38,683 bases of DNA from an uncultured archaeon. Lineage in GTDB: Archaea; Asgardarchaeota; Lokiarchaeia; Sigyniarchaeales; SOKP01. Numbering within the stretch: the first letter of the stretch is position 1; each line of letters starts with the position of its first letter. Shown one piece after another: positions 1 to 38,683 of this stretch. The position numbers were made by a program, and so were the translations under genes. Below the pieces are notes generated by a model. It saw nothing but the letters and a program-made list of their open reading frames with translations, was not told the DNA's origin and searched no databases. Where the stretch lies: positions 1 through 38,683 of the forward strand of contig CAZOYD010000031.1 in assembly GCA_964583985.1 (NCBI GenBank). The letters are read 5' to 3'.

Positions 1-1
1 T

Positions 2-445
2 GTCATAGCAATAGATATTTCAAACAAATCGGATCCAACCCCCATGTCAGATATTTTTGTCGATGGAGCTGACGGTGTGGGTTTAGCAATACTGGAAGAT
101 CATTTATTTACCGGAGCTTGCGCCGAAGGAATCAAGATCGTTGATATTACTACTCCATCGACATTAACATCATTTGGATATTACGATGATTATCAAGACA
201 TTTATTGTGATGGAGGATCAGATTACGCTTTATATCCAAAACTATATGATGGAGGATCTTTCGGAAATCTATTGGTTTTCGTCTCCATGGGATGTGGTTT
301 GAACATCATTTCAATAGATGGATTCGAATTTGAATTTAGCATACCAGGATTTGAGACTTATGGCATTATCTTCTCAACATTAATAGGGATCTCTTTTATT
401 TACTTACAATTAAAAAAGAGAGTAAAAACATCTGAATTATTTTAA
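2..445 (+). CDS. 3' part of an LVIVD-repeat cell-surface protein with C-terminal IPGF-TM-basic anchor (PGF-CTERM/Loki-CTERM-like); 5'-truncated by window edge
   Basis: Frame is open from base 2 (VIAIDISNKSDPTP...). Repeats 'VIAIDIS', 'GIKIVDITTP', 'GLNIISID'. Ends SIPGFE + hydrophobic helix + KKRVK. Confidence 0.75.
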   Translation, partial: VIAIDISNKSDPTPMSDIFVDGADGVGLAILEDHLFTGACAEGIKIVDITTPSTLTSFGYYDDYQDIYCDGGSDYALYPKLYDGGSFGNLLVFVSMGCGLNIISIDGFEFEFSIPGFETYGIIFSTLIGISFIYLQLKKRVKTSELF

Positions 446-570
446 CTTTATTTTTAATTTTTTTTTAATGCACCTTTATAAATGCATGAATCACAGTTTG
501 ATTAGATATAATAATGAATATTAATTCGATTACATAATCTAAAATTTTTAAAAATTAGGTTGATAAAAAC

Positions 571-1071
571 ATGCCAAGTTTTAAAGAGACATATAATGCT
601 ATAAAAGCCGATTGGAATGCGGGGGAGAAAAACTTTAACGTGGAGTGTGAGATGCTCCCCAAAGGAATGCAATTAAAGTGCTCGATGGACACCAAGCCTT
701 TTGAGCTCTTAATTGATGCCCCTGGAGGACTAGATGGTACCAATGAAGGACCTTCTCCATTATTAGTAATTTTGGCTTCAATTGGAGGCTGCATTATTGC
801 AGTCACTCGTTTTTGGGCAAAAATTATGGATATTGAAATTGAAGAAATGAAAGTTTTTTCTCGAGGTCATATTAACTTAGGTGCCATATTTGGTCTTGAT
901 GATTCGAAATTAGCGGGTTATGATAAATTAGAACCCGTAGTTAGAATCAAAGCAAAGGCTTCAGATGAAAAAATCAATGAATTAATGGATAAAGTCTTTT
1001 CTCATTGTCCTATTATCTCTAATATGGGCGGGGCTTCTCCAATCACACCAAAAGTTCAAATAAAAAAATAA
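571..1071 (+). CDS. OsmC/Ohr family protein
   Basis: 'IDAPGGLDGTNEGPSPL...LASIGGC' and second Cys in 'HCPI' match the OsmC two-Cys layout. Confidence 0.88.
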   Translation: MPSFKETYNAIKADWNAGEKNFNVECEMLPKGMQLKCSMDTKPFELLIDAPGGLDGTNEGPSPLLVILASIGGCIIAVTRFWAKIMDIEIEEMKVFSRGHINLGAIFGLDDSKLAGYDKLEPVVRIKAKASDEKINELMDKVFSHCPIISNMGGASPITPKVQIKK

Positions 1072-1115
1072 ATTTTATTTTTTTTTATTTTTCTAATTTC
1101 TTTTTAAATTTATAC

Positions 1116-1334
1116 TTGGTTTCTCAATTGAAGAAAAAAGAACATATTTGTCATTGGTACAATATTTGTCCAATTAAACATTTTGTTGATCAAAATAAAC
1201 TTGATCGCAAATGGGTTGAAAATTATTGCTTGATAGGAAATAAAAAGTGTGTGAGATACAACTTGGAAGAAAGTGGCCAATTTCATCCTGATAACATGCT
1301 TCCAGATGGAACAATTATGGAAGACCTTTCTTAA
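1116..1334 (+). CDS. Small Cys-rich conserved hypothetical protein
   Basis: 72 aa, four Cys (CHWYNICP...YC...CVRY), C-terminal HPDNMLPDG; fills the gap between two genes; TTG start. Confidence 0.7.
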   Translation: MVSQLKKKEHICHWYNICPIKHFVDQNKLDRKWVENYCLIGNKKCVRYNLEESGQFHPDNMLPDGTIMEDLS

Positions 1335-1429
1335 AACATCATCATGTCTTATCTTATATATTTAATTAGGTTAATTTTGTAAAAATTTTGGTCAATTTTA
1401 CAATTTGATTTTGCAATTAATCAAATTGG

Positions 1430-2275
1430 CTATTTTAACGGATATTTCGGTTTCCTTTTTTGCATGAATGCTGCTGAACCTTCATTCATGTCTTTAGAGC
1501 AAAAAGAAAGAACGATGGATGTATTTTCCAGTTGTAAAATTGTTTCTAAACTTGGTGAATCCATTGTTAGATTTATTGCTTGTTTCGTCATTCTCAATCC
1601 TAAAGGACTTTTCGTTAAAAGATCGGTTGCAATCTCTAGGGCAGCATCCATTAAGTTCTCTTTATTTACAACCTTTAACACGAGTCCAATCTCTTCTGCT
1701 TCCTTGCTTCCAACTTCTCTACCAGAATATAATATCTCTGATGCTCGAGAAATACCGATTAAACGTGGCAAAAAGTAGCTTCCTCCCACATCCGCACCAG
1801 TCAGACCTAAATTGATAGAGCCATTGATAAATTTCACGTCATCAGTTGCTATTCTGATATCTGAAGCCATGGCAAAACCAAAACCGCCACCAACAGCAGC
1901 ACCATGAACTATTGCAATTATTGGTTGGCTTATTTTTCGCATTTTTATATATATTTGACTTATTCGCCATTGGTGATATAATTTCTTCTTTAGCGGTTCA
2001 GGAGTATTTAAGATGTAATAATTTTCATACCCCTCTGGTACTTTTTTACTATTTAAATTCAAACCTTCTTGTAAATCCGTACCAGCACAAAACGCTCTTC
2101 CATTCCCACGCATGATAATTACTCGACAATCCAAATTGGTCATTAGCGAATCAAAGAGTGAATGAAGTTCCTCTTCCATTTGAAATGAAATGGCATTTAA
2201 CCTATCGGGTCTATTTAATGTTAAAATTCCAATTCCATTCTCTCGCAAGTCAAATGCAATAGTTTGATACTCCAT
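1430..2275 (-). CDS. Enoyl-CoA hydratase/isomerase (crotonase) family protein
   Basis: LTLNRPDRLNA, AFCAGTDL, QPIIAIVHGAAVGGG, ASDIRIA motifs. Confidence 0.93.
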   Translation of the reverse strand: MEYQTIAFDLRENGIGILTLNRPDRLNAISFQMEEELHSLFDSLMTNLDCRVIIMRGNGRAFCAGTDLQEGLNLNSKKVPEGYENYYILNTPEPLKKKLYHQWRISQIYIKMRKISQPIIAIVHGAAVGGGFGFAMASDIRIATDDVKFINGSINLGLTGADVGGSYFLPRLIGISRASEILYSGREVGSKEAEEIGLVLKVVNKENLMDAALEIATDLLTKSPLGLRMTKQAINLTMDSPSLETILQLENTSIVLSFCSKDMNEGSAAFMQKRKPKYPLK

Positions 2276-2314
2276 ATTTTATCACATATTAGTTAATTAA
2301 ATACTAAATAAATA

Positions 2315-3085
2315 TCATTTTATTAGGGTATTTTTAGCAATTAAGAATAATTTCTTCAGATGTTCTTCAGTTAGATGGAAATGCAATTCCCATTCATCTT
2401 CTGAAAGATAATCACTAATTGTAAAAATTGCGCCAGCGTCTACATTTAGACATTGAGCCACGGCAAACAATGATGCAGCTTCCATTTCGACAGTTAGAAC
2501 ACCTTCTTTTTGGTAATGGGTGACTTCTGCTTTAGTTTCTCTGTAGGGAGCATCAATTGTCCAAGTTGATCCTTTGATATAATCGAAATTTAGTTCTGAA
2601 ATTGTGCTTATTATTTGATTAGTTAGAGATTCAGTGGGATAAGCATATTTTTCACTTATTAGATAATGATGCGAAACTCCTTCATCACGTATTGCTTTAT
2701 CACATACAATAATGCTTCCTAATTTTAAATCTGTTTGTAGTGATCCAGCAACTCCAATTGAGATATACTTTTTTATGCCGAATGCTGTTAATTCCTCAAT
2801 TAATAAACCAACTATTGGTCCTCCAATACCAAAACCCCCACATACCCCAATTTGGGTCCCTTTTTCTTCTAAAAGATAAAAAAACTCTCCAACGACATGA
2901 TCTATTCTTTTTACATCATAATTATTAAGTATATAATTAAGCAAAGTAGGAGAATAACATAAGATCACGCCTCTTGGAGGATCTATATTTGGAATTGCCC
3001 CAATTTTTTTCTTATAATCCCAAAAATCTTTAGCTTTTAGGAGTGGCTTTTCATTGTACTTATTGAGAAAATTTGGGAATGCCAT
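2315..3085 (-). CDS. Nucleoside phosphorylase (PNP/UDP family)
   Basis: GIGGP, IGVAGSL, AIRDEGVSHHY, TWTIDAPYRET, TVEMEAA, ISD motifs. Confidence 0.92.
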   Translation of the reverse strand: MAFPNFLNKYNEKPLLKAKDFWDYKKKIGAIPNIDPPRGVILCYSPTLLNYILNNYDVKRIDHVVGEFFYLLEEKGTQIGVCGGFGIGGPIVGLLIEELTAFGIKKYISIGVAGSLQTDLKLGSIIVCDKAIRDEGVSHHYLISEKYAYPTESLTNQIISTISELNFDYIKGSTWTIDAPYRETKAEVTHYQKEGVLTVEMEAASLFAVAQCLNVDAGAIFTISDYLSEDEWELHFHLTEEHLKKLFLIAKNTLIK

Positions 3086-3115
3086 TTTACCATACTATTT
3101 TTTATATTAATTTTG

Positions 3116-4024
3116 TCAATATAATAATTTTATTTTTGTAGAATTCTCGATTGAGTTTGGAATATTTTTTATTTGATTTCCTTTAATATTTAGATATTCT
3201 AAATTTTCTAATGATGAAATCCAATCTGGAACTTCAGTTATGAAATTGTTACTCATATTGAGTTCTTGTAAATAATGCAAATTAAGGAGCTCGTCAGGCA
3301 TTTTCTTAAATTCATTCCAGCTTAGATCGAGGATTTTAAGGTTAGTTAGGTTGATAAATTCTTTTGGAAGTTCGTAAAAATTATTACAACTAAGATATAG
3401 GGCATTTAAGACCGTTAGATTACCTATAGAATTAGGAATTGCAGGATAAGATGTGAGATTTATTTCCATGATGTGATTATCTTTAATAACGCACATTAAA
3501 TTTTCTTGATAGATGCAATTTATCCGATTTTCCATTGTAATTAGATTATTAGTATTAAGCTGGATCCCTAAATTTAAAAGAAATTGAATTTCTTCAATCT
3601 TGATGTCAAAATTAGAAGCAATAGTTTGTATCCTTAGATCCAATGTCTTTCTCAATGTTGAATATGGTTTAATATTTTTGTTAAGAATAGAATTGAGATG
3701 TGATAAGACTTGAGCTGACTGTTCATTCCTTATCGCCCAGATCAATGTATTCAAACCTTCATGAAAATATTGGGTTAATATTATTTCACTAGATAATGCC
3801 CTAATTTCTGGAATCTCATCAGAGATTAAACAATTTTCTAAGATTCTAAAAATTTTTTCATTTTTATAGCTCATATTCCCGATAATTCTCATGCTATTAA
3901 TTCTCAATTTGGAATTTTCACTTTTTTCTAAAATAGTAATCAAAAAATTGAGCGCTTCCTCTTTACTTATCTCTTTTTTTGAAAATGATTCTAAAATTTG
4001 AATAGGATCTAAGGTTTTTTTCAT
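3116..4024 (-). CDS. HEAT-like N-terminus + leucine-rich repeat protein
   Basis: C-terminal LxxLxLxxNxxxxLP repeats (LNALYLSCNNFYELP, LKILDLSWNEFKKMP, LQELNMSNNFITEVP, LEYLNIKGNQIKNIP); N-terminal 'ILENCLISDEIPEIR' HEAT-like segment. Confidence 0.88.
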   Translation of the reverse strand: MKKTLDPIQILESFSKKEISKEEALNFLITILEKSENSKLRINSMRIIGNMSYKNEKIFRILENCLISDEIPEIRALSSEIILTQYFHEGLNTLIWAIRNEQSAQVLSHLNSILNKNIKPYSTLRKTLDLRIQTIASNFDIKIEEIQFLLNLGIQLNTNNLITMENRINCIYQENLMCVIKDNHIMEINLTSYPAIPNSIGNLTVLNALYLSCNNFYELPKEFINLTNLKILDLSWNEFKKMPDELLNLHYLQELNMSNNFITEVPDWISSLENLEYLNIKGNQIKNIPNSIENSTKIKLLY

Positions 4025-4050
4025 CAGATTATTCTTTCTTTTCTTTCAAT

Positions 4051-4905
4051 TTACATCAATGGATACTTAGGTGTCCTCTTGTCAAAAAATGATTGAATAC
4101 CTTCCATAATATCTGAAGATGTGGAACAGAGCATTTGAGTAATATTTTCGATCTGAGCAATCGTATCCAAACTAGGAGAATCCATGGTTGCATTGATAGC
4201 TTGTTTAGTCATACGTAATCCTAACGGACTTTTTTCTAAAAAATTTTCAGCTATTTTTAATCCTTCAGTTAATAATTCACTTTCATTACATGTTTTAAAC
4301 ACGATACCGATTTGTTTAGCCTCAGTTGCATCTATAAATCGTCCAGTATACAAGATTTCTGCAGCTCTCGACATTCCTATCAAGCGAGGCAGAAAATAAC
4401 TTACTCCCAAATCCGCTCCTGAAAATCCTACTTTAATGAACGCATTATTCAATCTAGCATTTTCACTCGCTATTCGAACGTCTGATGCTAAAGCCAAGGC
4501 AAAACCAGCTCCTGAAGCCGCTCCATTAATGAGAGCAATAATAGGTTGGGAAATTTTACGCATTTTTATGATAATTTGACTAGTATACATCTGAGCATAG
4601 ATTTTCGCTTTAATGATATCTTTTTCTGGAGCATTCATGAAGAAAAATTTCTCTTTTAATTCGGGTGGCTTTTTTTTTTGTTGCAAAATGGTTGATTCTT
4701 TCAGATCCAATCCCGCACAAAATGCTTTTCCCCTTGCCTTTAAAATAATGACCCGGCAATCTAAATTTGTCATCAGATGATCTAGTAATAGGTGTAGATC
4801 TTTTATCATTTGAAATGAAAGGGCATTTAATTTTTCCGGTCGATTTAGTGTTATAAGACCAATACCATCTGGTTGTAGTTCAAAATTTATTGTTTCAAAA
4901 TTCAA
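4051..4905 (-). CDS. Enoyl-CoA hydratase/isomerase (crotonase) family protein, paralog of 1430-2275
   Basis: ITLNRPEKLNA, AFCAGLDL, QPIIALINGAASGAG; shares long identical stretches with the 1430-2275 product (KSPLGLRMTKQAIN, SYFLPRLIG). Confidence 0.93.
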   Translation of the reverse strand: MNFETINFELQPDGIGLITLNRPEKLNALSFQMIKDLHLLLDHLMTNLDCRVIILKARGKAFCAGLDLKESTILQQKKKPPELKEKFFFMNAPEKDIIKAKIYAQMYTSQIIIKMRKISQPIIALINGAASGAGFALALASDVRIASENARLNNAFIKVGFSGADLGVSYFLPRLIGMSRAAEILYTGRFIDATEAKQIGIVFKTCNESELLTEGLKIAENFLEKSPLGLRMTKQAINATMDSPSLDTIAQIENITQMLCSTSSDIMEGIQSFFDKRTPKYPLM

Positions 4906-4968
4906 TCTTTTTCACTTTTCTTTTTTAATTAAAACTATTTTATAGTAATATTTATTCCTAGAATAATT

Positions 4969-5316
4969 TCAAGGAAATTTACAAATTATGATTCCATCCT
5001 TAATTACTTCTTTCATAAAAGCAGTATCTTCTTTTTTTAGCTCTCTAAATTTTTTATCTGATAATAATAAAGGTGACCATTCGTATTCTAAAGATATTTC
5101 AATTAGTGTTTCATATATCTTTTCAAAATCATTTTCGGTACGTTTTTTTACAATAATTAGCAAGTCCACATCGCTACCATAATGAGGAGTTTTTCTTGAA
5201 TAAGAACCAAACAGAATTATTTTCTTGATCGTTGGAACTTTATTGATCAAAAATGCAATATTTTGATCCAATAAATTAATCAATCTCTTTTCTGAGGGTG
5301 GATATCTGATTTTCAC
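4969..5316 (-). CDS. Minimal nucleotidyltransferase (MNT) antitoxin
   Basis: 'LFGSYSRKTPHYGSDVDLLII' = GSx10DxD. Start uncertain: GTG at 5316 preferred over ATG at 5361 because it reduces overlap with the HEPN gene. Confidence 0.85.
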   Translation of the reverse strand: MKIRYPPSEKRLINLLDQNIAFLINKVPTIKKIILFGSYSRKTPHYGSDVDLLIIVKKRTENDFEKIYETLIEISLEYEWSPLLLSDKKFRELKKEDTAFMKEVIKDGIIICKFP

Positions 5317-5683
5317 AGAATGTGAATAATTTTTCAGCATTAAATATTGCCTCCTCTGCATCTTTTTTTACGAAATAATCCTCGGGAGCGCCAGAAGCGA
5401 AACCGTTAGGATAACGTGATGTAATATAACATTTGTCTAAATATTGTGCTGCTTGAATTAATTCTTCATTAACATCGAAATTTTTCGGTAATTTCTTTAA
5501 GAATTGTAATATTGAATGACCCCAAGGATCGCCTCCCATTTCAAAGTATACTGCTTTTATTGCTTTTTCTGCTCCTTGTTGAGCAGCTAGGACTGACCAT
5601 TCAAAATGTTCGATTTTTAAACTCTCTTTAGAATGAAGGATATCCTTTTTAGCCTGCTTTAACCAATCATCAGAACGTACCAA
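5276..5683 (-). CDS. HEPN domain protein (toxin partner of MNT)
   Basis: 'WLKQAKKD', 'AQQGAEKAIKA', 'WGHSI', 'YITSRYP' motifs; overlaps the MNT gene. Confidence 0.9.
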   Translation of the reverse strand: MVRSDDWLKQAKKDILHSKESLKIEHFEWSVLAAQQGAEKAIKAVYFEMGGDPWGHSILQFLKKLPKNFDVNEELIQAAQYLDKCYITSRYPNGFASGAPEDYFVKKDAEEAIFNAEKLFTFCENQISTLRKEID

Positions 5684-5967
5684 TTAGATCTTCTCTGTTA
5701 AATTTATAGCAATATTAAATATTTATAATTTGTTGTTGTTTATAAATAAAATGATATGTATTTGGTTCATATAGAATTCATATGCAGAGGAGGTGCAAGA
5801 TCTAATTTTTTTAGTATAAATTTGGCAAATATATCATTATTCTCGTTGTTGTAATATTCTAATAAAAAATTTCATTATATGATAATTATTTTAGAATTTA
5901 ATATTACAAATTTAATTATATCTTATCTTTCTATTAATAACTAATTAACACTTAAAGTGAATTTTAA

Positions 5968-8367
5968 ATGATTACTGAATCTGTTATGAGAAGGACGCTT
6001 ACGTTAAAAGATGAATTACTTTCTAGTAAGTATGAATTATGTATAGAACGAATTCGTTATTATACACAAGCATATAAAATTCATGATAAAGAACCAGAAG
6101 TGATAAAAAGAGCATTAGCTCTAGCTCATACTCTTGAACACATGACCATTTATATTAGAGATAGTGAATTATTAGTTGGAAATGAGACAAGTAAGAATCT
6201 CGGGGAAAAAATCAATTTGGATCTCCTTAGATACCCAAATAATTTTGATAAAAAAAGCACGTTCAAGAAATTTGAAAAACGAAAATTACAACCTTTCTAC
6301 ATAAATGAAAATGAAATTGAAGAATTACTGGATATCACGCCATTTTGGCAAGGAAAAGCCTTAATAGCAGATAGAATCAATACTCGATTGGTAAATGAAG
6401 GGTATATATCTGCAGAAGGCACTATTTCATCCTTAGCGCCAAATATAAGCATTCATATAGGTACAACTGAAGGACACGTTTCTGCGGGATATGGAAAAAT
6501 ATTAAAATTAGGATATAAAGGAATTTTAGAAGAAGCCAAGAATTATCAATCGAGCTTGGATAAAAATAATGCTGATTATAGAGAAAAACATAACTTTTAC
6601 GAAGCTGTAAAAATATATTATCAAGCAGCGATCGATTTTTCCAAAAGATTTGCTTTACTTGCCTCTGAAAAATCTAAAACGGAAGTTAATGAAATGAGAA
6701 AACATGAGTTATTGCAGATTTCTGAGATGATGGACAATCTATGCGATTCGCCTCCAAATTCATTTTATGAAGCGATCCAATTAATTTGGTTTTCACAGAA
6801 TATTGCAAACATCATTTATGAAAGAAGCGTGGTAGCTCTTGGGAGATTGGATCAAATTTTATGGCCTTTTTATGATAAGGACTTGATCTCCGGAAAAATA
6901 ACTAGAGATTTTGCCTTAGATCTCGTTGAAGAATTGAATTTAAAACTTACATGGAATGTTACCTTATTACCAACTGATTTTACCATGGTAGCAAATGCGA
7001 TCGGTCAAAATACTCAAACAATAACAATTTCTGGAATGGACAAGCATGGAAATGACGTCACCAATGATTTATCTTATCTATTTTTAGAAGCTTATAAGAA
7101 TATCAAAGTATTTACCACTGATCTGTCTGTAAGGGTACATGCGAATACCCCGGATGAATTTCTCAAAGAAGCAATAAAAGTTTTTCGATCAACTTCGGGA
7201 ATTGCATTTTATAATGATGATATAATCATAACAAGTCTGATAAAAACGGGATACACTCTTGAAGATGCAAGGGATTATGTTATTATTGGATGCGTTGAAC
7301 CAACTGGGCAAGGAAATAGTTTTGCTGCAACAGGGAGAGCATTTATAAATTTACCCGGTGTTTTAGAATTAGTCCTCAATAATGGTTATTGCAACCTAAC
7401 TAAAAGAGTAGGTGGTCTCCAAACTGGTGAACTAAAAAATTTCACCACCTTTAATGCCTTTTATGATGCTTTTTATCATCAACTTCAATTTAATATCAAT
7501 AAGTTAATAGAAATTGCTAGGATTGGAGATGAAGAAACAATTAAATACTTCCATCATCCCTTCATATCCGCTTTAATAGATGGATGCATGGAAAGCGGGA
7601 AGGATCATGTTTGTGGAGGGGCAAAATACAATTTTTCCTCGATAACAGCATATGGATTTGCAACTTTAGTAGATTCGTTATTTAATATTAAAAAATTAGT
7701 ATATGAACGAGATTTAATATGTTTGGAAGATTTAGCGGTTATTTTATCAAATAACTTCAAAGATGACGAAGCTCTGCGTCTTAAATTAATTAATAGATCT
7801 CAAAAATGGGGAAATGATGAAAGTGAAATTGATGAATTTGCTAACAAAATATGGGATATGTTCACTTCAGAAGTTTCAAAACATGGTCCAATAAGAGGGG
7901 GACATTATAATGCCGGCGCTTATTCAATGGGAATCCATGTTATGGAAGGACTTTTCACGCAAGCTACAGCAGACGGAAGAAAGGCTCTTGAACCCATATC
8001 GAATAGTCTATCACCAGTAAACAATGCCGTCAAAAACGGAATCACGGCAATTTTAAATTCTTTAGCCAAGTTAAATTATGAGAAAGCCACGAATGGAGTT
8101 GCTGTAAACGTCAGAATACATCCTCAAAATCTAAATTCAGAAGAAAACTTGGAAAAATTATGTTCATTATTGAAAGGATATTTTAAAGCGGGGGGAATGC
8201 AATTACAACCAAATGTTGTTTCTACAGAAACACTAAGAGATGCCCAAGCTCATCCAGACAATTATAAAGATTTAATTGTAAAAGTTGGTGGTTATAATGC
8301 AACATTTATAGATTTGGGGACTCTTATTCAAAATGATATTATTGATCGATTTGAGCACTCTCTATGA
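5968..8367 (+). CDS. Glycyl radical enzyme (PFL2/glycerol dehydratase-like), substrate unknown
   Basis: 799 aa; 'LGRLDQILWPFY', Cys loop 'IIGCVEP', C-terminal 'LRDAQAHPDNYKDLIVKVGGYNATF' radical domain. Confidence 0.93.
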   Translation: MITESVMRRTLTLKDELLSSKYELCIERIRYYTQAYKIHDKEPEVIKRALALAHTLEHMTIYIRDSELLVGNETSKNLGEKINLDLLRYPNNFDKKSTFKKFEKRKLQPFYINENEIEELLDITPFWQGKALIADRINTRLVNEGYISAEGTISSLAPNISIHIGTTEGHVSAGYGKILKLGYKGILEEAKNYQSSLDKNNADYREKHNFYEAVKIYYQAAIDFSKRFALLASEKSKTEVNEMRKHELLQISEMMDNLCDSPPNSFYEAIQLIWFSQNIANIIYERSVVALGRLDQILWPFYDKDLISGKITRDFALDLVEELNLKLTWNVTLLPTDFTMVANAIGQNTQTITISGMDKHGNDVTNDLSYLFLEAYKNIKVFTTDLSVRVHANTPDEFLKEAIKVFRSTSGIAFYNDDIIITSLIKTGYTLEDARDYVIIGCVEPTGQGNSFAATGRAFINLPGVLELVLNNGYCNLTKRVGGLQTGELKNFTTFNAFYDAFYHQLQFNINKLIEIARIGDEETIKYFHHPFISALIDGCMESGKDHVCGGAKYNFSSITAYGFATLVDSLFNIKKLVYERDLICLEDLAVILSNNFKDDEALRLKLINRSQKWGNDESEIDEFANKIWDMFTSEVSKHGPIRGGHYNAGAYSMGIHVMEGLFTQATADGRKALEPISNSLSPVNNAVKNGITAILNSLAKLNYEKATNGVAVNVRIHPQNLNSEENLEKLCSLLKGYFKAGGMQLQPNVVSTETLRDAQAHPDNYKDLIVKVGGYNATFIDLGTLIQNDIIDRFEHSL

Positions 8368-8434
8368 TTTTAAATAATCCAAAAAATCATAAATAAGATA
8401 CAATTTAAAATCATACAACTAGTGGTGGATAATT

Positions 8435-8962
8435 TTGAGACAAATTGCTCTTAAACTCTTGATATTAGGAGATGGAGGATGTGGTAAAACAACTCTGCTT
8501 CATCGTTACATTAAGAGAGAATTTATCGACACTACCACAATGACCATTGGAGTAGAGTTTTATACCAAACAAGTAATTTTAGATTCCACTAATGTATCCA
8601 TGATATTATGGGATATAACGGGTCAAGAACGCTTCAGACACATGATTCCAAGCTACATGAGAGGAGCTAGTGGAGCATTATTACTCTTTGATGTCACAAA
8701 TATGGTGAGTTTCGTTAATATAGGGAAATGGATGAATATTGTCAAGAAATTTTATCAGAATTTACCTGTTATCTTAATTGCAGCAAAATGTGATTTAGAA
8801 GAATTTTCAATAGTGAGTGATATTTACGCAAAAAAAACGAAAACAAAATTTAACATGTCAGATTATATTAAAACTTCATCTAAAACAGGCCAAAATATTG
8901 ATTTAGCTTTTGAAACCTTGGCCCTACTTGCAATTGAAGCAAAAAATCCTGTCTCAAAATAA
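8435..8962 (+). CDS. Rab/Ras-like small GTPase
   Basis: G1 GDGGCGKT, G2 TMTIGVEF, G3 WDITGQERF, G4 AKCD, G5 TSSKTG. Confidence 0.93.
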   Translation: MRQIALKLLILGDGGCGKTTLLHRYIKREFIDTTTMTIGVEFYTKQVILDSTNVSMILWDITGQERFRHMIPSYMRGASGALLLFDVTNMVSFVNIGKWMNIVKKFYQNLPVILIAAKCDLEEFSIVSDIYAKKTKTKFNMSDYIKTSSKTGQNIDLAFETLALLAIEAKNPVSK

Positions 8963-9060
8963 TCTATAATCAAGATTATATTTTATTCATCTTCTTATGC
9001 ATTTTTTTTTGGATAATTATTCATAATCTTTAAATATTCAAAATACTACTTACTAAATAG

Positions 9061-9074
9061 TGAATTATTATTCA
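9061..9074. promoter_or_regulatory. Palindromic putative operator TGAAT-N4-ATTCA upstream of the DUF5320 gene
   Basis: tgaat-tatt-attca; a one-mismatch copy at 9010-9023; perfect copies also at 13619 and 13774. Confidence 0.55.
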
Positions 9075-9105
9075 TAATAATTTAAAAAAAGGTGACTTAA
9101 TTAAA

Positions 9106-9486
9106 ATGCCAGGTGGAGATCGAACAGGACCAAGAGGTCAAGGCCCAATGACTGGGAGAGCTTTAGGATATTGTGCGGGATATGATAGTCCCGGTTTTAC
9201 TGCCGATCAAGGTTATGGGTACGGTAGAGGTTATGGAAGGTTTGGTGGTGGACGAGGAAGAGGACGAGGTCGGGGTTATGGAATGGGAAGGTATAGAGAT
9301 CCTTATTACACTCCTTATAGTCCTGTAGGAAGTTATTACCCTCCAAGAACTCCCGTTACCACCCCAGTTGATCAAATAACGATGCTCAAACAAGAGAAAA
9401 CGTATTTAGAATCTGAACTCAAGGGGATCGGTAGTGCTTTAGAAGATATTTCAAAGAGAATAGAAGAATTAGAGAAAAAAGAATAA
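9106..9486 (+). CDS. DUF5320-type Gly/Arg-rich protein
   Basis: N-terminal MPGGDRTGPRGQGPMTGRALGYC, GRG-rich middle, C-terminal coiled coil; AGGTGA SD at ~9090. Confidence 0.88.
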   Translation: MPGGDRTGPRGQGPMTGRALGYCAGYDSPGFTADQGYGYGRGYGRFGGGRGRGRGRGYGMGRYRDPYYTPYSPVGSYYPPRTPVTTPVDQITMLKQEKTYLESELKGIGSALEDISKRIEELEKKE

Positions 9487-9579
9487 TTTTTTTTTCATTT
9501 TTTTATTAATTTGTTTCGATAATTACTTTGCAGCTTCTTTGCAGATCTGAAAAAAATAAAAAAAAATAAGTTAAAATAT

Positions 9580-10896
9580 TTATAATTCTTGGATTGCTTT
9601 TTGTCTTTCAAGTTTTTCTGCTTCAGTAAGTTCGATTTCGCCTCTTTTAACAAGGAATACAAAAATTAATGCGAAAATGAAGAAGAATGAACTTACCAAA
9701 AATAGTGTTTCATTACCAAGTGCATCGATGATTAGACCTATTAGAAACGGACCGAAAATTGCTGCCATAAAACTAAAGAAATAATAAAGCCCGGTATATG
9801 TTCCAATTTTCTTTACTGTGGGGGCCATTTCCCACACAATCACAATTGAGTTGATGTTTATAAAAGCCCACCCAGCTCCAGCAATAACGAAAAATATTGA
9901 GATCACAGTTGTATTTTGAATTAAAAACATGATTATCAAAGATATTATCCACAAGACGAGCCCGATTTTAATGGTTAATTTTCTACCGATTTTAGTACCC
10001 AATATACCTGCTGGAAACGCAAATAAAAGAAAAGAGAGTGCTACATAGAGCAACATTCCTCCTGCTCCACTTCGTGTTAAACCTAAAACATCCACTCCAT
10101 AAACTGTAAATAATGCCTCGAGTGCTTGGTATCCGACGAACCAAAAGAAAATAGCAAACAAGATAAACAAACTACTTTTATCTTTTTCACTAAATATGTC
10201 TTTAAAGCTTTCTACAATACTCATTTTTTCCTTTTTGGTTTTCATTTTTTCTCCTGACTTTTCTTCTGTTTCGACGATTAATTTGTATGTGAAAGAATCC
10301 TTTTCTTTTACCGTAAATATTAAGATAACTAATGATAGGACCATTATAATAGCTACAACTAAAAATGCTAAAAATAAGCTTATAGGAACTAGCACCAGGT
10401 TAAAAACGTATGCTATTACAGCACCGATACCCCCCATAAAATTAATTACAGCATTTCCTTTACTTCTATTGACCGGTTTTACAAAATCTGGCATGAGAGC
10501 CACTGCCTGTGATCTATATGAGGCCATGCTAATGTTAAAGAAAAACATCCATAGAAGTAATATCCACATGGGCTGTGGATAACTTACTATCGATATTAAA
10601 ACAAAAAAAACCGCAGCTAATGGTATTCCAACCATAAGATAGGGTATCCTTCGACCGAATTTTGTACGAGTATTATCCGAGATCGAGCCCATTATCGGTT
10701 GAATAATAACCCCTATAACATTATCCATTGCCATCCACGCACCAACAAGCGCATATGCACCTAAATATTGAAAAAGTGTAATATTGACTTGAGTGTTATA
10801 CATTGACCAAGATATGCCCGTTGTAAAAAAAGCTAAACCGATAAAAAATGTATGTCTAACATCTAATTTTTCCTTTTTTTCTGACAATTTTTTCAC
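9580..10896 (-). CDS. MFS sugar transporter (maltose/SLC45-like)
   Basis: About 12 hydrophobic segments; 'GSISDNTRTKFGRRIPY', 'ALMPD...RSKGNAVINFMGGIG', 'IGTYTGLYYF'. Confidence 0.88.
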   Translation of the reverse strand: MKKLSEKKEKLDVRHTFFIGLAFFTTGISWSMYNTQVNITLFQYLGAYALVGAWMAMDNVIGVIIQPIMGSISDNTRTKFGRRIPYLMVGIPLAAVFFVLISIVSYPQPMWILLLWMFFFNISMASYRSQAVALMPDFVKPVNRSKGNAVINFMGGIGAVIAYVFNLVLVPISLFLAFLVVAIIMVLSLVILIFTVKEKDSFTYKLIVETEEKSGEKMKTKKEKMSIVESFKDIFSEKDKSSLFILFAIFFWFVGYQALEALFTVYGVDVLGLTRSGAGGMLLYVALSFLLFAFPAGILGTKIGRKLTIKIGLVLWIISLIIMFLIQNTTVISIFFVIAGAGWAFININSIVIVWEMAPTVKKIGTYTGLYYFFSFMAAIFGPFLIGLIIDALGNETLFLVSSFFFIFALIFVFLVKRGEIELTEAEKLERQKAIQEL

Positions 10897-11039
10897 GTAT
10901 TTTTTTTAAATAGATTTTAACAATAATATACAGTAATTCTCTTTTACTATATAAAATTCTTTTTTTTCTAATTTTATTAAAAGGATTTAATTTCTTTCTT
11001 AATTTTTTCTAAACACAATAAAAATAAAAATAAAAAAAA

Positions 11040-11924
11040 ATGAAATTAGAACCCGAATGTGTTGGTTGCCTTTTTAACCAGATCATGCGAGCTTTAACTT
11101 TGTTAAACCCAGATCTCCCCACCGAAGAGATTCTCAAAGCTCAAAAAAAATTGATGACGTATCTATCAAACATTGATATCAATAAAGAAGAAACCCCAAT
11201 AATAGCAAAATTTGTTTATGGTATCATTTCTGAAACACTAAATCAACCAGATCCATATAAGAATATCAAAAAGCAATATAATGAATTAGCGCTCAAATAT
11301 TATTCTAAGATAGAAAGCATTGTCAATAAAGCAGAAGATCCAATTTTAGAGGCAATAATTGTTGCAGTCATCGCGAATACAATTGATTTTGGAAGTCAGC
11401 AAGAAGTACATTTTATTGATGATTTAAAGCACTTTCAAATGGAACGTTTAGTTATAAATGATTATGAGATATTTAAAGATGATTTAAAGAAAAGTAAGCA
11501 TCTATTAATTGTGGGAGACAATACGGGTGAAATTGTTTACGATAAGCTATTAATTGCTACGATCAAAAAAAAGTATCCCAAGATCAATATTATATATGCT
11601 GTAAGATCCGCACCGATTATCAACGATGTTACATTGGAAGACGCAAAATTTGTAAAAATGGATGATTTAGTTAAAGTAATTGAGTCAAACCCTACGCCAG
11701 GCATTCATATCGAATCATCTACCGAAGAATTTAAGCATTATTTTTATTTAGAGGATAATATTATCATCTCAAAAGGGCAAGGAAATTTTGAAAGCTTATA
11801 TGGATTGGATTTTCCCACGTTAGAAATCTATTACTTGCTCAAGGCAAAATGCAATCTAATGGAGCGTCTTTTAAACGTTAAAATTGGTGATTTTATTTTT
11901 AAAAAGAAAACTATTGGATTCTAA
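11040..11924 (+). CDS. ARMT1-like / DUF89 damage-control phosphatase
   Basis: N-terminal ECVGC, DPY, NTIDFG, DNTGEIVYD, PIINDVT, SKGQGNFESL, LKAKC. Confidence 0.92.
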   Translation: MKLEPECVGCLFNQIMRALTLLNPDLPTEEILKAQKKLMTYLSNIDINKEETPIIAKFVYGIISETLNQPDPYKNIKKQYNELALKYYSKIESIVNKAEDPILEAIIVAVIANTIDFGSQQEVHFIDDLKHFQMERLVINDYEIFKDDLKKSKHLLIVGDNTGEIVYDKLLIATIKKKYPKINIIYAVRSAPIINDVTLEDAKFVKMDDLVKVIESNPTPGIHIESSTEEFKHYFYLEDNIIISKGQGNFESLYGLDFPTLEIYYLLKAKCNLMERLLNVKIGDFIFKKKTIGF

Positions 11925-12394
11925 TGAGTTCCATTTCGTAATTTAGTTATTGCCTGAGTAAAGAATCCAAAATCACCAATTTCTGAATTTTCTGTTTTTT
12001 TGTTAAAAAATTCTTGAATCTGAGCATACAATGCCTTTTTAAATGGTTCAAATATCTCTAAATCCACGCAATCTCCAATCTCATTTTTATACAATGAATA
12101 GAAGCTATCTAAAGCCTTTTCTGCTTCAACATGCATGTCTTCTCTGATAACATTCTTATCTATTATAGCGATTAAAAAGAGATCATACTTGTTTACTATT
12201 ATCATTTGGATATCTAATCCTTTGATAATTATTTCTTCAATCTTTCCCATATTTTCACTTCCAAACATGCCAAGTGCTCCCACGAAGGAAGAGAGAAGAA
12301 TTGGATTGATTTCAGTGTCTATTATGAGATCTAATAAATATACTCCCGATTGTCTGCAAATAACAATACCCTTTAATAATTTTGAAATTTCCAA
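11921..12394 (-). CDS. Longin/Roadblock-like (profilin-fold) domain protein
   Basis: Pattern 'GIVICRQSGVYLL...NPILLSSFVGALGMFG...KIEEIII...LFLIAII' then helix '...FYSLY...F EPF' is typical of Asgard longin-like proteins. Confidence 0.7.
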   Translation of the reverse strand: MEISKLLKGIVICRQSGVYLLDLIIDTEINPILLSSFVGALGMFGSENMGKIEEIIIKGLDIQMIIVNKYDLFLIAIIDKNVIREDMHVEAEKALDSFYSLYKNEIGDCVDLEIFEPFKKALYAQIQEFFNKKTENSEIGDFGFFTQAITKLRNGTH

Positions 12395-12576
12395 AGAATT
12401 TTCGTTAATAATCGCTAATCAATCCTATACTTAATATTCCGCTTAAATTGAAAGCATGAAGCTCTAAATACAATAATAAAAGTAGTACTATATATATGTT
12501 TCTCAATTCCTACATTTTTCACAATCAATGAATATTAATCTAAATAGAATTAAATAGAGGAAAAAGATAAATAAAT

Positions 12577-13452
12577 TTAATTTTCTTTTACAAGTTCTCG
12601 TATTTTTTTAACGATATCTTTAAAAGATTTTGTCGATTCACTATTAGGATATCTTAAAATGAATGGTAATCCTTGGTCTCCTTGTTGCCCGACTTGGACC
12701 TCAAATGGTATCTTCCCTAATAATACAATATTAAAATCTCTGGAAGCCTTTTCCGCACCACCAGGTGGATAAAGATCAATAAATTCATTACAATGTGGAC
12801 ATTTAAAGCCTGACATGTTTTCAATTATCCCTAATACGTTTCTTTCCATTGTTTTTGACATTGCTATGGTTTTTCGAGCATCCATTAGAGCAACTTCCTG
12901 AGGAGTAGTAACTACGATTACATTTTCATCTGGAATCAGTTGCAAAATATCAAGAGTTTCATCGCTGGTTCCTGGTGGTAAATCACATATTAAATAATCA
13001 AGTTCCCCCCAAACAGCATCCCCTAAAAACTGACGTACGGCTCCCATCTTCATGGGACCTCTCCAAATTACGGGTGTGTCGCTATCTTGCATCAGAAAGG
13101 ACATGCTCATCACTTTTGTATTTAATGGACCTTCAACAGGATAAAACCTTTTTGCATCAGGATCGACACGAGGTCGAACTTCTGGACTAATTCCTAACAT
13201 CTTACTCACATTAGGACCAGTAATATCTACATCCAAAATGCCAACTCGTAAACCTAAGCTAGCTAAACTAATGGCAAGATTTACAGCTACAGTGGTCTTA
13301 CCGACTCCACCCTTTCCTGAGATGACGACGATTTTATGTTTAATTTTAGACATGTTATTTTGTATCTGGATCATTCTTTCGTCCATCATCTCTTGCTGGC
13401 CTTCTTTTACGGCTTCCTTTAAATCAATATCTGGTATTTCTTCATTTCCCAT
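12577..13452 (-). CDS. mrp: Mrp/NBP35 (ApbC) Fe-S cluster carrier ATPase
   Basis: SGKGGVGKTT, DVDITGP, PVIWRGP, DLPPGTSD, VTTPQ, ENMS, CPHC. Confidence 0.95.
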   Translation of the reverse strand: MGNEEIPDIDLKEAVKEGQQEMMDERMIQIQNNMSKIKHKIVVISGKGGVGKTTVAVNLAISLASLGLRVGILDVDITGPNVSKMLGISPEVRPRVDPDAKRFYPVEGPLNTKVMSMSFLMQDSDTPVIWRGPMKMGAVRQFLGDAVWGELDYLICDLPPGTSDETLDILQLIPDENVIVVTTPQEVALMDARKTIAMSKTMERNVLGIIENMSGFKCPHCNEFIDLYPPGGAEKASRDFNIVLLGKIPFEVQVGQQGDQGLPFILRYPNSESTKSFKDIVKKIRELVKEN

Positions 13453-13618
13453 TAATTCTCACCTTTTTTAAATCGAAAATTCTCATTTTTTTACCAATTC
13501 TATATAATTATTGCTGTTAAACCTCTTTAATTTATTTATAATAATTTGAAATTAGTAGTCTTTTTCTAATTATAATAATGACTATCAATTGGGATTAATA
13601 TTATAAATTAAAACTTTA

Positions 13619-13632
13619 TGAATCAATATTCA
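13619..13632. promoter_or_regulatory. Palindromic putative operator TGAAT-N4-ATTCA in the mrp / NifX divergent region
   Basis: tgaat-caat-attca. Confidence 0.55.
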
Positions 13633-13773
13633 AAATTAAATAAATAATTTTAATCTTACGGAATTACACTTGCTGCAAAAAAGAGTAATTATACAGATGA
13701 TTCTGTAATAAAAGGTCAATTTCATTATGGTTAAGTTTTTATAGCACGCTTTTTTTTTATAAATAATATAATA

Positions 13774-13787
13774 TGAATAAATATTCA
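13774..13787. promoter_or_regulatory. Palindromic putative operator TGAAT-N4-ATTCA just upstream of the NifX-family gene
   Basis: tgaat-aaat-attca, between an AT-rich TATA-like tract and the AGGTGA SD (~13799-13804). Confidence 0.55.
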
Positions 13788-13811
13788 GAATTTTCTAAAG
13801 GTGAAAATAAA

Positions 13812-14225
13812 ATGGTTATTATTGCTGTTCCTTCAGCGGGAAAGGGAGGATTAAACGACTTAATGGATTTACGTTTTGGAAGATGCGAGAGTTTTACCAT
13901 TATCACGCTTAAAAATAAAGATATCATGGAAGTAAAGGTCATTCCAAATCCAGCTCGTGATGAAATGGGTGGTGCAGGCGTTCTAGCTTCACAATCTGTA
14001 CACAATAGTGGAGCTAATGAAGTAATTGTAGGATCTTTGGGACCTAATGCTATTAATTCACTTAAATCTTTAAATTTGAAGGTGTATCATATTTCAGGTA
14101 ATAATATAACTGTAAAAGATGCAATTGATAAATATATAAATGGATCCCTCGAAATTTTAGATACTGCCAATGTTGCTAGACATCATGGCGGAATGGGAAG
14201 CGGCCGTGGAATGGGTCGAAGATGA
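13812..14225 (+). CDS. NifB/NifX family (FeMo-co biosynthesis domain) protein
   Basis: 'IAVPS...RFGRCESF...NP...GGAGVLA...VIVGSLGPNA'. Start moved from 13773 to ATG 13812, which follows an AGGTGA SD. Confidence 0.9.
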   Translation: MVIIAVPSAGKGGLNDLMDLRFGRCESFTIITLKNKDIMEVKVIPNPARDEMGGAGVLASQSVHNSGANEVIVGSLGPNAINSLKSLNLKVYHISGNNITVKDAIDKYINGSLEILDTANVARHHGGMGSGRGMGRR

Positions 14226-14265
14226 TATCTTTCTTTAATGAAATAAAGTCATTGAGGTTTTAAAC

Positions 14266-15174
14266 ATTCCTAAATTAATAACAATTACAGGTGGTAAAGG
14301 AGGGACCGGTAAAACCCTCTGTGCTGTTAATATAGCTACAATGTTTAAAAATCATGGTTATAAAGTTCTACTCATCGATGGAGACGTTGAGAATCCTAAT
14401 ACATATCTTTTATTAGGAGGAAAACTTAAAAATGAAGTTGCTGTTCCTTTTTTCAGACCTAAAATTATTAAAGAAGAATGTACTAAATGTGGTATTTGTG
14501 CTGAGAATTGCACTGCTCACGCATTATTATATGTTAAAGATTCATATCCCATTCCGATGTTAGCAGTATGTTCTGGTTGTAAATTATGCTATAAAATTTG
14601 TCCAGTTAACGCAATCGAAGAGGATTATAATGTGATTGGTTGGACTTATAAAACTAAAATAAATAAGATTTCACTAATGGTAGGAGAATTAAAACCTTCT
14701 GAAGCCCGTTCAGCAGCGATTATAGAATCACTTTTTGAAGATTTAGATTATATTATTAAAGAAAATCCTAATAAATACGATATAATTATTTTAGATACGG
14801 CTCCAGGAGCACATTGCGATGTTGAACTTTTAATCAAAAGAGCAGATATAGTAATTCCTGTAACAGAGCCCACAAAATTCGGGATGATGGATCTAATACG
14901 AATTATTGATTTAATTACACTTCTAGGGAAGAAATATAAAGTAATTGTTAATCGATCTTCATTATTAGGTTTTAAAGAAGAATTTCTTAAAGAATTAGAA
15001 AATAAAAAAATAGATATTCTTGGTGATATCCCTTTGGATAATGAAATTCTGGCTTCATACTGTCAAGGAGTTCCAATCATGGATGAAAAAAGTAAATATA
15101 GCATCAATGGTGCTGGATATATTGCTTTTCAACAAATTTTCGAGAATTTATTAAAATGGATGGATAATCTATAA
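14266..15174 (+). CDS. MinD-superfamily P-loop ATPase with inserted ferredoxin domain (COG1149), probable ATT start
   Basis: Walker A GGKGGTGKT is in frame upstream of the first ATG (14341); DGDVENPN, CxxCxxCxxxC twice, DTAPG, VTEPT. Confidence 0.88.
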   Translation: MPKLITITGGKGGTGKTLCAVNIATMFKNHGYKVLLIDGDVENPNTYLLLGGKLKNEVAVPFFRPKIIKEECTKCGICAENCTAHALLYVKDSYPIPMLAVCSGCKLCYKICPVNAIEEDYNVIGWTYKTKINKISLMVGELKPSEARSAAIIESLFEDLDYIIKENPNKYDIIILDTAPGAHCDVELLIKRADIVIPVTEPTKFGMMDLIRIIDLITLLGKKYKVIVNRSSLLGFKEEFLKELENKKIDILGDIPLDNEILASYCQGVPIMDEKSKYSINGAGYIAFQQIFENLLKWMDNL

Positions 15175-15186
15175 AGAGTAAATAAA

Positions 15187-16110
15187 ATGGAACGAAAGAT
15201 TGTTGGAATTATTTCGGGAAAAGGTGGAGTAGGTAAGACTTCTTTAACAGCATCACTAGCCCATCTTGCTAGTAAAGATTATAACATAAATCCCATTATT
15301 CTTGATTGTGATGTTGACGCTCCTAATCTTGCGATAATACTTCCTGCTGCCTCTCAAGATGAAATTCAAACCAAAGATGTGTTTACAACTCTTAAAGCAT
15401 CATTTCTTGAAGATAAATGCGTTCATTGTAAACAATGTATTGATGATCATTTTTGTGAATTTAATTCTTTATCTTGGGATGAGGAAAACGAGATTCCTAT
15501 TATTGAATATCTAGCTTGTGAGGGTTGTGGTGCTTGTAAAGTGTTATGTTCCGAGCATGCTTTTAAAATTGAACCCGTTAAAAGCGGTGAAATTATCTCA
15601 TATACCTCAAAAATGGAATTTCCTCTAGTTTATGGTAAAACAAAATTAGGAAGCACCACTTCAGGAAAATTGGTCTCTGATGTAAAGCAATTTGCTAAAG
15701 ATCTAAAAGAATTTTCGAATTGTAATCTTGTTCTTATTGATGGTCCTCCTGGTATTGGTTGTCCAGTTATCGCAACAGTTTCAGGATTAGATTATATAAT
15801 TACAATTACCGAACCCACGCCTTCAGGTTTACACGATCTTATAAGAGCAATCGAAGTTATTGAACAATTTAATCTTCCCTTTGGAATAATTGTTAATAAG
15901 TATGATATTGTTAGTGATTTTCGTAAGAAATTTGAAACTTTCATTAAAAATACGGGATATGATATTTTAGGAAAAATACCATTTGATTTATCTATTCCTG
16001 AAGCAATGTCATTTGCCAAGCCTGTGGTTGAATATGCACCTGAATCAAAAGCGAGTATAAGCATATTTGAAATTTTTGCTAGATTAAAATCTATACTATG
16101 GATTAATTAA
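15187..16110 (+). CDS. MinD-superfamily P-loop ATPase with inserted ferredoxin domain (COG1149), second copy
   Basis: SGKGGVGKTS, DCDVDAPNL, CEGCGACKVLC, SGKLV, DGPPGIGCPVIA, TEPTPSGLHDL. Confidence 0.93.
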   Translation: MERKIVGIISGKGGVGKTSLTASLAHLASKDYNINPIILDCDVDAPNLAIILPAASQDEIQTKDVFTTLKASFLEDKCVHCKQCIDDHFCEFNSLSWDEENEIPIIEYLACEGCGACKVLCSEHAFKIEPVKSGEIISYTSKMEFPLVYGKTKLGSTTSGKLVSDVKQFAKDLKEFSNCNLVLIDGPPGIGCPVIATVSGLDYIITITEPTPSGLHDLIRAIEVIEQFNLPFGIIVNKYDIVSDFRKKFETFIKNTGYDILGKIPFDLSIPEAMSFAKPVVEYAPESKASISIFEIFARLKSILWIN

Positions 16111-16143
16111 AAAATTAAAAAAAAAGAAATTAAAAATTAATTT

Positions 16144-17550
16144 TTAGAAGCCAAGTTCTTTAAGTTTCTTTTTATTCTCCATCCAGACCTGTGGAGTAAT
16201 TGGGTACTTTTTCCAGTAAATTATAAGACATATTGCTAAAATAATTGCTGGAATTACACCCATATGCAAACGAATGCCCATTTGGCTAGCTAGAGTTTGT
16301 GTTGATGAGCCTTCAACAAATCCAGTCAATAAATGCACTACTGTAAATATTCCTATTTGAGCTGCTCGAGCGAATCGGGAAAGGAAACCTGAGATACCCA
16401 CTGTTGTTCCCCTATTTGGGGAACCTGTTAATATTACTCTCTCATCAAGAACGTCTGCAAAATATACTGTAAACAATGCCCAGTAATTACCCATAGCAAA
16501 GCCCAAAATAGTCATATAAATTAAAGAATCTATTAAGCCAGTAAAAAGGGGAGTTATAAAAGTAGCTGGAACAAGACAAATTCCTCCTATTATCGCCATC
16601 TTCTTATTATTCTTTACTTTTTTTGCTATCTTGATCCAAATGGGAATTGAAATTAGCGAAGCATTCAAAAATATGGCGAATAATAAAATCATGTTAGTTT
16701 CTACGCCAAGTGGAGGTCCAGGCAATACATAATTAGCCGCATATGGTATAGAAGCTGTTAACGATCCTGTTACTACTTGAAATCCAAAAAAGAGAACAAT
16801 ATAGAAAACAAAGCTTTTCTGTTTCAAGGTAGATTTCAGTGCTGTGATAAAATTTTCAGATTTCTCTTGACCTATGTAATATCTCTCTATTAATTCCTTA
16901 TTTTCTCGCATTCCTGGAAGCATTAATAACGAGACAGGTGCTAATGTGGCAATCATTATCCAAATCATCGGTATATAAGCTCCTGGAGCATTTATTCCTC
17001 CAAAAAGTTTAAGGAGTATTGGTGGGACCATATTAGCTAAAGGTAAAGCTAACATTGAAAAAAATGTTGACCAACCACTACCTCTTCTACGAGCGCTCTC
17101 AGTTTGAAATTTATCAGGAAAGAGTGCACTTACATTAACAAAACAGAGTGTATAAAGGGAATCAAATAATATTGTTGTGAATACAACCCACCAAAAAATT
17201 GTCATTGTATCACCTAAAGGTGGCATAAATACAAGAGCAAGTATAAAGTTCCCGGGGATGATTCCAATGACAATCCAAATGAACCTCTTCCCTATTTTTC
17301 TTGTAAATTTTGTCAATCTATCAGTAAGATGACCAAGCAAAGGATCATTAACCGCATCCCATATTGTGAAGAATAACATTGCCAGAAACATTAATTCAGT
17401 TGGTAAACCAACAACAGCTTCATAAAAGAAGATCAAATAAGCATTAAACACTGAATATGATAACATGCTCCAGAAACTTGCAGAACCATAAGAAATTGTA
17501 TTGAGTAAAGATGGCTCTTTATAAGATAATTCTTCATTCATTTCATTCAC
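16144..17550 (-). CDS. GPH-family (MFS_2, MelB-like) transporter
   Basis: 'WDAVNDPLLGHLTDR', 'FADVLDE', about 12 TM segments, C-terminal 'YPIT'. Confidence 0.88.
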   Translation of the reverse strand: MNEMNEELSYKEPSLLNTISYGSASFWSMLSYSVFNAYLIFFYEAVVGLPTELMFLAMLFFTIWDAVNDPLLGHLTDRLTKFTRKIGKRFIWIVIGIIPGNFILALVFMPPLGDTMTIFWWVVFTTILFDSLYTLCFVNVSALFPDKFQTESARRRGSGWSTFFSMLALPLANMVPPILLKLFGGINAPGAYIPMIWIMIATLAPVSLLMLPGMRENKELIERYYIGQEKSENFITALKSTLKQKSFVFYIVLFFGFQVVTGSLTASIPYAANYVLPGPPLGVETNMILLFAIFLNASLISIPIWIKIAKKVKNNKKMAIIGGICLVPATFITPLFTGLIDSLIYMTILGFAMGNYWALFTVYFADVLDERVILTGSPNRGTTVGISGFLSRFARAAQIGIFTVVHLLTGFVEGSSTQTLASQMGIRLHMGVIPAIILAICLIIYWKKYPITPQVWMENKKKLKELGF

Positions 17551-17638
17551 ACTAATTTTAAGCTAAAGTATAAATTAAATATATTTTGCTAAAATTATAT
17601 ATAAAGGTATCTAGCTTCCTTGATAAGGAAAAAAGAGA

Positions 17639-18484
17639 TTAATATAATTTTGGCTTTTCTTGAGGGAAACCTAACATTTCAGAAGTCATTTGCTGAAAAT
17701 TATCAAAATGACCTGGAAGAGTTTTTTGAACGTAAAAGGCTTCAGCAACTTCTACACCTACCTTCTTTCCAATAACAGATGCTATTGACCGCAGAAGGCT
17801 ATTTGCATATTTCGTGAGTTTTTTCAATTGCTTTTCAGAAACATTTGCAGGATCAATATTTGGAGAAAATAATTCTGCTAAGAGTTCTAATGTAGCTTCA
17901 AATTTCAAAGCAGCATTCACTTTTTTTTCTAAAGAAGAGGATATGTCGACAAATGCATTTGGATAATGTCCTAATAATCCCATCAACCAAATTTCAGAAC
18001 AAGTATGTGGTTGAACCTCTGTATCTATTTGATCTTGATATAAAAGGGGAAATGCTGCAAAAGCTCCAGCTTCAGCAGCCATTCTTCCAACAACAACGTG
18101 ATCTGGATGCACTTCATACTTAGCCCAAGGATCGAATGTTACTACCCGATCTGCCTTATACTTTCTAACATAATATACTAATTCTTTTCTTAAAACTGCA
18201 GGGTCAATGAATCCCGCGTCAGGATATCCTAAAATTAAGGTCTCCTTGAATCCTAATATTTTATTCGCGGCTTTAAGTTCTTGTTCTCTTTTTTTAGCAA
18301 CATCCACTTTAGTTAAATCAGTTCTAAGAGTTCCAACTTCTCCATTAGTGCAACATATAACATATACATCATGCCCTTCTTCAACCCACCTTGCTAGTGT
18401 TCCTGCACTAAAAAATGAAAGATCATCAGGATGAGCAATGATTGCCAATACATTTAATTGATCAATAGGAATTTCTAACACCAA
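17639..18484 (-). CDS. PIG-L/LmbE family N-deacetylase
   Basis: AHPDD, TNGEVG, 'R..E...A..ILG', HPDH. Confidence 0.92.
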   Translation of the reverse strand: MVLEIPIDQLNVLAIIAHPDDLSFFSAGTLARWVEEGHDVYVICCTNGEVGTLRTDLTKVDVAKKREQELKAANKILGFKETLILGYPDAGFIDPAVLRKELVYYVRKYKADRVVTFDPWAKYEVHPDHVVVGRMAAEAGAFAAFPLLYQDQIDTEVQPHTCSEIWLMGLLGHYPNAFVDISSSLEKKVNAALKFEATLELLAELFSPNIDPANVSEKQLKKLTKYANSLLRSIASVIGKKVGVEVAEAFYVQKTLPGHFDNFQQMTSEMLGFPQEKPKLY

Positions 18485-18510
18485 ATGAAATTAATAAAAA
18501 TTATTAATAT

Positions 18511-19938
18511 CTATATTGAAAGCTCTTTTTTAGCTTTTTCAATCAATTTTTCAAGATCCTTTTTAATATCATTTTCAAGTGGTTCGGGAATATGTTCAGT
18601 GAGAATTTTTTCCTTTAAAATTTCACATCGTCTCTTCATGCTTGTTGCTCCATTCTTTTGCCATTTCTCATAACCATATCTATCTAGTAATGATGGAAAC
18701 CATAGTTCATTACGAATATTATTTCTTGTATGCTTATTACTAAGAAAAGATCCTTTAGGACCAATTTCTCTAATTAAATCGATTGCAAAAGCTTCATCAT
18801 TAAAATTCACTTTGCGATGCATTGTTTCAACATAAGAAATGATTTCGGATTGCATTATAAGCATGTCTAATGATGCTGCTTGATCCATCCCACAAATTCC
18901 CATGTGACCATAAATATCTGCTTCTGTTAAAGAACCTACTCCCAATGTAACTCCACTTTCTAATCCTGCTTGAGCATCTATTGTCTTTGAATCTGTTAAT
19001 CCAGCGTTAATATATACTGGAAAATTATAATACTTACCCATCTGACTCATTGCAACCGAAAAAATCACTTGTTCCGGACCACCAAAAATAATTTGAGCGG
19101 TTTTCATATCAAAAGCGTGACAAATCCCTCCATAACATATTGGGGTGCCTTCCTGAATTATTTGAGTGATACAGATGGCTGCTAATATCTCAGCGTTCTC
19201 AAGTGCAATGGTTCCTGCAATTGTTGCGGGAGCAGATACTCCCATCTGAACCATGGGTCCGACTTGAACGGGCAAATTTAATTTACAAGTTTCAAATAAT
19301 AAATCAATTCCATTAAAGGGAAAGCTCAACGGGCTTACTGGCTCAAATAGGGGATAACAGAGAGGATATTTTCTTGCACTTTCTTCATCACCTCTAAGAA
19401 CAGTAAAAAAATCGTTGAGATATTTCGCAGAAGACCGATCATAAAACCAAAAACCAATTGGCTTGATAGTATTTTTAACCATTTCAAGTGCTACTGTTAA
19501 ACAACGCCATTGTAAAGGAATCTCGATTGGGTCGGCCATTGCTCCCGGGATGGTGATTTGCTCTAAGAAATCGCCTAACTTCACCGATTTTTCTATGTCG
19601 TTCAAGGTAGGCTGACGCCGACTGCCGTCTAACGAATCCAACCAATGAGCTTGCCCAAAGGAGGTATTATAATTTCTCTTTCCAACGCCAAATTCTGCTT
19701 TTTTAGATAGCTCTCTCCCATATATAGTAAATTTCTTACTCGCTTTAGAAATTAACTCTTTAACCAAGTGAGGAGGAATTCGCACTAATCCAGTCTTAGA
19801 ATTCACTTTTGCCCCGATGTCATCAAATAAAGCTATGATTTTTTCATGCGGAATTGTAATTCCAACTTTTTCAAGGATTTCGAGAGATTTAATATGAATA
19901 ATATCGATTTCATTTTTAGAAAGCAATTCTAGTCTCAA
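18511..19938 (-). CDS. Trimethylamine methyltransferase (MttB) superfamily member, non-pyrrolysine
   Basis: 'IHIKSLEILEKVGI', 'PVSPL', 'SAPATIAGTIALENAEILA', 'GLTDSKTIDAQAGLES', 'IGPKGSFL..HT'; no in-frame TAG. Confidence 0.92.
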   Translation of the reverse strand: MRLELLSKNEIDIIHIKSLEILEKVGITIPHEKIIALFDDIGAKVNSKTGLVRIPPHLVKELISKASKKFTIYGRELSKKAEFGVGKRNYNTSFGQAHWLDSLDGSRRQPTLNDIEKSVKLGDFLEQITIPGAMADPIEIPLQWRCLTVALEMVKNTIKPIGFWFYDRSSAKYLNDFFTVLRGDEESARKYPLCYPLFEPVSPLSFPFNGIDLLFETCKLNLPVQVGPMVQMGVSAPATIAGTIALENAEILAAICITQIIQEGTPICYGGICHAFDMKTAQIIFGGPEQVIFSVAMSQMGKYYNFPVYINAGLTDSKTIDAQAGLESGVTLGVGSLTEADIYGHMGICGMDQAASLDMLIMQSEIISYVETMHRKVNFNDEAFAIDLIREIGPKGSFLSNKHTRNNIRNELWFPSLLDRYGYEKWQKNGATSMKRRCEILKEKILTEHIPEPLENDIKKDLEKLIEKAKKELSI

Positions 19939-20248
19939 GTATTATCAACATCTCAATTTAGATTAATACTAATAATCATTATAACCCAATTTTATATAAA
20001 AGACTTTCATTTAAATAATGAAATAATTAAATTCGACAATAGAGTCAAATATCATTTTGAAAAAAGATACTTATTTATTTCGGAGACATCAAAATCTATT
20101 TTTTCTTTTTTCCTTTAATTTTTTCCTTTTTTTTTATAGTTATAGTTTTAAAACAAATCAACTTACAGTTTATTTTTTATGAAGAATAACCTAAAGAAAT
20201 TAATAGTAGTCAACACGATATTATATGAAGTATTTAAGGTGAGATATC

Positions 20249-20734
20249 ATTCCCGTACAAAATTTTATGGATTTATACAAATTCTTACCCAAAACAAATT
20301 GTAAAAAATGTACTCCTAAAACTTGCATGGCATTCGCTCTAGCATTATTACAAGGTAAAGTTAAAATTGAGGATTGTCCCCCGCTTTTAGAACCAAAGTA
20401 CAAGAAAGAATACGAAACGTTAAAAGAACTGATTGGATCAGAAGAAGGGCAAGAAAAAGAATTAAAAATTAACGTTGATACGGAATTATGCGATGGATGT
20501 GGCATATGTGTTACCGTTTGTCCCGTAAATGCAAGATATTGTCCTCCTACCTTAAGTGGTAAGGCTCCAGATTATCCTCCGGATTCGCATCAATTATTTC
20601 AAGTTAAACAAGGGAAGTGTGAATTGTTAAATATTAAGTTTTGTCGGCGAATAGAAGCAGAAGGTAGAGAAAGGGAATGTCGAGTATGTGAAACATACTG
20701 CCCACGAGAAGCAATTAAAATAGAATACGTCTAA
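20249..20734 (+). CDS. fwdG: Formylmethanofuran dehydrogenase FwdG-like Fe-S protein (FeS domain + 4Fe-4S dicluster)
   Basis: 'YKFLPKTNCKKCTPKTCMAFA...DCPPL' plus 'CDGCGICVTVCP' and 'CRVCETYCP'; first gene of the fwd cluster. Start is ATG 20267 or ATT 20249 (after an AGGTGA SD). Confidence 0.8.
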   Translation: MPVQNFMDLYKFLPKTNCKKCTPKTCMAFALALLQGKVKIEDCPPLLEPKYKKEYETLKELIGSEEGQEKELKINVDTELCDGCGICVTVCPVNARYCPPTLSGKAPDYPPDSHQLFQVKQGKCELLNIKFCRRIEAEGRERECRVCETYCPREAIKIEYV

Positions 20735-20753
20735 TACCAAAGGTGAAGTTGAG

Positions 20754-22058
20754 ATGAAAAGAGTTCCATGTTCAGGATGCTCATTATTGTGTGATGATAT
20801 TATCGTAAGAAGCGATGGAATATTTATTGATGAAGTTGTTGGAGCTTGTATTAAAGGAAAAGAACATTTTGATCAAGTTACCGCAAAAAATCGCCAAACT
20901 TCTCCCATGCACAGAGAAGGTAATAACATGAAGAAAATAGAATGGGATCAATGTTATAATGAAGTGACAGAATTAATCAAAAAATCAAAAAAACCATTAC
21001 TTTATGGATTTTCAACAGTAAGTTGTGAAGCACAGTTAGAAGGAATCCAACTTGCTGAGAAAATAAACGGTCATATTGATTCAAATTCTTCTATTTGTCA
21101 AGGTAAAGTCATCGAAAGATCCAAGCTTGAAGGTTTGACGTTAACGACAATTGGAGAAGTTATTAACAAGGCAGATCTAATAATTTTATGGGGAGCAAAT
21201 CCAGCAGAAAGCATACCTCGTTTGTTGAATAAAACAGTATTTTCACGTGGTAAATTCCGCATGACGGGTAGAGAAATTAAGACCTTGATTATTGTTGATC
21301 CCGTGCAAACTGCTTCATTTGGAGTTATAGGTGTGAGAGATCTATCGTTAATGATTGACCCTGGCAAAGATATTGATTTAATACGAGTTTTAAAGGATGA
21401 ATGTTGCACAGCTGACTCTATTCCTTCTGAAGGAGTTGCTGGAATTGATACTGATGATTTAAAACGACTATTACTCCACCTCACTGGAGCAGAGTATGGG
21501 GTTATTTTTATGGGACAAGGGTTATTGAGACCTAAAAACGATTATGATACGTTAAAAGAATTTTTAGAATTAATCGAGATGATTAATTCAAAACAAAAAA
21601 AAGGTAGAATTGCTCTTATAACGATGGGGGGCCATTATAACATGACAGGTTTTGACCACGTTGCACTTGCTAACTATGGTCAAACTGGTAATTTGAACTT
21701 CAGAAATAACCAATTAGAAGTTACTGAAAAAAATACGATTCAAAAAATAAGCAGTGAAGATTTTGATTTGTCAATTATTGTTGGAACAGATCCTATCTCA
21801 CATTTACCTGCCAATTTGAGTTCAAAATTAATGAAGCATCCTATTATCGTTATAGACAATAAGAAATCAGCAACAGGCGAGATAGCAGATTTATTCCTTC
21901 CAAGCGCTATTACTGGGATTGAATGCGAAGGTCTTGCGTATCGATTAGATCATGTACCAATTGAATTACAAAAAATCATAAATCCTCCAAATAACATTCC
22001 TTCCGATGAAGAAATCTTACGTGAACTATTAAAACGATTAAAAGATGGAGGTTCTTAA
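20754..22058 (+). CDS. fwdB: Formylmethanofuran dehydrogenase subunit B-like (divergent)
   Basis: N-terminal CSGCSLLCDD...C, 'KPLLYG', 'TIGEVINKADLIILWGANPAES', 'GHYN', 'GIECEGLAYRLDHVP'. Confidence 0.9.
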   Translation: MKRVPCSGCSLLCDDIIVRSDGIFIDEVVGACIKGKEHFDQVTAKNRQTSPMHREGNNMKKIEWDQCYNEVTELIKKSKKPLLYGFSTVSCEAQLEGIQLAEKINGHIDSNSSICQGKVIERSKLEGLTLTTIGEVINKADLIILWGANPAESIPRLLNKTVFSRGKFRMTGREIKTLIIVDPVQTASFGVIGVRDLSLMIDPGKDIDLIRVLKDECCTADSIPSEGVAGIDTDDLKRLLLHLTGAEYGVIFMGQGLLRPKNDYDTLKEFLELIEMINSKQKKGRIALITMGGHYNMTGFDHVALANYGQTGNLNFRNNQLEVTEKNTIQKISSEDFDLSIIVGTDPISHLPANLSSKLMKHPIIVIDNKKSATGEIADLFLPSAITGIECEGLAYRLDHVPIELQKIINPPNNIPSDEEILRELLKRLKDGGS

Positions 22059-22061
22059 TCA

Positions 22062-22442
22062 ATGGAATTCATTCTTAATACAATCAGAAAAATGGATAAT
22101 GACCAAGCAAGAGAATATGCACTCGGAGATGAAACCACGTTAAAAGAAAAATTAGCTATTGTCATATTAAACCCAGACGATATCAAACAGTTAAATATTA
22201 AACAAGGTTCAATAGTTAAGATCTATAATGAAACAGGATTCGTTCATGTAAAATGCATTCAAGATGAAAAAGTACCTTTAAATATGGCCATGATGCCAGT
22301 ATCTATTTGGTCCAACCAGATAACAAGAGTGATAAACAATGAGCTTGAATATAAAAATATCGAAGTTAAAATAGAAGCTGTTGATAAACCAATTTTAGAT
22401 TTAAAATCAATCCTTCAAAAAATTCGGGAGGAATCACGATGA
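22062..22442 (+). CDS. fwdD: Formylmethanofuran dehydrogenase subunit D-like
   Basis: Molybdopterin dinucleotide-binding-type pattern 'LNPDDIKQLNIKQGSIVKI.NETG.V...MP..IWSN...YKNIEV'; lies between fwdB and fwdA. Confidence 0.85.
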   Translation: MEFILNTIRKMDNDQAREYALGDETTLKEKLAIVILNPDDIKQLNIKQGSIVKIYNETGFVHVKCIQDEKVPLNMAMMPVSIWSNQITRVINNELEYKNIEVKIEAVDKPILDLKSILQKIREESR

Positions 22443-24088
22443 ACAAGCTGATTGTAAAAAATGGATTCGTATTCGATCCGATAAATAAAATTGAAGGAGA
22501 AAAACACGATATTCTAATTGAAAATGGAATAATCGTTGGGAAATTTACAAATCAATTGGATATAAAAGAAATTGATGCTAATAATAAAACAGTTATCCCC
22601 GCAGCGATTGATATCCATTCTCATATAGCATCTCAAGAATTAAATTGGATTCGGTTAATAGGATCTAAGGATAAACTTTTTCAAGAATCTTGGCAAGGTT
22701 TAACTTTGAAAAATATTAGCCAACAATACATAAAAAATGGTTATACATTTGTTTTAGACGCAAATATTCTCCCCTCGATGGCAAAACATGCAATTTTCAA
22801 TTTAAAAAATATACCAGTTATTGATTCGGGATTTTTATTGAATGTTAGTAATCTATGGCCCTTAGAATTAGAATTTCAAAAGGGAATGGTGAAAGAAGCC
22901 TCTGGGTTTCTTTCTAACTTGCTATCTATTAGTAAAGGTTTTGGATTAAAGATATATAATCCATTTGAATCAGAAAATTGGAATTATCAAAAAACCAGAG
23001 AAGACTTAAATCAAGGTGGACGCTTGTATAATTTTAAACCCATAGATATATACGAAAATCTTACAAAGTATGCAGAACATCTTGGTTTACCTCACTCAAT
23101 TCACGCTCACGTGGAAGGATATGAAAATCCAAATGGTCAAAAGAACTTGATGATTGTTTTGAATAAAATTAAGTCGTTAGGATTAAAAGTAAAGCCAGTA
23201 AATAACGACATCAAGCGTTCCCAGATATTTCATCTCGCACACGCGTCCTCTTATAACATCGATGGAAATAATACCGAATTAATTCAATTTTTCAATGATA
23301 ACGTCAATTTTGACTTGGATTTGGGGTTCATTGGTTTTGATCCGGTAAATCCTTTAATTACCAATGATAGGATAATGATTAATTCCCTGCAAAAATCGAT
23401 TCCAAATACTAAGATTTTCAGGTCAGCTATCGAACTCGAAGGGGACACTTATTCTACAATTAGACAATTTGATAAGAACAATACTGTTCATTATTTCCTA
23501 TGGAATAATGCTATAGAACTAGCGCTTGGTATAAAGAATAAGTGGCAAATACAACTATCATGTAACTTTCCAAATTACTCCAAAATTTCAAACATTCCTA
23601 AAATTGCAACTTGGCTGATGAGCCAGAAAGCCAGAGAGGTGTTTTCGAGTAAATTTCAATTCAAAGCTAAAGATGAAATAGATAAATCACTTACTTTTAA
23701 TGAATTTATTATAATTTCCCGTTCAAGTCCTGCCAAATCTTTAGGTATCGGAAATATTAAAGGAAACTTGGGAATAGGTGCTGACGCAGATATCAATATT
23801 TTAAATTGTAATCTCACAACCCTTGATATCGAAAAAAATTACCAAGTTCTTGAAAACACATTAGAAAACATTGAATTTGTTATCAAGGGTGGAAGGATTG
23901 TTAAAAAGGGGAATGAATTGGATTATAATTCAAAAGGTAAGATTTTATGGGCTTCTGGAAAACCGAATGATGAAGAAATTAAATTTGTCATGTCAAAGAA
24001 AAGTGAGTTTTATCGAAAATATTATTCCATATTCTATGATACATTAAAAGTCCCTGAAAATAAAGATCTATTTCGAAGAATCGTTTAA
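22439..24088 (+). CDS. fwdA: Formylmethanofuran dehydrogenase subunit A-like amidohydrolase (divergent)
   Basis: 'VKNGFVFDPINKIEGE', DIHSHIA, GLKIYNP, LGLPHSIHAH, 'KGNLGIGADADI', 'VIKGGRIV'. Confidence 0.9.
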   Translation: MNKLIVKNGFVFDPINKIEGEKHDILIENGIIVGKFTNQLDIKEIDANNKTVIPAAIDIHSHIASQELNWIRLIGSKDKLFQESWQGLTLKNISQQYIKNGYTFVLDANILPSMAKHAIFNLKNIPVIDSGFLLNVSNLWPLELEFQKGMVKEASGFLSNLLSISKGFGLKIYNPFESENWNYQKTREDLNQGGRLYNFKPIDIYENLTKYAEHLGLPHSIHAHVEGYENPNGQKNLMIVLNKIKSLGLKVKPVNNDIKRSQIFHLAHASSYNIDGNNTELIQFFNDNVNFDLDLGFIGFDPVNPLITNDRIMINSLQKSIPNTKIFRSAIELEGDTYSTIRQFDKNNTVHYFLWNNAIELALGIKNKWQIQLSCNFPNYSKISNIPKIATWLMSQKAREVFSSKFQFKAKDEIDKSLTFNEFIIISRSSPAKSLGIGNIKGNLGIGADADINILNCNLTTLDIEKNYQVLENTLENIEFVIKGGRIVKKGNELDYNSKGKILWASGKPNDEEIKFVMSKKSEFYRKYYSIFYDTLKVPENKDLFRRIV

Positions 24089-24186
24089 TTATTATTTAAT
24101 GATATAATTAAGCTTTTATTTATTGAACATATTATGTAATAAATTTTAACAACTTGACCAGTAAATTAATCAATTGATGTCATAAT

Positions 24187-25290
24187 ATGTTGAATAAAGG
24201 AAAGCAAAAAAAAAGCCAATTCACTTTAAAGGATTTTTTCAAAGAATTAGTAAAAAGCCCTTTTTTAGGGTATACATGGGCAGCAACTAACGTTTTAATA
24301 ATATTTTACATGTGCATAGTTATCTTTTTAGGCCCAGCTGAAAATTTACCAATATTTGGGCAATTTCCCGATATTCACGGAATGACATTCTTGTTACTCA
24401 TTACATTTTCTTTTTTTTTATTATTTCTATTTATTATCTCTTGGTTTAAAAAAATTGAATCCAAAATCAAGAGAGAAAAAGCTTATCTCAAACTTATAGG
24501 GCTAAACGTTATTTTCTTTTTAGGTGCGCTATTTATACCGGTAGGAATTTTTATTGGGGTATATATAATAGCATTTTTTTGTTGGTACTCCTTGAGCGCA
24601 TTATTTTTTATCATATTCTCACGTGGAATATCATTTAAGAGTATGGAACCATTTAATAAAAAAAATAAATCATTACCAATTTTACTCTATTTGATTATTT
24701 GGTTCATAATGTTTAGTTTATTTGGAGCTTCATTTATCTATATTCCTTGGATGTCTTTAGATATATTTAAACAAATGCCACTACTAATATTTCCGCTTTT
24801 TATCATTATATTACCTCTTTTAGGATTATTATTAAAACCAAAAAGTGGAATACGCGTTCCTATCACACTATTTAGCTTGATAATTTCCGCTTATACGTTT
24901 TATAATTGGATCCGATACTTATCTTGGACTGAAAATTCAAAGTTGTTTACGATCTCTGATGCCGTGATAGACATAATGCTCATCACTTATGCCTTTTTTG
25001 CTTTATCCAAGAATTCGAAAAAGATCTCTGTTCTCATGAAGAATAAAGTAAGCGCTGACCAATTATTACTACTTTTTATTTGGTCTCGTATATCTTCAAT
25101 GATATTACTCTTAACTGTGAGTGATTATGAATTGTTTGGCATTAGCGCTTTAGAAGGATCTTATTTAGCACAGATGTTCTTGATCATGGTGATTGGATTT
25201 ATTATTGGGATTTTTTGGATTAGAAAGGGTTTGGTAGCTGATGATTCTAAAACAGAAATACTCCCATCCATTGAAGACCAATTATCATAA
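24187..25290 (+). CDS. Polytopic membrane protein of unknown function
   Basis: 367 aa with about 10 hydrophobic segments; no recognised motif. Confidence 0.75.
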   Translation: MLNKGKQKKSQFTLKDFFKELVKSPFLGYTWAATNVLIIFYMCIVIFLGPAENLPIFGQFPDIHGMTFLLLITFSFFLLFLFIISWFKKIESKIKREKAYLKLIGLNVIFFLGALFIPVGIFIGVYIIAFFCWYSLSALFFIIFSRGISFKSMEPFNKKNKSLPILLYLIIWFIMFSLFGASFIYIPWMSLDIFKQMPLLIFPLFIIILPLLGLLLKPKSGIRVPITLFSLIISAYTFYNWIRYLSWTENSKLFTISDAVIDIMLITYAFFALSKNSKKISVLMKNKVSADQLLLLFIWSRISSMILLLTVSDYELFGISALEGSYLAQMFLIMVIGFIIGIFWIRKGLVADDSKTEILPSIEDQLS

Positions 25291-25323
25291 GCAATATACT
25301 TAAGAATTTCTTTTTTTATTTTA

Positions 25324-26790
25324 TTATCCAATTACATGATAATGTAATGAAGAACGACGGTAATACAAGGGAGATATAATATATGCTAATGGTCTAGTTC
25401 TTACGTATTTTTCTAAATCCTTTTCTAAGAAACTATATGCTAAAAGATGTACAATTGGGATTATTAACTGTGTCCATTCGTCATATTGGCTCTGAGAAAA
25501 ACTATTTTCTATCTTAATAATTTTTGGATTCATTGCTAATAAAAGCGCATATTCAACCAACTCAGGAATAAACTTTGCACTTTGAGCTCGTAAGATGTTC
25601 ATTTCTGCTCTCAATAAGATCATCCAAGTTTCTTTAACGTTCCATGGAAATAGAGCTGCAAGCGATGCGAAAAATTTAGACCCTTCAGGAAGATCACGCA
25701 TTAATTCATTAAAATAGTTCAATTTTGATAGATCCCCTATAAAGGGAATAACAAATGAGGCATACAGAACTTCTTCTAATCTATATGAACCAATTGGGTG
25801 ATCCTTGAATACTTGCACCAAATTATTTACATATTCATCTCCTAAAGCTTTGCTTCCGTGCTTTTGAGCCCAATTGGAAAATAATTTTCCGATCATTGAA
25901 GTAGCTTTTATAATTTTTTTATTTAGAGCATAACCTTTATATAGAGATTCGCTTATGTCGTTAGCTGGATTATCTTTACGATATTCATGTTGCATATCTA
26001 TCTCAATTTTTAATGTATCTCCATAGGAGCTAGGCATTTTTAAATGGGGATTTCTCATAAAATTAATGGAAAGAGCCATCATTCTCTTCTCAGCTTGCTC
26101 ATAGGTATATACTCTGTTCGAAATCAAATTATAAGCCTTTTCTAATCCCTCCAAATTAGAATTTAATAAGTAAACTGCCCAAATTGGAGTGAATACTCCC
26201 GTATTCATTATATTGCCCACTCTATCAATTAGGGATGAAAATTCTTGATCAAGTCGACTAATAACGTTAACTAATTCACTTAAATCTTTTGATAAAAACC
26301 TCTCTCGAGCTTTTATCTCGTCAATCATGTTATCTCCTATAGGAGTTAAGATGACATTTTTTCCATTGACTCGTACAGCTTGATTAACGGATTGTTTTTG
26401 ATCATTTAATTCCAAAATTTGATCTTTAATAATTGTGACTTGTACATCCATATTTTTTATCTCGTTTTTCATTTTAGAAATTTGAGACTTGAGCCTTCTT
26501 CCCTTTCCAAGATATAAAAAACTAAATAACTTACTACCCAAAGAAACACGTTCATATTCTCTTTCTACAGATAACAGCTCCTTATTTAATCTATGAATTT
26601 CGTCATTTAATTGATTATAATTCATTTTAAGAGTGCTGATATCACTTTCCAATGGTAGATCGTAACTCTCTTTTTTATATTCATTAATAAAGGAAAATTT
26701 CAATAAGTATGAAATTTCATCAGAAGTACAAGGGATATCCTCCCTTTTTTTAATCGAGGTTAAAATTTCTAAAGCTCTTTCACAATCCAT
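25324..26790 (-). CDS. Hypothetical protein with N-terminal coiled coil
   Basis: 488 aa ORF; heptad-rich region ~aa 50-135; last gene of a tightly coupled three-gene run. Confidence 0.75.
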   Translation of the reverse strand: MDCERALEILTSIKKREDIPCTSDEISYLLKFSFINEYKKESYDLPLESDISTLKMNYNQLNDEIHRLNKELLSVEREYERVSLGSKLFSFLYLGKGRRLKSQISKMKNEIKNMDVQVTIIKDQILELNDQKQSVNQAVRVNGKNVILTPIGDNMIDEIKARERFLSKDLSELVNVISRLDQEFSSLIDRVGNIMNTGVFTPIWAVYLLNSNLEGLEKAYNLISNRVYTYEQAEKRMMALSINFMRNPHLKMPSSYGDTLKIEIDMQHEYRKDNPANDISESLYKGYALNKKIIKATSMIGKLFSNWAQKHGSKALGDEYVNNLVQVFKDHPIGSYRLEEVLYASFVIPFIGDLSKLNYFNELMRDLPEGSKFFASLAALFPWNVKETWMILLRAEMNILRAQSAKFIPELVEYALLLAMNPKIIKIENSFSQSQYDEWTQLIIPIVHLLAYSFLEKDLEKYVRTRPLAYIISPLYYRRSSLHYHVIG

Positions 26791-26791
26791 T

Positions 26792-27967
26792 TTAATTCAC
26801 CATTTCAAGTAAAGGAATTTCAACTGAAGGAAGGTCAGTTCCTTCTAATACAATAAATAAATCTTTATTTTGATATTTTGAATATGCATATCTATCTTGA
26901 TTTATAGCAAGTTGGATGAGAAGTGCTAATTCTTCTCTCTGTCTATTCCATGACTTCTTTGAATCTTCTAATTGGTGTCGATATGAATCAATTTTTACTA
27001 AAGCAAAAAGAAATTCAAATGCTAATTTCTCCCATTCTTTAGTTTGATTTTCTGCAAATTTATCTTGATGAACTGTTTTCCAAATTAATCCTTCCAAGTC
27101 AGCAAAGTGAATATTACCATCAGGAGCAACCACGCAATCTTTATCAAGCCATACATCTTGATATATTATCCCTGTTACATTATTTCCCTCTTTTTTTGCT
27201 GATCTCAAAAATAAAGATAACAATGCAATCCCGCTCTTAATGAAATTAATTTCAAATTTTTCAATTAGTTTTTCAGAATCTAAATCAAATAAAGAAAAGA
27301 AAGAACCGGGATTAGCAACTAAACGAGAAGATTCAAAATACAAACGAATGTTGGAAGGCATTAATCTGATTTCTTGATAAAAATGATCTTTATAAGTGCT
27401 AAACCAAAAAAACTTGCGCGCCATTTCTTCAATCTCAGGAGGTAATTGTACAACGCCTATTACTGGACAAATGTGTGCTCCATTAATAGAATCTAATTTC
27501 GCTAAATTTGAAAAAGCCAACTCATCAAGAGCATTGGTAAAACCTTGACAACCATACGGACTTTCTCCCATCCATGATTCACTCATAATAAATCCGGTTC
27601 CAGTCGTTAATTTATCTATAAGATGAAGGGAAGCAGGATCACGGCATGCATTTCGTATTAGAAGGGGCGATAATGATTTTCCTGCATACATATCTTCATA
27701 TGCTCCACATCCTTTAATAGCTAAAAAAAATAACGTGCCATTTAAGTTGACTGAAAATTCTGGGAATAAAGCGTTGCGATTTTCATCTTTTATCGCATTT
27801 AATTTTGGTTCCTTGATATCATGTAATTCTGCCGTAGCAGGACCTATGTACCCTTTTATCCACTTCTTATACGATTTAAATTGTGGATTCATTGCTGAAA
27901 TTTCAGCATTTATAGAATATAGATTTAAATCAATTGAATCATGAAGAAATTGTTCGAACGTATTCAA
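26792..27967 (-). CDS. Hypothetical protein, possible protein-kinase-like/SelO-like fold
   Basis: 391 aa; 'LAIKGCG', 'QDVWLDKDCVVAPDGNIHFADLE' resemble the beta3-Lys, catalytic-loop and DFG-equivalent elements. Fold call is tentative. Confidence 0.6.
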   Translation of the reverse strand: MNTFEQFLHDSIDLNLYSINAEISAMNPQFKSYKKWIKGYIGPATAELHDIKEPKLNAIKDENRNALFPEFSVNLNGTLFFLAIKGCGAYEDMYAGKSLSPLLIRNACRDPASLHLIDKLTTGTGFIMSESWMGESPYGCQGFTNALDELAFSNLAKLDSINGAHICPVIGVVQLPPEIEEMARKFFWFSTYKDHFYQEIRLMPSNIRLYFESSRLVANPGSFFSLFDLDSEKLIEKFEINFIKSGIALLSLFLRSAKKEGNNVTGIIYQDVWLDKDCVVAPDGNIHFADLEGLIWKTVHQDKFAENQTKEWEKLAFEFLFALVKIDSYRHQLEDSKKSWNRQREELALLIQLAINQDRYAYSKYQNKDLFIVLEGTDLPSVEIPLLEMVN

Positions 27968-29640
27968 AATCGTCTCACCTTTACTTTTGGCATTTTTTTT
28001 CCAAATAGAGTGACATTTCCTAATTTTTGAACATCGAAATCATCATAAATATTTTTGGCGGGGCTATTCCATTCAGCTATTTCTGTAATGATGGAATTGC
28101 ATCCTAATTCTTTTAAAATTGATAATCGAGCATTTACAATTGCCCTCCCAATTCCCTTATTTCTGAAGGCAGGATGAACATATAACCCATATAACCATCC
28201 CGTTTCTTTTCCAGGAGTTGCAAACCCAACACCTAATAGTACTCGATCCAGATATATCTCTGGTCTTTTATAATTTCTTTTTAGGATTTCAGTTAAGATT
28301 CCTTTTACCCATTCTTCTTTAGAAGGAACTGTAGCCATGACGATAATATCGCTCTTCGCGGCTTCAATGACCCATTTTGCATCCTTCTTTTTAGAAGTGC
28401 CACTATCTTCATTAGCAATTAATTTCATGATGGCATCTAAATCCTGATCTGTTGCTGGTTCGACTAGATTGGCATCATAGTGAACATCCATTCCCTGCAA
28501 GTATTCAATTTTAAACACGTCATATTTCTCTATAGTTTTAAAACCAATAAGTCTAGAGAGTTCAGCATGGGCATACTTTACCTTAGTGTATGCTATAAGA
28601 TCCTCGGAATATTTTCCAAAAAATGTTCCGACCTTCCCATTTGGTTCAATAAACCCGATTCCTTTTAATTGTTCTTGATTATGAGCAGAAACTATTATTT
28701 TTCCTTGAATTTTTGCTCTGGAGAGATATGTAAGGATCATCTCGGAATAAGGAGAATCTACAGAAAATTCCAATCCTCCCGGCATTTTTCTTTCAATCAC
28801 CACTTCCTGTTTTTTACCTTCCGCTCGTACTACTCTTGATTTCCATCGATAATGTTCATAAACTACGTAAAAGATTATAGCGAAAAATAATAATGGAAAC
28901 CAATAAACAAGCAGATACATCCAAATGCAAAAAGGTCGCAAGTAACTTGAAGATGTGACAAAAACGTATGAATCCAACATGAATTCAGAATCATACCCAC
29001 TACTAGAGCCAACATCTTCTTCATGTAATACTTCACCAATTATATATCCTTCAGGAGTAAAATAATCGTCGATCGTATAAGTAGCTTCAAATTGGCCATA
29101 CACATCATCTCTTAAATATTGTCCGGCAGATGTTAATCGTTTTCCCGTGAATGGCATAAGATGTCCGGACCAAATTAATCCATCTCCAACAAATTCATAA
29201 GTTTCACTAAGCATGGAATAGTTTTCAGTTTGAATTCCTCCGGGGATATAAAACCAGACATTTAAGCCAGTGGCATTATACTCTTGATCACCAGGAGAAA
29301 GATATTGTCCATTTATTAATGAATAAGTAAAACTATAATGATCTGTTCCCCCGTAATTCTCTTCGAGATATCCTTCGAGCCAACTTTGAAATGTCCAAAT
29401 AATTACACAAGAAACACTCGCCACTGATCCACTATAATCGATTTCATAATGTCCGTTAGCCCTAAAATTCTCCGAATACCCTAAATACCACCCTCCAGTT
29501 CCAACAATGTCCCAATTGTAGGTATAATCAAATTCTAAGTCATGATCTGTAAAAATGATGCCAAGATAAGGAATCCCAAATAACTGTATAATTACCAACG
29601 TCATTAACATTATTATAAATAATATCGATCTTTTTCTCAT
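27964..29640 (-). CDS. Membrane-anchored GNAT acetyltransferase with extracellular N-terminal domain
   Basis: N-terminal signal/TM, Tyr/Gly-rich region, second TM (~aa 238-262), C-terminal 'GWLYGLYVHPAFRNKGIGRAIV...NSPAKNIY' GNAT motifs A/B. Confidence 0.82.
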   Translation of the reverse strand: MRKRSILFIIMLMTLVIIQLFGIPYLGIIFTDHDLEFDYTYNWDIVGTGGWYLGYSENFRANGHYEIDYSGSVASVSCVIIWTFQSWLEGYLEENYGGTDHYSFTYSLINGQYLSPGDQEYNATGLNVWFYIPGGIQTENYSMLSETYEFVGDGLIWSGHLMPFTGKRLTSAGQYLRDDVYGQFEATYTIDDYFTPEGYIIGEVLHEEDVGSSSGYDSEFMLDSYVFVTSSSYLRPFCIWMYLLVYWFPLLFFAIIFYVVYEHYRWKSRVVRAEGKKQEVVIERKMPGGLEFSVDSPYSEMILTYLSRAKIQGKIIVSAHNQEQLKGIGFIEPNGKVGTFFGKYSEDLIAYTKVKYAHAELSRLIGFKTIEKYDVFKIEYLQGMDVHYDANLVEPATDQDLDAIMKLIANEDSGTSKKKDAKWVIEAAKSDIIVMATVPSKEEWVKGILTEILKRNYKRPEIYLDRVLLGVGFATPGKETGWLYGLYVHPAFRNKGIGRAIVNARLSILKELGCNSIITEIAEWNSPAKNIYDDFDVQKLGNVTLFGKKMPKVKVRRF

Positions 29641-29931
29641 TGGTTATAATCAACTCTAACGGTTATGATTGAATGATTATTAATTCTATCATATTGAATT
29701 TCAATAAATATTATGATCGATCTAACAATATTCCAATATAAACTTTATTTAGTTTAGCTCAACGCAATCAAAACATTTAAATAGTTTTTTTTGAAATATA
29801 GCTGATATTTTGCATTTATAGAAAATAAGCAATTTTCCCTTTCAATTTTCCGTGCATTCGAAGAAGATATATATGCTTAATTTAACCTAATAAGAAAGGA
29901 TATAAAAGTATAATATAAATGGTAAAATATA

Positions 29932-30075
29932 ATGAAAAATACAAATAATAAAGAATGTGAAGAAAAATTAGCTGAAAATAAAGTGCTTTCCCATCATACA
30001 AAAAATTTATTGAAAGAAACAGAACTAGAAGAAGAAGACCTTATGGATGAAGTGTGCAAGAATTTGGATGAATAA
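29932..30075 (+). CDS. Small acidic hypothetical protein (47 aa), not in the ORF track
   Basis: ATG...TAA frame MKNTNNKECEEKLAENKVLSHHTKNLLKETELEEEDLMDEVCKNLDE; purine-rich, in an otherwise empty gap. Confidence 0.4.
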   Translation: MKNTNNKECEEKLAENKVLSHHTKNLLKETELEEEDLMDEVCKNLDE

Positions 30076-30115
30076 TTAAATTATTAGATAAAGCAATCCA
30101 ATTCAATGAAGAACT

Positions 30116-31420
30116 TCATTGTTTATATTCACCATTAATAGATTTAGACGAAGTTTTATAACTTTCTTCTAAATTAAAATTGAGATATAATTTCTCTACC
30201 TGACCATTTTTAATAAATTTGTCTACTATCGTTAATACTTGCTCCTTATCTATTTTCCTATTTAATGCTTTTTCCATTGGTGAGATACTTATTAACAATT
30301 TTGACAAGCTTATCTCTTTATTTTTCACGATATTAAAAAAGATATTTTTTTCTATTATGTTTGGAATTTTGCAATCATCAACTGTATCACATGAAACTAA
30401 GCTCATGAATATCGTTTTATCTTCTTCAGTAAGGTTTTGGATTTCATTATCTGATATTGGTGCAGCTGAAATTTTCTCTTCCTCAGTTTTAGTTGAATTA
30501 ACGGTTAGAAAATCAAATAAATTGCTAATTCCCTCTCCAGTAAGGCAAGAAGTTTCAAAAAATAATAAATTAGACTCTTCAGATAATTTTATTGCTTGGT
30601 CTCTTATCTTATCTCGATTTGGAGCAAGATCAATTTTATTTCCTACAAGAATATAGGGAATAATTTCACTATTTAAAAACATAGTTGATTCTTTAATCCA
30701 TCCTTTAATATCGTGTAAAGTGCCTATTCTTGAATAGTCAAATACAATCAATACGATATCAGAATACTTGTAATATTGTTTTCTAACTTTAGCAAAACTT
30801 TTAATTCCTCCAAGATCGAATATATTTAAGATTAACTTATATCCATCATCATAATGAACTTCTTTCTCCAGCATGGAAATTCCAATAGTCGGAATATATG
30901 ATTTTTCAAATCTATTATTGTTATACATGGCAATTAGTGTAGTCTTACCAACATTTTCAGAACCTATAAATGTGATCGTTTTGCTTTTTGATTTTAATTT
31001 GAGGTCTCCATTTTCATTTAATCCAGGAATTTCAATAGGTATTTCGCGATTATTTAATATTAAGGAAACCTTATCTGCGATGATATGTGAATAGGGAATA
31101 TAATTCTCTAAACTTGAATAAGATTTACCAATTATTAATAAAATAGCGTTAGTTGTATCCCCTAATTCAATATAGAATAATCTAAACTCGTCTGTATCAA
31201 AAGAACCACTTCCTATTTTAGTTTCAGTATACGATTTAATTCTATTCAATGTTTGATCTAAACTTGCAATGATCGCTGTAATAAGATCTTCATTAACTTC
31301 TTTAACTAACTTCTTAGCAAAAATGAAACCATCAAAATCTACAACAAATGTAGCAAGTAAATCTGGAACTTCCCTTAGAAAGCGAGAAAATAGTTCCTCC
31401 AGTTGTTCTGATTTCGTCAT
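30116..31420 (-). CDS. Roadblock/LC7 + Rab-like small GTPase + C-terminal (winged-helix-like) domain fusion
   Basis: N-terminal 'LEELFSRFLREVPDLLATFVVDFDGFIFA' Roadblock pattern; G1 GSENVGKT, G2 YIPTIG, G3 DLGG, G4 NKID, G5 ETSCL. Confidence 0.88.
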   Translation of the reverse strand: MTKSEQLEELFSRFLREVPDLLATFVVDFDGFIFAKKLVKEVNEDLITAIIASLDQTLNRIKSYTETKIGSGSFDTDEFRLFYIELGDTTNAILLIIGKSYSSLENYIPYSHIIADKVSLILNNREIPIEIPGLNENGDLKLKSKSKTITFIGSENVGKTTLIAMYNNNRFEKSYIPTIGISMLEKEVHYDDGYKLILNIFDLGGIKSFAKVRKQYYKYSDIVLIVFDYSRIGTLHDIKGWIKESTMFLNSEIIPYILVGNKIDLAPNRDKIRDQAIKLSEESNLLFFETSCLTGEGISNLFDFLTVNSTKTEEEKISAAPISDNEIQNLTEEDKTIFMSLVSCDTVDDCKIPNIIEKNIFFNIVKNKEISLSKLLISISPMEKALNRKIDKEQVLTIVDKFIKNGQVEKLYLNFNLEESYKTSSKSINGEYKQ

Positions 31421-31463
31421 ATTGAAAAGGATTAAATTTTATTCATGAGATTTTTTCTTAATA

Positions 31464-31952
31464 TTAAAATTCCATTTCAATGTGACAGATCTCTGCGGTT
31501 TGCAGCCTATTTTTGGTTATTTGAGGGTCAATTCCTCTTGCATAAGATATTGCACCCATTAGCAAACCTCCTACTGGACATGCGGTATTTCCTTCCAAAT
31601 CGTATCCACCAATTCTTTTAGGACATATTGAACATTTTTGAACGACTAATTTTACTTTTTCGTCCGTGACCTCCACATCCAGTTCTTCTGCTAAGTTAAT
31701 CACGTTTGTGAGAGCTTTAACTAGTTTTTCATCACTATCGCTTACTTTCACTATCTTCTGATCTAAAATTCCTTTCATTAATTCTCTTCCAATCCATATG
31801 CTCAATGAATCCATCGCATCTTGAGTCGATATTCCCAACTCTTTATTCAATATGAAATCTTTCGACTTAATCAATCCATATCCTAACCCTATTATTGTTT
31901 TATTTAAGAAAGTATTTTGATTTATAGACTCTTTTCTTCCAAATATTTTCAT
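31464..31952 (-). CDS. V4R/MetOD1-like domain protein
   Basis: 'WIGRELMK' helix, 'LVVQKCSIC', 'ACPVGGLLMGAI', terminal 'ICHIEM' fit the V4R/HNOX/Bet3 fold pattern. Confidence 0.65.
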   Translation of the reverse strand: MKIFGRKESINQNTFLNKTIIGLGYGLIKSKDFILNKELGISTQDAMDSLSIWIGRELMKGILDQKIVKVSDSDEKLVKALTNVINLAEELDVEVTDEKVKLVVQKCSICPKRIGGYDLEGNTACPVGGLLMGAISYARGIDPQITKNRLQTAEICHIEMEF

Positions 31953-32531
31953 TTATACATTACCTCTTTCAATATTATTCATTTCTATTAATGAGGAGTT
32001 AGCTTTCTCCTCTAATTTCAAATTATGTTTAACAATAAATTCCTTCTGAATATACTTCTCAATAATGTTTAATATCATCATTTTATCAATTGTTCTATTA
32101 AGTGCTTTCTCTAAAATAATGCTCTCTTCAATGAGCATTGCTAAACTCACGTCTTTCTTTTTTAAAATGACTCTTAACAAATGTTTTTCTATGAGATTCG
32201 GAATTTTCTCTATTTGATCTGTTTTTAACTCATTAATCTCATACACCATTTTGGTATCAGGGGATAATTGAGATATCATTTGTGAATTAATAGGTTGGGC
32301 TATACTACTATCCTCAGGGTTATTTTCCTCCTTGTAAATATCTATGAATAATTGAGTTCCTAAACATTTAAACGACTCATCTACGTAAGATATAAGTGTC
32401 CTCTTACAATGTTGAATTCTAAAAGGAATGGGAAATTTTGTTGCGCTTAAGAGAATATCCTTATTGACGTGAAAGGTTATCGCCTTTTCACATATTGGAC
32501 AAATACCCAATATCTTCATATTTTCAACCAT
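31953..32531 (-). CDS. Zn-ribbon-like N-terminus + domain shared with the C-terminus of the neighbouring GTPase
   Basis: CPIC...FPIPFRIQHC...YVD; 'KIPNLIEK...LEKALNRTIDK' matches 'KIPNIIEK...MEKALNRKIDK' in 30116-31420. Confidence 0.75.
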   Translation of the reverse strand: MVENMKILGICPICEKAITFHVNKDILLSATKFPIPFRIQHCKRTLISYVDESFKCLGTQLFIDIYKEENNPEDSSIAQPINSQMISQLSPDTKMVYEINELKTDQIEKIPNLIEKHLLRVILKKKDVSLAMLIEESIILEKALNRTIDKMMILNIIEKYIQKEFIVKHNLKLEEKANSSLIEMNNIERGNV

Positions 32532-32872
32532 ACTTAGCCCCTATAATTTTGAATAAAATATCATATTATTATTCAAAATGTTAAAAGAATAGTAGTAGAA
32601 TTACTATTTAAATTATATCCAAAGATAATAATGTTAAGAATAACAAGTTTTGAAATCAAGAATGTAATAAAGGAAACAACCAATTAATAAAGATAAAAGA
32701 TGCAAGATCTAGAAGAAACGGAATTTATCGATGAGATATGTTGTAAATTAGTTGATTTAATAAATTTTTAGGTTATAGGATCAATGTAAACTCATTAATT
32801 AAAAGGATTTAAAAGACGCAGTAAATTTCTTTCAATTATATTACTAAAAAGAATTTAATAGCTGTAGGCAAT

Positions 32873-33754
32873 ATGCCATTGAAGGGTGTTGAGTCATTTC
32901 AGGCCAAGGTGCCAGCACTTTCGGGAAAAAGATTTTTAATCTTACCTTTTTATTCTATCATTATGATAACAATAGGAATTGTCTGGATGAGATTCATATT
33001 TGAGATTTCCAGAAACATGAAAGCAGTTACTGATATTTGGATAATCTCCTTGATACCATTGCTTGGTTATCTTCTTCTCGAATTCCTAGGTTTTCTCCTT
33101 GCCAGCCAGATGTGGTTCTGGCGTAATTTTTTAAAGAAGCGTTATGGTATGAATTCTTTTCATCGAATTATTTTTGTAGGTTTAGCAGGAATTTTATTGG
33201 TATTTTCACTAAGTATAAATCTCTACCAACCATTTTTCCTAGATCTTTTCTCTGGATGGTTAGGTTCACCATTGGCTTTTTTGATGATACTTCTTGATTC
33301 ATTGTCAGGAATTGGGGCTCCTATAGCCTATGTTCTCAAGATCGTGATCGGAATCGGTTTCTTGTTAGGGGGATTTGCGATGGCATTGCGATCTGTAACA
33401 ATTTTAGGATTAGATTACTTGTCCACTCTTTATCTTTACTTTCCCGAGGAAAGTAAAGTGCAAAAAAACGAAATTTATTCCGCCTTGCGAAATCCATTTT
33501 ATGCTGCTTTTTTAATGATTGGGTGGGGTGGGGCGATCTTAACATGCACTTTATATACATTCATCATGTTCATTTTTTACCTCATCGGTTTTTATATCTT
33601 CTTATGCTTTGTCGAGGAACGGGAGTTACTTCAACGTTTTGGGGATATTTTTGCCTCCTATCAAAAAACAACACTCATGTTTTTCGTTAAGCCGAGCAAC
33701 CTCAAAGTTTTATTGAAGTTTATTTTTATTAAAAAAAAAATTATTAAAGAGTAA
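32873..33754 (+). CDS. ICMT/PEMT-family integral membrane methyltransferase
   Basis: Multi-TM; 'IYSALRNPFY' and 'VEERELLQRFG...Y' motifs. Confidence 0.8.
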   Translation: MPLKGVESFQAKVPALSGKRFLILPFYSIIMITIGIVWMRFIFEISRNMKAVTDIWIISLIPLLGYLLLEFLGFLLASQMWFWRNFLKKRYGMNSFHRIIFVGLAGILLVFSLSINLYQPFFLDLFSGWLGSPLAFLMILLDSLSGIGAPIAYVLKIVIGIGFLLGGFAMALRSVTILGLDYLSTLYLYFPEESKVQKNEIYSALRNPFYAAFLMIGWGGAILTCTLYTFIMFIFYLIGFYIFLCFVEERELLQRFGDIFASYQKTTLMFFVKPSNLKVLLKFIFIKKKIIKE

Positions 33755-33936
33755 TATTCTTCCCTTTTTTGTGTAGAGTTATTCTCATTTCTTTTAAATT
33801 ATGGAAAAATTGCTGATAATGATTTTAAAATATAAAATTCAATTAATATTTAAACCCTTTTAACATCTAGACTGTTGTAAATGTGTATCTTTGCTACCTT
33901 TTCTGAGAAAAATCATAGGATTTTGGAAAAAATCAA

Positions 33937-35199
33937 TTAATACTTGAACCCTTTTAACATCTGGACTGTAGTCAACGTATCTTTACCATCTTTTCTTAAG
34001 TAATCCATTGCTTCTTCTATCCCTTCCACAGTAAGGTGAAACATCGGGATGATGCTTGAAATGATTTTTCTAGTCCAAGGCACCCATTCTAATCGAATAA
34101 TTTCAGGGTTCAACCACACCACGTTATTCTTGAAATGGTTCGCAAGCTCGCGGATGTAATAGACTCCAGGCATTTCGTTGCGATGATAATAATAAATGCT
34201 TCCATAACGTTCGGTGAGCTCCCAGCTTGCCCTCACAATTTAATCGGAATTCGATTAAATAATTGCGGCGTCGCCCACCACGACAACTTTGTATTTGCTG
34301 TTATATTTTTTCAGAAAATCCTCAAATGGAGTGGCTTCTTCTGGGTTTCTCTGTGCATTATGATAAAGTGTCTCGTATAAGCAATTATGGAAGTAGTAAA
34401 ACTTAAAGTCCTTCCAGTGTGACATGTTGCTTGCTGCTGAAAAAAGTAAATTTACTAAATGTGCATAAGGTGTCATGGTACCACCGACGTCCATTAGTAA
34501 TATTAGTTTTACGTTATTCTTTCTTTTCTTTTCAAAAACGAGATCGATATCTCCACCGTTCTTGGCGGTCAAATCTATGGTCTTATCAATGTTTAGTTCA
34601 TTTTGTTTCCCGATTTCTTCGAGTTTTTTGAGGCGTTTTAGGGCAACCTTGATTTGGCGGGTGTCTAAGACGATATCTTTTCTATAATCGGCAAAGATCC
34701 TTTTTTGGGCAATTTGTATTGCCATTCGCATTCCGGCAGATCCTCCAAGTCTCATGCCCATTGGGTTTTGGCCAGCATTTCCAAATCGAGATTCACCTTG
34801 AGTTCCAATCCAATGATGACCGCCATCATGGTCTTCATCTTGTTTTTTCATTAACTCTTCTAATTGTTTTTGGAGATCCTCAAGGTCGAAGATTTCACTC
34901 ATAAATTGTTGAAGATTATCGGGTAATTCTTTTGGGTCAATTTTCTTATCGAGCCAATCCCATATTTGTTGTTTAATCTCGTCGGGAAATTTTAGTGACG
35001 CGTCTTTAAAGAAATTGGCAAATGCGATATCGTAAATGTCAAAGTGATGCTCGTTCTTGCATAAAAGAGATCGAGAAATGTAATAAAATTCGACTATATT
35101 GTGTATTAATCCTTTATCCAATGCTTCGATTAGAGCCATGTATTCTGTTAAAGAGACGGGTAATCGATCCTTTAAATAATAAAAGTAATCTACAAACAT
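33937..35199 (-). CDS. VWA domain protein (COG3825/CoxE-like), interrupted by a 30-nt insert; 410 aa if the insert is removed
   Basis: ORFs 34255-35199 and 33937-34236 are in the same frame. Motifs 'HDGGHHWIGTQGESRFG', 'LMDVGGTM', 'YYFHNCLYE', 'VGDAA' in the first part continue as 'SWEL...VWLNP...PMFHLTVEGIEEAM' in the second. Confidence 0.85.
34232..34261 (-). other. Candidate 30-nt bulge-helix-bulge (BHB) mRNA intron
   Basis: Sense strand GC-CGCA-[AU|U]-AUUUAAUCG-AAUUC-CGAUUAAAU-UGUG-[AG|G]-GC: 9-bp stem, 4-bp central helix, two 3-nt bulges. Excision gives GCC GCA ATG GCA AGC TGG. Confidence 0.65.
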
Positions 35200-35450
35200 C
35201 TATAGTAATAGAATAGGTGGTCAAATTAATTAATTTTGATATTGAAAAATATAGGTAAGCATTAGGAATAAAATTTCGATACTGAGCTAGTACGAAATTT
35301 AGCATTCTTGAATGATTTATATATAATAGGTGTATTTTTAGCAGTTATTGTATATTCTCAACATAAAAATGCCGATTTAATCCTTAAATAAGAGATAAAG
35401 AGAAAAAAAAGAATTTTTAATTATTATTTTGTATACTAATTTTTATCATG

Positions 35451-38400
35451 TTATTCAATACCATGTTTTCGTTTCAATAAGATTACTAATGTGATTATCA
35501 CACCTGTTAATGCACTGAGACCAAATATTCCTATGAAAAACCAGATATTTACTTCCTCCTTAGCTGGAGGATCAATATGAAATTCTATGACATCCGTTCC
35601 TCCCAAATAATAAGAATCAGGTGGGAATTCAATCCAAGTTTGTACAATATAAATACCTTTTGTAAAAATATTATTCAATTGGTTAATTGTCTGGACCGAA
35701 TCCCAATAGAAAAAACCTTTTGAATCATATGTCATGTTGCCTTCCACTTTGACATTTCCATAGTAGTCAACTATTCTTATGTGTACAGTCATTCCCTCAA
35801 TAGCGATTGGATTTAATAGAAATTGATCTTCGACATCCAGCACTTGTGCCACGAGGGAGATTTTTATTTCTTCATTTAGAAGATAATTAAATTCACCTCC
35901 TAGGTTAAGCTGTGCTTGGCGATATACTATTACGGAGAAAAACTTATCGTAATATTCACCTTCAGCATTCCAAATTCGAAGAGTAAGCAAATGAACGCCA
36001 GTTTCAAGTTGATTAGTGGTCGATATTGTTGTTTCACTTATATAAATTCCACCTTTTTCATCTTCGGTATAAAATGTAGATAAGGCAAAACCAGGATCAA
36101 TTTCCCCAATCCAACCGATATAAGTGAATTGAGATGAAGAATTAGAGCTAATACTTCCAATAGTTTGAGAAGTGCGTGTATAAGTTAGCATTATTTCATT
36201 TGGAATCGTATCATATATCACTGATGGAGGGACAGGAATATCCACAACTACCTGAATGCAGTTTGAAAGTGTATCTCCGTATTCATTATGTGCTACTACT
36301 ATGAAATAATAAGTTCCATCTGAATATCCTTCCAATGGAAAATTCAAGTCTGTAATATCATCTGCTAATATGATCAAGTCTTCAGTGATCTCCGTGATAA
36401 AGCTAGAATGTCGATAAACCGAATAATTTTCAGTTCCAATAGATTCGGTCCATAAAAGTGTAAAAGACCCATCATTATCGGGATTATTCGCATCAGATGA
36501 TAATATAAAAAGCTCTGGAGGTGATAAATACTCAAATTGAGCATTAGTATCTACGAAATCAAAAGTATAATTATATATTCCTGCGTTAAAAATAAACGTG
36601 CCATTTAATAAAATTCCCGTGCTCTTCTCATACCACGCGATACCTCCTGGTTGAGTCAAATCCTCAAGTTCCCACACACCTATGGGTCCGAAATTAGGAA
36701 GATCGAATATGAATTCCCTTGTCACGTTGAATATGTGATCTGCATCATAAGCAACGGCTATAGGGATTGTATCTCCAAGTGAAACATTAGTAAAAATCCA
36801 TATTGGTGTATGAAAGTTATCTCCAAAAAGAGAGCCACCAGACATCAGCCTTGATGAAGGATCTACATACCATTGATAAGCACCCTCTCCTTCAACACTC
36901 CACGTTTCATAGAATAATCCATCTTGACATGATATATAGGAGAAGTTTGTATTATAAATGTAACCCATCTGATTAAAAATATATTTTATATACAAACCAT
37001 CAAAAAGGTGAGTTTCTACTAAATGAACATCCACAATTATCAGATTATCATCTTGAGATGGTTCACTAGGTAAGGGAGGTGCATATGCTTTAAAAGTAAA
37101 TGTTTTGTATTCGGTAGGTGTCCAATTATATTGGATGGTACCATTTCCTCCAACAGACAGATAAGGAATTGTAAGAGAGTCAACTATAATATCATCAAGG
37201 TATAGATATAATTCTACATCTACTTCATCATGTAAGCCCGTATTTCGGACTGTAGCAGAGATTATATAACTTGTATCGATTTCAATACCGTTAGGAATGT
37301 CTAGATTCACTTCTAAATCATGGTCATAAGTAATATCTACTACCACATTTATACAGTTTGAAAGAGTGAATCCATATTCATTGTTAGCAGATACGATGAA
37401 GTAATATGATCCTTCTGGATAGCTACTTAATAGCAAGTTCAATTCGGAAATTTCTTCAGCTAAAAGGGTTAAACTTTCATTAATCTCAGTAATATAACTT
37501 GAATGTTGATACACGGAATAATTATCTGCTCCATCAGCTAAACTCCAGTTGAGAGTAAACGTACCATCATCATCAGGGCTTCCAGCATCCGATGATAATG
37601 AAAACATGCTTGGTGATGCACGATAGATGGGATATGCACGGAATGAGTTCATTGCATTGTAAGGAACGCCTCTTATCTCTTTCAAATGAACGTAGGTTAC
37701 TTTAGTGTGGTAAAGTGGTATGTGGTTAAATCCTGTTGTTGCCATGTAACTTTGGATGTGCTTGTAGATGTTATCTCTAGTGACTGTATCAGTTTCTATT
37801 AATGCGGCTGCCATCAGGGCATTTAAGACTAAATCATTGACTTGAGCGGAGTTTGATCCAGAGTTGGGGTTAAACAATGGGTCAAGCATGTTGTATGGCT
37901 CAAGGTAATCAGGTGCCCATCCGATAGCGTATAATTCTAAATGATCCCATCCTTCAGTTCCTACATCATATAAGTAGTCTAAGAATGTATCCCATATTAC
38001 GCCATCATCTTCAACAGCACAACCCACTAGTTTAAGCCATTCTGTAACAGCAACGCCTAAATCTTGTCTATAAGCATTTCCAAGATTATACGTGTATCGA
38101 ACGATTCTGAACGGACTTGAACCCTCTGCTACTGCAATCCATTGGGCATCTGTCCATCCCATATCACCAAAACCCATGGATACCATGGTTTGCCTTGCAA
38201 TTGTAACATTTCCACCATCAGGAACGACTCGAGGATCAGATGGAAGTGATGAGTTAAATGCGGCACCAAAACCAGGTGAAATCGCAGAATAAGATCGGAC
38301 TGCATTTCCTAATCGTAATTCATCAATAACGTACGAATAATTCGTTGCAAAAGCTATGACTTTTCTCCAAGTTTCATTATACTTATGGTTGTTAACTCCC

Positions 38401-38681
38401 ATATATTGATATACTAAACTCGGTATACCAGTATCATCAGTGAATCTCTTTACAGTTATGGTGGGATCGGCTTCATAGAGTGCTAGATTTTGATCTGAAA
38501 ACATACTATTTATATCAATTGCATGACTAAGGAAAGCATTATGAGCAGTAGTTGCGTCACTAAAAATTATATATAAAATTTCTTCGAAAAATGCCGAACC
38601 TTTCCAGTAATCCTCCCATCGAGACATCCTCACTTCTACATTTGGGGTGTAGCTATCGTATGTGAAAGGTCCAGTTCCAAT
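35451..38681 (-). CDS. ABC transporter substrate-binding protein (family 5, DppA/OppA-like) fused to FN3-like repeats, a CARDB-like domain and a C-terminal TM anchor; 5'-truncated by window edge
   Basis: Frame is open to the window end (IGTGPFTYDSY...); 'RKVIAFATNY', 'IGWAPDYLEPYNMLDPLF', 'HDLEVNL...ATVRNTG...NWTP...DDN'; ends TM + KRKH. Confidence 0.88.
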   Translation of the reverse strand: MGTGPFTYDSYTPNVEVRMSRWEDYWKGSAFFEEILYIIFSDATTAHNAFLSHAIDINSMFSDQNLALYEADPTITVKRFTDDTGIPSLVYQYMGVNNHKYNETWRKVIAFATNYSYVIDELRLGNAVRSYSAISPGFGAAFNSSLPSDPRVVPDGGNVTIARQTMVSMGFGDMGWTDAQWIAVAEGSSPFRIVRYTYNLGNAYRQDLGVAVTEWLKLVGCAVEDDGVIWDTFLDYLYDVGTEGWDHLELYAIGWAPDYLEPYNMLDPLFNPNSGSNSAQVNDLVLNALMAAALIETDTVTRDNIYKHIQSYMATTGFNHIPLYHTKVTYVHLKEIRGVPYNAMNSFRAYPIYRASPSMFSLSSDAGSPDDDGTFTLNWSLADGADNYSVYQHSSYITEINESLTLLAEEISELNLLLSSYPEGSYYFIVSANNEYGFTLSNCINVVVDITYDHDLEVNLDIPNGIEIDTSYIISATVRNTGLHDEVDVELYLYLDDIIVDSLTIPYLSVGGNGTIQYNWTPTEYKTFTFKAYAPPLPSEPSQDDNLIIVDVHLVETHLFDGLYIKYIFNQMGYIYNTNFSYISCQDGLFYETWSVEGEGAYQWYVDPSSRLMSGGSLFGDNFHTPIWIFTNVSLGDTIPIAVAYDADHIFNVTREFIFDLPNFGPIGVWELEDLTQPGGIAWYEKSTGILLNGTFIFNAGIYNYTFDFVDTNAQFEYLSPPELFILSSDANNPDNDGSFTLLWTESIGTENYSVYRHSSFITEITEDLIILADDITDLNFPLEGYSDGTYYFIVVAHNEYGDTLSNCIQVVVDIPVPPSVIYDTIPNEIMLTYTRTSQTIGSISSNSSSQFTYIGWIGEIDPGFALSTFYTEDEKGGIYISETTISTTNQLETGVHLLTLRIWNAEGEYYDKFFSVIVYRQAQLNLGGEFNYLLNEEIKISLVAQVLDVEDQFLLNPIAIEGMTVHIRIVDYYGNVKVEGNMTYDSKGFFYWDSVQTINQLNNIFTKGIYIVQTWIEFPPDSYYLGGTDVIEFHIDPPAKEEVNIWFFIGIFGLSALTGVIITLVILLKRKHGIE
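36238..37605 (-). repeat. Two copies of a ~90-aa FN3-like domain within the SBP gene (~37335-37605 and ~36238-36510)
   Basis: FSLSSDAGSPDDDGTFTLNW...YYFIVSANNEYGFTLSNCINVVVDI versus FILSSDANNPDNDGSFTLLW...YYFIVVAHNEYGDTLSNCIQVVVDI. Boundaries approximate. Confidence 0.85.
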
Positions 38682-38683
38682 TA

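What the first reader, a model, noticed from the sequence alone, without database searches (positions are those of the whole stretch)
34225..34275. Candidate bulge-helix-bulge intron in a protein-coding (VWA) gene
Seen in sequence: the minus strand reads ...GGC GAC GCC GCA AT[TATTTAATCGAATTCCGATTAAATTGTGAG]G GCA AGC TGG GAG. The bracketed 30 nt (34261-34232) are AT-rich in a GC-richer context, contain two in-frame TAA codons, and form a perfect 9-bp stem (ATTTAATCG/CGATTAAAT, 5-nt loop). With the flanks this folds as a BHB: central helix CGCA/UGUG (one G-U), bulges AUU and AGG on opposite strands, closing GC/GC pairs. Established: archaeal EndA splicing endonuclease cuts after the second nucleotide of each 3-nt bulge. 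Applied here, the rule removes exactly 30 nt, keeps the frame and creates ATG, giving GDAAMASWEL, which fits the GDAxMxPxE motif I recall for COG3825 VWA proteins. Sliding the junction by one base gives Arg or Ile, so only the BHB-predicted cut restores Met. Both halves of the gene look intact. The best-known archaeal mRNA introns are in crenarchaeal cbf5. Inference: this may be tRNA-type mRNA splicing in an Asgard archaeon that gene callers would report as a split gene. Caveats: the outer helix is short, the bulges do not end in the usual A, and an alternative register (GCC/GGC, GCAA/UUGU, bulges UUA/GAG) would remove 28 nt and shift the frame.
Basis: partly seen in the sequence, partly recalled or inferred. 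Interest (0 to 1): 0.93.

Follow-up and report, generated by a model that had tools for sequence, protein, structure and literature searches.

The report
tRNA-type mini-intron in Asgard VWA gene
A 30-base hairpin insert that breaks a VWA-domain protein gene of an Asgard (Promethearchaeota) archaeon has the RNA shape that tRNA-splicing enzymes cut. Twenty related versions keep that shape through compensating mutations, so the mRNA is very probably spliced, which the papers I searched confirm for only one archaeal protein gene (cbf5).

Summary
On the minus strand, a CoxE-type VWA gene (35199..33937) carries a 30-nt insert (34261..34232) with two in-frame TAA codons.

- **Contiguous orthologues:** all read GDAAMASWELTE and are 410 or 474 aa. 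Removing the 30 nt gives a 410-aa product.
- **Same insert elsewhere:** I found 20 distinct orthologous inserts at the identical AT|..|G site, 29, 30, 31 or 33 nt long, so reading through cannot rescue all of them.
- **Shared fold:** all fold as a 4-bp central helix with two 3-nt bulges and an inner hairpin. The central helix pairs in 97.5% of cells, and synonymous third positions of the two Ala codons covary with intron bases.
- **Cut sites:** cutting after the second nucleotide of each bulge restores ATG in every variant.
- **Exon 2:** it is intact in 24 of 24 intron-bearing loci, with pN/pS about 0.12. In 11 of 20 variants it has no start codon of its own.
- **Host enzymes:** the genome encodes two EndA paralogues, one without the catalytic Tyr and His, which fits the (alpha-beta)2 type, plus RtcB.

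Weak points: there is no RNA evidence, the window's outer helix has only 2 bp, and the BHB is not the minimum-energy fold.

This scan has already reported the same VWA intron family on other DNA (e1-5589688) and many similar mini-introns, some in this genome. I found no paper reporting them in Asgard archaea.

The parts
34262..35199 (-). Exon 1 of the VWA_CoxE gene: 312 codons plus the AU of the split Met codon
   Evidence: ORF and translation. Pfam VWA_CoxE, E 1.3e-06. 89% identical to the first 313 residues of the contiguous 410-aa orthologue P0004.
34232..34261 (-). The 30-nt BHB mini-intron, phase 2, inside the Met codon
   Evidence: Absent from 75 of 80 species-level orthologues, which read ATG here. 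Homologous inserts of 29-33 nt occur at the same site in 20 distinct sequences.
33937..34231 (-). Exon 2: the G of the Met codon, 97 codons and the stop
   Evidence: Intact 97 codons in 24 of 24 intron-bearing loci, median pN/pS 0.12. Begins with the family's invariant ASWELTERYGSIYYYHRNE block.
34264..34267 (-). Central helix, 5' strand (CGCA): the third base of the first Ala codon plus the second Ala codon
   Evidence: Pairs with 34237-34234. Helix 17-20/51-54 of A2 is paired in 97.5% of cells, with compensatory changes at both end pairs.
34261..34263 (-). 5' bulge AUU; predicted cut between 34262 and 34261
   Evidence: Unpaired in the BHB model. Cutting after the second bulge nucleotide follows the rule stated for cbf5 (PMC2738675) and restores ATG in all 20 variants.
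34238..34260 (-). Inner hairpin h': a 9-bp stem (34260-34252 with 34246-34238) and the loop AAUUC
   Evidence: Perfect stem. The helices are paired in 93-97% of cells, and 7 of 9 pairs show changes on both sides.
34234..34237 (-). Central helix, 3' strand (UGUG), intronic
   Evidence: Covaries with the synonymous exon positions.
34231..34233 (-). 3' bulge AGG; predicted cut between 34232 and 34231
   Evidence: Same geometry in all 20 variants. The bulge sequence varies (AGG, AAG, UUG, CAG, UAG) except for the coding G.
34229..34230 (-). Outer helix, 3' strand (GC), pairing with GC at 34269-34268
   Evidence: These two pairs are invariant. A third pair forms in 13 of 20 sequences and five pairs in 5 of 20. 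The window copy has only 2 bp.
34255..34257 (-). First in-frame stop (TAA), two codons after the 5' splice site
   Evidence: A stop occupies this codon in 19 of 20 variants. Unspliced mRNA would give a 314-aa truncated product.
34240..34242 (-). Second in-frame TAA inside the intron

Best explanation
The 30 nt at 34261..34232 (minus strand) are a bulge-helix-bulge (tRNA-type) mini-intron inside the coding sequence of a CoxE-type VWA gene.

In the pre-mRNA, four exon bases (CGCA, partly Ala codon wobble positions) pair with four intron bases (UGUG). This forms the 4-bp central helix. It is flanked by two 3-nt bulges on opposite strands, a 9-bp intron hairpin on the inside and a short exon-exon helix on the outside.

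The host's two-subunit splicing endonuclease (EndA) would cut after the second nucleotide of each bulge, and RtcB would join the exons. That recreates the AUG codon and a 410-aa protein reading GDAAMASWEL.

Shown here: the insert, its conserved position, the covarying BHB fold, purifying selection on both exons, and the presence of the enzymes. Inferred: that cutting and ligation actually occur in the cell, and that EndA and RtcB are the enzymes responsible.
For: 1. Contiguous orthologues are 410 or 474 aa with an invariant Met at the junction. The spliced window product is exactly 410 aa.
2. Twenty distinct inserts sit at the identical AT|..|G site. They are 29, 30, 31 or 33 nt long, so the two exons are in different frames in some lineages and only exact excision restores the protein.
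3. Covariation supports the BHB. 86% of cells are paired against 32-42% in slid controls. The central helix is 97.5% paired, with pair types CG/UA/AU and AU/UG/UA/GC at its ends, which involve synonymous codon positions. 65 cells carry compensatory changes against 8 or fewer in the controls. The competing 28-nt register has no covariation.
4. Exon 2 is intact in 24 of 24 intron-bearing loci, with pN about 0.10, pS about 0.82 and median pN/pS 0.12.
5. In 11 of 20 variants no in-frame start codon precedes exon 2. In two of them a TAG abuts it.
6. The closest intron-less relatives are 90-93% identical at the nucleotide level and read exactly ATG at the site.
7. The host has one catalytic-type EndA, whose best solved-structure match is the Aeropyrum pernix chain 3p1z_B. 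It has a second paralogue with Phe in place of the catalytic Tyr and no His in that segment. It also has RtcB.
8. 13 of the 22 tRNAs found by aragorn carry introns.
9. The same genome's only RNase HII gene and its Rpo1N gene carry similar 30- and 31-nt inserts. The Rpo1N insert shifts the frame of an essential gene.
10. The hairpin is unique in the genome, so it is not a repeat element.
Against: - No transcript evidence was found. No full-length protein more than 92% identical to any truncated form appeared among the 120 database clusters listed.
- In the window copy the outer helix has only 2 bp.
- The BHB fold (-10.3 kcal/mol) is less stable in silico than a symmetric internal-loop fold (-16.6 kcal/mol). 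The minimum-energy fold contains all four central pairs in only 4 of 20 variants.
- One variant (L136) has no stop in its 30-nt insert, so it could be translated as a 10-residue insertion.
- My own genome-wide BHB plus ORF-joining scan gave no excess over slid controls: 131 hits against 109-136. It therefore adds no independent support.
Confidence: 0.87

Rival explanations
1. The gene is dead, or on the way to being lost. A small palindromic insertion disrupted it and the two halves merely look intact.
For: There are two in-frame stops, and gene callers report a 314-aa fragment. A degraded N-terminal fragment of the same gene family lies on another contig of the genome (C69:260-472).
Against: - The insert is kept at the same site in 20 diverged sequences spread across the tree.
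- Exon 2 is intact in 24 of 24 loci, with pN/pS 0.12 while synonymous sites are saturated.
- The stems change by compensatory mutation.
- This is the only full-length copy of this orthologue in a genome estimated 100% complete.
Confidence: 0.04
2. The gene is truly split, and exon 2 is translated as a separate 97-aa polypeptide that assembles with the 314-aa N-terminal part.
For: In the window a GTG (34236) lies two codons before exon 2. Nine of 20 variants have some in-frame GTG or TTG in the insert.
Against: - 11 of 20 variants have no start codon between the last in-frame stop and exon 2.
- In L113 and L165 a TAG directly abuts exon 2.
- The next ATG lies 19 codons inside the family's most conserved block.
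- This model does not explain the covarying central helix and bulges.
Confidence: 0.03
3. Ribosomes bypass the insert (hopping, as in phage T4 gene 60), taking off at the Ala codon before the insert and landing on the Ala codon after it.
For: A stable hairpin with a stop codon lies close to the take-off site. In the window both flanking codons are GCA.
Against: - The flanking Ala codons are identical in only 5 of 20 variants (read).
- The product would lack the invariant Met-Ala.
- Hopping does not require the covarying 4-bp helix with two 3-nt bulges.
- The Rpo1N insert in the same genome has no matched codons.
Confidence: 0.02
4. The insert is an assembly or sequencing artefact, or the stops are read through under another genetic code.
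For: None beyond the fact that the sequence comes from a metagenome-assembled genome.
Against: - The insert appears in at least 20 independent assemblies from JGI, ENA, NCBI and Logan.
- Inserts of 29 and 31 nt shift the frame, so no recoding of stops can restore the protein.
Confidence: 0.01

Closest known systems
BHB intron in the cbf5 (pseudouridine synthase) pre-mRNA of Crenarchaeota (Watanabe 2002; Yoshinari 2006; Yokobori 2009, PMC2738675)
   Same: - A short intron inside an archaeal coding sequence.
- It splits a codon in a highly conserved motif.
- The predicted cuts fall between the second and third bulge residues.
- The BHB is often relaxed, and the host has a hetero-oligomeric EndA.
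- The distribution is patchy, with lineage-specific loss (compared).
   Different: - The gene differs (CoxE-type VWA, not cbf5) and so does the phylum (Asgard/Promethearchaeota).
- Here the intron is only 29-33 nt.
- cbf5 splicing was confirmed by cDNA and by in vitro cleavage; this one has no RNA evidence yet.
- In this genome it appears to be one of several such inserts.
Archaeal pre-tRNA introns with the canonical hBHBh' motif, cut by EndA and joined by RtcB
   Same: - The geometry is identical: the outer helix runs straight into a 4-bp central helix on the 5' strand, and the 3-nt bulges lie on opposite strands.
- The cut falls after the second bulge nucleotide.
- The same enzymes are present in the genome.
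   Different: - The substrate is an mRNA with no tRNA body.
- One strand of the central and outer helices is coding sequence, so structure and codon choice constrain each other.
HAC1/XBP1 unconventional mRNA splicing in eukaryotes (IRE1 cleavage, ligation by tRNA ligase/RtcB)
   Same: - A short intron is removed from an mRNA by a protein endonuclease that recognises stem-loops, and the exons are joined by the tRNA ligase.
- Removal changes the C-terminus of the protein (general knowledge; review PMC13149111).
   Different: - The nuclease and RNA motif differ: IRE1 recognises twin stem-loops, not a BHB.
- Nothing here shows that this intron's removal is regulated.
BHB-type intron in a 5' UTR of Haloferax volcanii (Schwarz et al. 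2020, PMC7714728)
   Same: EndA acts on an mRNA outside tRNA and rRNA. The paper appears in the list, but I took this point from an earlier scan note and did not read the paper.
   Different: It lies in an untranslated region, not in the reading frame, so it does not decide what protein is made.

Membership tests
Archaeal BHB (EndA-type) intron | [quoted passage not shown] | tested here: met
   In the window: CGCA/UGUG with bulges AUU and AGG. Across 20 variants the central helix is 97.5% paired, with compensatory changes at both end pairs. The alternative register is not supported.
Archaeal BHB (EndA-type) intron | Flanking helices h (outer) and h' (inner) | tested here: inconclusive
   The inner helix has 9 bp and is well supported by covariation. 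The outer helix has 2 invariant bp in the window, 3 bp in 13 of 20 sequences and 5 bp in 5 of 20. The window copy is therefore a relaxed form, which published work links to (alpha-beta)2 or epsilon2 EndA (PMC5829648 abstract).
Archaeal BHB (EndA-type) intron | Cutting after the second nucleotide of each bulge gives the correct mature sequence | tested here: met
   The rule is as stated in PMC2738675. Applied to all 20 variants (29-33 nt), it recreates ATG and the invariant AAMAS junction.
Archaeal BHB (EndA-type) intron | The host encodes a splicing endonuclease and an RtcB ligase | tested here: met
   Two EndA paralogues (207 and 205 aa, 28% identical, the second without the catalytic Tyr and His) and one RtcB.
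Archaeal BHB (EndA-type) intron | The intron is actually excised from the RNA (spliced cDNA junction, free or circular intron) | not testable with these tools
   No transcript data were reachable. No near-identical full-length protein was found for any truncated form among the listed clusters.
cbf5 pre-mRNA intron family | Located in cbf5 at the catalytic Asp codon, in Desulfurococcales/Sulfolobales | tested here: not met
   The host gene is a VWA_CoxE protein of Promethearchaeota. It is the same kind of intron but not the same intron.
Translational bypass (T4 gene 60 type) | Matched take-off and landing codons flanking the gap | tested here: not met
   The flanking Ala codons are identical in only 5 of 20 variants, and the product would lack the invariant Met-Ala.
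Miniature repeat element (MITE-like palindrome) | Multiple copies in the genome | tested here: not met
   The 23-nt hairpin occurs only once in the 3.8-Mb genome at up to 3 mismatches.
Pseudogene | Relaxed selection and accumulating disruptions downstream of the break | tested here: not met
   Exon 2 is intact in 24 of 24 loci, with pN/pS 0.12.

The most novel reading that the evidence does not exclude
The intron acts as a switch rather than a passive passenger. A stop codon two codons past the 5' splice site is kept in 19 of 20 variants, so unspliced mRNA gives a defined 314-aa protein that lacks the last third of the VWA fold, while spliced mRNA gives the full 410-aa protein. EndA/RtcB activity would then set the ratio of the two. 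That would make it an archaeal counterpart of HAC1/XBP1-type regulated splicing, in the closest prokaryotic relatives of eukaryotes, and part of a genome-wide set of spliced mRNAs.
Probability: 0.1. Interest if true: 0.88.

Novelty: new member of a known kind. Interest (0 to 1): 0.74.

Why it matters
- **Published state:** endonuclease-type splicing of an archaeal coding sequence has been confirmed for one gene family only, cbf5 in Crenarchaeota. The 2009 paper says so explicitly (PMC2738675). A 2025 structural paper still cites only the cbf5 work in the reference-list passage I read.
- **What this adds:** a well-supported case in Asgard archaea, in a genome where essential genes such as Rpo1N carry similar inserts. 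It would mean the closest archaeal relatives of eukaryotes routinely interrupt protein genes and depend on mRNA splicing by the tRNA machinery. That bears on how intron-exon gene structure and RtcB-dependent mRNA splicing arose.
- **Practical consequence:** gene callers report such genes as truncated or split. At least 13 of the 120 listed protein clusters are cut at this site, which distorts Asgard proteomes and metabolic reconstructions.
- **A ready test:** this intron shows wobble positions of two Ala codons covarying with intron bases, which gives a clean model substrate for an in vitro cleavage assay.

Tried and rejected
1. **Genome-wide BHB scan.** I scanned G000 for a 4-bp central helix, at least 2 outer pairs and an inner stem, requiring that removal joins two open frames. 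The strict version gave 85 hits, mostly long and implausible. The relaxed version gave 131 hits against 109-136 in controls with slid partners. There is no usable signal in this AT-rich genome. The scan recovered the VWA intron but missed the Rpo1N insert, which has no outer helix. I dropped it.
2. **Thermodynamic folding alone.** The local z-score is only -1.56 and the BHB is not the minimum-energy fold. Energy models do not decide the question; covariation does.
3. **Spliced transcripts in the protein collection.** The best full-length match to any truncated form is 81-92% identical, so there is no evidence either way.
4. **Rfam.** No family matches the region.
5. **Stops in distant paralogues.** The '1 TAA' flags in G024 and G031 turned out to be the genes' own terminal stops, not introns.
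6. **Rejected readings:** a repeat-element origin, read-through or recoding, and bypass (see the rival explanations).

Full report
**Observation**

The minus strand between 35199 and 33937 encodes a CoxE-type VWA protein (Pfam VWA_CoxE). Its frame is interrupted by two in-frame TAA codons (34257-34255 and 34242-34240). Both halves lie in the same frame. Exon 1 ends with AT (34263-34262). A 30-nt AT-rich segment follows (34261..34232) with a perfect 9-bp stem and a 5-nt loop. The reading frame then resumes with G GCA AGC TGG GAG. Short perfect hairpins are common in this AT-rich window (54 inverted repeats of 9 nt or more), and the local fold is not exceptional (z = -1.56). The case therefore rests on comparison with relatives, not on the hairpin itself.

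**What orthologues show**

A protein search with exon 1 found hundreds of Asgard (Promethearchaeota) orthologues of 410 or 474 aa. It also found a minority of 314 or 376-380 aa, and these all end at ...GDAAI plus one residue. Contiguous forms all read GDAAMASWELTE, with the Met invariant. Removing the 30 nt from the window gene gives exactly 410 aa.

I fetched DNA for the truncated forms. I also scanned one genome per species and metagenome contigs. This gave 20 distinct inserts, all at the same AT|...|G position and 29, 30, 31 or 33 nt long. Because 29 and 31 are not multiples of three, the two exons are in different frames in those lineages. No read-through or recoding can rescue them, only exact removal.

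**Structure**

The 20 junctions align well (A2). I counted pairs for the BHB model, which consists of:
- an outer helix (columns 12-16 with 58-62);
- a 4-bp central helix (17-20 with 51-54);
- 3-nt bulges (21-23 and 55-57);
- an inner hairpin.

Results:
- 86% of cells pair, against 32-42% when the partners are slid.
- 65 cells carry changes on both sides, against 8 or fewer in the slid controls.
- The central helix is paired in 97.5% of cells.
- Its end pairs are CG 9 / UA 8 / AU 3 and AU 8 / UG 7 / UA 4 / GC 1.
- The 5' partners of those two pairs are the third positions of the two Ala codons, so synonymous sites covary with intron bases.
- The inner stem changes sequence completely between intron types while keeping its pairing.

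It differs only in pairs 17-57 and 21-50, which show no covariation and fail in 3 and 7 of 20 sequences. The symmetric internal-loop fold that RNAfold prefers needs A21 to pair with column 53, and that column is C in half the sequences (derived).

The geometry matches a tRNA BHB. Cutting after the second nucleotide of each bulge is the rule stated for cbf5 in PMC2738675. It restores ATG in all 20 variants.

There are three weak points. The outer helix has only two invariant pairs, and only those two form in the window; 5-7 bp form in L005, L032 and L071. The BHB is not the minimum-energy fold for the window (-10.3 against -16.6 kcal/mol). The minimum-energy fold holds all four central pairs in only 4 of 20 variants.

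**Is the gene alive?**

Exon 2 is an intact 97 codons in all 24 intron-bearing loci that reach the stop. Between lineages the synonymous sites are saturated (pS about 0.82) while pN is about 0.10, giving a median pN/pS of 0.12.

In 11 of 20 variants there is no in-frame ATG, GTG or TTG between the last stop and exon 2. In two of them a TAG abuts exon 2. Exon 2 opens with the most conserved block of the family, so it cannot be translated on its own in those lineages.

This is the only full-length copy of this orthologue in a genome estimated 100% complete. Other VWA_CoxE genes in the genome are distant paralogues.

**History**

On a tree of 85 full-length proteins the intron needs at least 9 gains or losses (quick tree). 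The introns are visibly homologous to each other, so one old intron with repeated exact losses is the simplest reading, though it is not proven. The closest intron-less partners are 90-93% identical in nucleotide sequence and read ATG at the site. In the window's own genus, 3 genomes carry the intron (G000, G018, G004) and 12 do not.

**Machinery**

G000 encodes RtcB and two EndA paralogues of 207 and 205 aa, 28% identical.
- The first is closest to solved crenarchaeal EndA chains (Aeropyrum pernix 3p1z_B and 3ajv_B, Sulfolobus tokodaii 2cv8_A).
- The second has Phe where the first has the catalytic-type Tyr, and no His in the corresponding segment.

This fits the (alpha-beta)2 architecture. 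Published work links that architecture to relaxed BHB substrates and to cbf5 splicing (PMC5829648 abstract; PMC2738675). A 2026 preprint reports two paralogues in 44 of 60 Asgard genomes. Aragorn finds introns in 13 of the 22 tRNAs it detects.

**Other inserts in the same genome**

I followed two unchecked notes from this scan and confirmed both inserts.
- The only RNase HII gene has a 30-nt insert with a TAA inside its DEAGRGP motif.
- Rpo1N is split by 31 nt into two frames. It has a GGAC/GUCU central helix and AU|U and AA|A bulges but no outer helix.

A frame-shifting insert in an RNA polymerase subunit makes it hard to avoid the conclusion that this organism removes such inserts.

**Rivals**

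- Pseudogene: contradicted by the selection on exon 2 and the conservation of the insert.
- Split gene: contradicted by the missing start codons.
- Ribosomal bypass: the flanking Ala codons match in only 5 of 20 variants and the product would lack Met-Ala.
- Artefact or recoding: the insert appears in many independent assemblies, and 29- and 31-nt inserts shift the frame.
- Repeat element: the hairpin is unique in the genome.

**Novelty**

My full-text searches found confirmed splicing of an archaeal coding sequence for cbf5 only, and no paper on Asgard mRNA introns. The Asgard tRNA-intron preprint does not use the word mRNA and mentions protein-coding genes only as neighbours used to match tRNA loci.

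Within this scan the phenomenon has been reported many times. That includes the same VWA intron family in another genome (e1-5589688) and several genes of this genome. Two earlier reports claim RNA evidence for other genes; I did not check those.

I therefore class this as a new member of a known kind. The mechanism is known. The lineage and the gene are new, and so, it appears, is how widespread such introns are in this genome.

Noticed in passing
window 34247-34251 and 34255-34257 (A2 columns 27-29 and 35-38): Some intron positions are conserved beyond what the pairing requires. A stop codon sits two codons after the 5' splice site in 19 of 20 variants (TAA in 18, TGA in 1). The loop and closing bases read UUCC almost invariantly. 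This may be shared ancestry, or selection for quick termination on unspliced mRNA.
   Followed up: partly
L136:2399-2471 (metagenome contig Ga0114921_10051265): One variant of the intron has no stop codon and is 30 nt long. Gene callers would annotate it as a 10-residue insertion in the GDAAM motif rather than as a split gene.
   Followed up: partly
G000:C2:24757-24787 (L173/L174): The RNA polymerase subunit Rpo1N gene of the same genome is split by 31 nt into two frames. The fold is BHB-like (GGAC/GUCU central helix, bulges AU|U and AA|A) but has no outer helix.
   Followed up: partly
G000:C1:127200-127829 (L172): The only RNase HII gene of the genome carries a 30-nt insert with an in-frame TAA inside the DEAGRGP catalytic motif.
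   Followed up: partly
G000:C69:260-472: A degraded fragment lies on another contig. It is 72% identical to residues 1-72 of the VWA protein and carries three stops.
   Followed up: no
L012 (DATKTW010000077.1): A contig labelled 'Candidatus Nanopelagicaceae bacterium' carries a typical Asgard copy of this VWA gene, 93% nucleotide identity to L100. It is probably a mis-binned contig.
   Followed up: no
G000, whole genome: Aragorn finds only 22 tRNA genes in a genome estimated 100% complete, and 13 of them have introns. Many tRNA genes are probably missed because of multiple or non-canonical introns.
   Followed up: no
window 33434-33458: A perfect 11-bp hairpin with a 3-nt loop lies inside the neighbouring plus-strand membrane-protein ORF (32873-33754). 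It is in frame and has no stop, and I did not examine it further.
   Followed up: no
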